DNA of 64,000 bases from a virus (IMGVR_UViG_3300025769_012879:64001-128000); one strand, 5' to 3'. Numbered from the stretch's first letter, positions 1-64,000 are shown. The notes: a model not told the origin generated them from the letters alone. Made by a program: numbers and translations.

Positions 1-593
1 AAAAAAGAAATGCAAATGAGAATGCAGCATCACAATACTTTTCGCCAAAGTTTTTTATTGCCAACTTCCTTAGTCCTACCATAGAGAATAATTTTAAAGG
101 AAAAATAAGTTTTAAGGATTATAAAGATAACTCATTTATAAGTTTTGATAGTGGGCAATTTTTTAAAACAAAAAGCGCTTTAGATTTTGATTTAAATTCC
201 AAGAACGTTAAAGTCATTGAGAATAAAACTTTTTCGAAAGTAGAAGATATAAGACCTATAAAAGAATTTTTACTTTCATATAAAAAAGATGAGCAAATAG
301 TTAATAGCGGTTTAAAAAATAAGACAGAGTGTGGCACACAAGAGTTGAAAGCAGACGAAAGCGTCAACTTACCAATGGACAAGAAAGAGTTGGTGTTAAG
401 CATTACAAAAAATCTAAAGCAAGATATCTATTATTTAGATTCAGTAAACGATACTGCTGCCGGTTTAATATTTAAAAAAGTTGATGAAAATACTTTACCA
501 ACTTTGGAAATAGGTCAGAAACTTTTACTTAGAATTAATAATTATAACGAGTATTATGATTCTTATTTTTACTTGGTGAATAATTTAGGATAA
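1..593 (+). CDS. 3' part of a large hypothetical (probably virion) protein, open from the window edge
   Basis: The frame of ORF 345..593 is stop-free back to position 3 (KRNANENAASQYFSPK...); it ends TAG 593, 3 nt before the next ATG. Confidence 0.75.
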   Translation, partial: KRNANENAASQYFSPKFFIANFLSPTIENNFKGKISFKDYKDNSFISFDSGQFFKTKSALDFDLNSKNVKVIENKTFSKVEDIRPIKEFLLSYKKDEQIVNSGLKNKTECGTQELKADESVNLPMDKKELVLSITKNLKQDIYYLDSVNDTAAGLIFKKVDENTLPTLEIGQKLLLRINNYNEYYDSYFYLVNNLG

Positions 594-596
594 AAC

Positions 597-3500
597 ATGG
601 CTGATTTTGAAAAAGCAGGTAACGATTTATACGGCGCAAGCGAAGGCGATTCTGCCGGTCCCGGTCAAGATTTTTCGGGAGGCGGGGATCAGTCTGGACA
701 ATCTGGACCATTAAATGAATTTCCATCAGCAGAAGGATCTGCGCCAGGAGAGGCACCTTCAAGTTTTCCTGTGGGCGACCTTCCAGTAGAAGGAGACTTT
801 TCTGCGTTTGTACCAGTAGATGAAGGCATTCTTGGCGGTGGTGCTGACGGTAGTGGTCAGATAACAGGAGAAACGCCACCAGAAGGTCCCCCACCAAATG
901 CAATCGGACCCACTGGTGATGATCAACTTGATACAGACATTGCAGAGGCAACTGCCCCTGGAGACATAACAACTCCAGATATCACTTTAACACCTGAAAT
1001 AGTTGCAAAAGATTTGAAACCTGGACCAAAGAAAGTAATTAAAAATCCTAGTTTATTTGATGTGAGTTTGTTAAAATCACCAGATGATTTAAAAAATTAC
1101 TTATCAGACCCTATTGCATTCATGGGCAACTATGTTTGGAATTATGACGTAACTTCCAACCAAATGGTCTTTAGATATACATTGCCTGATGATGTAATTC
1201 AAGATATAAATAAGATTACCAATCAATTTATAAAAGAATGTGAAATTTTGATATTTAATAATAAAGAAGTCTACAACCAAGATGAGGATACCAATCTACT
1301 CCTTAGAAAAATCATAATAGATAATCTTTTTCGACAGTTATTTGGTAAAAAGGTTAGAGAGTTCTTGGAGTCTAAATACCCAAATAGAGATTTGTCATTT
1401 TTAGTAGAAGAGGCAAAGATTACAGATGAAAAGTTCTCTCCATTGTTTAACGAAAATATTAAATTCTTTTGGTTTTGGTTAAATCAAGTTTGTTCAAAAA
1501 ATGTAGGAGTCCAGCAAAGTAGAATTTCAATTAATTTTAACGCAGAGTCTGCAAAACCGTTAAACTTGGTTTTTTATTACCTTGTACAATATTACTTGGG
1601 TGTTCCAAATTTAAATAACACCGAACAACAGAAGTCAATAATACCAAATGAAGAGAGTGTTATAGAGGCGTTACTAAAAACTGAATCAACAGATAAACCA
1701 AAACCAGGGCAAAAATTATTTAAATCTGTGCAGACTTATGATTATTACTACTTGTTATTTATAGACGCTATAAAAGACAATATTTTCACAAACACAAACA
1801 ACTACATCCGAAAAAATGCTAAAAACTTAATTGTAAGTGAACCAGTGATAAACTTTCAAGGTTCACCATTTTTTGGAGAAGGCATTCAGAGTCTAAGCGA
1901 AAAACAAAAAAAGTTGCTTGCAATTCCAAAAATAATAAATGAGTGTAAAAATATTGATGGTTCGAAAGATGAAACTTCTTTAAAACTTTTTTATAAAGAG
2001 GGAAGTGATGACATACTAGATAAGAATATTCCTGCTGGAAATCTTGGATGTTCGACTAAAGTTAAAAAGTGGGACGAGGCAAAAAATATAATTTTTGATT
2101 ATGATAGTGTTTTATCATCAAACCCAAGAAAAAATCTATCACTGCCATACTATAATAAATTAAACGTTGAATACAGTACTGCAATACCAAAAGAAGTCAA
2201 CATCTACGAAGCATTTAAGAACGACATTGCAAAAAAAGACACAACCAAATTATCAAGTTTCTTTAAGTCCCAAAAAGAGTTTTCCACATTGGCAACTTTA
2301 AAAGCGGCAGGTGATTTAGAATTAAGTGAAGTTTTAGTAGATAAAAGTTTGGTTGATGGAAAGAATTTTAAAGTTGCTAATTTAATATTGTCAAGTTATG
2401 AAAAGGGAGAAGGTCCTACAGAGTTTTACAAACTTTTATCAAATAAAAATCCTGAATTATATGTGAAAGGGTTCTCTCAATTGGCACCGTTCAATGGCGT
2501 TTTTCCTATTACTTCAAAGGTTAGAAAAAGAAGAGAAAACCAATCAATAGTTCAATCTTTTTATGTAAACGTATACGATACTAATTTAAATGGCGGCAAT
2601 AAACTTTACTCTTTGTATGATTCCCAACTAAAATATGGGGCAGGATACAAATATGAATTGCTTGAATTGATGAACTTTATTGAGGTAAATTATCAATACG
2701 AAAATGTATTCATAGATGACACAAAGGAAGTCATAACTGATACCCTCTCTGGAAAAGTTGCTGGACGAAAAATTGATATTGTTTTTGATGTTTCTCAGAA
2801 CTATAAAAATATTATTAACTCTTACAAGCAAGACGAAACAGATTTAAGCACATCATATGTTGATTTGCCACCAGTACCTTTGTACATGGAAGTATTTCCA
2901 TTGAAGGGTATGAACGATAAATTAGCATTTGCTTTTCAGAAATTTTCACAATCAAAGAAAGTTATTTATAAATCAATATCTAAAAAATTGTGGACAGAAG
3001 GTTGGAGTCAATCTAGAGAGTATTATATAAAGAATTCAAAAATAGAAGAAAAGTCAGTGCCTGAAGACAGAATTTATTTTTCTGATCAAAGCATAAAGAA
3101 GATAAACATATATTTCAAGAAAGGCGAAAAACCAACAAGTTTGTTAGAAATGACTGAAAAGTTTGGTGAACTTAACATATTTGAGGATTCATATTCTAAG
3201 TCTTTTAATTTGGAACCAAATGTTAAATATTATTTTGCATCAAAATCTGAATCCTTCACTGGACTTGAATCTTATTTTAGCGATGTGTATGAAGTTGAGT
3301 TAGTTGATGAAGGTGGTACTGTTTTCCCAATAGTAAAAGTTGTAGAGTTGGGCAAGATCAGACAAAGAATGGAGAGCATCAGTCTGTCAGATAAATTCAG
3401 AATTCAACCTGCCATGTTGCAGCAGGCACCCAATATTGAAAAAGATACGATAGGTTTCCTATCACCATCTGTTTTTTCTGATATAGAAGAGACTAGACCA

Positions 3501-4646
3501 AGATTTAAAGTACGATTGACTTCAAAAAAGACAGGCAGAAAGGTCGACTTCAACATAATTTATAAAAGAAAAATTAGTTTAGGTGCTCTCGATGCGGGAG
3601 AACTTAGTGTTGATTCGGTTAAGAAAGAAGACATCTTAATAAGTTATAAATCAAAATTTACAGAAAAAGCAGTGTCAGTTGCTGTTGATCCAGAGGTTGC
3701 TGATTTGGGTCCTGGTGCCAAATGGGGAGACATACTTACAGATCCCAATATTATTGATGTGATTTCCGGTGTCTTTTCTGATGAAAAATTAATTGAAGCG
3801 GCAATTGCTGCTGGTTTTAATGCAACTGGAATAATAAATGGTATTGTACCAACAATTGTAAATTATGCAGCAGAAAAAGAGAAAAAAGATGCTGAGGCAG
3901 CAGCAGCGGTTAGCACTGGCATTATTTCACCTATTGGTGCTCAAGTTGGTGAAATTATAGCAGCAGATCAAAAAGAACTCAAAAAACAAAAGGAAGACCT
4001 CGGTGCGGCGATTGGATTGGGAGTTAAGACAAAAATTTCAGGAGATGACTTAATTCAAGCGGGTTTAAATTTGACAAATCCTTGCTGCAAATCTGTTCTA
4101 AATGTGCCAGACGGTGTTGGTGGTCTAAAGGGTGAGACACAAAAAACCGACTTTAAAAGGTTGGACGATATTTACAATCTTGTAAAGCAAAAGAACTTTA
4201 ATAAAGATCAATTATTTAAATTAGTGAAAGATACAATCACGCCCACGCCCACCCTTGCTCTCCCGAAAGAGGGGGTAAATCCAGGCGTAACTAAATTAAA
4301 GAATCTGGAAGCGCTCTGTTATTTTTGTAAGCGCGTAGAATACAAATCTACTGGAAAATCATTGTTTGCAATAATTGAAGAAAAATTATCAGGAGCAGAC
4401 CTCACAAAGTTTATAGACTTGATTGACTGTACAAAATTGGGTTGGCAGGATAAAAGAGGGCAAGTGCCAGCAAATAAATTTTATTGGAAATCCTCAGAAA
4501 TAACTATTCTCAATGCTAGTCCTATGTCTTTAGTTGTAACAGGCAAATGCCCGGTGCCAACAAAGAATGCATTTAATGCACCAGGGTCAGAGGATCTTAG
4601 TAATACTGATACGACACCAGGGTTCACACCAAATTTTGGAGATTAA
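597..4646 (+). CDS. large hypothetical virion/baseplate-associated protein (1349 aa)
   Basis: Long ORF with a Pro/Gly/Asp-rich N-terminus and a Cys cluster near the C-terminus; adjacent to baseplate-like genes. Confidence 0.6.
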   Translation: MADFEKAGNDLYGASEGDSAGPGQDFSGGGDQSGQSGPLNEFPSAEGSAPGEAPSSFPVGDLPVEGDFSAFVPVDEGILGGGADGSGQITGETPPEGPPPNAIGPTGDDQLDTDIAEATAPGDITTPDITLTPEIVAKDLKPGPKKVIKNPSLFDVSLLKSPDDLKNYLSDPIAFMGNYVWNYDVTSNQMVFRYTLPDDVIQDINKITNQFIKECEILIFNNKEVYNQDEDTNLLLRKIIIDNLFRQLFGKKVREFLESKYPNRDLSFLVEEAKITDEKFSPLFNENIKFFWFWLNQVCSKNVGVQQSRISINFNAESAKPLNLVFYYLVQYYLGVPNLNNTEQQKSIIPNEESVIEALLKTESTDKPKPGQKLFKSVQTYDYYYLLFIDAIKDNIFTNTNNYIRKNAKNLIVSEPVINFQGSPFFGEGIQSLSEKQKKLLAIPKIINECKNIDGSKDETSLKLFYKEGSDDILDKNIPAGNLGCSTKVKKWDEAKNIIFDYDSVLSSNPRKNLSLPYYNKLNVEYSTAIPKEVNIYEAFKNDIAKKDTTKLSSFFKSQKEFSTLATLKAAGDLELSEVLVDKSLVDGKNFKVANLILSSYEKGEGPTEFYKLLSNKNPELYVKGFSQLAPFNGVFPITSKVRKRRENQSIVQSFYVNVYDTNLNGGNKLYSLYDSQLKYGAGYKYELLELMNFIEVNYQYENVFIDDTKEVITDTLSGKVAGRKIDIVFDVSQNYKNIINSYKQDETDLSTSYVDLPPVPLYMEVFPLKGMNDKLAFAFQKFSQSKKVIYKSISKKLWTEGWSQSREYYIKNSKIEEKSVPEDRIYFSDQSIKKINIYFKKGEKPTSLLEMTEKFGELNIFEDSYSKSFNLEPNVKYYFASKSESFTGLESYFSDVYEVELVDEGGTVFPIVKVVELGKIRQRMESISLSDKFRIQPAMLQQAPNIEKDTIGFLSPSVFSDIEETRPRFKVRLTSKKTGRKVDFNIIYKRKISLGALDAGELSVDSVKKEDILISYKSKFTEKAVSVAVDPEVADLGPGAKWGDILTDPNIIDVISGVFSDEKLIEAAIAAGFNATGIINGIVPTIVNYAAEKEKKDAEAAAAVSTGIISPIGAQVGEIIAADQKELKKQKEDLGAAIGLGVKTKISGDDLIQAGLNLTNPCCKSVLNVPDGVGGLKGETQKTDFKRLDDIYNLVKQKNFNKDQLFKLVKDTITPTPTLALPKEGVNPGVTKLKNLEALCYFCKRVEYKSTGKSLFAIIEEKLSGADLTKFIDLIDCTKLGWQDKRGQVPANKFYWKSSEITILNASPMSLVVTGKCPVPTKNAFNAPGSEDLSNTDTTPGFTPNFGD

Positions 4647-4670
4647 TAAAAACATTTTATCAAATATATG

Positions 4671-4679
4671 ACTATTTAT
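4671..4679 (+). promoter_or_regulatory. putative late promoter ACTATTTAT
   Basis: Recurrent intergenic motif followed by SD AGGAG and ATG 4700. Confidence 0.7.
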
Positions 4680-4699
4680 ATTGATTAGGAGCAAATCAA

Positions 4700-5644
4700 A
4701 TGGCAAGTTTTTTAGATAATAGTGGCGATATAATTTTAGATGCCGTGCTTACAGACACAGGTAGAAAATTATTGGCAGAGGCACAAGGACAATTTAGTAT
4801 TGTTACGTTTTCTTTTTCAGATGACGAGATCAACTACAACCTTTTCGATGCCACCGCCTCCACCGCCAACCAAGATTTAAATATTTTAAGAACACCAGTT
4901 TTTGAAGCGATGACCAATGCTGCATCTTCTTTGAAATATGAACTGATATCACTACAGAACAACAATATATTATTTTTGCCAACAACAAAGATTAACACCA
5001 ACGAAGCAAATGGTGCATTCCCAGGATTCCCATTTGCAGCGTCCGCGTATGGAACAGACACTTTTGTTTTATTAGCAAGCAGTGTTGCTTCTCAGAAATT
5101 TTTAGATAATGGACCGTTACCAGCAGGATTCATTGATGGTGTAAACTACTTTGGTGTTTTGGGTAGCAAAATCATATTGGACCAAGGTTTAGACACAACA
5201 CAAATAAGTTGGACCAACTTAATAAACAACGACGACTTAATAGAGGAGAGTTGGATATTTGAGGGAGATGAAAGACTTTTAGTTCCTTTGACGCCTGATG
5301 CTCAAAACTTTGCCGCTCCTTCTTTTGTGGATAGCGACAATATTGCAACATACCTATTAGAAGATAATGAATACTATCAGCAGGGTGCTGACGGAAGTCA
5401 AGCACTTGCTAAGAAGGAAACATCTCCAATTGCAGGTCCAAGAGGTCCAAGAACATTAATACCAATCGCAGCAGGCGAATTAGTCTTGGGAAGTAGTTAT
5501 CTTCACGATCAGATTGGAACCACAGAGAGTGGTTATTTCCCAGATGGTACAGACGCAAAAGTTATTGATACTAAGTTTAGACTAAAAGGAAATAACACTG
5601 GAATGACTGTAGAAGTACCAGTTAGAGTAGTAAGAGAAGCATAA
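4700..5644 (+). CDS. baseplate/tail-collar-like structural protein
   Basis: N-terminal IILDAVLTDTGRKLLA...FSFSDDEINY resembles the N-terminal part of the P2 gpH/DUF3751 fibre-attachment domain. Confidence 0.6.
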   Translation: MASFLDNSGDIILDAVLTDTGRKLLAEAQGQFSIVTFSFSDDEINYNLFDATASTANQDLNILRTPVFEAMTNAASSLKYELISLQNNNILFLPTTKINTNEANGAFPGFPFAASAYGTDTFVLLASSVASQKFLDNGPLPAGFIDGVNYFGVLGSKIILDQGLDTTQISWTNLINNDDLIEESWIFEGDERLLVPLTPDAQNFAAPSFVDSDNIATYLLEDNEYYQQGADGSQALAKKETSPIAGPRGPRTLIPIAAGELVLGSSYLHDQIGTTESGYFPDGTDAKVIDTKFRLKGNNTGMTVEVPVRVVREA

Positions 5645-5668
5645 TTTTAAAGGAAAAAGGAAACAAAA

Positions 5669-6757
5669 ATGGCAATTAGAAAACCGCTAGCACAGGAAGA
5701 TATAACTGCAACTAAAACATTGTTGCACGAAAGTTTACCAATTACTGGTACAATTTTTTCTGGTACTTACGACACTGACGATCTTACAAGAGGAACAAAT
5801 ATTAAGACCTATGGTCACGGCATGTTTCAGTCTGTTTATGATTACCCTTACCTAAGTTCCTCAGCAAACCACATCATGGACCTAACTTTAGGTATTAGAA
5901 ATGAGACAGTTGCCTCTCAGAGTGTTGATAAGGCAAACATTTACAGTGAGTTTGCTCAGATGTTGGCAGGATATGATTCCACTGCATCAATCGAACCATT
6001 GAGAGTTTCAGGAACCGCAACTGGTGATATTATCCAGAATCCTATGTTCATTAGCGTTGCTAGACTTCTACAGAAGGATGAAATTCAAAAAGGTTCATTT
6101 AAGTTAACACTAGGTTTGGATGAAGACTACTCTACACCTTTCACCAATCTATTTTACATTAGTGATTTTGGTGCAACTGAATCTTACAATTCCGTTAACT
6201 CTCCTCTTGGCGAGTTCGGCATTCTTAGAAGTGGATCATCAACTGATGCAACCGATGCAGCAAACAACGACGCTGTTGGTTTAGTTTACTATCAGGCAGG
6301 AATTGTTGTTCTAGATATGTCCGCAACAATTGATTTAGCAATGGCAAATCAATCATTAACCGGCGATGATTTTGAGTTTGTGAAAAGCAGCACAACATCA
6401 CCAAACTTGTTAACTTACACAGGAAGTTATGAGTCAGGAACAATTGATCAAAACGCTGATGCATTAAGACACAGAATTTACAATATGGAATTCAACAACA
6501 CAACAGAATTGAATTCAACAATTTACTTCTGTAGAGCAGGACATAATGAATTCAACTATAGTTCAAACCCAACATACTTGTCTTCTAGTCAAATAAGGGT
6601 TAAGGGTAACAATCCCAAGGCGAATCCCATTAGTTATATCACAACAGTTGGATTATACTCTGCTGAAGGTGCGCTTGTCGCGGTTGGTAAATTTAGTGAA
6701 CCATTAAGAAAGGATTCTACGACTGAATTGACTGTCCGTGTAAGATTGGATTACTAA
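5669..6757 (+). CDS. baseplate/tail-collar-like structural protein
   Basis: C-terminal YITTVGLYSAEGALVAVGKFSEPLRKD...VRVRLDY resembles the DUF3751 C-terminal part. Confidence 0.6.
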   Translation: MAIRKPLAQEDITATKTLLHESLPITGTIFSGTYDTDDLTRGTNIKTYGHGMFQSVYDYPYLSSSANHIMDLTLGIRNETVASQSVDKANIYSEFAQMLAGYDSTASIEPLRVSGTATGDIIQNPMFISVARLLQKDEIQKGSFKLTLGLDEDYSTPFTNLFYISDFGATESYNSVNSPLGEFGILRSGSSTDATDAANNDAVGLVYYQAGIVVLDMSATIDLAMANQSLTGDDFEFVKSSTTSPNLLTYTGSYESGTIDQNADALRHRIYNMEFNNTTELNSTIYFCRAGHNEFNYSSNPTYLSSSQIRVKGNNPKANPISYITTVGLYSAEGALVAVGKFSEPLRKDSTTELTVRVRLDY

Positions 6758-6768
6758 GAGATGTTGAA

Positions 6769-8100
6769 ATGCCAAAAAAGAAATTTGGACCAGATGATGT
6801 ATTTCATAACACAGTAAAGACGTACCCAAAGTATAATTTTACATACTATTTTAATAACTCGTATATAAATAATCGACAAACAGATGGTCAAAATGTAGTA
6901 AGCGGCACTCTGTCTTTATATGAACTAAATGTAGACAGAGAAGTTGGAACTACTGATTTAATAAGTAATTTCATTATTAAAGGTGAAAATGATCTAAATT
7001 TTGTACCTTCAAATGTTGCTGACCCTTTGACAAATCAAGAGTATAAAGTTTTAAATCCCGGTACAATTATGAGAGGTACTTACCCAATAACCTCTTCAAT
7101 ATCAAGAGAGAGGTTGATCGGTAATGGTGCAGCAGCACCCTTTAGCGGATTCGATATCTTAGAGGGCATTTCAGAGGCAGAATCAGTTCGAAAAATAATT
7201 GCTTTACAAAATGTTTATCAATATAACGAAATTTATAGCAATAAATTTAACTATTCTGACTTTTATATATCCGGTGCCATAAATGCAAAGGCGACAACAA
7301 TACAAGAAGCAGCATCGCCATATCAAAAATATATGTCATTGTTCTGTTTCCCAGAAATATTTAAAGCGCAGAGAGTCAGACCTGGATCTCTTGAACTTAA
7401 TTTTTATATTACTGGCACACTCATTGGCACAGCAAAAGATACAAAAAGAAACGGAGAGATAGTAGAAACATATGGACCCCGAACGGGATCAACTGTTGGT
7501 ACCATATCATACAAAGAAGGAATTATGATACTGACAGGAAACTATGTTTTAGATAGTTCTGTTCAAGATGGATATTTAAGTCCTAGTTTCCATTTGGACC
7601 ATAGTGATCCACTTAGTGCGAGTTATAAAGATTCACCACGATGGGCACACTTTGGTGCATATCAATCATTTATAACCAACTCTTTAGACCCAGTTTCTGG
7701 TTCCTATGCTCCAGTTTCCTCATCATACGAGTTGAAGTTTGAAGGAACAAACGCAATTCCAACTTTAACTATGTTTTGTCACGCCAATAAAAATGAAATG
7801 AACTGGAGCAACAATTTGTCTTATTTAGATAGAGAATATGCTACAGGATCAACATATCAAGAGATAGTTGTGGCACAGACTGGATCAAACTATTACAAGG
7901 AAAAAGAAACACTAACTGTTAAAAACACTATTTCAAGTTCATTCGACAACTATTCAGCATCATATTCAGACCAAACTTTTATTTCAAAGATTAATATTTT
8001 TGATAATGATGGTAATATAATAGCAGTAGCAAAATTAGCAAAACCTGTGACTAAAACAAACAGCACAGATTATACTTTTAAATTAAAAATTGACTTATGA
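6769..8100 (+). CDS. baseplate/tail-collar-like structural protein, paralog of 5669..6757
   Basis: Shares FCxAxxNExNxSxN and ISKINIFDNDGNIIAVAKLAKPVTK...FKLKIDL with the upstream gene. Confidence 0.6.
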   Translation: MPKKKFGPDDVFHNTVKTYPKYNFTYYFNNSYINNRQTDGQNVVSGTLSLYELNVDREVGTTDLISNFIIKGENDLNFVPSNVADPLTNQEYKVLNPGTIMRGTYPITSSISRERLIGNGAAAPFSGFDILEGISEAESVRKIIALQNVYQYNEIYSNKFNYSDFYISGAINAKATTIQEAASPYQKYMSLFCFPEIFKAQRVRPGSLELNFYITGTLIGTAKDTKRNGEIVETYGPRTGSTVGTISYKEGIMILTGNYVLDSSVQDGYLSPSFHLDHSDPLSASYKDSPRWAHFGAYQSFITNSLDPVSGSYAPVSSSYELKFEGTNAIPTLTMFCHANKNEMNWSNNLSYLDREYATGSTYQEIVVAQTGSNYYKEKETLTVKNTISSSFDNYSASYSDQTFISKINIFDNDGNIIAVAKLAKPVTKTNSTDYTFKLKIDL

Positions 8101-8627
8101 TATTAGGATTAGACGTTTCAACCAGCATCACAGGATATACAATCCTTGATAGTAATGGAGACCTTATAGAATACGGTTCTATTGATACGAGAAAGCACAA
8201 AAACTTTTTTACCAAAGCAGGGGTGGTTGAACAGAAATTAATCGCTCTGAGGCAATCCTACGCGGTTCAAGCGATATATATCGAACAGTCCCTACAATCA
8301 TTTCGTTCTGGTTTCTCATCTGCACAAACTCTATCAACTCTTTCACGTTTTAATGGTGTGGTTAGTTGGATTTGTTTTACGTTGTTTAATTTAGAACCAG
8401 AATATATTGCAGCGGTGTCAGCACGGCGAATTTGTGGGATAAAAGTACCAAGAGGTACTAAAGCAAAACCAGTGGTGTTGCAATTTGTTCTTGACAACGA
8501 ACCCCAGTTTGTTGTAGAATATACCAACAAAGGCAACCCACGTCCTGACAGTTATGATAAAGCAGACAGTTGGGTGATTGCCAAATCTGGTTTTAGCGAA
8601 TGGCAACAAAAGAACAAAAAATCTTAA
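8097..8627 (+). CDS. ruvC: RuvC-like Holliday junction resolvase
   Basis: ILGLDVSTSITG, IYIEQ and DKADS: RNase H-fold acidic motifs. Confidence 0.8.
   Translation: MILGLDVSTSITGYTILDSNGDLIEYGSIDTRKHKNFFTKAGVVEQKLIALRQSYAVQAIYIEQSLQSFRSGFSSAQTLSTLSRFNGVVSWICFTLFNLEPEYIAAVSARRICGIKVPRGTKAKPVVLQFVLDNEPQFVVEYTNKGNPRPDSYDKADSWVIAKSGFSEWQQKNKKS
8491..8520 (+). promoter_or_regulatory. sigma70-type promoter for primase
   Basis: TTGACA-N18-TAGAAT inside ruvC. Confidence 0.55.
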
Positions 8628-9538
8628 AAAAATTATTGGGTGATTACTACGAGAGCAGCGATGAAATGCTGTTCTCTTGTCCTTTTTGTAATCATCATAA
8701 GAAGAAGATGTCCATCAATCTTGAGAAGAATGTATGGAAGTGTTGGGTTTGTGATTCATCAGGTAGGTCTGTTGATTTTTTGGTAAAGAAGTTTGGGTCT
8801 GCACAAGATCTAAAAGATTGGGGTCTTGATAGAGAACTAAACTTTGAGAACATCGAGTTTATTCTTTTTGGAGAAAAAGTTGAAGTTAAGAAGGAGACGG
8901 TGTTTTTACCGGAAGGATTTATTCCTCTATTTGCACCCGGTCGCTCTTATCATAAGCAAAGGGCGCTAAAGTACATGCGAAAGCGTGGATATGATGACGA
9001 TCAGATTTTTAGAATGAAAGTCGGCACATGTACAAAAGGCGAATATAAAGGTAGAGTTATTGTCCCCTCATTTGATGAACAGGGCGATTTAAATTATTTT
9101 ATTGCTAGAACTTATGCTAATGACTTTCCAAAATACAAAAACCCGAAAGTATCAAAAGCATCAATGGTTTTTAATGAGTTGACAATCAACTTCAATCGTC
9201 CTATAATAATAGTTGAAGGTGTTTTTGATGCAATGCGTGTTGGAGAAAACGCTGTCCCAATTTTGGGATCAACAATTAAATCTGACCATCTATTGTTTCA
9301 GAGAATTGTAGAGAACAGAACACCAGTTTATATTGCGTTGGATGAAGACGCACATAAGAAAGAAAAGAAAATAATTCAGTTATTTTTGAATTATGGCATT
9401 GATGTTAAGAAGGTTGACACATCTGGATATGAAGATATTGCAGCGATGCCAAGAGAAGTGGTAGAAGAGAGAATTGAGAACGCAACTGATATGGGTGGAT
9501 TAAACTTATTGTATCAGTTGATTGACGAGGTTGCATGA
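8600..9538 (+). CDS. DNA primase (Zn finger + TOPRIM)
   Basis: CPFC...WKCWVC zinc finger; IIVEGVFDA and IALDEDA TOPRIM motifs. Confidence 0.9.
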   Translation: MATKEQKILKKLLGDYYESSDEMLFSCPFCNHHKKKMSINLEKNVWKCWVCDSSGRSVDFLVKKFGSAQDLKDWGLDRELNFENIEFILFGEKVEVKKETVFLPEGFIPLFAPGRSYHKQRALKYMRKRGYDDDQIFRMKVGTCTKGEYKGRVIVPSFDEQGDLNYFIARTYANDFPKYKNPKVSKASMVFNELTINFNRPIIIVEGVFDAMRVGENAVPILGSTIKSDHLLFQRIVENRTPVYIALDEDAHKKEKKIIQLFLNYGIDVKKVDTSGYEDIAAMPREVVEERIENATDMGGLNLLYQLIDEVA

Positions 9539-12500
9539 GATTTGCACACATAGCAGACACACACATAAAAAATTTAAAATATCATAAAGAGTATAAAGCA
9601 GTATTCAAGCAACTTTATGCTTCTTTGAAAGAACGGGAAGTGGATTACATTATCCACTGTGGCGATATCGCACACACAAAGACCCAAATCTCACCAGAGT
9701 TCGTTGAGTTATGCTCCGACTTCCTGAAGAATTTGGGAGATATTGCCCCCACATACATTATTTTAGGAAACCATGATGGCAACCTACGAAACTCTTATCG
9801 TCAGGATGCTATTACTCCTATTGTGGATGCTTTGAATCATCCAAACTTACATCTACTCAAAGATGCTGGCGAGACACACTTAGATGATAAGTTTTGTCTA
9901 AATGTTTTATCAGTGTTCGATGAAGAAAATTGGGTCAAACCAACTGACCCAGATAAAATTAACATAGGACTTTACCATGGTGCGATTAAATATAGCCGAA
10001 CCGACATTGGATTCGTTATGGAGCACGGAGAGCACAGCATTTCTATTTTTGATGATTGTGACTATGCTATGCTTGGGGATATCCATAAAACTCAAATCTT
10101 AAATAAGGAAGGCACAATCGCTTATGCTGGTTCTACAATTCAGCAAAACTTTGGTGAGACAGACGATAAGGGTATGTTCATCTGGGATATTCAGTCCAAA
10201 ACTGAATTCAGCAGAGAAAAAATTAATTTTGTAAATCCAAAACCATTTATTACAATCCGTCTAACAAAGACGGGTAGAATTCCAAAAGGTTTTAAATGTC
10301 CAGATGGTGCAAGACTACGATTAGTAGCAGATACAAACATACCTCTAGAGCGCCTCAGAAGGGCAGTAGACATCGCAAAACATCGTTTTAAACCCGAGAG
10401 TATTACTTTCCTTAATAAAGCGAACAGCGGCGATTTGTCGGTGGAAAATAGTGTTGACACAGAATTGTTTGAAAACTTACGCGATGAGAAGACACAGCAA
10501 GATCTAATTAAAGAGTACCTTAAAGACTATAATGTCGGGGAGGACACACTGAATGAAGTTTTCGCTCTTAACTCAAAGTACAACAAGGTTGTTGAGGAGA
10601 GCGAAGACATTTCTAGAAACGTCCACTGGCGCATTAAGAAGTTTAGTTGGGACAATCTATTCAATTATGGTGAGGGCAACTCTATTGACTTTGATAAGTT
10701 GTCTGGCACTGTTGGAATCTTTGGTAAGAATTACAGCGGAAAGTCTAGCGTCATTGATGCTTTACTTTACACAATTTATAATAATACTTCTAAAAATATT
10801 CGAAAGACTTACAACATTATCAACCAAAACAAAGATTATGGATCTGGTTTGGTGGAGATTGAGGCTAACAATAAAACTTATCAAATCACCCGCAGGTCCG
10901 ATAAATATGTTAAGAAACTTAAGGGCAAGACTACAAATGAAGCAAAGACCCAAGCAGACTTTGATTATGTGGACCAGGTATCAGGAGAGATTGGTTCACT
11001 CAATCAGACGGCACGAGGTGGAACAGACAAAGCAATCCGAAACGTCTTCGGAGATTTAGACGACTTCCTAAACACATCTATGTCTTCTCAGTTGGGAGCA
11101 TTAGGATTTATCAACGAGGGATCAACCCGCCGTAAAGAAATTTTAGCAAAGTTCCTTGACTTAGAGTTCTTTGAGAAGAAGTTTAAGTTAGCAAAGGAAG
11201 ATGCTGCTGATTTACGAGGAGCGCTTCGCAGGGTTCAAGATGTTGATTATGATGAAGATATCAAGAAGACTAAGAACGACATCTTTAGAGCAGGTGCAGC
11301 AGTAGCAAGACAAAAGAACTTATGCACGGAACTAAAGCAAAACTTAAGTTCTGTGATTGAAGAGATCGCTGAGTTAGAAAATAAACTTACTCAGATTCCA
11401 GAGGATCCAATCTCTATTCGTCAGGTTCGTCAGGACTTAGAACGATTGAATCATAACGAGAAATCTTTCAAGGAGAAGATTAACTCTCTAAATAAGGAGA
11501 TCAAAGATAAGGAAGAGTTTTTAGAGAAGGCAGATGCTTTATTAGAGACAATTGATATTCTAAATCTCAACAAGCAAAAGGAAGAAGCGGACGGACTACA
11601 AGATAAGATTGATTCTCTTTTGAGAGAGCAACAAAGGAAAGAAAAGGAAAAGGAAACGAGTCTACGTCAGATCGAGATTCTAACAGACATCCCTTGTGGA
11701 GATAAGTTCTTAACTTCTTGTAAGTTCATCAAAGATGCTCATAATGCAAAGCAGGATCTTTCTATCACAAAGAAGGTTTTGTCTGAGGTTGAAGACAAGT
11801 TAAAACTAAATGCTGGTGAATTATCTAACATTGACGTTGAGAAGGTCGGCAGCACTATCAATAACTGGACTCGATTAACTGAGAAGAGAAAGGATGAGCA
11901 ATCTAAGTTAACCAATCTAAACTTGGACCTAGAGCGGACTAACTCTGCCTTACAGAAGTTAGAGGGCGAGATTAAAGAGTTAAACGAGACAGCCGATTAC
12001 TACGAAGAACACAAAGAGGTTCTTGAGAATATCGAAAAGGTTATGTCGGAGTTAGAACTTGCAAAGACAAACAAAGAGAGAACAGAGCAGGAACTACAAG
12101 ATTGTGAAGACCAGATCTACACACTTGTTGGTAAAGAAGGGGCATTAGAGCAGAAACTAGAGAACTTAAAAGACCTCAAGACAGAGAAGAATAGATTAAA
12201 CACAGAATACTCTGCTTACGACCTATTCATGACTTGTATGCACTCTAACGGCATCGCATTTGATGTAATCAAGAAGGCATTGCCAGTAATCAATACGGAG
12301 ATTGCTAAAGTTCTATCTAACATTGTTGAGTTTGAGGTGTTCTTTGAGAATAGTGAGAATAAACTAAACATTCTAATTAAGCATCCAAAGCATGACCCAC
12401 GACAACTTGAAACTTGTTCAGGTGCAGAGAAGACCCTTGCTGCTGTTGCTATTAGAATTGCTCTACTAAATGTAAGCAATATGCCAAAATCAAATTTATT

Positions 12501-12690
12501 CATACTTGACGAACCAGGAACTGCTTTAGATGCTGAAAACATGGAAGGTTTTGTAAGGATCTTAGATCTTGTAAAAGGATATTTCGATGTTACATTACTA
12601 ATTACTCACATAGAGAGTTTGAAAGATATTGTCGATATGACTATTGAAATCTCTAAAACCGAAGACGGATACGCTTACGTCAATCAATAA
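9535..12690 (+). CDS. fused Mre11/SbcD nuclease - Rad50/SbcC ATPase (T4 gp47-gp46-like)
   Basis: DTH, GD, GNHD and GDIH phosphoesterase motifs, then Walker A GKNYSGKSS, coiled coil, CSGAE signature, Walker B FILDEP and ITH. Confidence 0.92.
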   Translation: MRFAHIADTHIKNLKYHKEYKAVFKQLYASLKEREVDYIIHCGDIAHTKTQISPEFVELCSDFLKNLGDIAPTYIILGNHDGNLRNSYRQDAITPIVDALNHPNLHLLKDAGETHLDDKFCLNVLSVFDEENWVKPTDPDKINIGLYHGAIKYSRTDIGFVMEHGEHSISIFDDCDYAMLGDIHKTQILNKEGTIAYAGSTIQQNFGETDDKGMFIWDIQSKTEFSREKINFVNPKPFITIRLTKTGRIPKGFKCPDGARLRLVADTNIPLERLRRAVDIAKHRFKPESITFLNKANSGDLSVENSVDTELFENLRDEKTQQDLIKEYLKDYNVGEDTLNEVFALNSKYNKVVEESEDISRNVHWRIKKFSWDNLFNYGEGNSIDFDKLSGTVGIFGKNYSGKSSVIDALLYTIYNNTSKNIRKTYNIINQNKDYGSGLVEIEANNKTYQITRRSDKYVKKLKGKTTNEAKTQADFDYVDQVSGEIGSLNQTARGGTDKAIRNVFGDLDDFLNTSMSSQLGALGFINEGSTRRKEILAKFLDLEFFEKKFKLAKEDAADLRGALRRVQDVDYDEDIKKTKNDIFRAGAAVARQKNLCTELKQNLSSVIEEIAELENKLTQIPEDPISIRQVRQDLERLNHNEKSFKEKINSLNKEIKDKEEFLEKADALLETIDILNLNKQKEEADGLQDKIDSLLREQQRKEKEKETSLRQIEILTDIPCGDKFLTSCKFIKDAHNAKQDLSITKKVLSEVEDKLKLNAGELSNIDVEKVGSTINNWTRLTEKRKDEQSKLTNLNLDLERTNSALQKLEGEIKELNETADYYEEHKEVLENIEKVMSELELAKTNKERTEQELQDCEDQIYTLVGKEGALEQKLENLKDLKTEKNRLNTEYSAYDLFMTCMHSNGIAFDVIKKALPVINTEIAKVLSNIVEFEVFFENSENKLNILIKHPKHDPRQLETCSGAEKTLAAVAIRIALLNVSNMPKSNLFILDEPGTALDAENMEGFVRILDLVKGYFDVTLLITHIESLKDIVDMTIEISKTEDGYAYVNQ

Positions 12691-12704
12691 CCAGAGAGGA
12701 TAGA

Positions 12705-12899
12705 ATGGTGGCAGTAGTAAAAGCATTTGCAGATAAACATTTAGAAAGATTCGTATCAAAGAAACTTTTGGTATGGTTAACAACAACAGGTCTACTCCTT
12801 GCCGAGAAGGTAGATTCAGAGCAGTGGATAATAATCGCCACAGCATACGTCGGTACACAGGGATTCGTTGATGTCGTTGCCCGTTTCAAAGGTAAATAA
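12705..12899 (+). CDS. small 2-TM membrane protein (holin-like)
   Basis: Two hydrophobic segments, basic C-terminus, SD GAGG. Confidence 0.5.
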   Translation: MVAVVKAFADKHLERFVSKKLLVWLTTTGLLLAEKVDSEQWIIIATAYVGTQGFVDVVARFKGK

Positions 12900-12902
12900 A
12901 CA

Positions 12903-13577
12903 ATGAAAAGTATGAAACTCATAATGGAGAACTTTAATAAGTTCTTAGCAGAGCAAGTAGATTTAGACAAAGCACAAGAACTTATTGACGCGAACCCTTA
13001 TCTTAAAGGAAAGTTACAAGCAAGTGAAGACAATATGATCGACAGTGACAAATATGTCCTATTTGTTTCAGAAGATTCACTAGAACATGTAAAAGATAGA
13101 CATATGGATGCCGATGCACCGGGATCTCTATTTAAAGATGATATTGATCTAAAAGATACAATAAAAAATTTATTAAGCAAAGACCCTTCAGAAGAAGCAG
13201 GTGACAGAGTTAAATGGTTGGGTGTTGAAATGGATGAAGATATTGGTGATATGGGTGTTAAATTAGACGATCCTGAAAAAGTCGCTGATATGAAAGATTA
13301 TACAATGCCCGATGGAAGACAGGAAAATGTAAAAATTACTGCTGGCGAAAGAGACTCCACCAACAAAATCACTTTAATTACATCAGAGTTGGGTGAATTA
13401 GACGACAAAAAAGTTTTATCTTTGATTACCGCTTTTCCAGGTGGGACTGATATAGACGGCAAAGAAATGCCAATGGATAGAAATCAGTTTGCTGAGGAAG
13501 GTTTTTACTTTGTTTTACCAGAAGGTAGTCCATTGTTGACTGATGAAGAACCAGCAGATACCGAAGAAGAGGCATAA
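12903..13577 (+). CDS. putative internal head protein with a possible BECR/EndoU-like RNase motif
   Basis: Leader MKLIMENFNKFLAE; LEHVKDRH...GSLF...LITAFP. Confidence 0.5.
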   Translation: MKSMKLIMENFNKFLAEQVDLDKAQELIDANPYLKGKLQASEDNMIDSDKYVLFVSEDSLEHVKDRHMDADAPGSLFKDDIDLKDTIKNLLSKDPSEEAGDRVKWLGVEMDEDIGDMGVKLDDPEKVADMKDYTMPDGRQENVKITAGERDSTNKITLITSELGELDDKKVLSLITAFPGGTDIDGKEMPMDRNQFAEEGFYFVLPEGSPLLTDEEPADTEEEA

Positions 13578-13981
13578 TGAACTGGTTAATCACCAAACAA
13601 ATCCTCCAAAAAGTTTGGTTTTACATTAAAAATTATTGGTGGGTTGGAGCACTAATCGCATTAGGTTTTGTGCTCCACAAGTTTTTTCTATTTGATAAAG
13701 ATGTTTTAGGTGGTCTTTACGAAGAGAAGGCAAAACAAAACGAAAAAGAATTAAAAGTTATAAACGAAACTCACAAGCACGAAAGAGTAGAGAAAGAAAG
13801 AGCAACTGAAGATTTTAAGGTTGCTGTGGAAGCACTTGAAGAAGAACGAAAACAAGCAGGCGAAAAAGTCAAGAAAGAAGAGAAGAAAAGAATCAAAGAA
13901 ATCGTTGCTATGCCTGAAGAGGAAAGAGTGTCTGCTCTTGCTGATGAGTTTGGTTTAGAGATTGTTGAGGTCGAAGAATGA
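13577..13981 (+). CDS. N-terminal TM + coiled-coil protein (i-spanin-like)
   Basis: WWVGALIALGFVL TM segment followed by a charged helical region. Confidence 0.5.
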   Translation: MNWLITKQILQKVWFYIKNYWWVGALIALGFVLHKFFLFDKDVLGGLYEEKAKQNEKELKVINETHKHERVEKERATEDFKVAVEALEEERKQAGEKVKKEEKKRIKEIVAMPEEERVSALADEFGLEIVEVEE

Positions 13982-14415
13982 GAATCACAGCAATCATTTT
14001 ACTAATAATTCTTTTACCAGCACTCTGTTTTGCTAATGGTAAAGTAGCAGCAATAAAGAAAGGGCAGAAAGCACCTTTCGACGGCATCTTACTAGATAAG
14101 AAAGCAGAAGCAACCATAACTGTCAAAAGAGAATCGGCAGTTAAAATCTGCGAGATCGATAAGAACTACACGATTAAAAAATTAAAATCAGAGTGCGACT
14201 TTAATAAAAGAATCCTAACAATAGAAAAGGATTCAGATAAGAAAAAGCACAACGCTCTAATGAACCTCAAGAATGCCGAAGTTAAAAGATTAGAGATTGC
14301 CCTTAAAAAATCACAGAAACCAGATTATAGTAGATTATGGTTTGTTGGCGGTTTTGTAGCCGGTGTGGGTTTGTCCATCGGCATCTTCTATGCCGCCGCA
14401 CAGGCGAGTAAATGA
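13978..14415 (+). CDS. signal peptide + coiled coil + C-terminal TM protein (spanin-partner candidate)
   Basis: MRITAIILLIILLPALCFA signal; Gly-rich C-terminal TM LWFVGGFVAGVGLSIGIF. Confidence 0.45.
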   Translation: MRITAIILLIILLPALCFANGKVAAIKKGQKAPFDGILLDKKAEATITVKRESAVKICEIDKNYTIKKLKSECDFNKRILTIEKDSDKKKHNALMNLKNAEVKRLEIALKKSQKPDYSRLWFVGGFVAGVGLSIGIFYAAAQASK

Positions 14416-14780
14416 AAAAAGACCTAAACTACATCGCTGGATTAGAGAAGGCAATAAAACAAAAGTACGGTGAGGAAGCAGTTCAGAGTCCCTCTTCTAA
14501 TTGGACGCCGGAAAAAGAAAAAGAATACCTTCAACAACTAAAAGAAAATAAGATTAAAGAATTGTCTGCCGATCGCGTTGAAGAGCGTGAGGGGTTTTTA
14601 TTTTCTGCAAAACTAATTAAGAAGGATAGTAAGAATGTTTGTGATGTATGCTCAAATATTCTAAAACAGCAGGACATGCTGTACGAAACAAAATACGAAT
14701 GCTGTCGGAACTGTTATATACAATATGTAGAAGGCAGGGAAGAGAGATGGAAACAAGGTTGGAGACCAGATAATGTCTAA
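14412..14780 (+). CDS. hypothetical Zn-binding protein
   Basis: CDVC...CCRNC; ATGA overlap with the upstream gene. Confidence 0.6.
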   Translation: MKKDLNYIAGLEKAIKQKYGEEAVQSPSSNWTPEKEKEYLQQLKENKIKELSADRVEEREGFLFSAKLIKKDSKNVCDVCSNILKQQDMLYETKYECCRNCYIQYVEGREERWKQGWRPDNV

Positions 14781-15264
14781 AGAAGCACTAGAAGTCCTAA
14801 GAGGAATTAGTCAAGCAATGGGTTATGCTTATGATGGCGGCGAAAAAATTGGATTACGCCGCGATGAAAAAGATATGATGCTACAATCCAGAGATGGTTG
14901 TATGGATGGTTTTGGCGTAAAGATGGCAGGCAATAAACTAATTGTCAATTACCACTCAGAAGCACCAATGCCAGAGGTACACAAGAAAGGACCAAGCGCT
15001 TTTGAGGCAGAAGTCGAGCAGAGATTTGCCAATATTGTTAAGTTTCTTAAGAAGCAGTATAAAAATGCAACAGGTAAGACCTTATCTCTAAATCCAGACG
15101 GTGATGCTGACGTTCTTTTACAGTACATGAATCGCAAGAGAAGTTGGATCCAAGCAACAAAGGTATACACTATTGGCGGTTTAGGTTCGGGTGTTGTTGA
15201 ACCAGAGAAGAAACCATTCGATCCAATTAGAGATTTCTTAAAGACACATAAATACGGGAAGTAA
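14773..15264 (+). CDS. hypothetical protein upstream of terminase
   Basis: SD GGAG; coupled to terL. Confidence 0.65.
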   Translation: MSKEALEVLRGISQAMGYAYDGGEKIGLRRDEKDMMLQSRDGCMDGFGVKMAGNKLIVNYHSEAPMPEVHKKGPSAFEAEVEQRFANIVKFLKKQYKNATGKTLSLNPDGDADVLLQYMNRKRSWIQATKVYTIGGLGSGVVEPEKKPFDPIRDFLKTHKYGK

Positions 15265-16853
15265 TGGCGCGTGGTTTAACCAAGACGCAGATAAAGAAAG
15301 AGATTATCGCCTGCGGTAAAGACCCAAACTACTTTATCAACAATTACGGAAAGATTGCTCACCCAATGAAGGGAACAATTCCCTTCTCTATGTATCCTTT
15401 CCAAAAAGATGTTGTAAAAGATTTTCAAGATAATCGTTTCAATATTATTCTAAAGGCAAGACAGTTGGGTCTCTCAACTGTTTCTGCTGTTTATATTGCG
15501 TGGTTTGTTCTATTCCATAAGAATAAAAATGTTGTCGTAATGGCAACCAAACTATCAACCGCTGCAAACTTGGTTAGAAAGGTAAAGTTTGCTCTAAAAG
15601 CAATTCCTGAGTGGATGAAACTAACAGAGTTGGTAATTGATAACAAAAACTCTTTTGAGTTGTCCAATGGTTCACAAGTAAAAGCAATTTCAACATCAGG
15701 CGATGCTGGTCGTTCAGAAGCACTTTCTTTGCTTGTTATTGATGAGGCAGCGATCATTGAAGGTCTTGACGACTTGTGGGCAGGTTTGTATCCTACTCTA
15801 TCAACTGGTGGTGATTGCATTATTATCTCAACTCCAAAGGGTGTTGGTAACCTTTATCACAAACTATATTCAGAAGCGGAGCAAGGTCTAAACGATTTTA
15901 ATCCAATCAGTTTGCCATGGCATGTCCACCCAGACAGAGATCAAGCGTGGTTTGAAAAAGAAACTCGCAACATGTCTGCAAGAGAGATTGCACAGGAGTT
16001 AGAGTGTAACTTTAACATGTCCGGTGACACTCTCATCAATGGTAAGGATTTAGTTCGTATTGAAAATGAAGAATTGTTAGAACCAGAATACAAAACTGGA
16101 TTTGATCGCAACCTGTGGATTTGGAAAAATGCAGAGGAAGGTAAAAAATATTTCATGGTTGCTGACGTTGCCCGTGGTGATGGTAAAGATAACTCTACCT
16201 TCTATGTGTTTGAATCCGATACTATGGAGATTTGCTGTGAATATCAAGGCAAATTACCACTTGATAGTTTTGCACGTATAATTTATGACACATCAAAGAG
16301 TTATGGTATGTGCATGACTGTTGTAGAGAATAACTCAGTTGGTATGACCGTATTAACAAAATTAAAAGATTACGGTCACCCAAACATTTACCACTCAAAG
16401 AAGTCAACACACGAGTATGTTGAGACATCTTACACAGAACAAACATCTGTGATTGCTGGTTTTTCCACCACAGTTAAAACCAGACCTATGATTATCGCTA
16501 AATTAGAAGAGTTTATTCGTAATAAGGTATTAAAGATTAGATCAAAAAGATTGTTTAACGAATTAAAAACATTTATTTGGAATAATGGCAAAGCAGAAGC
16601 GATGCGTTCATATAATGATGACTTAGTTATGGCGTGTGCTATTGGATGTTGGGTAAGAGATACAGCATTAACTGCAAATCAACAAGAAATAGAGTATAAA
16701 AAATCTATGCTTTCTGCTATAATGACAAGCAATAAGTCATTAGATACTAGAATTGTTGGGATGGAAAGGAATCAGCAAGATAATTATATCTATGGTGGCA
16801 ACGCAAAACAAAAAACAGTAAAGATACATAAACTACCGTTTTTTATGAAATAG
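15264..16853 (+). CDS. terL: terminase large subunit (T4 gp17-like)
   Basis: KARQLGLS Walker A, LLVIDEAA Walker B, ISTPKG; nuclease motifs ADVARG and NDDLVMA. Confidence 0.95.
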   Translation: MARGLTKTQIKKEIIACGKDPNYFINNYGKIAHPMKGTIPFSMYPFQKDVVKDFQDNRFNIILKARQLGLSTVSAVYIAWFVLFHKNKNVVVMATKLSTAANLVRKVKFALKAIPEWMKLTELVIDNKNSFELSNGSQVKAISTSGDAGRSEALSLLVIDEAAIIEGLDDLWAGLYPTLSTGGDCIIISTPKGVGNLYHKLYSEAEQGLNDFNPISLPWHVHPDRDQAWFEKETRNMSAREIAQELECNFNMSGDTLINGKDLVRIENEELLEPEYKTGFDRNLWIWKNAEEGKKYFMVADVARGDGKDNSTFYVFESDTMEICCEYQGKLPLDSFARIIYDTSKSYGMCMTVVENNSVGMTVLTKLKDYGHPNIYHSKKSTHEYVETSYTEQTSVIAGFSTTVKTRPMIIAKLEEFIRNKVLKIRSKRLFNELKTFIWNNGKAEAMRSYNDDLVMACAIGCWVRDTALTANQQEIEYKKSMLSAIMTSNKSLDTRIVGMERNQQDNYIYGGNAKQKTVKIHKLPFFMK

Positions 16854-16863
16854 GAACTGACCA

Positions 16864-18843
16864 ATGGCAGACAATAAAAACAATCCAAGAAATCCAAACA
16901 GTCCTCTGTTCCAAAGACTAACAAGACTATTTTCCGGTCCAATTGTAAACTACAGAGCACAACAAGTAAGAAATAATCGAAAGTATTCAGTAGACAAGTA
17001 TGGATCTAAATTTAGATCAGTGGGCGGTCAGTCATTTAAAAGAAAGTCATACAATCCATACGAATCAATCTCAACTGCGATGATGAACAACTATAATCGC
17101 GTTGAAAGGTACGCTGACTTTGATCAGATGGAATTTATGCCCGAGTTAGCATCTGCTTTAGATATTTATGCTGATGAAATCACAACACATTCTGAATTTC
17201 ATAGATCATTAATTATTGACTGTCAAAATGAAGAAATTAAAGATATATTAGAAACACTGTTTCACAAAGTTTTAAATATTGATGCTAACCTTTTTGGTTG
17301 GGTGCGCTCCATGTGCAAATACGGTGATTTCTTTGGATATCTAGATATTGATGAGGAAATTGGTATCAAGTCATTTATTGGTCTCCCAGTAAGTGAAATT
17401 GAGAGAATGGAAGGCACTGATCAATCTAATCCAAATTACGTTCAATACCAATGGAATACAGGTGGGTTAACATTTGAAAATTGGCAGATGGCGCACTTTA
17501 GAGTTTTAGGTAATGATAAGTATGTCCCATACGGTACATCTGTTTTAGATCCAGGTCGTAGAATCTGGAGGCAATTAACTCTTCTTGAAGATGCTATGAT
17601 TGCGTACAGAGTTGTTCGCTCGCCATCAAGAAAACAATTTAAAATTGATGTTGGTGGTATTCCACCAGAAGAAGTAGAGCAATACATGCAGAAAATCATC
17701 ACTATGATGAAGCGCCACCAAGTTGTTGATGATACAAGTGGTAGAGTTGATTTACGTTACAATCCACTATCAATTGAAGAGGACTATTACATCCCAACAA
17801 GGAATGGACAAGCATCAGTAGATATTAGTCAAGTTCAAGGCGATACTTGGGGAACTGCTATTGATGATATCAAATACCTACAAAACAAGTTGTTCGCTGC
17901 AATTAAAATTCCAATGTCTTACTTGATTCGAGGTGAAGGTGGAACTGAAGAACAAGCAGCACTTTCTCAAAAAGATATTAGGTTTGCAAGAACAATTCAA
18001 AGAATTCAGAGGGCAGTTGTTGCAGAATTAGATAAAATGGCAACAATTCACTTGTACACTCTTGGTTACAGAGGAAATGATTTAATAAACTTTAATATAA
18101 AGTTGCACAACCCATCCAGAATCGCTTCTATGCAGGAATTAGAAACTTTGAAGAGTAAACTAGAGATTGCTTCAACTGCAAGGTCTGACGTGTATAGCAA
18201 CCGCTGGATTGCAAAAAATATTTTAGGCATATCAGAACAGGAACTAATCAGAAACACAAGAGAGAAATTCCACGATAAGCAGATAGAAACAGCATTGGCA
18301 AAGATTGCAACCGAACAAGGTGAAGGACTTGCTGCTGAAACATTGACCGGTGGTGGATTCGGCGGTGTTGGTGATATTGGACTAGGAGGCGATACTGAGG
18401 TTGGTGGAGAAATTGCTGCCCCCGAAACTGAAGTTACTGCTGGTTTAGAAACCGCACCAGAACCTGCTGCACCAGAACCTGCTACTCCAGCACCCGAACC
18501 AGAAGCAGGCGGCGGTGAAGACGTTCTATTAGCAACTCCAGAAGGTGGTGGCAAGAAACCAGATAAACCAGCAGCAATTTATACAGAATACGAAGATGGT
18601 TCCCACACGACCAAAGGTTCTAAAGGAAAAAAGTATTGGTCTGTTAAACATGACAAGCGAGAGAAAGCAGGTCGTAAAGAGTCCTGGGGTGCAACTAAAC
18701 AAAGAAAACCACGCGATATTAATAAGGCATTATCAATAGGTACGCTTGTTAAAGAAAACAAATCTAATTATAGTGAAGAGTTTGAAAATAAAATGTCTTC
18801 ATTGAATGAGGAAATGGATAGAATACTATCAGAGGATTTATAG
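16864..18843 (+). CDS. portal protein (T4 gp20-like)
   Basis: LLEDAMIAYRVVRSP, EEDYYIP, DDIKYLQNKLFAAIKIP, DIRFARTIQRIQ; long Pro/Ala/Gly C-terminal tail. Confidence 0.93.
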   Translation: MADNKNNPRNPNSPLFQRLTRLFSGPIVNYRAQQVRNNRKYSVDKYGSKFRSVGGQSFKRKSYNPYESISTAMMNNYNRVERYADFDQMEFMPELASALDIYADEITTHSEFHRSLIIDCQNEEIKDILETLFHKVLNIDANLFGWVRSMCKYGDFFGYLDIDEEIGIKSFIGLPVSEIERMEGTDQSNPNYVQYQWNTGGLTFENWQMAHFRVLGNDKYVPYGTSVLDPGRRIWRQLTLLEDAMIAYRVVRSPSRKQFKIDVGGIPPEEVEQYMQKIITMMKRHQVVDDTSGRVDLRYNPLSIEEDYYIPTRNGQASVDISQVQGDTWGTAIDDIKYLQNKLFAAIKIPMSYLIRGEGGTEEQAALSQKDIRFARTIQRIQRAVVAELDKMATIHLYTLGYRGNDLINFNIKLHNPSRIASMQELETLKSKLEIASTARSDVYSNRWIAKNILGISEQELIRNTREKFHDKQIETALAKIATEQGEGLAAETLTGGGFGGVGDIGLGGDTEVGGEIAAPETEVTAGLETAPEPAAPEPATPAPEPEAGGGEDVLLATPEGGGKKPDKPAAIYTEYEDGSHTTKGSKGKKYWSVKHDKREKAGRKESWGATKQRKPRDINKALSIGTLVKENKSNYSEEFENKMSSLNEEMDRILSEDL

Positions 18844-18844
18844 A

Positions 18845-19642
18845 ATGAATCATAATAAGAGAAGAAATACTGCATTTTTATATGAGGCACTAGTCAGAGA
18901 ATTGACTAAAAGCGTTGTTGCAAAAGATAATGAAAGAAAATCTGCTGTAATGGCAGTAATAAAAGAGTTCTTTAACAACAACAGTGTGTTAAAGCAAGAT
19001 TTAAATCTTTACAAAGAGATTGTAGAAACACGCGGAACAACTAAAGACGCAGCAGAGAAGATTATTGGATACGTTCGTAAAGAACGTGAGAGATTAAATG
19101 CTGAAAAGTTGTTTGAAGCACAGACACGTCTTATCAATAAGATTCACAACAACTTGAGTGAAGATGTATTTTCTAACTTCGTGCCAAACTATAAAGCATT
19201 AGCAAGCGTTTATCAAATGTTTTCACCAAACACAAAGATTAAAAACAAAGTTCTAATGGAAAATGTTGTTGTTCAATACATGTCTTCACTTCCTCAACAA
19301 CTAAATGAAGAAAAAAAGATTAATAATGCAACAATGAGAATCTTCTCTTCTAAATTTAACAATCACTACAATGAACTTCTAGAGGAACAAAGAGTCTTAT
19401 TGTCAAAGTATATCTCATCATTTGCAGACAATGGTCTTGAATTAAAGATGTACCTTAATGATGAATTGACAAGAATTAAAGAGGCAATTGGTAACGCAAA
19501 GTTTGAAGGCGAATTGCAGGAAAAAATTAATAAAGTGTCTTCTGTAATTGATGGATTTAAGGGCGAGTTAATCAATGAAGATATGCTTAAGCAAATTATG
19601 AAAATGCAACAACTTGTGAGTGAGATTGGAAACAATGATTAG
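18845..19642 (+). CDS. conserved hypothetical head-module protein
   Basis: Likely start ATG 18845 (MNHNKRRNTAFLYE) directly after the portal stop. Confidence 0.7.
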   Translation: MNHNKRRNTAFLYEALVRELTKSVVAKDNERKSAVMAVIKEFFNNNSVLKQDLNLYKEIVETRGTTKDAAEKIIGYVRKERERLNAEKLFEAQTRLINKIHNNLSEDVFSNFVPNYKALASVYQMFSPNTKIKNKVLMENVVVQYMSSLPQQLNEEKKINNATMRIFSSKFNNHYNELLEEQRVLLSKYISSFADNGLELKMYLNDELTRIKEAIGNAKFEGELQEKINKVSSVIDGFKGELINEDMLKQIMKMQQLVSEIGNND

Positions 19643-20234
19643 TATTGATGAAATCAAAGTTAAGATTGATGAGGAAAAACCAGATAAGATTACTATATCT
19701 GTTGTTGAACCACAACCAACATCAATTGATGTAAGTGTTGAACCCATTCCATCACAACCAATTTCATTAGATATTCGACGAACATTAGATAATAATTACA
19801 TTATTTATGATCACCCACTTTTTGATATTGTAATCAATCCAGACAAAAAGAAGATCATGACTTTTGTGAAAAAATTCTCTAAGACAGAAGCGTACCCTCA
19901 CCAAGATTCATTTTTTAATTTTTTAAAGCATAGGGGTGTTATTTTGCCCGACACTGTTAAGGGTGGAAATATTTTTGGCAGCATTGAAGCAACTTATCCA
20001 GCAAATAAAAAAATTGATGTCATTAAAGTAGTTCTTTTAAATATTTTTATGTTCTTTAGAGAAGAGTTACCAGCGCTTAAGAAAGTGCTTGATTATGATT
20101 TTGAAGTTGATAAAATGCTTGTAGACCCAGACGCAGAGGACAGCACAGAATACGGCGAAGTCCCACAGCAGAAAAAGAAAGGTACAATGGATCCTTTCTA
20201 TACACAATACTACGGTTTACTTTACAGGATATAA
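19635..20234 (+). CDS. hypothetical protein
   Basis: ATG 19635 overlaps the end of the upstream gene. Confidence 0.65.
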   Translation: MISIDEIKVKIDEEKPDKITISVVEPQPTSIDVSVEPIPSQPISLDIRRTLDNNYIIYDHPLFDIVINPDKKKIMTFVKKFSKTEAYPHQDSFFNFLKHRGVILPDTVKGGNIFGSIEATYPANKKIDVIKVVLLNIFMFFREELPALKKVLDYDFEVDKMLVDPDAEDSTEYGEVPQQKKKGTMDPFYTQYYGLLYRI

Positions 20235-20531
20235 ATGTCTTTACTTTGGTTCGTATTAACGTGTTATGGTTTAACACAAATTTTGGTATATGGTTCAATT
20301 TTTAATGGTATAAGACCCAAATATGGTTTTTTAGGTGATTTACTAAAATGCCCCATGTGTACAGGATTTTGGGTTGGTGCATTAGTTTTTCTAATTTCGC
20401 CTTGTACTGAACTATTTACTTTTGAGTATAATATAATCAACATGCTTTTATGCGGTTGGTTGAGTTCAGGGACATCATATGTGCTCTGTACTGTTTTCGG
20501 AGACGAGGGAATAAATGTCAAAGGGAATTAA
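20235..20531 (+). CDS. DUF1360-like membrane protein
   Basis: LLKCPMCTGFW motif between TM helices. Confidence 0.65.
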   Translation: MSLLWFVLTCYGLTQILVYGSIFNGIRPKYGFLGDLLKCPMCTGFWVGALVFLISPCTELFTFEYNIINMLLCGWLSSGTSYVLCTVFGDEGINVKGN

Positions 20532-20625
20532 CAATTACGTTGAAACTAAGTGGATGCTCCAACCTCCACGCCTTTGCTGCAAGGGCAGTTGTATCGGGCG
20601 GGTGACGCCCGCAGGAGAATTTTGA
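20515..20625 (+). CDS. small Cys-rich peptide not in the ORF track (MSKGINNYVETKWMLQPPRLCCKGSCIGRVTPAGEF)
   Basis: SD GAGG upstream; its TGA overlaps the next ATG (TGATG). Confidence 0.5.
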   Translation: MSKGINNYVETKWMLQPPRLCCKGSCIGRVTPAGEF

Positions 20626-21005
20626 TGAATCTAAGTGAGATTAAAAAGATGGTCATAACATCTCTCATTCAAGAGAGAGTTGGTTATTACGGTGCTATGG
20701 ACGGTGATGCCGGTGGTGCTGCTGATACACCCGATATTCAGGGCATTGTTGATGATGCTGAAAAAGAAATAAAGCAGATGATTGCCGCTCAAGGCAATAT
20801 CATTGACGCTGTTGCAGCAGAGATCGCTGAAATCGCAGGACCTGCATTGGTTCAGGCAGGCGTTCCAGGTGGAGATGTTGTTAAATTAGTATCAGACTTT
20901 TTAACTCACATGCATAGTGCAGTCGATGATGCAAAAAAGAAAAGAGAGCAAGTTGGCGCAGAACCATCCACACCAGAATTAAACACAAAAGTGGAGGACG
21001 AATAA
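20625..21005 (+). CDS. hypothetical, putative internal head protein
   Basis: SD AGGAG 20613-17, ATG 20625; leader MNLSEIKKMVITSLIQE. Confidence 0.6.
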   Translation: MNLSEIKKMVITSLIQERVGYYGAMDGDAGGAADTPDIQGIVDDAEKEIKQMIAAQGNIIDAVAAEIAEIAGPALVQAGVPGGDVVKLVSDFLTHMHSAVDDAKKKREQVGAEPSTPELNTKVEDE

Positions 21006-21620
21006 ATGTCTGACAAGGTATTATTAAGAGAATATTATGCCCTTTGTGAAGGTGGATACTGTCAAGATCTTTTAACTGAGGCAGAAAAGCAAGATATCAA
21101 AAAAAATAACGCTTGGTATCTAACTGGTATTTTACAAAAGGGTAATACCAAAAACGGTAATGGTAGAAAGTATCCATCTCACGTTCTTGAAAGAGAGATG
21201 AAAAACTACGATATGCTTATCAAGCAGAAGAGAGCATTCGGTGAGTTGGACCACCCAGACACATCAGTTGTTGATTTAAAGAATGCATCGCACATGGTTA
21301 CTCGTTATTGGATGGATGGTGATACCGTCATGGGTGCTATTAAGATTTTAGATACTCCCTGTGGTGAGATCGTAAAAGGCATTGTTAAATCAGGTGGTCA
21401 AGTTGGTATTTCATCAAGAGGTCTTGGATCTGTTGTAAATGAGTCAAACGGTACAAGCATTGTTCAAGAAGATTTTACTTTAATCTGCTTTGATATTGTT
21501 GCTGATCCATCAACTCCAGGTGCATTCATGAACCCACAAAAAATTAGGGAGTCAAAAGAGTTAAAGGTTCACGATAAAGATTATCGTGTGAACTCATTAC
21601 TAAACTCAATTTTGGATTAA
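21006..21620 (+). CDS. prohead protease (T4 gp21-like)
   Basis: NGNGRKY, GELDHP, ASH, GISSRGLGS, FDIVADPSTPGA. Confidence 0.93.
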   Translation: MSDKVLLREYYALCEGGYCQDLLTEAEKQDIKKNNAWYLTGILQKGNTKNGNGRKYPSHVLEREMKNYDMLIKQKRAFGELDHPDTSVVDLKNASHMVTRYWMDGDTVMGAIKILDTPCGEIVKGIVKSGGQVGISSRGLGSVVNESNGTSIVQEDFTLICFDIVADPSTPGAFMNPQKIRESKELKVHDKDYRVNSLLNSILD

Positions 21621-21621
21621 A

Positions 21622-22041
21622 ATGAAGAAAGAACAATTTAAGAAAATGTTGAAACCCATTATCAAAGAGTGTATTCAAGAGGCACTAGTTGAGTCAAATT
21701 TAATTTCAGGAATCATCTCTGAGGTTGTAAAGGGAATGGGCGCTCAACCACAGCAGGCACAAATCACTGAGCAAAAGAAAAAATATGAGAGTGATGAAGA
21801 TGCAAAGAAAAGACGCCAAGCAAAAGAGAAAAAGTTGAATAAAACAAGAAAAACTCTTTTAGGCGCAATTAATAAAGATGCTTACGGTGGTGTTGATTTA
21901 TTTGAAGGCACAACACCAATGCAAGAATCAAAATCAGGCGGTCCAGGCAGCGCACTTGCAGGTGTTGCACCAGATGATGCTGGTATTGATATTTCAGGAA
22001 TTTTAAACATTGGCGGCGATAAGTGGTCAAAATTAATATGA
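21622..22041 (+). CDS. hypothetical head-module protein
   Basis: Leader MKKEQFKKMLKPIIKECIQEALVE. Confidence 0.65.
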   Translation: MKKEQFKKMLKPIIKECIQEALVESNLISGIISEVVKGMGAQPQQAQITEQKKKYESDEDAKKRRQAKEKKLNKTRKTLLGAINKDAYGGVDLFEGTTPMQESKSGGPGSALAGVAPDDAGIDISGILNIGGDKWSKLI

Positions 22042-22048
22042 GGTTAAA

Positions 22049-22273
22049 ATGAGTGCAACTAACGTCCATGTGACAGCAAGAAGAAACGAATCAGGTGAAG
22101 CGCTAATCAAAAGATTTAGCAGAAAGGTAAAGAGAGAGGGGATTATCGAAGAGTGCAAAAAAAGAATGTACTATGAAAAACCCTCTGTAAAAAGAAGAAG
22201 AGATAAGTTAAGAAGAAAAAGAGTTTTAAAGAAACTATTTATGAAACAGAGCGGAGAGAAAGATGTCAGATAA
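22049..22273 (+). CDS. rpsU: phage-encoded 30S ribosomal protein bS21
   Basis: ESGEALIKRFSRKV..GIIEECKKRMYYEKPSVKRRR matches the bS21 signature. Confidence 0.9.
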   Translation: MSATNVHVTARRNESGEALIKRFSRKVKREGIIEECKKRMYYEKPSVKRRRDKLRRKRVLKKLFMKQSGEKDVR

Positions 22274-22730
22274 CGGAAACATCCAAGCAAATACAAGTTA
22301 TGCAGATCAAAGATTTCAGTATAACAGTCCCGGTGTTGGCGCAGTTGGTCAATACCAGACCAGTGGTATTCCATATGCCACCGCATCTGTTCTTGTTCAG
22401 AGTATTCTGAATGGTGAAGGTGCCACAGAGGTCCCATTCCCATATGTTACAAAGTTTGTAACAGTTGTAAATGAACACAGTGGTTCATCAGCAAAACTCA
22501 GAGTTGGTTTTAGCGCAGCAGGAATTACTGGATCGGGTGCTCCATCTGGACATGGAGACAATTACTTTATATTAGATAACGGTGAATCATACACTGGTGA
22601 ATTTAGAGTATCAAAAGTTTTTATTGCAGGTGATTCATCTGCAACAACCGCTTCTGTAATTGCTGGCATGACTGGCATTCCATCAACCAAACTAAAAACT
22701 AACTGGTCAGGAACCTCTGGAGTAGGTTAA
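22263..22730 (+). CDS. hypothetical structural (head decoration-like) protein
   Basis: Gly/Ser/Thr-rich beta protein; late motif ACTATTTA at 22234-41. Confidence 0.55.
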   Translation: MSDNGNIQANTSYADQRFQYNSPGVGAVGQYQTSGIPYATASVLVQSILNGEGATEVPFPYVTKFVTVVNEHSGSSAKLRVGFSAAGITGSGAPSGHGDNYFILDNGESYTGEFRVSKVFIAGDSSATTASVIAGMTGIPSTKLKTNWSGTSGVG

Positions 22731-24058
22731 TGATAATAAGTGGCTTCGGCGGAAAAGGCGGGTCTTTATCAAGTCGTTCTTCTGGAGTTACCACTGAAGA
22801 AGATAAGTCCGGTGGATTTTTAAACATTGTAAAATCTATTGCTGGGGATGACTTACTTTTTTGTTTAGATCCAGGTTCAATTACTGTTGATATTGGTCAA
22901 ACAGTAAATGAGTGGTTTGATTCGCTTGGAGCATTTGATACTCACTTCACAGCACAAGATGTTGCAAACCGCAAACCTTCTTTTAGTTTATACAACAATA
23001 AACCAGTTCTCGACTTTGACGGCACTAACAATGCTTTTAGATCAGCAGCAGTTGTTTCGCAACTAAATAATAAAAAAGCATTATCTTTGATTTATTTTGC
23101 AAAAGTAAATGGTGGCAGCGGTTTTAAAACAATTTTAGAACTTGATGCTTTGTGGTACAATGTAAACGGGTTTACAGCAGGCGTCGAACGCGATGCGGCT
23201 GATTATACAATATATAATGCACAAGACCAACACCCAGATGGACTCAACACAGGCGGCGTTGCTGGCAGCAACGGAACAAATGTTGATGTTGATTTACCAA
23301 TAGTTCATGGCGTTGTTTATAATCGCAACGGCGCAGGCGGCTCTGCTGGCACAACCACAAGACCATTTGTAAATGGTGTTGCAATGACAGCCGCACAAAC
23401 TTACACAGGCGGCAACACATACAACATTGATAGTGCCTGGGTAAGTGATAAATTGCTTTTCATGGGTGCTCGCGGCACAACAGTACTTAACTTCAATGGT
23501 TCAATTGGAACATTTATCGCTGTCACAAGAGCCCTTACAGACGACGAAATGGGAAGGTTGTCGAGAGCAGTTTTAAGAAAACATAACTTAGGAACTGATG
23601 CTCCCGCGATTCCTGCTCCCTCTGGAGGAGGTGGCGATAGTGGAGTCACTTATAATATTGATGAGGTCGCAGGGCAGAACATTACAGACACCGCTGGTAC
23701 TCTTTACGATGATGGCGGTCCAACTGGTACTTATTCACAAACCGACTACACAACTTACATTGTTCCAGGCGCAGGTAAGAAAGTTGTAATTACAATGAGA
23801 GAGTTTGAAATGGGTCCTGGCGACGGCAACTTTAACGAAAAATTACGTTTCTTTAATACCACTTCAGGTATTCTAAACTTCTACGGTAGTATGACAGATG
23901 GAGGATCCAATGCTCCAACACAAGATCAAGTTATTAATGGTGTTGATGGCGGTACAGTTACCATTATCTTTGACCAGTCAGGTTATTATGGCGCAGGCGG
24001 GTTCTTTAGTCAGGACGCCGAAGGATTTAAATTAACTTGGGAAATAGTTGATGTGTAA
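22730..24058 (+). CDS. virion surface protein with LamG/concanavalin-like and CUB-like domains
   Basis: PVLDFDG...FVNG...MGAR..FNGSI...RALTDDE (LamG-like); GTLYDDGGPTGTY...GFKLTW (CUB-like). Confidence 0.6.
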   Translation: MIISGFGGKGGSLSSRSSGVTTEEDKSGGFLNIVKSIAGDDLLFCLDPGSITVDIGQTVNEWFDSLGAFDTHFTAQDVANRKPSFSLYNNKPVLDFDGTNNAFRSAAVVSQLNNKKALSLIYFAKVNGGSGFKTILELDALWYNVNGFTAGVERDAADYTIYNAQDQHPDGLNTGGVAGSNGTNVDVDLPIVHGVVYNRNGAGGSAGTTTRPFVNGVAMTAAQTYTGGNTYNIDSAWVSDKLLFMGARGTTVLNFNGSIGTFIAVTRALTDDEMGRLSRAVLRKHNLGTDAPAIPAPSGGGGDSGVTYNIDEVAGQNITDTAGTLYDDGGPTGTYSQTDYTTYIVPGAGKKVVITMREFEMGPGDGNFNEKLRFFNTTSGILNFYGSMTDGGSNAPTQDQVINGVDGGTVTIIFDQSGYYGAGGFFSQDAEGFKLTWEIVDV

Positions 24059-24075
24059 TAATAGGAATAAATAAT

Positions 24076-24315
24076 ATGTCTACATGCCCACAACCAATAA
24101 CTTATTATATCCAAACTGAATCTATTGCAGGTCAGGTAGGAATACAAATAGAGAAAAATTTTACAAAATACAGAGTTATTGGTATTTGGGGACATGTCAC
24201 TCCACCACCCTCTGTTGAGTGGATACAAACAGAGTGGCACGGATTTGATGTTCACGAGTGGGTCACCTCGTTAGGTTATGTCTTTGTACCAATACTTCCC
24301 CGCCCAATTCCATAA
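24076..24315 (+). CDS. hypothetical protein
   Basis: SD AGGA; fills the gap before the scaffold gene. Confidence 0.55.
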   Translation: MSTCPQPITYYIQTESIAGQVGIQIEKNFTKYRVIGIWGHVTPPPSVEWIQTEWHGFDVHEWVTSLGYVFVPILPRPIP

Positions 24316-24335
24316 AGCATTTTACCTTTTTTACA

Positions 24336-24344
24336 ACTATTTAT
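24336..24344 (+). promoter_or_regulatory. putative strong late promoter (scaffold/capsid)
   Basis: AACTATTTATTGTAGC, identical 16-mer upstream of the sheath gene. Confidence 0.75.
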
Positions 24345-24369
24345 TGTAGCGTAAATTAGGAGTTTACTT

Positions 24370-25392
24370 ATGTCATCTATGTTAGAACAAGCAATTATCG
24401 ACGCAACTGCCCTTAGAGAAGCAGCAATTAAGAGCGCTGAACAAGCAGTTGTAGAAAAATATTCAACCGATATTAAAGAAGCAGTTGAGAAACTTATGGA
24501 AGAAAATGATTTCGAAGAGAATAAGACTGTTGATGAGCAGATTGTAGAGGCAGATGAGAAGGGCAGAGGTTATGCTTTTGCTGAAGACACTGAACTAAGC
24601 GATCTTGAGGCACATGAGGTGGTTGACATTGATGTTAAATCTCTCTTTGAGCAAGTTCAAAAAGAACAACTTCAAGAAGAAGTTGAATTGGAAGAAGATA
24701 TTTTTGAAGAAGAATACGATCTAAGTGAAATAGTTGATGAAGTTTCTGATGTCTTAGACGAAATGGGTGACACCGATGAGCAACTTGAAGACATGGTAGA
24801 ACTTGAAGAAGAGTTGGAAGAGTCAATGAAGTTTGACTTTGATCCAGTTCCAGAGGGACAAACAACCGCTTTTGGTGCAACAAGGGCACAGCAGGCAGAA
24901 CAAGCAATGTTAATGGACGTCATGCTCGCCGTTGAAGAAGAGAACTCTAAATTAGAAAGCAAGAACGAATCTTTGGTTAAGACCAATAAAGAATTAACTG
25001 AGTCTAACCAAAAACTAAAAGAAACCGTGCAGAATATTGCAGATAAGTTTGAAGAGATCAAACTAGTAAACAGCAAGTTGTTCTACACAAACAAAACTTT
25101 AATGGACGACTCCCTGAATGAGCGACAAAAGGGTAACCTTGTCGAGTCCATTAATAACGCTCAGACATCTGAGCAAGCGAAGATTGTCTATGAAACTCTA
25201 AAAAGCACAGTGGGCAATGCTACTACAAATAAGCAACCGGAATCATTGAGTGAGGCAGTAGGCAAGCGATCTTCAACATCTTTATTGCTAAAAGCAAGAA
25301 AAAGCGACGAAAAGCAAGTTGTTAACGAAGGTAACATCTTTGCTGATCGTATGCAAATTTTAGCAGGCATTAAACATCAAAAGGAGGATTAA
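24370..25392 (+). CDS. prohead core/scaffold protein (gp22-like)
   Basis: Highly acidic coiled coil directly upstream of the capsid gene; many L/I-x-E sites; C-terminal RMQILAGI. Confidence 0.8.
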   Translation: MSSMLEQAIIDATALREAAIKSAEQAVVEKYSTDIKEAVEKLMEENDFEENKTVDEQIVEADEKGRGYAFAEDTELSDLEAHEVVDIDVKSLFEQVQKEQLQEEVELEEDIFEEEYDLSEIVDEVSDVLDEMGDTDEQLEDMVELEEELEESMKFDFDPVPEGQTTAFGATRAQQAEQAMLMDVMLAVEEENSKLESKNESLVKTNKELTESNQKLKETVQNIADKFEEIKLVNSKLFYTNKTLMDDSLNERQKGNLVESINNAQTSEQAKIVYETLKSTVGNATTNKQPESLSEAVGKRSSTSLLLKARKSDEKQVVNEGNIFADRMQILAGIKHQKED

Positions 25393-25395
25393 ACA

Positions 25396-27234
25396 ATGTC
25401 AAACATAGTCGAAAGATTAACAGAAAACATCGTTGCTCGTGACCTCCGTCAAGAAGGCGCTGCCCTAGTTTCCAAATGGGAAAAAACAGGTCTACTTGAG
25501 GGTCTCGGTGATGATAGAACAAAGGACAACATGTCCCGTCTCTTAGAGAACCAAGCCAAGGAACTTCTACGTGAGGCTTCCACAATGGCAGCAGGTGATG
25601 TCGAAGGTTTCGCCGCCGTCGCATTCCCAATCGTCCGTCGTGTATTCGGCGGTCTACTCGCTAACGATCTCGTTAGTGTTCAACCAATGAGTCTACCAAG
25701 TGGTCTCATCTTCTTCCTAGACTTCCAGAAGGCAAATGCCCGTCTAGGTGATGACGCTGCTGATTCCGTTTACGGTGGTGGCGTTGTTGGTCAGGCAATC
25801 ACAGGTGGTGTATCACTAACCGGTCGTAACGCTGAAAAGTCACTTTACAGTCTAAACAACGGTTACTCCTCACCAGTTTCCGGTGCAGTAACTGACATGA
25901 ACGTCGGTCTAGAAGTTGTCGCTTCAGGTGCTATCGACTCATCAGGTCTATTCCAGTTCATGGATAACGATCCTGCTGACCAGATCACAATCGAAGAGGC
26001 AAGAAGAATTCTTCGTTACGATCCAGATCTACCATCAGGAACTGGTATCATCATCGCTGAGGGTGAGGCAACTGACTTACCACAACTCAACCGTGATGAC
26101 TTGGTTGCTATTTCTTACCGTGACGAGAATGGTGCAGTCCTATCAGGTACTGCTGCTCAGTTCTCACTAACACAGGTTCGTCGTTTGACCACCTATGCTA
26201 CTGCTTCAAACGGTACACCAAACAACGCTAGAATCTTCTCAGTGTTCACCACAACTGCTTCCGTTAACGTAGCAAATGATTCTACTGCTCTTCTTGACGC
26301 TGCTGCCAACATTCCAGTTGATCAGACAGTCGCAAGAGTTCAGTACGCTACTGCTGATAACTTCGCAACAGGATTGGGCGATCCCGGTTCAGTCGCTGGT
26401 ACAGCAAGTTGGTTGCTAGAAGGTGACGTTGAGGGTGCTGCCCCAACATTTGGTGATGTAAGCAATGAGATCCCAGAGATCGACATCAAAGTAGATTCAG
26501 TTGCTGTAACAGCAGTAACTAAGAAACTACGTGCTAAGTGGTCACCAGAGTTAGGTCAAGACCTAAACGCTTACCACAACCTCGACGCCGAGGTAGAGTT
26601 AACTGGTATTCTTTCTGAGCAGGTCGCTCTAGAAATCGATCGTGAGATCCTAGAAGACCTCATCAAGAGAGCAACTGCCGGTACACTACACTGGTCACGT
26701 CAACCCGGTCGTTTCGTTAACCGCGAGACTGGTGCTGATTTAGAGGAAGCCAGTTCCTCAACTGGTTACCCAGAGTTTACTGGTACCGTTTCTGAGTGGT
26801 ACGAGACCCTCATTGAGACAATCAATGACGTTTCTGCTCGTATCCACAGAAAGACACTTCGCGGTGGTGCTAACTTCCTAGTTTGCTCACCAGAAGTTGC
26901 CAACATCCTTGAGTTCACCGCTGGTTTCCGCGCAAGCGTCAGCGTTGATTCAAATGGTACCGCTGGTGCTGTAAACGTTGGTTCAATCTCTAAGAAGTTT
27001 GACGTATACGTCGACCCATACTTCCCACGTAACGTAGTTCTCGTTGGTCGTAAGGGTGCTAGTTTCCTAGAGAGCGGTTACGTTTACGCTCCATACGTCC
27101 CACTACAGGTCACTCCAACCATCTTTGGTACAGAGGACTTTGCACCACGTAAGGGTGTAATGACTCGCTACGCCAAGAAGATGGTTCGTCCTGACATGTA
27201 CGGTCTAGTAATTTGCCATAACTTGGTTGGTTAA
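25396..27234 (+). CDS. major capsid protein (T4 gp23-like)
   Basis: LLENQ, VQPMSLPSGLIFFL, KLRAKWSPELGQDL, EIDREI, YAPYVPL, GVMTRYA; strong codon bias. Confidence 0.96.
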   Translation: MSNIVERLTENIVARDLRQEGAALVSKWEKTGLLEGLGDDRTKDNMSRLLENQAKELLREASTMAAGDVEGFAAVAFPIVRRVFGGLLANDLVSVQPMSLPSGLIFFLDFQKANARLGDDAADSVYGGGVVGQAITGGVSLTGRNAEKSLYSLNNGYSSPVSGAVTDMNVGLEVVASGAIDSSGLFQFMDNDPADQITIEEARRILRYDPDLPSGTGIIIAEGEATDLPQLNRDDLVAISYRDENGAVLSGTAAQFSLTQVRRLTTYATASNGTPNNARIFSVFTTTASVNVANDSTALLDAAANIPVDQTVARVQYATADNFATGLGDPGSVAGTASWLLEGDVEGAAPTFGDVSNEIPEIDIKVDSVAVTAVTKKLRAKWSPELGQDLNAYHNLDAEVELTGILSEQVALEIDREILEDLIKRATAGTLHWSRQPGRFVNRETGADLEEASSSTGYPEFTGTVSEWYETLIETINDVSARIHRKTLRGGANFLVCSPEVANILEFTAGFRASVSVDSNGTAGAVNVGSISKKFDVYVDPYFPRNVVLVGRKGASFLESGYVYAPYVPLQVTPTIFGTEDFAPRKGVMTRYAKKMVRPDMYGLVICHNLVG

Positions 27235-27257
27235 TTGCTAATGCGTAGTTAAGGGTT

Positions 27258-27295
27258 GCCCCTCATCCGTTTCGACGGGTGGGGGGTTTCTCTTT
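27258..27295 (+). terminator. intrinsic terminator after the capsid gene
   Basis: ~13-bp GC-rich stem, TTCG tetraloop, T-rich tail. Confidence 0.85.
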
Positions 27296-27301
27296 AATAA
27301 A

Positions 27302-27309
27302 ACTATTTA
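27302..27309 (+). promoter_or_regulatory. putative late promoter ACTATTTA
   Basis: Follows the terminator and precedes SD AGGAG. Confidence 0.7.
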
Positions 27310-27329
27310 GATAGTAGGAGATTACGTGA

Positions 27330-28619
27330 ATGTCAGTACCAGATTTAACACCGTTAAGTAATTCAAGCAAAGTAATTTTGCCAATTACAGGAACACCCGA
27401 TAATGTAAATGCTTCAAGCAACCCATTACCATTTGGTTTTTATATGCAAGGACCAGATTCCGCAGCATTTGCTTCAGGTGCAGCAGATCAGGTTAGTTTT
27501 GTTTACAAGAAATTAGGTGGCGATGTATTAGATATTGAATTAACTCAATACAATGTTTATGCAGCATATGAAGAAGCAGTGTTGGAATATTCATACTTGG
27601 TAAACATTCACCAAGCAAAGAACTCGTTAAACAACCTACTTGGCGCTACAACCGCTTCTTTTGATGAAGACGGACAGATTGTCGCTGGTGATGCTTTAAG
27701 CGGTTCTAACATCGAAATGGCGCTTCCTAGATATACGTTTGATTACACAAGAAGAGTTGCTGAAGGCATTGCTTCTGAAGCGGGTGCTGGTGGTGGTTTA
27801 ACTTACTATACAGCATCATTTGTTCCAACTGCTAGTGTGCAAGATTACGATTTACAGCAAATCGTTAGTTCATCAATTACAAATGGAACGTTGACATTAA
27901 ACAGCGGCGACACAGTTGGCGATAATAAAATTATTATTAGAAACGTTTATTACAAAACACCAAGATCAATGTGGAGATTCTTTGCATATTATGGTGGTTT
28001 GAATGTTATTGGTAACTTATCAACATATGGTCAATATGCTGACGATTCAACTTTTGAAATTGTTCCAACTTGGCAGAACAAACTTCAGGCAATAATGTAT
28101 GAAGATTCAATTTACACCAGAACTTCACACTATTCATACGAAGTTATTAATAATAAATTAAGATTGTTCCCAACTCCAAGCACTGTTGGTTCACCAGATA
28201 GATTTTATTTTAGATTTACTGTAAAGAAAGATTCATTTGAGGAATATCCAGATCGTAAAACTGGAACAAAGGGTGTCAATAACATGAACAACCTACCATT
28301 CCAGAATATTCCATATGCATCAATCAACTCAATTGGTAAGCAATGGATTCGTAGATTTGCTCTAGCACTTTGCAAGGAAATGCTTGGACAGATCAGAGGA
28401 AAGATGGGCAACGCCGTTCCACTTCCAGGTGGTAACATTACACTTAATGCACCTTCTTTGTTGGCAGAAGCAGCAAAAGAAATGGGTGATTTAAGAACAG
28501 AACTTAAGACAGTATTAGACGAATTAACTTATGAGAAATTGTTAACAAAAGACTCTAATATGACCAAGGCAACTGCGGAAACACTCAAACAAGTCCCAGT
28601 TCCATTATTTGTAGGGTAA
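27330..28619 (+). CDS. neck protein (gp13-like head-tail adaptor)
   Basis: LGGDVLDIELT; WIRRFALALCKEMLGQIRGK..PLPGG.ITLNA. Confidence 0.8.
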   Translation: MSVPDLTPLSNSSKVILPITGTPDNVNASSNPLPFGFYMQGPDSAAFASGAADQVSFVYKKLGGDVLDIELTQYNVYAAYEEAVLEYSYLVNIHQAKNSLNNLLGATTASFDEDGQIVAGDALSGSNIEMALPRYTFDYTRRVAEGIASEAGAGGGLTYYTASFVPTASVQDYDLQQIVSSSITNGTLTLNSGDTVGDNKIIIRNVYYKTPRSMWRFFAYYGGLNVIGNLSTYGQYADDSTFEIVPTWQNKLQAIMYEDSIYTRTSHYSYEVINNKLRLFPTPSTVGSPDRFYFRFTVKKDSFEEYPDRKTGTKGVNNMNNLPFQNIPYASINSIGKQWIRRFALALCKEMLGQIRGKMGNAVPLPGGNITLNAPSLLAEAAKEMGDLRTELKTVLDELTYEKLLTKDSNMTKATAETLKQVPVPLFVG

Positions 28620-28625
28620 TAAAGA

Positions 28626-29111
28626 ATGGCAGATGATAAATGGACAAGACCTGATGCGCCACCGCCTCCACTTTTTACGGGGCAGAAAGAGGCAGACTTT
28701 GTTAAGCAGATCAATGACGAGGTTATTGAGCGTGTTGCTGGTCAACAAATTCTTTATTTTGCTATCTCAAGAGAACACTCAAATTATCATCCACTTTACG
28801 GCGAGGCAATAGAAAAAACATACTTACCACCAGTTAGAGTGTACAGTCGTGTAAAGTGGAATGGTACAAAAACTGAGTTTACAAAGTACGGTGTTGATAG
28901 AAGACCACAAATTGTAGTCGATTTTCATAAGAGGCGCTTAACAGAGGATCAGGATCTTTATGTTCGTGTCGGTGACTTTGTTCGCTATGGCGATTTCGAT
29001 TATGAGATTGTTGAATTGAGTGAACCAAAACTACTCTTTGATCAGACAGATAGAAGTTTTGAGATTAGTGCAACTTGTATTTTAGCAAGAGAAGGAAAAT
29101 TTAACCCATAG
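28626..29111 (+). CDS. neck/head-closure protein (gp14-like)
   Basis: HPLYGEA, VRVGDFVRY...YEIV; position after gp13-like gene. Confidence 0.7.
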   Translation: MADDKWTRPDAPPPPLFTGQKEADFVKQINDEVIERVAGQQILYFAISREHSNYHPLYGEAIEKTYLPPVRVYSRVKWNGTKTEFTKYGVDRRPQIVVDFHKRRLTEDQDLYVRVGDFVRYGDFDYEIVELSEPKLLFDQTDRSFEISATCILAREGKFNP

Positions 29112-29120
29112 GATTATTAA

Positions 29121-30089
29121 ATGCTACCAAAGTATATTGAAGAAAATTACAAGTTTAACAATTATCGTGATGCTCTAAGAAAAGCAGAAACTCTTGGGTG
29201 TGTTGGAACACATACAGAGGATGGAAACTATTACCCATGTAAGAATGCTGATGAATTATATAAATCAGCATATTCAGTGCAGTATGATACACTAGTCCCT
29301 TCTACATTTGAAACAATTGATATGGCGCTTTACGATTGGTTGAATCAAACTATTGATTTATTCGCAACTCGTAATGATGGTTGGCGCAAAGTTCCAATCA
29401 TTTGGTTAACTCAAGAGAGAGCATTTCAAATTAAAGACGATAGAGAAATGAGAGAGTTGGGTACTGAGTCTTTAAAATTTCCAATGATCTCAGTACAAAG
29501 AACAACTGTTAAAAAAACAGATCCAAAAGACTCTCCGATACCAGCAAAACTATTTGCTAATAGTGACGGAACAACATTAACAATTGCTAGGAAAGTCAAG
29601 CAATCTAAAACTAAAAACTTTGCAAATGCAACAAGTTTAAGACTTTATAAACAAAATAACTTTAAATTTAAAAATGAAAAAGTTGTTTATGAAATGGCAA
29701 CAGTTCCTTTGCCAATTTATCATGATTTGAATTATGAAATAAATTTAAGAGCAGAGTATCAACAACAAATCAACGACATGATTAGACCTTTTGCAACTTT
29801 TAACAATAACATAAATCAATTCATGATTAGAGATAGTGGACACAGTTATGAGGCATTTTTAGAAACAGACTATGGTGTAACAAGTAACATAAGCAATCTT
29901 GATAGTAATGAAAAAGTATATGAAGCAAGCATTAAGATAAAAGTCATAGGATACATTATGGGTGCTGGTGAAAATCAAAAAGGTCCACAAGTTGCAAGAA
30001 AAGAAAATTTTGTTGAAGTACGTTTCCCTAGAGAACATGTTATGTTGGGCGATATCAATGAATTCTCAGATGACGGATATAGACCCTAG
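29121..30089 (+). CDS. tail terminator/completion protein (gp15-like) with an N-terminal DUF3721-like Cys/His module
   Basis: KVPIIW..ER, FPMISVQR, P..Y.LNYEI; N-terminal AETLGCVGTH....YYPC. Confidence 0.7.
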   Translation: MLPKYIEENYKFNNYRDALRKAETLGCVGTHTEDGNYYPCKNADELYKSAYSVQYDTLVPSTFETIDMALYDWLNQTIDLFATRNDGWRKVPIIWLTQERAFQIKDDREMRELGTESLKFPMISVQRTTVKKTDPKDSPIPAKLFANSDGTTLTIARKVKQSKTKNFANATSLRLYKQNNFKFKNEKVVYEMATVPLPIYHDLNYEINLRAEYQQQINDMIRPFATFNNNINQFMIRDSGHSYEAFLETDYGVTSNISNLDSNEKVYEASIKIKVIGYIMGAGENQKGPQVARKENFVEVRFPREHVMLGDINEFSDDGYRP

Positions 30090-30107
30090 TCTTTGCCGTA
30101 TTTCTAA

Positions 30108-30116
30108 ACTATTTAT
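30108..30116 (+). promoter_or_regulatory. putative strong late promoter (sheath)
   Basis: AACTATTTATTGTAGC. Confidence 0.75.
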
Positions 30117-30140
30117 TGTAGCATAATTGGGAGATATTTT

Positions 30141-33098
30141 ATGAGTGCCAGAAAATTTAAGTTTATTTCACCCGGCGTTTTCCTAAACGAGATTGATAAT
30201 ACACAACTACCAAACGAACCAGCAGAGACTGGTCCATTGTTTGTTGGTAGAGCAAAGTATGGTCCAGCAATGAGACCTGTAACAGTTGACTCATTTGCTG
30301 AGTTTGTACAGTTATATGGTGAACCAGTTCCAGGTGGAAAGTCTGATGATGTTTGGAGAAACGGCAATGAGCAGTCTCCTATGTACGGTACTTACACTGC
30401 ACAATCCTGGTTAAGAAACTCATCAACCTGCACCTACGTTAGAATGTTGGGTTCTGAGCATACTGAAGCAACCACAGCAGGAAAGGCAGGTTGGAAAATC
30501 ACAGGTGTTTCCCCACTTGGACTTGATATTCCCCATGGTGGACAGTTCCCAGAGTTTACAGGCGATGCAACTGGTTCTGCTTACGGACTCTTTGTATTCC
30601 CAAACCAACTTAGTGGTTCTGAGACAGAAAGCGCTCACGGAACTGGATCATTGGTCGCAACATGGTATGTAGAGGACGGTCTTGTTGGACTAGTAGGTAA
30701 AGACACCTTTGGTTCAAACGTTAATGCTGATACCGCGCCTACTGGTATGTGTACTTTGATTGCATCAGACGATAGCGGCAAATTCACAGTTGTAATTACA
30801 GGTTCAACTGGATACGATAAAGATCGTATCATAAGTTTTTCATTGAATGAGAATAATAAAGATTATCTCAGAAATGTTTTTAACACAAACCCAGCATTAG
30901 TCAATAAGTCAATTACTAAATCATCTCAACGAGAGAGATACTGGTTGGGCGAGACTTATGCTAGAGAGTTTAGTCAAAAATTAACACGAGGTGTAGTTAC
31001 AGGATCTGGTGGCGCTTCCCAGGGATCACCCAATGCAACTTACTTGGGTGCAATAATTCCCCTAGCAACCGGTTCTGATGCAAGACATAGTAACAGGCAA
31101 ATACCTTTTGAGAGAGGTACAACAAGAAATAACCCAGCAACAGGTATGGTTTTTGGTCAGGACTTGGGTGGCGCTGCTGCTTCAGGTTCTTACACATATG
31201 GTAATATGACTGAGTTGTTTAAGTTCCACGCCCTAGATCATGCTGAGTGGGCACAGAACAATCTCAAGGTTTCTATTGCCAATATTAACTATTCGCAAGA
31301 TCAGTTCAATAAGTTTGGTACATTTGACGTTCTAGTTCGCCGCGCTAGTGATACAGACGCAGCACCAGTTGTTTTGGAGAGATTCAGCAATTGTAACTTA
31401 GACGCAAACTCTTTAGACTATGTTGCAAGAAAAATTGGCGATCAGTTCTTACAGTTCGATCCAGTTACAAGAAGATTAAGAACAAGAGGTGAGTACCCTA
31501 ACAGTTCAAAATACATTAGAATTGAAATGGATGCTGACGATTACGATTCTCAATTGTTGCCATTCGGATATTACGGTCCTTTAAAGTACAAAGATATTGA
31601 AGTGGATAGAGAGACAAACACTCAGCAGAATAACTTTGGTACTGGCATATTTGGACTAGGTGCCAAAAATATCTTCGATGGTGCTCAAGACCAATTAATT
31701 ATTACAGGTTCAGGTCTCGGCGCTAGTGGATTCAAGGGACCAGGACTTAAGTTGCTTTACCCATCTCACGAATTGAGAATTTCTGGTAACCAAGATGGTT
31801 TAGCAGACCAAACTGACGCTTACTGGGGTGTTTGGACTGGTATCTCTAAGACAAGTAACAAGTTTAACCGCGATTACGCCGACTTGAATAGAAACAGATC
31901 AGACATTATCACTGCGCCACTAACTGATACCGCGTACAGTGAGTACCAATACATCTTTACTCTTGACGAAGTTGTATCTGGATCATCAGATGGTATTCTA
32001 AGTTGGGTTTCAGGTTCAAGAGTAGATGGTGATGCCATTTCTGCTCAGTCAGGATTTACCTACAAGAATGTACTTGATAAGGGTGTTGATAGATTTACAA
32101 TGCCCATGTACGGTGGTTCTGATGGTCTTGACATCACAGAGAAAGACCCCTTCAGAAACACCTTGTTAGATGGTAAGACAGAAACAACCAACTATGCATA
32201 CAACACTGTCAAAGAGACAATTGATATTGTTAAAGATCCTGAGTTTGTTCCATACAACTTAATCTCAGTTCCCGGCATTACTAATGAGCAGTTAACCACA
32301 CACCTCATTAACACTGCCGAGGCAAGAGCAGACGCTCTAGCAGTTATCGATCTAAAGGGTGACTTCCAACCCTCACACGAAGACGATGACGGTAAGGTAT
32401 ACCCTAACTTAAGTGAGACAATTTCTAACTTGAAAGAGCGTCAGATTAACTCAAGTTACGGTTGCGCTTACTACCCCTTCGTTCAGATTAGAGATACTCT
32501 AGAAGGACAGTTAGTATATGTCCCAGCATCTGTTGCCGCTATCGGCGCAATGTCTTACACAGACAGAGTGAGAGCACCATGGTTTGCACCAGCAGGATTC
32601 AACCGTGGTGGTCTTTCAAGCGGCATTGTTGGTCTACCAGTTGTTAACGTAACTGAGAAACTTACATCGCAAGATAGAGACCTTCTATACGACGCCAACA
32701 TTAACCCAATTGCCTCATTCCCAAATGAGGGCATTGTAATCTTTGGTCAGAAGACTCTACAGGTTACAAGAAGTGCTTTGGATAGAATTAACGTTCGTAG
32801 ATTGTTGATCTTTATCAAGAAAGGTATTTCTAACATCGCTGCTGGTATCTTGTTTGAACCAAACGTTCGTGCTACATGGGCACGATTCATTGGTCAAGCA
32901 GAACCCTTCTTATCAGATGTTCAAGCAAGATTTGGTTTGGATGAGTACAAGTTGGTTCTTGATGAGACAACAACAACACCGGACTTAGTTGATAGAAACA
33001 TTCTGTACGCCAAGGTTTACTTGAAACCAACCCGTGCAATTGAGTTTGTTGCTGTTGACTTCATTATTACCAACACTGGTGCATCTTTTGAGGATTAA
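30141..33098 (+). CDS. tail sheath protein (gp18-like)
   Basis: FISPGVF; PWFAPAGFNRG; INPIASF; GQKTL; LDRINVRRL; KPTRAIEF. Confidence 0.95.
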   Translation: MSARKFKFISPGVFLNEIDNTQLPNEPAETGPLFVGRAKYGPAMRPVTVDSFAEFVQLYGEPVPGGKSDDVWRNGNEQSPMYGTYTAQSWLRNSSTCTYVRMLGSEHTEATTAGKAGWKITGVSPLGLDIPHGGQFPEFTGDATGSAYGLFVFPNQLSGSETESAHGTGSLVATWYVEDGLVGLVGKDTFGSNVNADTAPTGMCTLIASDDSGKFTVVITGSTGYDKDRIISFSLNENNKDYLRNVFNTNPALVNKSITKSSQRERYWLGETYAREFSQKLTRGVVTGSGGASQGSPNATYLGAIIPLATGSDARHSNRQIPFERGTTRNNPATGMVFGQDLGGAAASGSYTYGNMTELFKFHALDHAEWAQNNLKVSIANINYSQDQFNKFGTFDVLVRRASDTDAAPVVLERFSNCNLDANSLDYVARKIGDQFLQFDPVTRRLRTRGEYPNSSKYIRIEMDADDYDSQLLPFGYYGPLKYKDIEVDRETNTQQNNFGTGIFGLGAKNIFDGAQDQLIITGSGLGASGFKGPGLKLLYPSHELRISGNQDGLADQTDAYWGVWTGISKTSNKFNRDYADLNRNRSDIITAPLTDTAYSEYQYIFTLDEVVSGSSDGILSWVSGSRVDGDAISAQSGFTYKNVLDKGVDRFTMPMYGGSDGLDITEKDPFRNTLLDGKTETTNYAYNTVKETIDIVKDPEFVPYNLISVPGITNEQLTTHLINTAEARADALAVIDLKGDFQPSHEDDDGKVYPNLSETISNLKERQINSSYGCAYYPFVQIRDTLEGQLVYVPASVAAIGAMSYTDRVRAPWFAPAGFNRGGLSSGIVGLPVVNVTEKLTSQDRDLLYDANINPIASFPNEGIVIFGQKTLQVTRSALDRINVRRLLIFIKKGISNIAAGILFEPNVRATWARFIGQAEPFLSDVQARFGLDEYKLVLDETTTTPDLVDRNILYAKVYLKPTRAIEFVAVDFIITNTGASFED

Positions 33099-33128
33099 AC
33101 TAATTAATAGGAGAGTAGGAGACTAAAA

Positions 33129-33683
33129 ATGCCAAACAAAGCAACACCAATTCCACCATGGGCATCAGTTAAGATTGAACCAAAAAGAGAGTTTAAATTT
33201 ATTCTAACTTTGGGTGAAATCCCAGCATGGGTTGTCACTGATTGTGATAGACCAAACCCAAATTTTGATGGACAAGTAAACCATGAGTTTTTAGGACATC
33301 AATTTAAGTTTCCTGGTAAATTAAAGTGGTCAGATATTAACATGACACTTGTTGAACCAATTGATCCCGATGTATCTGGATTGGTGCTAGGTGCAGTTGA
33401 AAAGGCGGGTTATAACCCACCATCAACATGGACTGCCGACAATGAAGGTTGGAGAACTACCTTTTCTAAAGAAAGATTTGTAACTGGAAACTTTGGTAAT
33501 ATTTCAGTCAAGGTATTAGATTCTGATGGAAATGAGATTGAGACATGGACTCTATACAATTCATTTGTCAATGGTGTTTCCTACTCTAGTCTAAATTACG
33601 GTGGTAGCGCAATCAACACAGTAAAATTGACATTTTCCTATGATTATGCTACTTTGAATATTACAGAAATTAATCAAAATTAA
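33129..33683 (+). CDS. tail tube protein (gp19-like)
   Basis: EPKR.FKF; KFPGKLKW; ETWTLYN.F; LTFSYDYA; late motif ACTAATTA at 33099. Confidence 0.85.
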   Translation: MPNKATPIPPWASVKIEPKREFKFILTLGEIPAWVVTDCDRPNPNFDGQVNHEFLGHQFKFPGKLKWSDINMTLVEPIDPDVSGLVLGAVEKAGYNPPSTWTADNEGWRTTFSKERFVTGNFGNISVKVLDSDGNEIETWTLYNSFVNGVSYSSLNYGGSAINTVKLTFSYDYATLNITEINQN

Positions 33684-33706
33684 TAGTGTGACATAATTAT
33701 TGTAAG

Positions 33707-34264
33707 ATGTCAGACATAAATTATACACAAACTGTAAGATCTAGTTTACAATCTAATTTTAGATTTCTTTTGCGTATTGATAATATTCCCTTTGCTATGG
33801 TCTCTTCTGTTAGTAGACCAAAACCAAACATATCATCACCGAAAGAGTTCACACTATTAAACTGGAAATTTAAACAACCAGGGACTATTGTAACTTGGGA
33901 CAATGTTACATTTAAAGTTGTTGAGAGTTTTGACAACGAAAAATTTGATTCAATATCTGGAATCCTTTTAAAAACATATAAAGAAAGAGGGTATGATAAT
34001 CCAAACCAGATTGATGCTAGTAATTTAAAAGATATGAATAAAAAGTCATTAATAGATTCAATCGGAACTGTTAAAATAGAAGTGATAAATCCAGATGGAG
34101 AAGTTTACGAAACTTGGAAATTATATAATGCTTTTGTTAGCGGAATTGATTTTGATGGACTCAATTATTCAGGAGCATCTATTTTGGGAGCATCGGTAAC
34201 TTTAAGTTATGACTGGGCAGATTTAACATATAGAACATCCACTGGTAGAGAAATTACATACTAA
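33707..34264 (+). CDS. second tail-tube-like paralog
   Basis: Same motif pattern (FRF, RP.P, PG..TW, ETWKLYNAFV, LSYDWA). Confidence 0.8.
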   Translation: MSDINYTQTVRSSLQSNFRFLLRIDNIPFAMVSSVSRPKPNISSPKEFTLLNWKFKQPGTIVTWDNVTFKVVESFDNEKFDSISGILLKTYKERGYDNPNQIDASNLKDMNKKSLIDSIGTVKIEVINPDGEVYETWKLYNAFVSGIDFDGLNYSGASILGASVTLSYDWADLTYRTSTGREITY

Positions 34265-34275
34265 AAGAGGTAAAA

Positions 34276-35067
34276 ATGCAAAAATTTGAACTTGAAGAGC
34301 AGTCTTCATTGTTGGAACACAATGGAGCAACTTTTTTTATTGATTTGCCAACAAAAGGTAAATTTTATTCAGAAGATCATCCTTTTCATAATAAAGAACA
34401 AATTGAACTTAAGATGATGACTACAAGGGAAGAGGAGATTCTAACAAACCCTTCTTATATCGAAAATAATTTAACAATTGACAAACTCCTTCAGAGTGTG
34501 TTAAACATGCCTACAATAACGACTGCGGATCTTTTTGAGGTTGATCAGTATGCAATACTGATTGGACTTAGAATCGACGCTTATGACGAAAACTACAAGG
34601 TTGTAGCAGCATGTTCTAACTGTGAGGAAGAGTATCCTTTCTCTATTGATCTCGATGAGATGCGTGAAAAGGTTAATTACAGTGATCTGGAAGAAACACC
34701 GAACAATACTTTTGTTGTAAAGTTGCCAAAGAGTAATAGAACGGTAGAATTTAAATTAGTTTTGCCTAAAGAAATATTATCTGTGCAAAAAACAACAGAA
34801 AAACTTTCAAAGATGAACGTTAAAACAAACTTCACTCAAGAATTTTTAAAGAGAATCGTTGTGTCAGTTGATGGTGATACTGATTCAGCAGAAAAAGATA
34901 AATTTTTAAGGTTTTTGCGAATCATGGACTCTAGATTTTTGATGTCTGCATATGAAAAAGGTATCCCTGAACTTGATTTATCGGTTACAAGCACCTGCCC
35001 ACACTGTAATCATCAGCAGGAAGGGGGTATGCCTATCCAGGCGAACTTTTTTTTCCCTGAATTCTAG
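34276..35067 (+). CDS. baseplate hub assembly/tail chaperone (gp26-like)
   Basis: MTTREEEIL, CSNC and CPHC zinc knuckles; ends FFFPEF. Confidence 0.75.
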   Translation: MQKFELEEQSSLLEHNGATFFIDLPTKGKFYSEDHPFHNKEQIELKMMTTREEEILTNPSYIENNLTIDKLLQSVLNMPTITTADLFEVDQYAILIGLRIDAYDENYKVVAACSNCEEEYPFSIDLDEMREKVNYSDLEETPNNTFVVKLPKSNRTVEFKLVLPKEILSVQKTTEKLSKMNVKTNFTQEFLKRIVVSVDGDTDSAEKDKFLRFLRIMDSRFLMSAYEKGIPELDLSVTSTCPHCNHQQEGGMPIQANFFFPEF

Positions 35068-35218
35068 TTATATAGAAGATATATACAGCAATGTAACTGC
35101 TGCAATAACTCATACCGGATGGAGATACAAGGATCTGTTTAATTTACCGATTAAAAAAAGAAACTGGATTTTTCATTTGATTGTAAAAGTGAACCAACCG
35201 AGCGAGGAAGATGAGTAA
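35048..35218 (+). CDS. putative frameshift extension of the tail chaperone (gp51/GT-like domain)
   Basis: +1-frame ORF FFSLN...GWRYKDLFNLPIKKRNW starting at a T8-C3 run; no independent start with SD. Confidence 0.6.
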   Translation, partial: FFSLNSSYIEDIYSNVTAAITHTGWRYKDLFNLPIKKRNWIFHLIVKVNQPSEEDE

Positions 35219-36677
35219 AGATTTTATAACGCGATTTATTAATCCTGATGGTACATTTAGAACGGATGACTTTCTTAAAGCGTCCAGTAAATTAGGTGGT
35301 GATATAACGGAAGCGGTAACAAAGGCTACTGTGCTGCAAGCCGCCGCTGGTGTTTTTGAAGGTTCTCTTGCAGGGCAAAAACTATTATTTTTAGAACTAG
35401 TAGGTCAAATAGAAAAATTTCAAGTAGATGCGTTAAAGACTCTTGGTATAACTGACTTTAATAAAGAACTTGGACAATCAGTAGCATTGTTTCAAGATTT
35501 AAACAGTAATGTGAATAGGTTTGGTATTACTCAGGAAACGCTTAAAGATACTATTATTGAGACTACAAAAGCGTTTGATCAATCAGGAGAAGTTGGTAGC
35601 AAAGGAATAGAAAAACTTTCAAGAGCAATTGCAGCAAACTCTAACATAGTAGATAGATCTACATTAGTTGAATTTTCTAAAGGATTGGTTTTTCAATCAG
35701 GTCGTTCAGCAGAACAAGTTGCTGGATTATCAGATAATTTAATAAAACTTGCTGTAGATCTTCGAAGACCGCCTAGTGAAATTATTAAAATGACAACGGC
35801 GTTGGCATCAAATAATGCTACTTTTGCTACAACTAGTAAAGAAATGGATAAGATCATAATAAGATCTACTAAAATGGCGCGCGCGCTAGGTATTGGGTCT
35901 GATGCTCTTAGAGGTTATGGCGCTAGAACGTTTACAATTCAATCAAGAATACGTGAACTTGGACAACTTGGTAGACTTGCAAGAAGATTGGGATTTGATA
36001 TTAATGCGAGACTTATAGGTTCGACAAAAGCAGCAGATAGAATACAGGGAGCGATTCAATTTCTATACAAATTAAATAGAGCAATGCAAACTGCGACAGA
36101 AGATCAAAAACAAGCAACTGCCGCGTACTTGGAGACAACGCAACTTGGTGCTATCGGTGGACAGGGAATCAGGGCGGCAATTATGGCAAGAAGACTTCTC
36201 AGTCCTGCTGAAATAGAGAAACTGGTCAAAGAACGTGCTGGTCGCGGTGCAAGACCAGGAGAAATAGATCGGTTAAGAAGAGGGGCAGTAACTACAGCAG
36301 ATCGATTAAGAGTTCAAGCGGATCAAATACGACTTGCAGCAGCAACGAAAGCGATCTCTGAGTTGACAGGAATTACGGGAACTACACAGGAGATTGTACA
36401 AACTCTCGGAAGAGACTTGCAGGTATACATACCACAGTTTGAAAAAGCAGCAAGAGCAATTAGTGAAGGAACAGGAAAATTTGCGGGAGTGATGGTTGAA
36501 TTTGTTGGTTTGGTAGTTAGACTTGTAGCAAACAGGGGACAACTAGATAGCGCAGAAGCACAGCGTTTAATAAATAGATTGACACAAATACTCCCACAAG
36601 TACAGACAAAAATGGGTATGGGTGCTGGAGGTCGCACCGCAGCGCCAGCAGCGGCACCTGCACCCCGGACTCCTTAA
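35211..36677 (+). CDS. tape measure protein (short, 488 aa)
   Basis: Ala/Leu-rich helical protein immediately after the chaperone. Confidence 0.65.
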   Translation: MSKDFITRFINPDGTFRTDDFLKASSKLGGDITEAVTKATVLQAAAGVFEGSLAGQKLLFLELVGQIEKFQVDALKTLGITDFNKELGQSVALFQDLNSNVNRFGITQETLKDTIIETTKAFDQSGEVGSKGIEKLSRAIAANSNIVDRSTLVEFSKGLVFQSGRSAEQVAGLSDNLIKLAVDLRRPPSEIIKMTTALASNNATFATTSKEMDKIIIRSTKMARALGIGSDALRGYGARTFTIQSRIRELGQLGRLARRLGFDINARLIGSTKAADRIQGAIQFLYKLNRAMQTATEDQKQATAAYLETTQLGAIGGQGIRAAIMARRLLSPAEIEKLVKERAGRGARPGEIDRLRRGAVTTADRLRVQADQIRLAAATKAISELTGITGTTQEIVQTLGRDLQVYIPQFEKAARAISEGTGKFAGVMVEFVGLVVRLVANRGQLDSAEAQRLINRLTQILPQVQTKMGMGAGGRTAAPAAAPAPRTP

Positions 36678-36724
36678 CTTTAGTCAGTCTCTGAAATAAA
36701 AACATTTAAAGACATAATTATAGT

Positions 36725-37558
36725 ATGGCAATATCAATAGGCAACACTTATATAAATGGTTTAATAGATGCTGCGGTCGGACCACTTGACAGTATTTTTA
36801 CTTCACATGCGAGTGATCCCACATTAAAGACAGCACTTCCCGCAGAAACAGAAATAAGAAATAAGTTGAGTTTTGCCAACATTTATATTTCTTTTCCAAC
36901 TAAAGGTGGCAACATACCATTTTTAAATTTTTTGCCCTCAAACATTTTAGTTTTTCCAGCGTACTTGTCTTCTTTTTCTGACAAGTTCCAAGTAGACGCT
37001 TCTGGTCAAAAGTATTATGGTAGGACTGATCCAACACCAAATTATAAAGGTGTTACAAGAAATATTTCTGTTGGACTATCAATTCCATGCTTTAACTCTA
37101 AAGATGCAAACGAGAACATGAAAAAGATTAACGCATTTGTTCAGAATCTATATCCAACATATAATTCTTTTAAAGGTGATTTGATAATGGGTTCGCCACC
37201 TCTTGTGAGAGTAAAATTTGGTAACTTAATAACAAATCAAGCAAAAGGTTATGGTGGACTTTTAGGATATATAACCAGTTTTGATTATAGTTTTGATGTT
37301 AATGATGGTTTTTATTTTTCAAATGACGGATCAAACTCAACAAATTTGTTTTTTAAATCTTATAATTTAACTTTCACTTTTACAGTTCTACACGAAGGTG
37401 TCGTTGGAAACATAAACGGAAAAGAGTCTATAAACCGTCCTTTCCCTTATCAGACAAATACAAGCAGATTCAATCCTGCACAAATTTTGGGAGGGTCTGG
37501 GGCAACCGCACCAATATCTCAAGATATAGCACAGCAATCACAACTGGGGGAGAACTAA
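36725..37558 (+). CDS. baseplate tube-initiator-like protein
   Basis: YGRTDP...Y....R.ISV; PPLVRVKFG; position after tape measure. Confidence 0.65.
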   Translation: MAISIGNTYINGLIDAAVGPLDSIFTSHASDPTLKTALPAETEIRNKLSFANIYISFPTKGGNIPFLNFLPSNILVFPAYLSSFSDKFQVDASGQKYYGRTDPTPNYKGVTRNISVGLSIPCFNSKDANENMKKINAFVQNLYPTYNSFKGDLIMGSPPLVRVKFGNLITNQAKGYGGLLGYITSFDYSFDVNDGFYFSNDGSNSTNLFFKSYNLTFTFTVLHEGVVGNINGKESINRPFPYQTNTSRFNPAQILGGSGATAPISQDIAQQSQLGEN

Positions 37559-37559
37559 T

Positions 37560-37910
37560 ATGACATCTAGGTATTCAAAAACTCGACCCCAAGAATTAAA
37601 TGACTTGCAATATAAACAAGTTTATCCTGAGAAGTTTGAAAATTATCGAAAAAGTTATTTGTTAAAAAAAGAAACACTAAACATAAATTATCCTACATTT
37701 AATGATGTGCTTGGGTTTGATTATGAGATTCATGTTTGGGGGGTTGGTGATCGCTATTACAAACTCGCCTCTAGATATTATGGCGATCCTACATATTGGT
37801 GGGTGATCGCGTGGTTTAATAAAAAACCAACAGAAAGTCACATTGAAGTTGGAGATTTTATAAGAGTGCCCCTTCCTTTAAATCAAGTTTTAGTTACTTT
37901 GGGGTATTAA
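37560..37910 (+). CDS. baseplate wedge LysM/gp53-like protein
   Basis: GDRYYKLASRYYGDPTYWWVIAWFN...G..IRVP. Confidence 0.8.
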   Translation: MTSRYSKTRPQELNDLQYKQVYPEKFENYRKSYLLKKETLNINYPTFNDVLGFDYEIHVWGVGDRYYKLASRYYGDPTYWWVIAWFNKKPTESHIEVGDFIRVPLPLNQVLVTLGY

Positions 37911-40619
37911 ATGTCATACTTCTTTCCTTTAAATACAAAAAGCAAAGTCAAACCTGCTTCAATTTTAGAGTCTTTTCTTTATCAGATTTTATTGCCAGAT
38001 ATTTCAAACACAAAAAATCGCAGCAAAGCGTTCAAATTTTTAAAGAATGAAGATCGATTAGAGGAATTATTTAAAAAAAATAATGGATTAATTCAACTTA
38101 GTCCAAGTTTTGGTTGTGATTTTGAATCTAGTGTTAAAAACACATCAAAAGAAGGTAAAAAAGAGCACTTGGAGTTTATACAAAATTTGTCCCCTGAAAA
38201 GTTGGCAGTTATGACACCATTCATAAGAATGTATATTGTTCCAAAAAAGTTTTTAAACAATCCTAAAGATTTTAAATCAAACCTTATACCAATTTCTTTT
38301 TCTAAAGAATTTGACACTGACTTTTATTTAAAAAGACAACGTGGGTTGGGCAACGCTTTGGCAACTGCAATCCCAGGGCAGGGTCAAGATACAGTATCAA
38401 CAAGTCGCGGCGAAACTGCTGCGATCTTAGATCTTTCATTGTCAAGAAACTACAATACTGTTGGTGCTCAGGACTTTTACAATGTAAACGTAAAATTTTA
38501 TTTTTCATCTTTTAATGTTTTTGCCTATAAACCAGCAGTTGAAAAGCAGTTTTTAACTGGTTTTGGTTATGGTGGCGATACTGTGGCAGCATTAGGTGCC
38601 TCTAATGTAAGGTATAGTAAATTAATTGAACAAAATAATAATGATTTTCAGTTGGTATTACACTATGGATACACAGTTGATAGAACTGTATCTGAGTCCA
38701 TATTTCCTTTTTCAGAGAGATCTATTATTGAAAATTTTGAACAAAGATATGTTGCGATAAAACCGTACCAGAATGATATATCTTTTGACGAGTTCGGAGG
38801 CGTTACTTTAAATGTGACATACTCACCAGAAATAGATAACATTTTACTAGACACAATAAAATTTCCAACAAAAATATTTGAGAACAAAGAAGTTTTTAAT
38901 ATTGTTCAAAAGGATATGTCTCCTTTGGAAATAAATCTTTCAAATCAACTAGAGCAAGCACAAAAAGAATTAAAAGTTGCAAATAAAAATCAGGTTGCTA
39001 GAAAAAAACTAACAAGCAAAGTTAGAAGTTTGAAAACAAAAATCGCTGCATATCCTGCATTTAGATATGCACAGTTGTTAGGAGACCTCTTAAATAAAGA
39101 AAAAAGTGTTTATGATTTATCCGTATCAGGAAATAAATCAGGAAAAGGTATAGACTCTAAATATACTTTTAATGTAACATTGAAAGATGGTGATAAGAAA
39201 ACTGAAATTTTAAGAGAAACTTATACCTTGAAAAAAATAAAAAAGCAAGTTGAAAAAATTAAACTAGAAAGAAAGGATGAAAAGGATTTATTAATTTTAA
39301 AAGATGATAAGTTCTTAGAACTCACAGTTTCAAGAATGTTGCCAAGCATGACAACAAGTTCTATAAAGTTTGTTTTTTTAAGAGATTTAATTTCAGCAGT
39401 TGTAAAAATATCGAATGTTGATAAAAATATGCCTCCCATAATTTTTGATAACTTTCCAATGATATTACCAGATGGTAAAAGATATTGGTGTAATATGGGC
39501 GATATCCCAATTAGATTTAAGAGAATCAAAGGCATACTACAAACCTTTTTAGTGCAAAGTCCTGGTGGAGATTTGCGCGATTTCTTAAAATATATTTTTT
39601 CCGTTGTTGTGCCCAACACAATTGTTGAGGAAGAGCAAAAAAAGTTCTTACCACAGTTCTCTTTCAACTATGTCAATTTTGATATTTCATCTTGGAAATC
39701 AGATAATAAAAATGGTAAAAAAGCAAAAGAACTTTTTCTTGATGGCGATAAGGGAGACTTGATTGATTTTGCTAAAGATTATTTAGATAGTTCAGATGCT
39801 GGTGCATCTAAGCATTGCATATATGTTGGAGTGAACCCTGACATTACTCAACAAGATACGTCTCTTTCTCTTGGTACCGAATTGCCAATAGACTCTGACC
39901 TTTTTAAAAATGATGACAAATTATTAAAAGCGGGCGTGGTAAAGACAATCATAGGCAACCCTAGAGGCGTTGTTCAACAAATAAACTTTTCTGGAGAAAG
40001 TTCAGAAATGTTTACCAACTTCCTTTATGCGTATAGAGGTTCAGACAAGTCCTCTTTCAACGCAAGTTCAATTTCTAACTACAACTGCACTGTGCAAATG
40101 TATGGAAATTTTGCTCTGGACTTTCCAGGTCGCTTTTATATTCCCGCTGCTTCTATCGGATATAGTCCAGATTATAAAGATGGAGAAAGGGATAGGTTGT
40201 TAGGAAATGATTTTGAAATTGGTGGAATTTATACCATACAAACAAAAACAGATACTTTAAGTTTGACAAATATGACTTATTCTTCTACAGTTAGTGGGTT
40301 TCAACATCTCAGAGAATCAGAGAGATCAAAAAGAGAAATAAAAGAAAAAGTAGATTCAAACGAAAAGCAAAAAATAATACCAACAAATAGTCCAAAAATC
40401 ACAATAAGCGATTATCTTTATGAGCAGAGTGGGGAATATGAACAGATATATGTCAAGAAGTCAAGAGCACCAGTTCCATCTGCAACCCCAAGAGTAAAAT
40501 CTGCTGCTGATGTGGGTGTAACACTACCTGGGTCAACTCCAGCACCAACCCCTGCACCACCACCGGGTGGATTGTTTGGTCGTCAAGCAGGTGGATTTAA
40601 ACAGTTTCCAGAGGGATAG
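37911..40619 (+). CDS. large baseplate hub-like protein
   Basis: Follows the LysM wedge gene; C-terminal V.MYGN...PG...GGIY.I; Pro-rich tail. Confidence 0.5.
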   Translation: MSYFFPLNTKSKVKPASILESFLYQILLPDISNTKNRSKAFKFLKNEDRLEELFKKNNGLIQLSPSFGCDFESSVKNTSKEGKKEHLEFIQNLSPEKLAVMTPFIRMYIVPKKFLNNPKDFKSNLIPISFSKEFDTDFYLKRQRGLGNALATAIPGQGQDTVSTSRGETAAILDLSLSRNYNTVGAQDFYNVNVKFYFSSFNVFAYKPAVEKQFLTGFGYGGDTVAALGASNVRYSKLIEQNNNDFQLVLHYGYTVDRTVSESIFPFSERSIIENFEQRYVAIKPYQNDISFDEFGGVTLNVTYSPEIDNILLDTIKFPTKIFENKEVFNIVQKDMSPLEINLSNQLEQAQKELKVANKNQVARKKLTSKVRSLKTKIAAYPAFRYAQLLGDLLNKEKSVYDLSVSGNKSGKGIDSKYTFNVTLKDGDKKTEILRETYTLKKIKKQVEKIKLERKDEKDLLILKDDKFLELTVSRMLPSMTTSSIKFVFLRDLISAVVKISNVDKNMPPIIFDNFPMILPDGKRYWCNMGDIPIRFKRIKGILQTFLVQSPGGDLRDFLKYIFSVVVPNTIVEEEQKKFLPQFSFNYVNFDISSWKSDNKNGKKAKELFLDGDKGDLIDFAKDYLDSSDAGASKHCIYVGVNPDITQQDTSLSLGTELPIDSDLFKNDDKLLKAGVVKTIIGNPRGVVQQINFSGESSEMFTNFLYAYRGSDKSSFNASSISNYNCTVQMYGNFALDFPGRFYIPAASIGYSPDYKDGERDRLLGNDFEIGGIYTIQTKTDTLSLTNMTYSSTVSGFQHLRESERSKREIKEKVDSNEKQKIIPTNSPKITISDYLYEQSGEYEQIYVKKSRAPVPSATPRVKSAADVGVTLPGSTPAPTPAPPPGGLFGRQAGGFKQFPEG

Positions 40620-40625
40620 AATGCG

Positions 40626-42299
40626 ATGAAAATTAATGTTCAAAAAATAATATCCTACACAGAACCTTCAGAAGTTAATGAAGAGAATACTAAATTAGAT
40701 ATTGAATCTGTAGAACCTGGGTCTGAGACTGCACCATTGTATGAATATAAAAGTGAATACAAGAAGCAAGTCAATGAACAAAATTATCCTGTTGGGGTTA
40801 CCAAAAAGTTTAACCAAAAGAAACTTAATTTAAATTTCAACTTTTTTAAAACAAAAGAAGCAGCAATTAAATATCTGGATGGACTTGATGAATATGCTGG
40901 ATATAAAATTATTTATGTCAAAGGTCCTATGCCAATTGACGCCAGCAACCCTGATAGCACTAAAGTTTGGAAATTTAAAATTGAATATCCAATTAACCCA
41001 CCATTAAATCTATACAATGGGATAGACCTTCTTTATAAAGATCTTTTTTATGGAAAATTAAATAACAAAAACAATGTTATAAAATTTAAAAATGATGAAA
41101 AATTATTAAAGCAGTTTAATGGGACATCTTTCAAGGCAATAAACTTTGTTCATGACGCTGCCGTAGAACTTTTAAAGCAGTATAACCAACAAAGAAAAAC
41201 TCATCCAAAAAGTATATTAAACAATATACAAATAACTAAAGCATATACAAAAAGTATAGATTATAAGAATTATTTAAAAATATTAAATCAACAGTTTTTC
41301 AATGAAGTTTTAAATCCAATTAAAAATACAAAAAAGATTTCAAATTTTGATAATTTTTTACTTTTATTTCACCAATGGATGAAAACAAAGGGAGGACCTG
41401 TAACAGAGTCTTCCTTTTATAAAAGTTTTTATAACAACATTTATGCTACTGGATTAGCATTTGATGTTTATGAAATTACTAGCGAAGAGGAAAAAGAACA
41501 GATATTAAATGATCCAAGATATTCAACTTTATATTATCTTGCAAAAATGAATGGGTTTAGAATTGATCCAAACTATCCAACGAGACTCGTAGCAGATATA
41601 AAATCAGAAAAGATGTTGGACTTATATGCAAAAAAATATTTTGAAGAACAAGATATAGAAAAAATACCACCTTTAATATATAAAAATTATTTTGACTTGG
41701 TTGAATTCTCTTTTTCCTCTAAAGATTCAATTTCTTTATTCTTATTAAATTTAATAAACTTTTACAATAACTTTGTTGACAAATATTTGTACTCGATAGA
41801 TTTTACAGCATCTGCTGATATAAGTCAAAACTATAAAAAGAAGTTTGCAACCAATAAAGTATTAAGAAGAAAATTTGATGCCAACGATTTGGTGGTTGAA
41901 AGGGTTGATGGTAATTTTACTTTAAATAAAAAATATTTGAAGACTTATGTTGATTTTAGATTATATGAAGAATCAATAAATTTACCACAAAAACAATATG
42001 AACATTTAATTGATAAAATGATGACTTTGATAAGTGTGTTTGATTCAAAAAGTTTTATAAGCACAACTAATTTTTCTGAGAAACTTTTAACTTCAGTGCA
42101 GGCAATAAATTATTTAGAGAATTTTATTAATAGTAAAAAGAATCCAGACTCTGACAAGGTTGATTTTGCTTATGTTTTTGGTTTAGCGAAAGAAAAACTC
42201 TTGACATCTGGTGAGGACTTTAGTAATCTTGTACAGCAAGACGAAGAAGGGAACATATTCTCTGTTTCGCCGGTTGATATTAGCACAGACTTTTCTTAA
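40626..42299 (+). CDS. hypothetical protein (probably virion-associated)
   Basis: Long, very AT-rich ORF at the end of the tail module. Confidence 0.55.
   Translation: MKINVQKIISYTEPSEVNEENTKLDIESVEPGSETAPLYEYKSEYKKQVNEQNYPVGVTKKFNQKKLNLNFNFFKTKEAAIKYLDGLDEYAGYKIIYVKGPMPIDASNPDSTKVWKFKIEYPINPPLNLYNGIDLLYKDLFYGKLNNKNNVIKFKNDEKLLKQFNGTSFKAINFVHDAAVELLKQYNQQRKTHPKSILNNIQITKAYTKSIDYKNYLKILNQQFFNEVLNPIKNTKKISNFDNFLLLFHQWMKTKGGPVTESSFYKSFYNNIYATGLAFDVYEITSEEEKEQILNDPRYSTLYYLAKMNGFRIDPNYPTRLVADIKSEKMLDLYAKKYFEEQDIEKIPPLIYKNYFDLVEFSFSSKDSISLFLLNLINFYNNFVDKYLYSIDFTASADISQNYKKKFATNKVLRRKFDANDLVVERVDGNFTLNKKYLKTYVDFRLYEESINLPQKQYEHLIDKMMTLISVFDSKSFISTTNFSEKLLTSVQAINYLENFINSKKNPDSDKVDFAYVFGLAKEKLLTSGEDFSNLVQQDEEGNIFSVSPVDISTDFS
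42201..42229 (+). promoter_or_regulatory. sigma70-type promoter for the replication block
   Basis: TTGACA-N17-TAATCT. Confidence 0.65.
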
Positions 42300-42306
42300 G
42301 GACTAA

Positions 42307-43494
42307 ATGTTTTTCTCAAAAATTGATTCAAAAAATAACTGCAAGAGCATCTATGCAGATGATAAAGTATTCTCAGATTATGACGAGGATATGAAGTATA
42401 CTTGGACTTATCAAGAAGATCTACCACAGGACGTTAAGTTTGTAAAACTGTTCTGCGGTGGTAAAGATTACTTGGAACTGCTCCCAAAGCGTGATGCAGA
42501 TGAATACAAATCACTTGAGAACAAGATTAAGAACACTCTCAAGTCATACAGTGTGTGTGGGTATGACCCTCGTGGATATTGTTTGGATGAGTTGGTGGGC
42601 AAGACCTTCATTGAAGATTTTTTCAATCTCAAGAATAAAGCGATGGAACTTGCAGTAAAGAACTTCCCAGAACCAAAGAATTATGCTCAGTTGGAAAAGA
42701 TTGAGCGTTTAGTTCATTCTATTTCAAAACGTCAGTTGAACTTAGACCTTACCAACGTTTATACGGCAGCGAACGACAACCGTATCAAGAAGATCATCAA
42801 GAGGTACTCAAGTAGTCCCGCCTTTATCCACTACAACACCTTCGGGACCGTTACGGGGCGGTTATCTACTACCCCCTCTTCATTTCCCATCCTTACCTTA
42901 AACAAAGAATATCGCACTATGATTACACCAAATAATGGTGTTTTTGTCGAGTTCGATTATAATGCCTTTGAATTACGTGTTCTAACCGCCCTGCTTGGGC
43001 GTGAGCAACCGAAAGGGGATATCCACGACTGGAACATCAAGAATATCTTTAAGGACGGTACAAGTCGTTCTGAGGCGAAACAGAGGATTTTTGCTTGGTT
43101 ATATAATCCCAACTCCAACGACAAACTTTTATCTGAGAAGTACGACCGGGAGGGTCTGTTGAAAAAATATTTTTCTGATGGTAAGATTGTGACCGACTTT
43201 GACCGTGAGATTGAGGCAGATGATTATCATGCACTTAACTATCTAATCCAAAGTACGGCATCTGACTTGTTTTTGGAGCAGGTATATAAGGTATTCAAAA
43301 TTTTAGAAGACAATAACGCTAAATCTTATGTATCGATGCTTATTCATGATAGTATGATCTTAGATTTTGATAGAATGGATTACAAATTGCTGAATCAAAT
43401 CAAGGATGCTTTCAAGCAGACAAGATATGGTGACTTCAAACTAAATATTCAGGTCGGAAGGACATTAGGAGATCTAAGCGCAGAATGGAAGTAA
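42307..43494 (+). CDS. polA: compact family A DNA polymerase
   Basis: TVTGRLS; motif A FDYNAFELRVL; motif B RSEAKQRIFAWLY; NYLIQSTASD; motif C IHDS. Confidence 0.85.
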   Translation: MFFSKIDSKNNCKSIYADDKVFSDYDEDMKYTWTYQEDLPQDVKFVKLFCGGKDYLELLPKRDADEYKSLENKIKNTLKSYSVCGYDPRGYCLDELVGKTFIEDFFNLKNKAMELAVKNFPEPKNYAQLEKIERLVHSISKRQLNLDLTNVYTAANDNRIKKIIKRYSSSPAFIHYNTFGTVTGRLSTTPSSFPILTLNKEYRTMITPNNGVFVEFDYNAFELRVLTALLGREQPKGDIHDWNIKNIFKDGTSRSEAKQRIFAWLYNPNSNDKLLSEKYDREGLLKKYFSDGKIVTDFDREIEADDYHALNYLIQSTASDLFLEQVYKVFKILEDNNAKSYVSMLIHDSMILDFDRMDYKLLNQIKDAFKQTRYGDFKLNIQVGRTLGDLSAEWK

Positions 43495-44330
43495 TTGGTA
43501 TTGGCAATGCAGGTCGTGAGATTTGTAAAATATTTGAGCAAAAAGGGTATAAAACATACTCTATTGATAATCACAGCGATGCTTTTGTAAAGTTTCCTAA
43601 AGTAAAGACGATTGAGGAGGCAGAAAAGGTTGAAATTGACCTTTCAGAGTTAAAAAATAATATAAAATCGGACCATATTCTGTGTGTAATGGCAGGATCT
43701 GGTCTTATAACAGGTGCTTGCCTTAGAATTTTAGAGAATTTCAGAGATAAGAAGATTGATTTTCTTTATATTCAACCTGACACATCATTTATGAACAATA
43801 ATGGCAAGACAAGAGAGCGAGTTGTAAGGAATATTCTACAAGAGTTTGCCCGTTCAGGGTTATTCAACAAAATGTGGATGGTTTCCAACAAAAGTATTGC
43901 TAACCTCTCGTCAGATATATCGATTGGCAACTATTTTGAGAAGGTCAACGAGAAAGTAGTTGACATGTGGCACCTGATGGAGTATTATAGTCAGGCAACT
44001 GCGTTGATGGGGAACTTGGAAGAACCACAAGAGCAGAATAGGATAGCAACTTTTGGTCTGTATAGTTTGAACGACGAAACAGAGCAGAAGTTCTATGAAC
44101 TGGAAGGAGTGAGAGAAAAACACTTTTACTTTACTTTTAGTGAAGAAACATTGAAAGAAACAGGCAATGTTTTAGAATTAGTATCTCGTAAATTGGAAAA
44201 AGCGCAAGAAAATGAATTTCAGGAAGTATCTTACGGATTTTTCCCATCGGGATATACTGTTGACAAAGTGTACATAATGTACTATACTAATCATATACAA
44301 AGCGAGGCAGGAAAATCACCTGTCTTATAA
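43485..44330 (+). CDS. divergent tubulin/FtsZ-like (PhuZ-like) protein
   Basis: VIGIGNAG T1 loop; AGSGLITGA degenerate signature; YIQP; WMVSN. Confidence 0.65.
   Translation: MEVIGIGNAGREICKIFEQKGYKTYSIDNHSDAFVKFPKVKTIEEAEKVEIDLSELKNNIKSDHILCVMAGSGLITGACLRILENFRDKKIDFLYIQPDTSFMNNNGKTRERVVRNILQEFARSGLFNKMWMVSNKSIANLSSDISIGNYFEKVNEKVVDMWHLMEYYSQATALMGNLEEPQEQNRIATFGLYSLNDETEQKFYELEGVREKHFYFTFSEETLKETGNVLELVSRKLEKAQENEFQEVSYGFFPSGYTVDKVYIMYYTNHIQSEAGKSPVL
44260..44288 (+). promoter_or_regulatory. sigma70-type promoter for SSB
   Basis: TTGACA-N17-TATACT. Confidence 0.75.
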
Positions 44331-44345
44331 AAAGGAGAAAATAAT

Positions 44346-45086
44346 ATGGCTATTGATTTGAGTAAAATGCGTGCGAAACTTGCTGCTTCAGAGGGCAAGG
44401 GCGGTGGTTCTAGTAAGAACCTTTTCTGGAAACCAACTGATGGCGAGAGTGTCATTCGTATTGTTCCAGATGCAGACGGAGACCCCTTCAAGGAGTATTG
44501 GTTCCATTATAATGTTGCTAATGCCCCAGGTTTCCTATCACCTAAGAAGAATTTTGGTGAGGAGGATGTGCTAGATAAGTATGTTCGCAAGTTGTTCAAC
44601 GATGGTACAGAGGAGAGTCGCGAGGAAGCGAAGAAGTTGATGGCAAAGCAGCGTTTCTTTTCCCCTGTAATTGTTCGTGGCGAAGAGGAGAAGGGTGTTC
44701 GTCTTTGGGGTTACTCCAAGACTGTTTACCAGAAGTTGCTACAGTTGGTTCTAAACCCAGAGTACGGTGATATCACTGATCCAGAGGAGGGTACTGACCT
44801 AACTATTAATTACGGTAAGAAGGCAGGACAGATGTTCCCAAGCACTGACATCTTCCCAGCACGTCGCACCTCACCTCTACACAGTGATCGCAACATCGCT
44901 AAGGATCTTGTTGATACTGACATCGATTATGATAATGTCTTTAGCAAGAAGACCCCAGATGAGGTTCAGCAGTTGTTGGAGCAGCACCTATCAGGTGATA
45001 CCGATGACAGCACTGGTACTGTTCAGTATGCACAGACCACCGATGATGCAGCAGACCAAGCATTTAAGTCCTTGCTTTCTGCGTAA
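44346..45086 (+). CDS. single-stranded DNA-binding protein (gp32-like)
   Basis: FWKP, IRIVP, YGDITDP..G.DL; acidic C-terminal tail. Confidence 0.85.
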   Translation: MAIDLSKMRAKLAASEGKGGGSSKNLFWKPTDGESVIRIVPDADGDPFKEYWFHYNVANAPGFLSPKKNFGEEDVLDKYVRKLFNDGTEESREEAKKLMAKQRFFSPVIVRGEEEKGVRLWGYSKTVYQKLLQLVLNPEYGDITDPEEGTDLTINYGKKAGQMFPSTDIFPARRTSPLHSDRNIAKDLVDTDIDYDNVFSKKTPDEVQQLLEQHLSGDTDDSTGTVQYAQTTDDAADQAFKSLLSA

Positions 45087-45100
45087 GATAGTGCTATAAT
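45072..45100 (+). promoter_or_regulatory. sigma70 extended -10 promoter for recA
   Basis: TTGCTT-N17-TATAAT with TG extension. Confidence 0.55.
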
Positions 45101-45133
45101 GGGCGAGGGGGCAAGTCCCCCTCGCCTTATTCT
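45101..45133 (+). terminator. GC-rich hairpin between ssb and recA
   Basis: GGCGAGGGGG-CAAGT-CCCCCTCGCC followed by TTATTCT. Confidence 0.7.
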
Positions 45134-45144
45134 ATGGAGACAAA

Positions 45145-46254
45145 ATGGCAAAAACAAAAAGCGGCAAGTTGTCTATTGCCGATATGAAAAAGTTGATAAA
45201 CAAGAAAGCAGGCGTTGACGTTGCTTTTTCTTTATCAGATGATAACCCAACAGAGGTAAACCAGTTTATCCCGACTGGTTGTAGATGGCTTGATGGTATT
45301 ATCAAGCGTGGTGATTGGGGTGGTATTCCTGTAGGTAAGGTTAGTGAGATTGCTGGTTTAGAAGCAACTGGTAAATCTTATATGGCAGCACAGATTGCAG
45401 GCAATGCTCAAAGAATGGGAATTGATGTTGTTTATTTCGATTCAGAGAACTCTATTGATCCTGGTTTCTTGGAGAATGCTGGGTGTGATATTGAAAGATT
45501 GCTTTATGTTCAGGCAAGTTCAGTAGAGTTTGTATTGGAAACTATTGAGAGTTTATTGGCAAACAACGATAGTCAGATGCTTTTCATCTGGGATAGTATG
45601 GCACTTACACCATCTGTTTCTGATATTGAGTCGGACTTCAACCCACTCTCTACGATGGCGGTAAAACCTCGTATTCTTTCTAAGGGTATGTCTAAGTTGA
45701 TTCAGCCGATTGCAAATACAAAGTCAACTTTGCTTATTCTAAATCAGTTGAAGACCAACATTACAAGGAATACAGCAGAAGCACTCACAACTCCTTACTT
45801 TACTCCAGGTGGTAAGGCACTTGCTTATTCCTACTCTTTGCGTATCTGGTTAACAGCACGTAAGGGCAAGTCATCTTTCATCTTTGATGATAAGGGATTT
45901 AGAATTGGTACAGAGGTCAAGGCAAAGATTGAGAAGTCACGCTTTGGAACTCAAGGTCGAAACTGCGCTTTCAAGATTTTGTGGGCAGGTGAGCAAGTCA
46001 AGATCATGGACAAGGAAAGTTGGTTTGAGGCAATCAAGTCATCTGATAAACTAACAAATGCAGGTGCTTGGTTTACTTTACATCATGATGATGGAACGCA
46101 AGATAAGTTCCAATCGAAACAGTGGTTGGAAAAGTTGGAAAATGAAAAATTTTATAACACAGTACAGAAGTTGTTAGAAGAAGAAGTAGTAATGAAGTTT
46201 GACAAGCGTATTGGCGATTCAAGCGATTTTTATGAGGATAAGGAGGAGAAGTAA
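45145..46254 (+). CDS. recA: RecA/UvsX recombinase
   Basis: GLEATGKS Walker A, IWDS, LNQL, TPGGKAL. Confidence 0.92.
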   Translation: MAKTKSGKLSIADMKKLINKKAGVDVAFSLSDDNPTEVNQFIPTGCRWLDGIIKRGDWGGIPVGKVSEIAGLEATGKSYMAAQIAGNAQRMGIDVVYFDSENSIDPGFLENAGCDIERLLYVQASSVEFVLETIESLLANNDSQMLFIWDSMALTPSVSDIESDFNPLSTMAVKPRILSKGMSKLIQPIANTKSTLLILNQLKTNITRNTAEALTTPYFTPGGKALAYSYSLRIWLTARKGKSSFIFDDKGFRIGTEVKAKIEKSRFGTQGRNCAFKILWAGEQVKIMDKESWFEAIKSSDKLTNAGAWFTLHHDDGTQDKFQSKQWLEKLENEKFYNTVQKLLEEEVVMKFDKRIGDSSDFYEDKEEK

Positions 46255-46391
46255 TGAACCCATCTAAAAAGGGCGCACGTAAGAAGATAAGCAGAAAAAA
46301 GACAAATCAAGGAAACGGAACTTTCAGTAAGAAGTTCCACAACAAGCGATCAAAAACATACAAGAAGCGATACAGAGGACAAGGGAAATGA
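46254..46391 (+). CDS. small highly basic protein ending KKRYRGQGK (not in the ORF track)
   Basis: 45 aa; TAATG and ATGA overlaps on both sides; SD AGGAGG. Confidence 0.75.
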   Translation: MNPSKKGARKKISRKKTNQGNGTFSKKFHNKRSKTYKKRYRGQGK

Positions 46392-47347
46392 CAGAGAGAT
46401 CTCTAATAATTGACGGCACAAATATATTCTACAGAGCATATGTAGTAAATCCATCTTTATCTAACAGCGGTTTACCCGTTGGCGGGTTGGTTGGTTTTTT
46501 AAAGTCATTACAAAAACTTATTAGAGAGATGAAACCAACTAAGGTTTTCGTTTGTTGGGATGGGGCAGGCGGGTCTTCACGACGAAGGTCCGTTGTGTCC
46601 TCATACAAGGAAGGTAGAAAGGCAATTAGGTTGAATAGATCTACAGGTGTTTCACTTTCTTTGGAAGAGGAAAACCAAAGCAAGTTACGTCAGATAATGC
46701 GTTTATTTGAGTATCTTGATAATTTACCTCTCATTCAGTTGATGCACGATGGTGTTGAGGCAGATGACATGATTTCTATTTTGTGTCAGGAGTTGAGAGG
46801 CGAGCAAAAAATAATTGTTTCAAGCGATAAAGATTTTTATCAATTGTTGGATGATGAGACAATTATTTATCGTCCAGTGCAAGCAGTATTCAAAACTAAA
46901 AAGGATATTGTGGAGGAGTTTCAGATTCATCCAAACAACTTTGCCCTAGCAAGAGCGGTTAGTGGTGATAAGAGTGATAATTTACAAGGTGTTAAAGGTG
47001 CAGGGTTGAAGACCCTAGCAAAGCGTTTCCCCTTTTTGGTAGAGGAAAAAGATTATAGTTTGACTGATTTGGTTGATGCGTGTGAGGAAACAGAGAACAA
47101 GTTAAAGATCCATGAAGGCATTCTTGACAACTACGACAAGATCCTAAAGAACTACAAGATTATGCAACTATACGTCCCGAATGTTTCATTCCAGGTGAGA
47201 GATATAGTAAAGAATGCAAAAGAGAACTATTCAAGATATTACAATAAAACAGAGATTGTTAAGATGATGTTTACGGATGGTTTCCCACAGATCAGTTGGA
47301 CAGACCTTTTTGCTCACTCAAACAGGATTGCTTCCATAAAGGACTAA
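46388..47347 (+). CDS. 5'-3' exonuclease / flap endonuclease (T4 RNase H-like)
   Basis: IIDGTN, WDG, YKEGR, EADD, SSDKDFYQL, GDKSDNLQGVKGAG. Confidence 0.92.
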   Translation: MTERSLIIDGTNIFYRAYVVNPSLSNSGLPVGGLVGFLKSLQKLIREMKPTKVFVCWDGAGGSSRRRSVVSSYKEGRKAIRLNRSTGVSLSLEEENQSKLRQIMRLFEYLDNLPLIQLMHDGVEADDMISILCQELRGEQKIIVSSDKDFYQLLDDETIIYRPVQAVFKTKKDIVEEFQIHPNNFALARAVSGDKSDNLQGVKGAGLKTLAKRFPFLVEEKDYSLTDLVDACEETENKLKIHEGILDNYDKILKNYKIMQLYVPNVSFQVRDIVKNAKENYSRYYNKTEIVKMMFTDGFPQISWTDLFAHSNRIASIKD

Positions 47348-47367
47348 TTATATTCGGAGGTTTTGAG

Positions 47368-47643
47368 ATGAAAAATTTCAAAGAAATGGTATATAAAAAT
47401 CTTTTTGAGGCAAAGCACAATAAGATGAATGAGCAGGAAAATAAAACTCCTGATAAATTCCAGGTTGGAACTAGAGTAGTTCACACACCAACAGGCGATC
47501 ATGGCGAAGTAATGGAGCGTGATCTTGGTGGTCCACAAGTTCTAGTAAAGTTTGATAATGATGGTGAAAAATCAGTAAGTCATATAGATCTAGAATTAGA
47601 AACAGTAAAATCAGAAGATCCTGCTGACTATTCAGCAAATTAA
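47368..47643 (+). CDS. small SH3-like protein, putative late/internal head protein
   Basis: Late motif ACTAATTAT 47343, SD GGAGG; FQVGTRVVH...G.V....VLVKFD. Confidence 0.65.
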   Translation: MKNFKEMVYKNLFEAKHNKMNEQENKTPDKFQVGTRVVHTPTGDHGEVMERDLGGPQVLVKFDNDGEKSVSHIDLELETVKSEDPADYSAN

Positions 47644-47649
47644 TATCAC

Positions 47650-47678
47650 TTGACATCAATAACCATTCTTGCTATAGT
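47650..47678 (+). promoter_or_regulatory. sigma70-type promoter for helicase
   Basis: TTGACA-N17-TATAGT with TG extension. Confidence 0.75.
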
Positions 47679-47702
47679 GGTAGACCCAACAAAAGGTGAT
47701 CT

Positions 47703-49079
47703 ATGCGTACAAGCGAGAAGGTGGACTTTTCAAAGTTCGGTAATATGTTTCAAGAGAATCTTGCCAAACTTATCCTTATGGATAGGGCATACTCTGACCA
47801 GATTGGCGAGGTCCTTGAAACTGAGTATTTTGAAACGAAATATTTGAAAAGGTTCACAAATCTAATTTATCAATATAAAGAAAAGTATGAGGTTCATCCG
47901 TCGATGAACCTCATGGCGTCTCTAATCAATACAGAGATGGACAAGGAAGACGACTTGGTAATCAAGCAAGTTCGTGATTTCCTTATTCGTATTCACTCAG
48001 ACCCAGCAGTGCAGGGCGAGGAATACATCAAAGATACTGCTTTGGACTTTTGTAAGAAGCAGAAACTAAAAGAAGCAATCGTAAAATCAGTTCGTCTTTT
48101 GGAGAAATCTTCATTTGACGAGATTAGTGATTTGATTAACGAAGCACTCAAGTTAGGTCAGTCAAATGATTTTGGTTATCATTATATTAAAGATTTTGAG
48201 AAGCGATTTGAGGTAAAGGTTCGTAGTCCTATGACAACAGGATGGAAGACCTTTGATGACCTAATGCAAGGTGGACTTGGTGCTGGCGAACTTGGTGTTG
48301 CTATGGCAGGTACTGGAGCAGGAAAGAGTCATATTCTTGTACACTTAGGTGCTCAAGCATTGAAAGAAAAGAAAACTGTGGTACACTATACTCTGGAACT
48401 TTCCGAGACAGTTGTTGCTCGACGGTATGATTCATGTATCACAGGTGTAAAACTAAAAGACCTAAATGTATTCAAGGATAATATTCTGGAAGTTGTAAAA
48501 GATATTGAGGGGACTTTGATTGTAAAAGAGTATCCAACTCGATCTATCTCAACAACAGCAATTAAGAATCACCTTTCTAAATTGAAGATGCGTGGTGTTG
48601 AACCAGATATTATTATTGTTGATTATGCAGATTTGATCAACCCAAAAAAGAGTTATGGCGAAAAACGACACGATTTAGAATCAATTTATGAGGAATTACG
48701 AGGAATTGCGCAAGAGCATAAATGCCCAATTTGGACCGTTTCTCAGACGAATAGGACAGGGTACAACGCAGAACTTGTCACAATGGAGTCAATTTCGGAG
48801 GCTTTTTCCAAATGTTTTGTTGCCGACTTCATATTTACTCTATCCCGAACTACCGAGGATAAAAACAACAATACAGGAAGGTTCTTTGTGGCTAAAAATC
48901 GTTTCGGTCCAGACGGCTTAATTTACCCAGTCAAGATGGATACAAGTAATGTAAAGATTTCTGTTGAGCAGAATTCTATTGATCCGTCCGCTGTTGGCAA
49001 GAACGCTGCAAAAGAACAAAAAGATATGTTGAGACAAAAATATAAGGAATTGCAACAAGAAATGAAAGGAGATAAATAA
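47703..49079 (+). CDS. DnaB-like replicative helicase (gp41-like)
   Basis: AGTGAGKS, YTLEL, IIVDYAD, SQTNR, AKNRFG. Confidence 0.92.
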   Translation: MRTSEKVDFSKFGNMFQENLAKLILMDRAYSDQIGEVLETEYFETKYLKRFTNLIYQYKEKYEVHPSMNLMASLINTEMDKEDDLVIKQVRDFLIRIHSDPAVQGEEYIKDTALDFCKKQKLKEAIVKSVRLLEKSSFDEISDLINEALKLGQSNDFGYHYIKDFEKRFEVKVRSPMTTGWKTFDDLMQGGLGAGELGVAMAGTGAGKSHILVHLGAQALKEKKTVVHYTLELSETVVARRYDSCITGVKLKDLNVFKDNILEVVKDIEGTLIVKEYPTRSISTTAIKNHLSKLKMRGVEPDIIIVDYADLINPKKSYGEKRHDLESIYEELRGIAQEHKCPIWTVSQTNRTGYNAELVTMESISEAFSKCFVADFIFTLSRTTEDKNNNTGRFFVAKNRFGPDGLIYPVKMDTSNVKISVEQNSIDPSAVGKNAAKEQKDMLRQKYKELQQEMKGDK

Positions 49080-50938
49080 TGCAAATAGCGTCAGAAATTC
49101 TGTCAGATATCACAGTGCATATGAAATATGCGAAGTATATCCCCGAAAAGCAACGTAGGGAAAATTGGGTTGAACTTTGTACTCGTAATAGAGACATGCA
49201 TATTAAGAAATACCCAGAGTTGAAAGAAGAAATTACCCAAGTGTATGAAAACTTTGTCATACCAAAGAAGGTTTTGCCTTCAATGAGATCAATGCAGTTT
49301 GCTGGTAAACCAATTGAGGTTGCCCCAAACCGTGTATATAACTGCGCTTATATGCCAATCGATCACCCTGATGCTTTTGCAGAGTGTATGTTCCTTTTAT
49401 TAGGTGGAACTGGCGTTGGTTTTTCTGTCCAGGCACACCATGTTGAGAAACTACCAGAGATCCGCAAGCCAAACCCAAAGCGTACTCGTCGTTTCTTAGT
49501 ATCTGATTCTATTGAGGGATGGGCAGATGCTGTTAAGGCACTTGTTTATTCTTACTTCAAGGGCACATCTAAACTTCGTTTTGATTTCAGCGATATTCGT
49601 CCAAAGGGCGCTCGTCTTGTAACCTCTGGTGGTAAGGCACCAGGACCCCAACCACTACGTGAGTGCTTGGTAAAGGTTGAGGGCATTCTTTCAGAGAAGG
49701 CAAATGGTGACAAACTTGAAACAATTGAAGTTCATGATATGATTTGTCATATTGCTGATGCTGTTTTAGCAGGCGGTATTCGTCGTGCAGCACTTATTTC
49801 ACTCTTCTCAGCAGATGATGATGAAATGATTGCAGCAAAGTCAGGAAGTTGGTGGGAGACAAATCCACAGCGAGGCAGAGCAAACAACTCCGCAGTAATT
49901 CTACGACACAAAGTTGATAAAGAATACTTTATGTCACTTTGGGATCGTATTAAAAAGTCAGGTTCAGGCGAGCCAGGAATTTATCTATCAAATGATAAGG
50001 ATTGGGGTACCAACCCATGTTGCGAGATTGCTCTTCGTCCTTACCAGTTTTGTAACTTAACAGAGGTAAATGCTTCAGATTTAGAAGATCAGGAAGAGTA
50101 TGAGTCCCGTGTTAAGGCAGCAGCGTTTCTAGGTACCCTACAAGCGGGTTATACGGACTTTCACTACCTACGCGATGTATGGCGTCGAAACACTGAGAAA
50201 GACGCTCTCATCGGCGTCTCAATGACAGGAATCGGGTCTGGTGCTGTTCTCAACTTGGATATGGAAGCAGCAGCAAAAGCAGTCAAAGAAGAGAATAGCA
50301 GGGTTGCAAATCTAATTGGTATTCGTGAGGCAGCGAGAACTACTTGTGTAAAACCAGCAGGCACAACCTCACTAACATTAGGCACTTCTTCAGGCATTCA
50401 TGCTTGGCATAATGATTACTACATTCGTCGCATTCGTGTTGGTAAGAATGAAGCAATTTACAACTACTTATCACTGGCACATGAGGAATTGATTGAAGAT
50501 GAATATTTTAGACCCCACGACACTGCTGTTATCTCTATTCCACAAAAGGCTCCAGAAGGAGCAATTTACCGAACAGAATCAGCCATGTCCATGCTCAAGC
50601 GAGTGGCAAAGGTCTCAAACGAGTGGGTTAGGAAAGGTCATAGAAAAGGTCAAAACACTCACAACGTTTCCGCAACTGTAAGCATTCGTGAGTCCGAATG
50701 GGCAGATGTTGGAGAGTGGATGTGGGAAAACCGCGATGTTTATAATGGTCTTTCAGTTCTACCTTACGATGGTGGTAATTACGATCAGGCACCATTTGAG
50801 GATTGCTCTAAAGAAACTTATGAGGTTATGCTTCAGTCATTAACTAAAGTTGATCTAAATAATGTTTACGAAGCAGAGGACAACACTGATTTATCAGGCG
50901 AGTTGGCTTGTGCAGGCGGTGCTTGCGAAGTAGTATAA
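49079..50938 (+). CDS. nrdJ: class II (B12-dependent) ribonucleotide reductase
   Basis: VYNC, TNPCCEI, QFCNLTE, TCVKPAGT, C-terminal CAGGAC. Confidence 0.9.
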   Translation: MQIASEILSDITVHMKYAKYIPEKQRRENWVELCTRNRDMHIKKYPELKEEITQVYENFVIPKKVLPSMRSMQFAGKPIEVAPNRVYNCAYMPIDHPDAFAECMFLLLGGTGVGFSVQAHHVEKLPEIRKPNPKRTRRFLVSDSIEGWADAVKALVYSYFKGTSKLRFDFSDIRPKGARLVTSGGKAPGPQPLRECLVKVEGILSEKANGDKLETIEVHDMICHIADAVLAGGIRRAALISLFSADDDEMIAAKSGSWWETNPQRGRANNSAVILRHKVDKEYFMSLWDRIKKSGSGEPGIYLSNDKDWGTNPCCEIALRPYQFCNLTEVNASDLEDQEEYESRVKAAAFLGTLQAGYTDFHYLRDVWRRNTEKDALIGVSMTGIGSGAVLNLDMEAAAKAVKEENSRVANLIGIREAARTTCVKPAGTTSLTLGTSSGIHAWHNDYYIRRIRVGKNEAIYNYLSLAHEELIEDEYFRPHDTAVISIPQKAPEGAIYRTESAMSMLKRVAKVSNEWVRKGHRKGQNTHNVSATVSIRESEWADVGEWMWENRDVYNGLSVLPYDGGNYDQAPFEDCSKETYEVMLQSLTKVDLNNVYEAEDNTDLSGELACAGGACEVV

Positions 50939-50963
50939 TCGCTTTACAGCATCTAAGTAGATG

Positions 50964-50998
50964 GAAGGCATGAGGTTTTTATCTCATGCCTTTCTATT
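50964..50998 (+). terminator. intrinsic terminator after nrdJ, overlapping late motif TCTATTTAT
   Basis: GAAGGCATGAG / CTCATGCCTTT inverted repeat. Confidence 0.75.
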
Positions 50999-51024
50999 TA
51001 TTATATCACCTACAGGTAAAATAA

Positions 51025-52557
51025 ATGGCAACATCAGGATTTTCTTATAAACCACTAAAAAACATAACTATTGGCGATCCCGGTGGTTCACAACAAACTT
51101 CTTTTGGCGAGTTGAGAGTTGAATCTCTAACTCCATCTGCTCAAGCAGATTTTGTTTACACAGTCAACGAGAAGATTGTTACACCAATCAATTATGCTGG
51201 CGGCGGTGTTTATCAAGAAGATGGTTATGCCGTTGCCACAAGTTCAACAAATGCAAATGGTTCTGGTGGTGTTCAACTCCGCAGAGGTCTAAAATACTCA
51301 GCAGGTCAAGGTTCTTTATTTAGAGGGACTGCTCTTTTTGACACACCAGTAGACGGCAACATCCAAATTATTGGTCTTGGTAATGGTGAGTGTGGTTACT
51401 TTTTTGGTTACCTCAACGAAAACTTTGCTATTTTACACCAAGACACTTCCAAGAGAGAGATCAGAAAATTTACTATTACAACAGGAGCAGGTACAGAAGA
51501 TGTTACTGTAACCCTTGATGGCGATTCTATTGTTGTTCCATGCACTGGTGCGGGGGACACAACACAAACTGCTTACCAACTTTCCCTTGCTGACTACACA
51601 AATGTAGGCGATGGTTGGCAAGTTGATGTTGTTGGGTCAGATTTATTTTTCCTTTCTGCTCGTGCTGAACCTTACAGCGGTTCTTATTCATTAGCAGGTG
51701 CTTCAATTGTAGCAACACCATCACAGGTTTCCGAAGGTGTTGCTCCTTCGTCAGATGTTTATCTTCAATCTGCATGGAATTACGATAAGATGGACGGCAC
51801 AGGTCCAAGTGGAATGGTTTTGAATCCACAAAGAGGTAATGTCTTCCAGATTGGTTTTCAATATTTAGGTCAAGGTAATGCTTTCTTCTCTATCGAAGAT
51901 GAAAATACCGGTAGACTGGCTTTAGTTCACCAAATTAAAAATGCAAATAATAGAACCACACCAGTTCTAAGAAACCCAAATGTAAGTGGATTAGTTGCTT
52001 CAACAAACACAACTGCTACAACAAGTGTCGAAGTTCGTTGTGCTTCTATGGCAACTTTTACAGAGGGCGAATTCGTAACATTAGACCCAAAATTTGCTCA
52101 TGTAAGAACTTTCGATTCAACGGACACTTCTGGAGATTTCAGGGGTCTTGTCGCTCTAAAAGTAAATCGTGTTTTCCATAATCAATCTTGCTTTGGCGAG
52201 TTGGACCTTTTAAGTATTAGTGCTACTAATGCTGCTGGTTCAACGACACCAAAACCATTCACTATCGGCATTTTCAGAGGTGTTGAAATAACTGGAGATG
52301 TAAACTTTATTGAAGTAAATGGTGGTTCAAGCACAGTTTCCTATGCTGATTTAGGGACTGCTGGCGGTACTGGTTTGGTAATTTCTCAAAATGAACCATT
52401 ATTCACTTTTGGTGTTAATGGCGGTGGATCAAACACAATTGATTTGACAGATTTAGAAATTGTTAGCACCGCTGGCGAAGTCCTTGTTATCGGTTTTAGG
52501 TCGGACGATGCTGTTTCCGACAACACCTTGAGTGTAAACTGGTTTGAGCAGCAATAG
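51025..52557 (+). CDS. hypothetical beta-rich structural/fibre-like protein
   Basis: Gly/Thr/Ser-rich; preceded by a late motif. Confidence 0.55.
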   Translation: MATSGFSYKPLKNITIGDPGGSQQTSFGELRVESLTPSAQADFVYTVNEKIVTPINYAGGGVYQEDGYAVATSSTNANGSGGVQLRRGLKYSAGQGSLFRGTALFDTPVDGNIQIIGLGNGECGYFFGYLNENFAILHQDTSKREIRKFTITTGAGTEDVTVTLDGDSIVVPCTGAGDTTQTAYQLSLADYTNVGDGWQVDVVGSDLFFLSARAEPYSGSYSLAGASIVATPSQVSEGVAPSSDVYLQSAWNYDKMDGTGPSGMVLNPQRGNVFQIGFQYLGQGNAFFSIEDENTGRLALVHQIKNANNRTTPVLRNPNVSGLVASTNTTATTSVEVRCASMATFTEGEFVTLDPKFAHVRTFDSTDTSGDFRGLVALKVNRVFHNQSCFGELDLLSISATNAAGSTTPKPFTIGIFRGVEITGDVNFIEVNGGSSTVSYADLGTAGGTGLVISQNEPLFTFGVNGGGSNTIDLTDLEIVSTAGEVLVIGFRSDDAVSDNTLSVNWFEQQ

Positions 52558-52560
52558 AAA

Positions 52561-52568
52561 ACTATTTA
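52561..52568 (+). promoter_or_regulatory. putative late promoter for lysis genes
   Basis: ACTATTTA followed by SD GAGG. Confidence 0.7.
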
Positions 52569-52586
52569 ACTTACGAGGAATGAAAA

Positions 52587-52871
52587 ATGTCTGAAGAAAA
52601 GATAAACAACGCAGTTGAGTTTGCTGAACTCAAAGGTTCACTCAAAAGAATTGAAGATGTTATTATGACAATAAAAGAAAAAAATGAGGAAATGGCTGGT
52701 GATATTACCAAGATCAAAGAAGCAATCTACAACCCAGATCAAGGCATTTACTCTCGTCTAAAAGAACTTGAAGCATGGAAAGCAAACATGAGTAAAGTTC
52801 TTTGGATTGGCGCAACCGGAGTTATTGGTTCTATTGGTGTTGCAATCTGGGAAGTTTTAAAAAACACATAA
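52587..52871 (+). CDS. coiled coil + C-terminal TM protein (holin/XhlA-like)
   Basis: Single C-terminal TM; directly upstream of the endolysin. Confidence 0.55.
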   Translation: MSEEKINNAVEFAELKGSLKRIEDVIMTIKEKNEEMAGDITKIKEAIYNPDQGIYSRLKELEAWKANMSKVLWIGATGVIGSIGVAIWEVLKNT

Positions 52872-52880
52872 GGATATAAA

Positions 52881-53807
52881 ATGTTACTAAAAAAAGGTTC
52901 ATCCGGTCATCAAGTAGTCGAACTACAAGAGGGACTTGAAGCATTAGGTTACGAATTAGGTGCCTGTGATGGCGCTTTTGGTCCAGCAACAGAAAAAGAA
53001 GTTAAAAAGTTCCAAGCAGAAAATGGACTAAAAGCAGATGGTTTAGCAGGTAAAGGAACAATTGGCAAACTAAATGAGTTGCTAAATGCTAGAAATATTG
53101 AGATCCAAGTTGGCGAAGATGATCAAAATGAAGAGGACTTACCACCAGACGAAAAGTTGAGTTGGGTAAAATGCCCAGCAGATAAGTTCCCAGGCAGAGC
53201 AGGTTACACCCGTGTAACACTCCGTTCAGATGCCGCAGGGGCATACAACGCTCTCTATCAAGAGGTTCAGGACTTAGGCGGTTACTTAACTTCAGCAGGC
53301 GGTAGAAGAGGTTTAGCATCCAAAGCAGGAGCCGCACGATCTAAGAAATCAATGCATTATGTAGGTTTAGCATTTGACATGGCACTGCCAACAGGTATGT
53401 ACAAACCAGAGAAAGACCCTTATGTTATTGAAGATGTTGGCAATCGTCGCTGGAAGGTCTGGATGAGATGTGATAAGGGCGAGGAAATGACCATCGAAGG
53501 AACTTATGTAACTCGTTCAGGCGGTAAGACAAAGTTGAATAAAAAAGAAGTGACAGGAACATTTGTAGATTTCACAGCACTCGCTCTAAAACATGGTTTT
53601 CATTCCATTCGTGCCCGTAGTTCATTTTTTAGAGGCGGTTCCTATGGTGGAGCAGAATGGTGGCATTTCCAGTATGAAAGAGCACTTACAAGAGGCGAAT
53701 CTACTTTTGGTGAAGAACTACTAAAAGTTTACCCACTCGCCAAAGCAAAGCGATTTGTTTACTGGAACCAGTCAAAAGATTGTGTTTTCGGAAAGAACTG
53801 GTTTTAG
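52881..53807 (+). CDS. endolysin: PG-binding domain + M15-type Zn peptidase
   Basis: LKKGSSG..V..LQ..L...DG.FG..T...V..FQ...GL.ADG; SMHYVGLAFD and EWWH. Confidence 0.85.
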   Translation: MLLKKGSSGHQVVELQEGLEALGYELGACDGAFGPATEKEVKKFQAENGLKADGLAGKGTIGKLNELLNARNIEIQVGEDDQNEEDLPPDEKLSWVKCPADKFPGRAGYTRVTLRSDAAGAYNALYQEVQDLGGYLTSAGGRRGLASKAGAARSKKSMHYVGLAFDMALPTGMYKPEKDPYVIEDVGNRRWKVWMRCDKGEEMTIEGTYVTRSGGKTKLNKKEVTGTFVDFTALALKHGFHSIRARSSFFRGGSYGGAEWWHFQYERALTRGESTFGEELLKVYPLAKAKRFVYWNQSKDCVFGKNWF

Positions 53808-53810
53808 TTC

Positions 53811-53839
53811 TTGACATAGACCCCAAGATCACCTATAAT
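53811..53839 (+). promoter_or_regulatory. consensus sigma70 promoter
   Basis: TTGACA-N17-TATAAT. Confidence 0.85.
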
Positions 53840-53857
53840 TGATCAAGCGAGGTCGAG

Positions 53858-54064
53858 ATGAAAAGATTCCAATTTGTAATTCATAATCCAAAAACAGAAG
53901 AAGTAAAGATGCGAAACATCGAAAGGCGAAATTTTGATGAAGCCGTAGTAGATGCCCGTATTTATGCCCGTAGTGAATGGGAAAACACAGGAGAACAATG
54001 GTTCTTAGTTGCTGTTTACGACATGGATTATCAATTTGACCTCTCAAGACCGACAAGGGGGTGA
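53858..54064 (+). CDS. hypothetical early protein
   Basis: Follows a consensus promoter; SD GAGG. Confidence 0.65.
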   Translation: MKRFQFVIHNPKTEEVKMRNIERRNFDEAVVDARIYARSEWENTGEQWFLVAVYDMDYQFDLSRPTRG

Positions 54065-54084
54065 TTTCCATTAGGTCGAGGTCA

Positions 54085-54117
54085 ACCCGCAGGGCGGCAC
54101 GGGGTAAAAGGTGTCGC
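54085..54117 (+). ncRNA. putative H-type pseudoknot element
   Basis: ACCC/GGGT interleaved with GCGGCAC/GTGTCGC; GC-rich island in an AT-rich intergenic gap. Confidence 0.45.
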
Positions 54118-54140
54118 ACTCTCACTAGTTATGGTATAGA

Positions 54141-54650
54141 ATGGATACTTTGGTATTATCGTCTGCTTATCAACCGATGCACCATGTAAAGTGGCAAGAA
54201 GCCATTTCTATGTGGTTTGCTGGAAGGGTTGAGATTGTTTCAGTTTACGAAGACAGATTTATCAAAACTGTTGACGACATCTTAAATGTTCCTTCAATTG
54301 TTCGATTTGTAGGTAATGTTCTAAAAAGATTTCAGTTCAATAGGGTCGTAAAGTTTAGCAGAGACAATGTTTTTCTAAGAGACAAAGGTCAGTGTCAGTA
54401 TTGCTCAAAGCAATTGACCAGACAAAACTTTACCTTAGACCACATCATTCCTGTCTCACAAGGCGGTAAGAAGGTATGGCAGAACATTGTAACTTGCTGT
54501 AAGTCCTGCAATCAAAGGAAGGGAAACAAGTCAGTGAAGCAAGCAGGAATGAGATTACAAAACAAACCAATAATTCCAAAAGAACTAATCGTTGGAAGGG
54601 AAAACATTTTTAGCACAAACACTCCTGAAGAGTGGAAAGATTATCTATGA
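54141..54650 (+). CDS. HNH endonuclease (McrA-like)
   Basis: RDKGQCQYC, TLDHIIP.SQGG, N.V.CC..CN..K. Confidence 0.9.
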   Translation: MDTLVLSSAYQPMHHVKWQEAISMWFAGRVEIVSVYEDRFIKTVDDILNVPSIVRFVGNVLKRFQFNRVVKFSRDNVFLRDKGQCQYCSKQLTRQNFTLDHIIPVSQGGKKVWQNIVTCCKSCNQRKGNKSVKQAGMRLQNKPIIPKELIVGRENIFSTNTPEEWKDYL

Positions 54651-55204
54651 AACAAGAATTCGTTATTTACACAGGGTCAATGTTTGGTGGCAAGACATCA
54701 CGAATGCTTGCCAGATTAGAAAGAGCAAAGTACAAGAAAAAAGTAATTAAATTGTTCAAACCAAATATGGACACAAGATACTCAACTGAATCGGTTATGT
54801 CTCATAACGGAGTTCGCTGGAGATCTACAAACATCGTAAATGGTCAAGACATCTTAGAGAATCTTGGAAGAGCAGATGTTGTTGCTGTAGATGAAGCATT
54901 TATGATTCCAGGTGTAGCAGACACCCTTGTAGAACTTTATAAGAGGGGCAAAACAATCTATGTTTCATCACTACAAATGTCATCTGCGGGAGATCCTTTT
55001 GAAGAGGTCGTAAAGATGATGCCTTATGCTACAAGGATTGAAGTTTGCCCAGCGGTTTGTTTTTGTGGAGAAGATGCCTATTACACTATTCGACTGAATA
55101 ATGAAGAAAGAGAAGTTATGGTTGGCGGTAAAGATGACTATGAACCGCGATGCAAAGAACACACTCATTATATGAACGAGTTAGAAAAACTTGACAATGA
55201 GTAA
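54647..55204 (+). CDS. tdk: thymidine kinase
   Basis: GSMFGGKT, FKP..DTRY, VAVDEAF, VGG...YEPRC..H. Confidence 0.92.
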   Translation: MKQEFVIYTGSMFGGKTSRMLARLERAKYKKKVIKLFKPNMDTRYSTESVMSHNGVRWRSTNIVNGQDILENLGRADVVAVDEAFMIPGVADTLVELYKRGKTIYVSSLQMSSAGDPFEEVVKMMPYATRIEVCPAVCFCGEDAYYTIRLNNEEREVMVGGKDDYEPRCKEHTHYMNELEKLDNE

Positions 55205-55219
55205 AAAATACCATATAAT
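55191..55219 (+). promoter_or_regulatory. consensus sigma70 promoter for tRNA-Tyr
   Basis: TTGACA-N17-TATAAT. Confidence 0.85.
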
Positions 55220-55232
55220 GGTATTCAAGTTT

Positions 55233-55316
55233 GGAGGAGCGGTAAAGTTGGAGAGTTGCCCTGGTCTGTAAAACCAGTGCCGAAAGGCTGAGTGAGTTCG
55301 AATCTCACCTCCTCCA
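55233..55316 (+). tRNA. tRNA-Tyr(GUA)
   Basis: GGAGGAG/CTCCTCC acceptor, CTGGT-CTGTAAA-ACCAG, long variable arm, GTTCGAATC; no encoded CCA. Confidence 0.88.
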
Positions 55317-55331
55317 CCCTGGAGAAAACAA

Positions 55332-55553
55332 ATGAGATATTATAAAATAATAGATTTTAAAGTAGGAGATTTTATTTACAAGTTTAAAGAAGATCAGTGG
55401 TTAAGGTACGGCAAGGTTGTTCTGGAACAGGACGATATCTTTGGAGTAACCTCTAGCAATTTTAAAGGTGTGATGATGCTCCGCAAAGATCTTCTTTATT
55501 CAGAAGGGTTTATTGCAAGCAACTATGAACTTGACAACAAGCAAGAAGATTGA
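55332..55553 (+). CDS. hypothetical protein
   Basis: SD GGAG. Confidence 0.6.
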   Translation: MRYYKIIDFKVGDFIYKFKEDQWLRYGKVVLEQDDIFGVTSSNFKGVMMLRKDLLYSEGFIASNYELDNKQED

Positions 55554-55559
55554 TACAAT
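55531..55559 (+). promoter_or_regulatory. sigma70 promoter for tRNA-Leu
   Basis: TTGACA-N17-TACAAT. Confidence 0.75.
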
Positions 55560-55571
55560 AGTTTTCAAGAA

Positions 55572-55658
55572 GCGAGCATGGTGGAATTGGTAGACACAAC
55601 GGACTTAAAATCCGTCGCCTCGTTTGGCATGGGGGTTCAAGTCCCCCTGCTCGTACCA
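55572..55658 (+). tRNA. tRNA-Leu(UAA)
   Basis: ACGGA-CTTAAAA-TCCGT, variable arm, CCA end. Confidence 0.92.
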
Positions 55659-55668
55659 AAGGTGTTTT

Positions 55669-55893
55669 ATGAAAAATAAAAAAGCATTGAAAGAATTTAG
55701 AGAAGAATTTTTATTAGATGAAGATTATGAGTATAGCATTGAACAAGATGATGGCGGGAAGACATTAGACATTATTGTCCCAGAAGGACATGCCCAGTTC
55801 CTAAGACAAAAGATTCCACGAAGATGGAGAGGGATTAGGACGATGATAATTTCCCGTAAAAAAAGAAAGCAAATAGATGAAGATGAAATCTAA
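55669..55893 (+). CDS. hypothetical protein
   Basis: ATG 55669 after the tRNA. Confidence 0.6.
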   Translation: MKNKKALKEFREEFLLDEDYEYSIEQDDGGKTLDIIVPEGHAQFLRQKIPRRWRGIRTMIISRKKRKQIDEDEI

Positions 55894-55896
55894 TTT

Positions 55897-56118
55897 ATGA
55901 AGATAGGTGATTTAGTTATAACAAAAACAAACAGACATGTCGGCTGTATAATCGACATAAAAAAACAAAGGTGGGCTGGTGTTTGTGCCAAGATCTTATT
56001 CTTCAAAACAGGTAAGAAAGAATGGAGAAAAATGGGCAACTTAGAACCACTTGACAAAATCCACAAGGAGGGTTATAATGGATTCACTTCACGAGAAAAG
56101 AATGAGAGAGATCAATAA
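55897..56118 (+). CDS. small KOW/SH3-like hypothetical protein
   Basis: MKIGDLV...G.I. Confidence 0.55.
   Translation: MKIGDLVITKTNRHVGCIIDIKKQRWAGVCAKILFFKTGKKEWRKMGNLEPLDKIHKEGYNGFTSREKNERDQ
56051..56079 (+). promoter_or_regulatory. consensus sigma70 promoter
   Basis: TTGACA-N17-TATAAT. Confidence 0.8.
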
Positions 56119-56236
56119 AGAACAAGATAGGCTTCGTCGTAACGAACTTATCTATGTAGCGGTCTCAAGCACATGTATGGGTTATTGCCTTGGTGAATTG
56201 GTGAGAAACTTTTTCCATTACATGGGCTGGATGTAA
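56078..56236 (+). CDS. small hypothetical membrane protein (start uncertain: 56078 or 56102)
   Basis: Hydrophobic C-terminal half. Confidence 0.45.
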   Translation: MDSLHEKRMREINKEQDRLRRNELIYVAVSSTCMGYCLGELVRNFFHYMGWM

Positions 56237-56244
56237 AAATCCAA

Positions 56245-56321
56245 GCGCCCTTAGCTCAGTTGGATAGAGCATCGGTCTTCTAAACCGAGGGTCACAGGTT
56301 CGAATCCTGTAGGGCGTGCCA
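56245..56321 (+). tRNA. tRNA-Arg(UCU)
   Basis: TCGGT-CTTCTAA-ACCGA; CCA. Confidence 0.93.
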
Positions 56322-56323
56322 AA

Positions 56324-56400
56324 GCGGGTGTAGCATAACTGGTAAATGCACTGTTCTTATAAAGCAGAGATAGTGAGTTCAAGCCTCACCACCCGTACCA
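56324..56400 (+). tRNA. tRNA-Ile(UAU)
   Basis: CTGTT-CTTATAA-AGCAG; GCGGGTG/CACCCGT acceptor; CCA. Confidence 0.85.
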
Positions 56401-56404
56401 AAAC

Positions 56405-56477
56405 GCCGAAATAGCTCAGTTGGTAGAGCGCTTCACTTGTAATGAAGATGTCACGGGTTCGATTCCTGTTTTCGGCA
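56405..56477 (+). tRNA. tRNA-Thr(UGU)
   Basis: CTTCA-CTTGTAA-TGAAG; no encoded CCA. Confidence 0.9.
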
Positions 56478-56488
56478 CTGGACGAAAA

Positions 56489-56734
56489 ATGAAAGAAATA
56501 ACAATAAAATTCGATGAAAAGTTTTATAAGCGTCTAAATGACGCACGCAGATTAGAAGCACCAGATATTAGGAACGCTAAGTTCTGTAAAGAATTGGTAG
56601 AAGCGATGGTCGGTGCTATTGAAGACGATCACAAAAATAAAGGAGATAAAAGTGCAAATCGTAAAAAACGAACTAACAAACAAACTAAACAAACTAAACC
56701 TCGCAAACGACGCCGAAGTAACTCTTCGTTATGA
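56489..56734 (+). CDS. hypothetical protein (ribbon-helix-helix-like N-terminus possible)
   Basis: MKEITIKFDEKFYKRL; 3' end overlaps the next gene. Confidence 0.5.
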   Translation: MKEITIKFDEKFYKRLNDARRLEAPDIRNAKFCKELVEAMVGAIEDDHKNKGDKSANRKKRTNKQTKQTKPRKRRRSNSSL

Positions 56735-57137
56735 GAACGGTCGTCAGGTATTTCACTACACAGGCGATTATTTAGACGAGGTTCTTCAAGAGACCAATGT
56801 TATTAGTGAGGTCGCACACCTCGTATCCTACGATGGTATTCGTAAGCATAACTCAGTAATTAACGATCTCCGAAACAACGGAGCACTTGATGATTATGAG
56901 CGAGGTTCATTCACCTTTGAAGACCATGTTTACGAGGCAGTAAAGAACGACTGGTATGATTACATCGAAGAGTCAGTCGAACAATGGGATCACAAGCGAG
57001 GAATGTGTAATGTTTCCGCAGAGGTAAAGGTTCCACTAAATCTACTAGCAGAAGCAGAGGAGTTTGGATTTACTCTTGATAATGCTTGGAAGGTCTTTGT
57101 TCGCACTGATGCCGGTGTGTTGGAGGTAGAGCGATAA
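56652..57137 (+). CDS. hypothetical protein
   Basis: SD AGGAG 56641, GTG 56652. Confidence 0.7.
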   Translation: MQIVKNELTNKLNKLNLANDAEVTLRYENGRQVFHYTGDYLDEVLQETNVISEVAHLVSYDGIRKHNSVINDLRNNGALDDYERGSFTFEDHVYEAVKNDWYDYIEESVEQWDHKRGMCNVSAEVKVPLNLLAEAEEFGFTLDNAWKVFVRTDAGVLEVER

Positions 57138-57250
57138 TGTTTGTAGATGATAAGCAATTTGAGAAGGAAGCAGGTAAGGTCTTTTGGGCATTTGTAGCAG
57201 CATTCGCAGGAGTTGCGGGACTATTCCTTTATCTTGGGAGTTTGGGATGA
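57137..57250 (+). CDS. 37-aa single-TM peptide (not in the ORF track)
   Basis: SD GGAGG, TAATG overlap; VFWAFVAAFAGVAGLFLYLG. Confidence 0.6.
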   Translation: MFVDDKQFEKEAGKVFWAFVAAFAGVAGLFLYLGSLG

Positions 57251-57348
57251 CTCTAAAACAATTATTTTACAGTATTTTGGGAATCACATTTGTTGGTTAT
57301 TGTTTGTTCAGAATGATTCCTGGTGTTTATAATTTATTTATGGGGTAA
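57247..57348 (+). CDS. 33-aa single-TM peptide (not in the ORF track)
   Basis: ATGA overlap, SD GGGAG; MTLKQLFYSILGITFVGYCLFRMIPGVYNLFMG. Confidence 0.55.
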   Translation: MTLKQLFYSILGITFVGYCLFRMIPGVYNLFMG

Positions 57349-57349
57349 A

Positions 57350-58048
57350 ATGTTATTAAAAATGAAAATCCCTCTTTATGAGGACGGCAAAGGTTTCGTA
57401 GAGTTAGTTGATGCTGTGGGTTCAGACCTTTCAGTTGTAAACTCTGCTCGCGTTTCCTTTGGCAAGCACAAAACAGAACTTGATAATAAAGATAAAAAAC
57501 TTATCAAGTATCTTATCAAACACAAGCACACTTCCACCCTGGAACACTGCTTTGTAACCTTCCGTGTAAAGGTTCCGCTGTTTGTTCGCTCTCAACACCA
57601 CAGGCATCGCACTTGGTCTTACAACGAGATTAGTCGTCGTTACACTGACTTTGACATTCAGTTCTATGAACCATCAACTTTTAGAACTCAGCACAAATCA
57701 AACCGTCAAGCAAGCAATGCAAGTGATTTAATTGATCCCGTTTTGCCACAGTGGGAAACATCAGCAGCAGTAGCAATGCGACACCACCATCAAGCAAGTC
57801 TTCAATTGTTTGAAGAACTTATTGAGTCAGGTGTTTGCCGTGAACAAGCAAGGGGTGTTCTACCACAGAACATGTATACAGAATACTATGCTTCAGCAAA
57901 CCTAAATAACATTTTGAAGTTTATTGACCTCCGCACACACGAAGGAGCGCAGTGGGAAATTCAAGAAATGGCAAAGGGAATGCTGGAAATCATTACAAAA
58001 CTTTATCCAGAGACAGTAGGGGCATATCGTGAAATCAGGGGAGCATAA
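57350..58048 (+). CDS. thyX: flavin-dependent thymidylate synthase
   Basis: H.S.LEH; RHRTWSYNEISRRY; EQARGVLP; AQWEI. Confidence 0.93.
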   Translation: MLLKMKIPLYEDGKGFVELVDAVGSDLSVVNSARVSFGKHKTELDNKDKKLIKYLIKHKHTSTLEHCFVTFRVKVPLFVRSQHHRHRTWSYNEISRRYTDFDIQFYEPSTFRTQHKSNRQASNASDLIDPVLPQWETSAAVAMRHHHQASLQLFEELIESGVCREQARGVLPQNMYTEYYASANLNNILKFIDLRTHEGAQWEIQEMAKGMLEIITKLYPETVGAYREIRGA

Positions 58049-58507
58049 ATGGTCATTACTGGAAAAGTTATCTGTCTTGCTGTCATGGTTAACACAGCAC
58101 TCTTTAGTCGTGCTGGTACAAATAGTGCTTGTCGTTATAGCAATATTGTTGTAAAAGCGAGTTCTAAATATAAACTGGACCCCTACTTATTAACAGCACT
58201 TATCAAAGTGGAATCTAATTGGAAACCTCATGTTGTTTCACCTGCCGGTGCTTGCGGATTAACCCAGGTCGTTCATAAATACAGCAAATATAATTGTAAG
58301 CAATTAAAAAATCCAAAGATCTCAATTTGGGAGGGTGCTAAAAAATTAAATTACTGGATTTATAAATACGGCAAGGGCAATGTAAAGATCGGATTATGTG
58401 GATATAACGCAGGTTTTCGATGCAAAGGAAAGTCACCCAACAAAAAAGGGTTGACATACGCAAAAAAAGTTGTTACAATAAGCAACAGGTTAAAAAGGAG
58501 AAAATAA
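58049..58507 (+). CDS. SLT-family lytic transglycosylase
   Basis: ALIKVESN, AGACGLTQ, GYNAG. Confidence 0.85.
   Translation: MVITGKVICLAVMVNTALFSRAGTNSACRYSNIVVKASSKYKLDPYLLTALIKVESNWKPHVVSPAGACGLTQVVHKYSKYNCKQLKNPKISIWEGAKKLNYWIYKYGKGNVKIGLCGYNAGFRCKGKSPNKKGLTYAKKVVTISNRLKRRK
58451..58479 (+). promoter_or_regulatory. sigma70 promoter
   Basis: TTGACA-N17-TACAAT. Confidence 0.75.
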
Positions 58508-58508
58508 T

Positions 58509-58745
58509 ATGCGAAACCTATTTCTAATCACAGCAGCACTATCAATGTTACTATTTGGTTGTGGATGCGATGAAAAGAAGGAAAAGAAGGAAGCAGATGT
58601 AGAGGCAGTTACAGATGCGGGAACTTCAAGTGATGCTGAGGCAACACCAGATGCTGGAACACCAGCAGACGCTACAAGCACACCAGATGCAGCAACACCA
58701 GTTGATGCTGTAGTGCTTCCCGGTGATGTAACACCACAAGGTTAA
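58509..58745 (+). CDS. small lipoprotein with TPDA/DAG repeats
   Basis: Lipobox-like LLFGC; low-complexity tail. Confidence 0.7.
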   Translation: MRNLFLITAALSMLLFGCGCDEKKEKKEADVEAVTDAGTSSDAEATPDAGTPADATSTPDAATPVDAVVLPGDVTPQG

Positions 58746-58752
58746 TCACCTT

Positions 58753-58828
58753 TCCGTGATAGTTCAGCAGGTAGAACAAGTGGCTGTTAACCACTGGGTC
58801 GGGGGTTCGAATCCCTCTCACGGAGCCA
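58753..58828 (+). tRNA. tRNA-Asn(GUU)
   Basis: AGTGG-CTGTTAA-CCACT; CCA. Confidence 0.92.
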
Positions 58829-58844
58829 ACTAGGAGAAACTAAA

Positions 58845-59060
58845 ATGGATAGGACCGCAATAGGAAACTTATTTTTAGAAGCAGCAAAGCGTCGTCTTGA
58901 GGCACAAATCAAAGATGCAGAAGCAAAAGTAAATCTCTATCTAACTCAGGCGGTTGGAGTTGGAGAACATCCAGAAATTACAGAAGAAATTATTAAAGCA
59001 GCAGAACAAGGCGCTCACGCTCAAGATGTTTTAAATTTCATCAATAAGCGCTGGAATTGA
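58845..59060 (+). CDS. conserved phage hypothetical protein (VGVGEHP motif)
   Basis: SD AGGAG. Confidence 0.7.
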   Translation: MDRTAIGNLFLEAAKRRLEAQIKDAEAKVNLYLTQAVGVGEHPEITEEIIKAAEQGAHAQDVLNFINKRWN

Positions 59061-59066
59061 TAGAAT

Positions 59067-59141
59067 GCTCCCATAGTTTAGTGGTTAGAACGCTGGGCTT
59101 TCATCCCGGTAGCGAGGGTTCGATTCCCTCTGGGAGTACCA
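59067..59141 (+). tRNA. tRNA-Glu(UUC)
   Basis: CTGGG-CTTTCAT-CCCGG; CCA. Confidence 0.9.
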
Positions 59142-59153
59142 TAAGGAGGCGCA

Positions 59154-59459
59154 ATGATAATGGAATTGCACAGAACAGATGATAAAGTTGATCCGTTTGA
59201 GATGCCAACACAGGGATATGAAATGAATTCAGACAGAAATCAACTAAAAAGTTATTCAGAATTAGTAAATCACCCTGACCATTATAACACTGGAAAGATT
59301 GAGGTTATCGATGCGATTCAGGATTGGGGACTTGACTTTATCGAAGGTAATGTGGTAAAGTATGTAGCAAGGTCAAGGCACAAGTCATCTCGTGTTGGCG
59401 ACCTAAAGAAAGCCAGATGGTATCTGGATTATCTTATTAGACAATTAGAAGGAGAATAA
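59154..59459 (+). CDS. DUF3310 protein (T7 gp1.7-like nucleotide kinase domain)
   Basis: VNHPDHY...IEVID.I....F..GNVVKY..R..K....DLKKARWYL. Confidence 0.85.
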   Translation: MIMELHRTDDKVDPFEMPTQGYEMNSDRNQLKSYSELVNHPDHYNTGKIEVIDAIQDWGLDFIEGNVVKYVARSRHKSSRVGDLKKARWYLDYLIRQLEGE

Positions 59460-59460
59460 A

Positions 59461-59643
59461 ATGTCAGTTAAGGTTTCACTTGAACAAGTAGTTCAGCAAC
59501 TTACAGAGGCACTTGCCGACGCAGAGAAGACCGATAGTGGTAATAAGGCAGCAGGTACTCGTGTACGCAAGGCAGCACAATCAGCAACAAATGCCTTGAA
59601 GGATTTGCGTAAGCAGGTTCTTGAAGTCCGTAACGCCGACTAG
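59461..59643 (+). CDS. Hc1-like histone H1-like nucleoid protein
   Basis: GNKAAGTRVRKA.....LK.LRK motif. Confidence 0.75.
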   Translation: MSVKVSLEQVVQQLTEALADAEKTDSGNKAAGTRVRKAAQSATNALKDLRKQVLEVRNAD

Positions 59644-59672
59644 TGTATAAAGGCAGAGCGGAATACGAACAG

Positions 59673-59707
59673 ATGAGGGACTTTGTTTTGAAAGCAGAGT
59701 CCTTCAT
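59673..59707 (+). terminator. long G:U-containing hairpin upstream of the kinase operon
   Basis: ATGAGGGACTTTGTT / AGCAGAGTCCTTCAT ~15-bp stem; no U-tract. Confidence 0.5.
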
Positions 59708-59721
59708 TCATAAAACAAAGA

Positions 59722-59729
59722 ACTATTTA
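59722..59729 (+). promoter_or_regulatory. putative late promoter for the two-component operon
   Basis: AACTATTTAG, same as upstream of the neck gene (27301). Confidence 0.65.
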
Positions 59730-59757
59730 GTAAAGCAATACAAGAGAATAGTTCTCC

Positions 59758-61011
59758 ATGTTCGTAGATTTTTCATTAAAAAGTAAAATATCATTATTTG
59801 TTTGTATTTTCATTATGTCTTGCTATTTTGTTATGCAAGTCATGTTAGAGGCAGGCGTGCTTCCTTTGACTCACCATGTGATTCACTTTGGAACCGCCTG
59901 CATTTCTTTATTTATCATGCCTTTCGGTGTTATCTTAATGGAGATAATAGGAAGGTATCAAAGCGATAAAGTAAAGAAAAAAGCATTAGAAAGAATTTTA
60001 GATGAATCCTGTCTTGTTTCACGAACAGACCGCCAAGGCAGAATCACAGAAGTAAACGATAAGTTCTGCGAGGTTTCAGGTTATTTAGCACAGGAACTCT
60101 TAGGACAAGACCACAAACTCCTAAACTCAGGTTTACAACCCCGTTCTTATTGGGGAAACATGTATACTGTAACAGTCAAGTACAAATCTATTTGGCATGA
60201 TATTGTGACCAACCGAGCCAAAGATGGTAGTTTATACCATGTAAAGACATGGATTATGGCGAACTTTGATGACCAAGACAAACTCACAGGTTTCCTTTCA
60301 GTTAGACAAGATGTAACCAACCTTGTAGAAACACTACAACAAATTGACAAAAAGAACGACTATCTGGAACATGCCGCAAAGATTTTACGACACGACATGC
60401 ACTCAGGCATCAACACTTATCTACCAAGAGGTATCAAGTCCCTAGAAAGACGCCTAGAAAAGAAACCAGAGGTTGCAAAGCAGTTAAACCTATCCATGCC
60501 CCTAAAACTAATAAAAGACGGTCTGGCGCACACACAGAAGGTTTATAGCGGTGTCTTTGAGTTTACCAACTTGGTTCGCAAAGATGCTTCTCTCAATAGA
60601 AAACCCCACGACACAAAAGAAATTTTGAGAAACTACTTGAGTTTGACTTCTTACTCTGATCAAGTTGTTATTGACGGAAACTTACCAGTTTTGGAAGTAA
60701 ATGAAGCACTTTTCTGCACAGCAATCGATAACATGATTCGCAATGGTCTAAAGTACAACGACTCAAAAACAAAAATGATCATGATCAAAATGGTAGATGA
60801 TGAGACCCTTGCTGTAATAGACAACGGCAGAGGAATGTCTCAAGAAGAATTTGAAGAACTTTCAAAACCTTATCTCAGAAAGCAAGACCAAAAAGAGAAA
60901 GGCACAGGATTAGGACTATCTATTACAACCGCCATTTTAAAAGAGCACGGTTATGAAGTTTCTGCGAAAAAACAAGAAACAGGAACTATGATGAGGATAA
61001 AAATAAAATGA
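59758..61011 (+). CDS. membrane PAS-domain sensor histidine kinase
   Basis: 2 TM; PAS/PAC TD..G.IT.VNDKF..VSGY...ELLG..H..L.SG...W...NRAKDGS.Y; H-box RHDM; N-box NMIRNGLKY; DNGRG; GTGLGL. Confidence 0.92.
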   Translation: MFVDFSLKSKISLFVCIFIMSCYFVMQVMLEAGVLPLTHHVIHFGTACISLFIMPFGVILMEIIGRYQSDKVKKKALERILDESCLVSRTDRQGRITEVNDKFCEVSGYLAQELLGQDHKLLNSGLQPRSYWGNMYTVTVKYKSIWHDIVTNRAKDGSLYHVKTWIMANFDDQDKLTGFLSVRQDVTNLVETLQQIDKKNDYLEHAAKILRHDMHSGINTYLPRGIKSLERRLEKKPEVAKQLNLSMPLKLIKDGLAHTQKVYSGVFEFTNLVRKDASLNRKPHDTKEILRNYLSLTSYSDQVVIDGNLPVLEVNEALFCTAIDNMIRNGLKYNDSKTKMIMIKMVDDETLAVIDNGRGMSQEEFEELSKPYLRKQDQKEKGTGLGLSITTAILKEHGYEVSAKKQETGTMMRIKIK

Positions 61012-61439
61012 TTAACTCTATTCTATTAGTTGATGACGAGAACCTTTTCCATCTTGTCTTTGAGGATGCTTGCTCTCTATTAGACATTACACTAGATTTA
61101 CAGAGCATTTCATCATCAGACGAAGCAGCAAAGATGTTTGAGGATTGGAGAGGACACCCAGAAGATAAACCAGAGTGTGTTTTTGTTGACCTAAACATTA
61201 TTGGTTCATCTTTTGATGGTATTGAACTTATTCGTAAGATTAACTTTGAGTACGGCAACGGAGTTGTTATTGGCATCATCTCATCTTCAACTGACGAATC
61301 AGAAATAACAAAAGCAGTTTCAGCAGGTGCTCAGTTTTGGATTGTAAAGTCAGATGAAATCGAACCACGCCTTGAAGAGTTCCGTAGAGATTATGCGGGG
61401 TACAAAGACAGAAAAGCACCATTCAAGGTCTACAAATGA
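61008..61439 (+). CDS. single-domain response regulator (receiver only)
   Basis: ILLVDD, VFVDLN (phospho-Asp), DGIELI, ISSS, WIVK. Confidence 0.9.
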   Translation: MINSILLVDDENLFHLVFEDACSLLDITLDLQSISSSDEAAKMFEDWRGHPEDKPECVFVDLNIIGSSFDGIELIRKINFEYGNGVVIGIISSSTDESEITKAVSAGAQFWIVKSDEIEPRLEEFRRDYAGYKDRKAPFKVYK

Positions 61440-61993
61440 AACTCTCACAAGAAATGAAGTCGGCATTGTTAGACCTTGCCGAGAAAAGAAATATTTATCT
61501 TGAAGGTAATATTATCAAGGTAATAGACCCTGACAGCGATGAAGAGTTCGCTGGATACCTAACAAAAGCAAAAGAGCAAGACACCGACAACCGAAAGAAA
61601 AGGTTGGAGATAACCAAGCAAGTCCAGCGACAATACAAAGAACTCCTTGAGGAAAAAGAAAAAAATGACACCCTCATGGATGAACTCAAAGAAGCACTTG
61701 GTGCTGCTGAGGAAGCAAAGAAAACAGCACAGAATGACTTAGACGTGCTGCAAAAGCGCACGCAGTTTGAACTCATAGGCAAGATAGTCAATGTTGCTCT
61801 GTGGGTCATTATGGGTGTGGGAGTGACAACTACTGCCCTCTACATGTTCGCTATGATTACGAAGTTTGATACAACTCTAATTGGCAACGCTTGGTCAAAC
61901 TTATTCGGCATCCTTCTCACTAACTCCTTCAGTATTATAGGAACTATCATGGGTGTGAAGTATGCGAGCAACGACTCTAAAGAAAAGACTTGA
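61436..61993 (+). CDS. coiled-coil protein with two C-terminal TM helices (third gene of the kinase operon)
   Basis: ATGA-coupled to the receiver gene. Confidence 0.8.
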   Translation: MKLSQEMKSALLDLAEKRNIYLEGNIIKVIDPDSDEEFAGYLTKAKEQDTDNRKKRLEITKQVQRQYKELLEEKEKNDTLMDELKEALGAAEEAKKTAQNDLDVLQKRTQFELIGKIVNVALWVIMGVGVTTTALYMFAMITKFDTTLIGNAWSNLFGILLTNSFSIIGTIMGVKYASNDSKEKT

Positions 61994-62018
61994 CATAGGA
62001 TCCAAACTAACATATAAT
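61990..62018 (+). promoter_or_regulatory. consensus sigma70 promoter
   Basis: TTGACA-N17-TATAAT overlapping the stop of the kinase operon. Confidence 0.85.
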
Positions 62019-62041
62019 GTGTGCTGCAAGTAGGAGGAAAA

Positions 62042-62497
62042 ATGCTTCTAAAAGTAGCACGAACACACAACATGGCAAAGTTGCCAAGCAGGGCAAATCC
62101 ATCTGACGCAGGTGCAGATGTTTTTTATTGCCCAACAAAAAATGTATTTACTGAATTGCAGCCGGGTGAATCCGCTGTACTTCCAACGGGATTGAAGGTT
62201 GAGGTTCCACATGGATATATGTTAGAGGTCAAGAACCGTTCAGGCATGGCGGCAAAGAATAGTTTGGTTGTCGGTGCTTGTGTTGTTGATTCAGGTTATT
62301 CAGGTGAGATTTTTGTAAATCTACACAACATCGGTAATACGCCAAAGACCATCGACATGGGTGATAAGATTGCACAACTGGTTCTAATTCCAGTTGTTCA
62401 GTGGCGTAGTTTTCCGGTAGCGGAAGAAATGCTTTATGTTGATCCTCTTACGATCTCAGATCGTGGAGATGGAGCATTAGGCAGCACAGGTAAGTAA
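62042..62497 (+). CDS. dut: trimeric dUTPase
   Basis: AGADV, RSG, VVDSGYSGEI, KIAQL, RGDGALGSTG. Confidence 0.93.
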   Translation: MLLKVARTHNMAKLPSRANPSDAGADVFYCPTKNVFTELQPGESAVLPTGLKVEVPHGYMLEVKNRSGMAAKNSLVVGACVVDSGYSGEIFVNLHNIGNTPKTIDMGDKIAQLVLIPVVQWRSFPVAEEMLYVDPLTISDRGDGALGSTGK

Positions 62498-63003
62498 TGA
62501 AAGACATACAGGACTATCTAATAAATTTTATTGAAAAAGAACAAGAAATTTTTAATGGATTTCCTGTATGTCCTTTTGCAAGAAAAGAAAGAATAGAAAA
62601 CAAAATAAAATATGTTGAATGTTCATTTACAAACATCGATACAGAAAAAGTGATAGGCGAGACGCTTGATTGGTTAGAAGGCGACTACTCAACACTTCTA
62701 TATGTTGATAATAGTGATTCAAGTTATATCCAAACAAACCACTTTAATAGATGTATTGATGCTTTAATGGATAAGAAAAATGTAATTACTTTTCTTTTTC
62801 ACAAAGAAAGTAAAAGAAAGTTTGGTGGAATATATACCAGACGATCACCAAGACCATTTATTATGGTCGGATATAAAAAACAGATTGGGAAAAAGAAAAC
62901 CCAACTACTAAAAACAAAATATTACGATAAATTAACAGACAAAGAATATGGTGTCCTGAATTCAAAGGAGAGGAAACGTGGGAAAGATAAAGCAGATAAT
63001 TGA
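62497..63003 (+). CDS. hypothetical protein (PVCPFA, DUF1415-like)
   Basis: Coupled to dut. Confidence 0.55.
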   Translation: MKDIQDYLINFIEKEQEIFNGFPVCPFARKERIENKIKYVECSFTNIDTEKVIGETLDWLEGDYSTLLYVDNSDSSYIQTNHFNRCIDALMDKKNVITFLFHKESKRKFGGIYTRRSPRPFIMVGYKKQIGKKKTQLLKTKYYDKLTDKEYGVLNSKERKRGKDKADN

Positions 63004-63142
63004 AAAAATAAAAACAGACGAGGACCTCACAACACAAGAGGTCTTGACAAAGTACCCAGACCTTGCTATACTATTAGAGCAAGAAGAACAACAGGAGAAA
63101 CTAAATGAATCAAAAGACGGACGAGTTCTTCTCAAAAGTTGA
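62978..63142 (+). CDS. 54-aa hypothetical protein (not in the ORF track)
   Basis: SD GGAGAGG + GTG; MGKIKQIIEK...RVLLKS. Confidence 0.55.
   Translation: MGKIKQIIEKIKTDEDLTTQEVLTKYPDLAILLEQEEQQEKLNESKDGRVLLKS
63044..63072 (+). promoter_or_regulatory. sigma70 promoter
   Basis: TTGACA-N17-TATACT with TG extension. Confidence 0.75.
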
Positions 63143-63335
63143 GAACAAGTATGAAGTCAAAATTGGTCGTGTAAGGCGGTGTCCTATTTGTAAGGCAGAA
63201 GGAACACCAATGCAAGGCAATGGAATGGTTATGGAACATCGAGTAGAGGGTGCTAAGGGTATCGTTTTTCATCGCTGGTCTTATGGCACAGGACGCCTTG
63301 TTCAATACGAATCAAGTGATACAAATGTTTTGTGA
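63105..63335 (+). CDS. hypothetical Zn-finger-like protein
   Basis: CPIC...H...H; SD AGGAG. Confidence 0.6.
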   Translation: MNQKTDEFFSKVENKYEVKIGRVRRCPICKAEGTPMQGNGMVMEHRVEGAKGIVFHRWSYGTGRLVQYESSDTNVL

Positions 63336-63571
63336 TGAATAAAAAAATTACCGTTTTTGTTGATGACTCAGAACAATCGCGTCAGGTTTTAGGTTTTATT
63401 GTAAAAAATGGAATCACTCACGACTTGGTAACAGACCAAGATATCGTGAATAAAATAAAAGAGGCATTAGACTTTGAACCACCGATTATTCTGTGTCATG
63501 ATGAAGACACTAACGAATATTCTATTTTAGAGAATAAAAAAGAATTAATGGAGATTAAAAATGGAAACTGA
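63332..63571 (+). CDS. glutaredoxin-fold-like protein lacking CxxC
   Basis: KITVF.DDSEQS....F....GI...PPII. Confidence 0.4.
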   Translation: MMNKKITVFVDDSEQSRQVLGFIVKNGITHDLVTDQDIVNKIKEALDFEPPIILCHDEDTNEYSILENKKELMEIKNGN

Positions 63572-63833
63572 TAATAGGCAGCAAAAGATGGCAGAGTATA
63601 TTCAATCCCTCGCCGCTATTGAGGATTGTATGCGTCCTTACCGTGAGTCCCGCAAGGAACTACGCAAGAACTTTATTGAGAACGATTGGTTGGATAAGGA
63701 CGAGATTTCCCTTGCAACAAAGGCATATCGTATGTGGGAGCAGCAGATTGACTTTGATGACTTTGCTAAGATTTTTGAAGCAGTAGAGACAAGTTTTATT
63801 GATAAGGAGGATAAGGATGACTCCACTCAATAG
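63561..63833 (+). CDS. small helical DNA-binding-like protein (T4 DsbA/GapR-like, tentative)
   Basis: YI..L..IE......E..KEL pattern. Confidence 0.45.
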   Translation: METDNRQQKMAEYIQSLAAIEDCMRPYRESRKELRKNFIENDWLDKDEISLATKAYRMWEQQIDFDDFAKIFEAVETSFIDKEDKDDSTQ

Positions 63834-64000
63834 GTCCTTGCTTGTAAATGTCTTGGAGCAAGAAGAGGAAAAGCAATCCGCTTTTTATTTGCCTGATGAT
63901 GTTGTAACGGGTACGAAACCGTTTGAGGTTGTGGAGATTGTTGACGTATCCTTAGAATCAAAGTTTGTGGATAAGTTAACTCCAGGCGACAAGATTGTCG
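63817..64000 (+). CDS. groES: GroES-like co-chaperonin (partial, runs off the window)
   Basis: MTPLNRSLLV...AFYLPD...V.......PGDKIV; SD AGGAGG. Confidence 0.7.
   Translation, partial: MTPLNRSLLVNVLEQEEEKQSAFYLPDDVVTGTKPFEVVEIVDVSLESKFVDKLTPGDKIV

Follow-up and report, generated by a model that had tools for sequence, protein, structure and literature searches.

A conserved phage module of a sensor kinase, a stand-alone receiver, and a two-helix membrane protein, with features of a phosphorelay that may act on a membrane event

The window analysed here, 64,000 nucleotides in length, corresponds to bases 64001–128000 of a 141-kb linear IMG/VR virus record (IMGVR_UViG_3300025769_012879) estimated to be 78% complete. 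Almost all genes of the window are carried on the + strand, and they include genes for a T4-type large terminase, portal, and major head protein, replication and nucleotide-metabolism genes, and seven tRNA genes. The large terminase had its closest relatives in Flavobacterium phage immuto and Microcystis phage Mel-JY01, with a best identity of 41%. Within a variable accessory region that also has genes of nucleotide metabolism, flanked by a histone-like Hc1 gene and a dUTPase gene, the window encodes a sensor histidine kinase, a stand-alone receiver, and a third protein, referred to as P3 (Table 1). An initial annotation of this DNA had described the three genes as translationally coupled; ATGA overlaps at both junctions are read directly from the sequence, and the three-gene observation is confirmed. 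Neither the DNA nor the receiver nor P3 matched any of the GenBank phages (50,697 records), so that this set provides no known cultured carrier. No published description of the trio was found in the literature; a jumbo-phage survey treats a different, kinase-independent receiver (PMC7824862).

Table 1 Features of the three-gene module and its surroundings, in positions of the window.
Feature	Position	Residues	Strand	Remarks
Candidate lysis pair	52587–53807		+	94-aa coiled-coil protein with one C-terminal TM helix; 308-aa PG_binding_1 protein
SLT lytic transglycosylase gene	58049–58507		+	Hydrophobic N-terminus; SLT E 4e-17
Lipoprotein-like gene	58509–58745	78 aa	+	Lipobox-like LFGC in translation
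9-bp inverted repeat AGAACTATT / AATAGTTCT	59718–59756		+	Pairs the late-type motif with bases just before the kinase ATG
Late-type promoter-like motif AACTATTTAG	59721–59730		+	Exact match; ends 28 nt before the kinase ATG
Sensor histidine kinase ORF	59758–61011	417 aa	+	ATGA overlap with receiver ORF, 61008–61011
Kinase TM helices (two, N-terminal)	59788–59847, 59878–59949		+	Connecting loop of about 10 residues
Kinase PAS domain, cytoplasmic	about 60007–60321		+	
H-box LRHDMHSG	60385–60408	210–217	+	
N-box	60727–60759	324–334	+	
G1 box DNGRGM	60820–60837	355–360	+	
G2 box GTGLGLS	60901–60921	382–388	+	
Stand-alone receiver ORF	61008–61439	143 aa	+	ATGA overlap with P3 ORF, 61436–61439
Codon of phospho-acceptor Asp61	61188–61190	61	+	
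P3 ORF (third protein)	61436–61993	185 aa	+	TGA stop codon, 61991–61993
P3 N-domain, LEGN motif		1–45	+	Followed by a long coiled-coil helix
P3 TM1	61772–61858		+	Followed by a short outer loop
P3 TM2, nearly invariant	61892–61966		+	Followed by a short charged C-tail
Perfect TTGACA-17-TATAAT promoter-like site	61990–62018		+	Ahead of the dUTPase gene

The two-helix N-terminus of the kinase, with its very short loop, places the remaining protein in the cytoplasm by the positive-inside rule. Pfam assigned PAS_9 to residues 84–187 (E 1.5e-8) and HATPase_c (PF02518) to residues 319–416 (E 2.4e-14, above the cut-off), and all four of the H, N, G1, and G2 boxes, previously described as intact, were located. 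In the fetched loci described below, RHDMHSG was present in 84/84 family kinases, and the N, G1, and G2 patterns were all present in 73/84. The spacing from RHDMHSG to the catalytic domain is right for a phospho-acceptor His; Pfam HisKA gave no match, and the PDB kinases HK853 and CpxA aligned to the kinase only from residue 246 or 319 onward.

The closest solved relatives of the PAS domain were MmoS (3ewk, E 1.1e-25), Aer (8dik, E 1.2e-16), and NifL (2gj3, E 1e-7), whose PAS domains bind FAD. The PAS-A domain of MmoS had 40–50% identity to the phage domain across 112 residues (E 1e-25). The Aer/NifL-type pattern noted at first inspection is thus matched by sequence relatives that are flavin-binding PAS domains, and the kinase PAS is predicted to be of this Aer/NifL/MmoS type. 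Unlike in MmoS, Aer, and NifL, it feeds a kinase core that has the unusual H-box RHDMHSG and no Pfam HisKA match. Sensor variants within the family included GAF-PAS and double-PAS forms, tandem kinases, and a minimal form with the TM hairpin and core. The PAS domain was absent from about a third of the family kinases, and about a quarter consisted of the hairpin plus catalytic core alone. Because about a third lack a PAS domain, redox sensing cannot be the general signal; it is plausible for the PAS of this phage, not family-wide.

The receiver has Response_reg (PF00072, E 2.4e-9) as its sole domain and, at its C-terminus, carries a conserved extension of about 25 residues. Across 50 homologues the mean column identity was 79%, and D9, D10, E11, D61, S92–S94, and K114 were invariant, among them the acidic pocket, phospho-acceptor Asp, and Lys that had been assigned to this protein. 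The receiver retained 70–98% identity among loci, with the sensor half of the kinase and P3 less conserved. The module had been described as encoding no DNA-binding output. This is supported: kinase and receiver form a complete pair that lacks a DNA-binding output, and the whole 141-kb record encodes just one receiver and one HATPase_c domain. Two-component systems in complete form are viewed as belonging to cells. The receiver-only proteins CheY (with FliM), DivK (with DivL/PleC), and CpdR likewise act via protein binding, and the phage receiver has all the catalytic residues; it would differ from them in its presumed target, a phage-only N-domain joined to a long helix and a TM hairpin.

P3 had no family above the cut-off in Pfam and none in PHROGs. 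Its cytoplasmic part comprises 115 residues, and both ends are placed in the cytoplasm by the positive-inside rule. An AF2 model (50 sequences, pLDDT 83) gave the order small N-domain, helix, TM1, short loop, and TM2, with a single helix from residue 36 to 142 that continues into TM1. TM2 is rich in the small or polar residues Gly, Ser, Thr, and Asn, and the length of the coiled coil differs by 20–40 residues among homologues. A fold search with the model returned only the protein’s own family in BFVD and nothing in the PDB. The best SLATT match (SLATT_5, E 0.063) reached 13.1 bits, below the cut-off of 29.5, and by this match P3 is not a member of this group of two-TM effectors; a weak match to DUF2207_C, also under the cut-off, was set aside. 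The SLATT effectors of nucleotide-signalling conflict systems share with P3 the idea of a two-TM effector under an upstream signalling module.

The holin/antiholin-like reading proposed for P3 in the initial annotation is weak for the window. Two TM helices and a charged tail are present, alongside the 115-residue cytoplasmic part; P3 had no match to holin, antiholin, or spanin families in Pfam and PHROGs or in the fold search of BFVD and the PDB, is oversized, and does not lie inside a lysis cassette in the window. Typical holins are shorter than P3 and usually far less conserved than its TM2.

Relatives of P3 numbered more than 4000 at 90% clustering and formed 210 clusters at 50% identity, all of them close and with no wider superfamily; the Atlas clusters were viral in every case with a recorded taxon. 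P3 was encoded in 461 IMG/VR stretches, and 82 of these viral matches were fetched as loci. The synteny suggested as a check in the initial annotation was found throughout, with the receiver and kinase upstream of P3 in identical order in all of the approximately 75 viral loci that had enough upstream sequence. Identities across the loci were 47–97% for P3 and about 60% for the kinase core, and the sensor half was variable. Most flanking gene families were restricted to 1–5 loci, indicating that the trio is kept by selection and is not frozen synteny.

Among cellular genomes (one for each of 185,579 species), three of 37 candidate stretches were confirmed, and one of them had a trio-like layout. 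The latter, in a Bacteroidetes MAG, is the sole cellular homologue with such a layout, and the receiver was found in 1/301 genomes of the order of this MAG. The cellular form is sporadic. Recent transfer from host chromosomes had been named at the outset as the reading that would count against a phage module; viral contigs keep the triplet and cellular genomes scarcely contain it, so the phage module withstands this check.

The family also includes proteins in which parts of P3 are joined to other domains. On phage-like contigs without kinase or receiver, P0159 has a GAF–coiled coil–hairpin architecture, and P0184 and P0272 have a PAS–PAS–coiled coil–hairpin architecture. Such sensor–hairpin fusions indicate that an upstream sensor drives the hairpin as its output, in agreement with the effector role first proposed for P3. 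In P0234, P0254, P0257, and P0263, the P3 N-domain and coiled coil lie ahead of HisKA-HATPase_c and stand in place of the sensor. One of these N-domain kinases sits in the Bacteroidetes MAG contig, flanked by genes for T9SS-sorted proteins, and is directly preceded by a 143-aa receiver with 69% identity to the phage receiver and by a triple-PAS kinase with a core homologous to that of the phage kinase. With the P3 N-domain at the head of a kinase, this cellular variant is reminiscent of the control of kinases by DivK.

Since the N-domain stands behind a related receiver and heads two different outputs, it is an input that travels with the receiver. These swaps constitute the strongest argument available, an indirect one, that the receiver signals to the N-domain of P3. 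They are rare yet natural, and by its domain combinations P3 is modular. The longer fused forms found were GAF/PAS fusions only, with no receiver–P3 fusion among them. Two single records, P0163 (P3 N-part with FecCD permease) and P0157 (P3 N-part with an RNA polymerase fragment), were rejected as probable assembly chimeras.

The putative late motif reported ahead of the trio is present as an exact copy of AACTATTTAG, and only one second exact copy occurs in the window, at 27301 ahead of a head-tail adaptor gene. Genome-wide, there are 17 copies of the core ACTATTTA on the + strand and a single one on the − strand, and 12 of the 17 + strand copies lie 16–32 nt upstream of ATG ORFs, compared with 20% of random positions when a lenient rule is applied (p about 9e-6). 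The genes served by ACTATTTA include the flankers of the major head protein gene and those for the adaptor, a 985-aa structural protein, a holin-like protein, and the kinase; head, neck, and tail genes are among them. Its position ahead of structural and holin-like genes makes a late promoter a fair reading, and late expression of the trio is plausible from this promoter-like motif, which was found within 120 nt upstream of the kinase in only 7/80 relatives.

The motif is also part of an inverted repeat, AGAACTATT paired with AATAGTTCT, with a hairpin fold energy of −9.9 kcal/mol (z −2.05). The hairpin in the kinase leader is kept in the close relatives L002 and L004 with a different loop, and T4 late genes suggest by analogy that such a hairpin may block the translation of read-through transcripts. 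At the other end of the module, the sigma70-type site was found as described earlier, with TTGACA-17-TATAAT overlapping the TGA of P3. Within 10 kb there were three perfect and three 11-of-12 TTGACA/TATAAT sites, all on the + strand, and the number of perfect sites expected from base composition was estimated at about 0.02. With regard to the host, these sites contrast with the terminase similarities and the homologue in the Bacteroidetes MAG, because perfect TTGACA/TATAAT promoters are not known to be used by Bacteroidetes primary sigma factors.

The relation of the module to lysis genes was examined in the window and in relatives. The apparent main lysis pair of the window, the 94-aa protein and the PG_binding_1 protein, lies 6 kb from the module and is preceded by ACTATTTA at 52561, the same late-type motif that precedes the trio. 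The SLT and lipoprotein-like genes are located 1.25 kb upstream of the kinase. With the seed families, a recognised hydrolase was found in the flanks of 37/82 loci, mostly within 2.3 kb, against a chance of about 5–8% for one locus in a 150–300 kb genome to land in such flanks, a count that is not a clean test because the loci are related and not phylogenetically independent. Recurrent direct neighbours were Peptidase_M15_3, PG_binding_1 with GH19, PG_binding_1 with Amidase_2, and a GH24 endolysin, and further ones were a phrog_3000 endolysin-related protein and holin-like and other small membrane proteins. At least eight such hydrolase-neighbour arrangements occurred in other clades, and the fused GAF/PAS-hairpin forms had GH19 or glucosaminidase genes 1–2 kb away. 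In five large records of the nearer clade, searched for PG_binding_1 only, the PG_binding_1 genes were 26–58 kb from the module. The P3 gene thus adjoins endolysins in many relatives, and neither in the window nor, with respect to PG_binding_1, in these five records. The lysis link depends on the clade and is carried mostly by other clades, and a role in lysis is a reasonable leading hypothesis.

The proposed mechanism begins at the inner membrane, where the kinase would be anchored by its two-helix hairpin with almost no outer loop, and its flavin-type PAS domain would read the cytoplasm, most likely the redox or energy state. We infer from the sequence features that the kinase would autophosphorylate on the His of RHDMHSG and transfer the phosphate to Asp61 of the receiver, and that the phosphorylated receiver would bind the small N-domain of P3. 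The resulting change would pass along the long helix into the two-TM hairpin, which would then alter an event at the membrane; lysis is the most likely one, to be triggered or blocked in the manner of a regulated holin, a pinholin, or an antiholin-like protein.

The steps of this mechanism differ in how firmly they can be put forward. That the signal passes from the kinase through the receiver to P3, and that P3 is the membrane output, is likely on the strength of the comparative data. A phage-owned phosphorelay that targets a protein rather than DNA is the best explanation as a whole, and we hold it with evenly balanced confidence. The identification of lysis timing as the controlled event is tentative, falling somewhat short of that balance. 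More speculative again is the full proposal for large aquatic phages, in which the receiver of a phage-specific phosphorelay would directly switch a new class of signal-gated membrane hairpin that acts as a regulated holin or antiholin, the time of lysis being computed from host redox or energy state or other PAS/GAF cues and not set by a fixed holin clock. Since the trio is kept in hundreds of related phages, often among lysis genes, its probable role is to make a membrane event, for example the timing of lysis, depend on the redox or energy state of the host. Of the initial interpretation, the relay, the PAS type, the conservation, and P3 as the output module are retained; its holin/antiholin reading is weak for the window.

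The relay might also drive P3 toward an event other than lysis, such as superinfection exclusion, control of membrane potential or transport, or escape from a membrane-watching defence. The module lies outside the lysis cassette in the window and in the nearer clade, its setting is the variable accessory region with nucleotide-metabolism genes, and the conservation of P3 is far above that usual for holins, all of which would fit such a function; however, many other clades and the fused forms adjoin endolysins (five families) and holin-like genes, and the putative late-class motif is common to the trio and the holin-like gene. We consider a non-lysis event rather unlikely.

A slightly less probable explanation is that P3 serves the kinase as a membrane accessory or scaffold, in the way that LiaF serves LiaS, and that the receiver acts on a host protein such as a motor, kinase, or enzyme. 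No outer domain accompanies the two-TM hairpin of the kinase, and the quarter of family kinases that consist of hairpin and core resemble partner-dependent intramembrane-sensing kinases; the kinase hairpin could make contact with the invariant TM2, and the P3 N-domain does occur fused to kinase cores. The sensor–coiled coil–hairpin fusions on contigs without kinase or receiver argue against an accessory role, because in them the hairpin works without the trio kinase and takes the output position behind a sensor. Finally, that the trio was recently picked up from a host chromosome and plays no role specific to the phage, as the homologous kinase–receiver pair among T9SS-sorted proteins in one Bacteroidetes MAG contig might suggest, is highly improbable, being already contradicted by the numbers of viral matches and P3 relatives, the order and catalytic residues kept over 47–97% protein identity while the flanks change, and the rarity of cellular counterparts.

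The relay to P3 can be compared with known systems that govern holins. In staphylococci and Bacillus, the two-component system LytSR, with LrgAB/CidAB, is likewise connected with holin/antiholin-like membrane proteins and with the membrane's energy state. Its regulator, LytR, is of the LytTR DNA-binding type and acts on transcription, whereas the phage receiver has no DNA-binding domain or other second domain, and LytS has a multi-TM 5TM-Lyt sensor, whereas the phage kinase has two TM helices and a PAS domain. The trio is thus not of the LytSR type, its genes being phage-borne and its presumed control that of protein on protein, and no sequence relation to LrgAB/CidAB was found in Pfam or PHROGs. 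In T4 lysis inhibition (holin T, antiholins RI and RIII), the time of lysis is likewise set by a signal via dedicated small regulators, membrane-bound or cytoplasmic. Phage N4 has the pinholin gp63 and a regulator, gp62, which like P3 spans the membrane with two TM helices and has cytoplasmic ends (PMC12642591). The T4 and N4 proteins have no sequence similarity to the trio and operate without kinase or receiver; their signal is superinfection, whereas that of the trio would be an intracellular state sensed by PAS or GAF domains.

The phage group that carries the trio is very common in aquatic metagenomes. If the reading of the trio as a relay to P3 is true, a virus would have a new means of reading its host, through a relay of its own whose output is embedded in the membrane and is not transcriptional. 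Should the trio set the time of lysis, the holin clock, a parameter central to phage fitness, would gain a sensory layer. The organisation of P3 into input domain, helix, and two-TM output, together with its natural one-component versions, offers direct experimental handles, and the same architecture may be a building block for the synthetic control of membrane permeabilisation.

The kinase, the stand-alone receiver and P3, a 185-aa protein with an N-domain, a long helix and a two-TM hairpin, are preceded by a hairpin in the DNA that encloses the late-type motif, a promoter-like sequence, and is kept in the close relatives L002 and L004 with an altered loop. By analogy, this hairpin could possibly be a T4-style device restricting translation to late transcripts. 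Directly 5' of the kinase operon lies a gene for a protein homologous to Hc1, the histone H1-like protein of chlamydiae, and a DUF3310 gene comes before it. The stretch immediately before the module contains seven tRNA genes, mixed with small genes and those for ThyX, thymidine kinase and an HNH endonuclease.

Coordinates of features in the window and of the cellular version of the trio
Feature	Location	Strand	Remark
Perfect TTGACA-17-TATAAT	55191-55219, 56051-56079, 61990-62018	+	
Further TTGACA-17-TATAAT-type sites	55531, 58451, 63044	+	
Late-type motif, 94-aa coiled-coil protein, 308-aa PG_binding_1 protein, in that order	52561-53807		
tRNA genes (Tyr, Leu, Arg, Ile, Thr, Asn, Glu)	55232-59141		
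SLT transglycosylase and 78-aa lipoprotein-like gene	58049-58745		
Hc1 homologue, 60 aa	59461-59643		E 4e-15
Hairpin enclosing late-type motif	59718-59756		ends 1 nt before kinase ATG
Cellular trio version	L087:1666-5047		Bacteroidetes MAG contig CANIVF010000058.1

The 94-aa coiled-coil protein has a single, C-terminal TM and is likely to form the holin-endolysin pair of the phage with the 308-aa PG_binding_1 protein, the catalytic part of which matched no Pfam family. The SLT transglycosylase begins with a weakly hydrophobic stretch, a candidate signal-anchor-release sequence or signal peptide, and its gene is separated by a 1-nt gap from that of the downstream lipoprotein-like protein, which has an LFGC lipobox and a tail rich in Thr, Pro, Asp and Ala. 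The two could constitute a second lysis or spanin-like pair.

In some lineages, extra genes of 160–580 codons are inserted within the trio, between receiver and P3 (L012, L013, L014, L015, L034, L039 and L041) or between kinase and receiver (L008); a 163-aa multi-TM protein (cluster 20) is among these insertions. A second kinase lies in tandem in L007, L012, L014, L015, L023, L025 and L027.

The cellular version consists of a kinase with three PAS domains, a receiver of 143 aa that shares 69% identity with its phage counterpart, and a kinase with the P3 N-domain as its head. It is flanked by T9SS Por_Secre_tail genes and present in only one of 301 genomes of the same order. The trio's only cellular homologue and the nearest terminases would point to a Bacteroidetes host; the TTGACA-17-TATAAT sites, three perfect and three matching at 11 of 12 positions, all on the + strand in a 10-kb part of the window, conflict with such a host.
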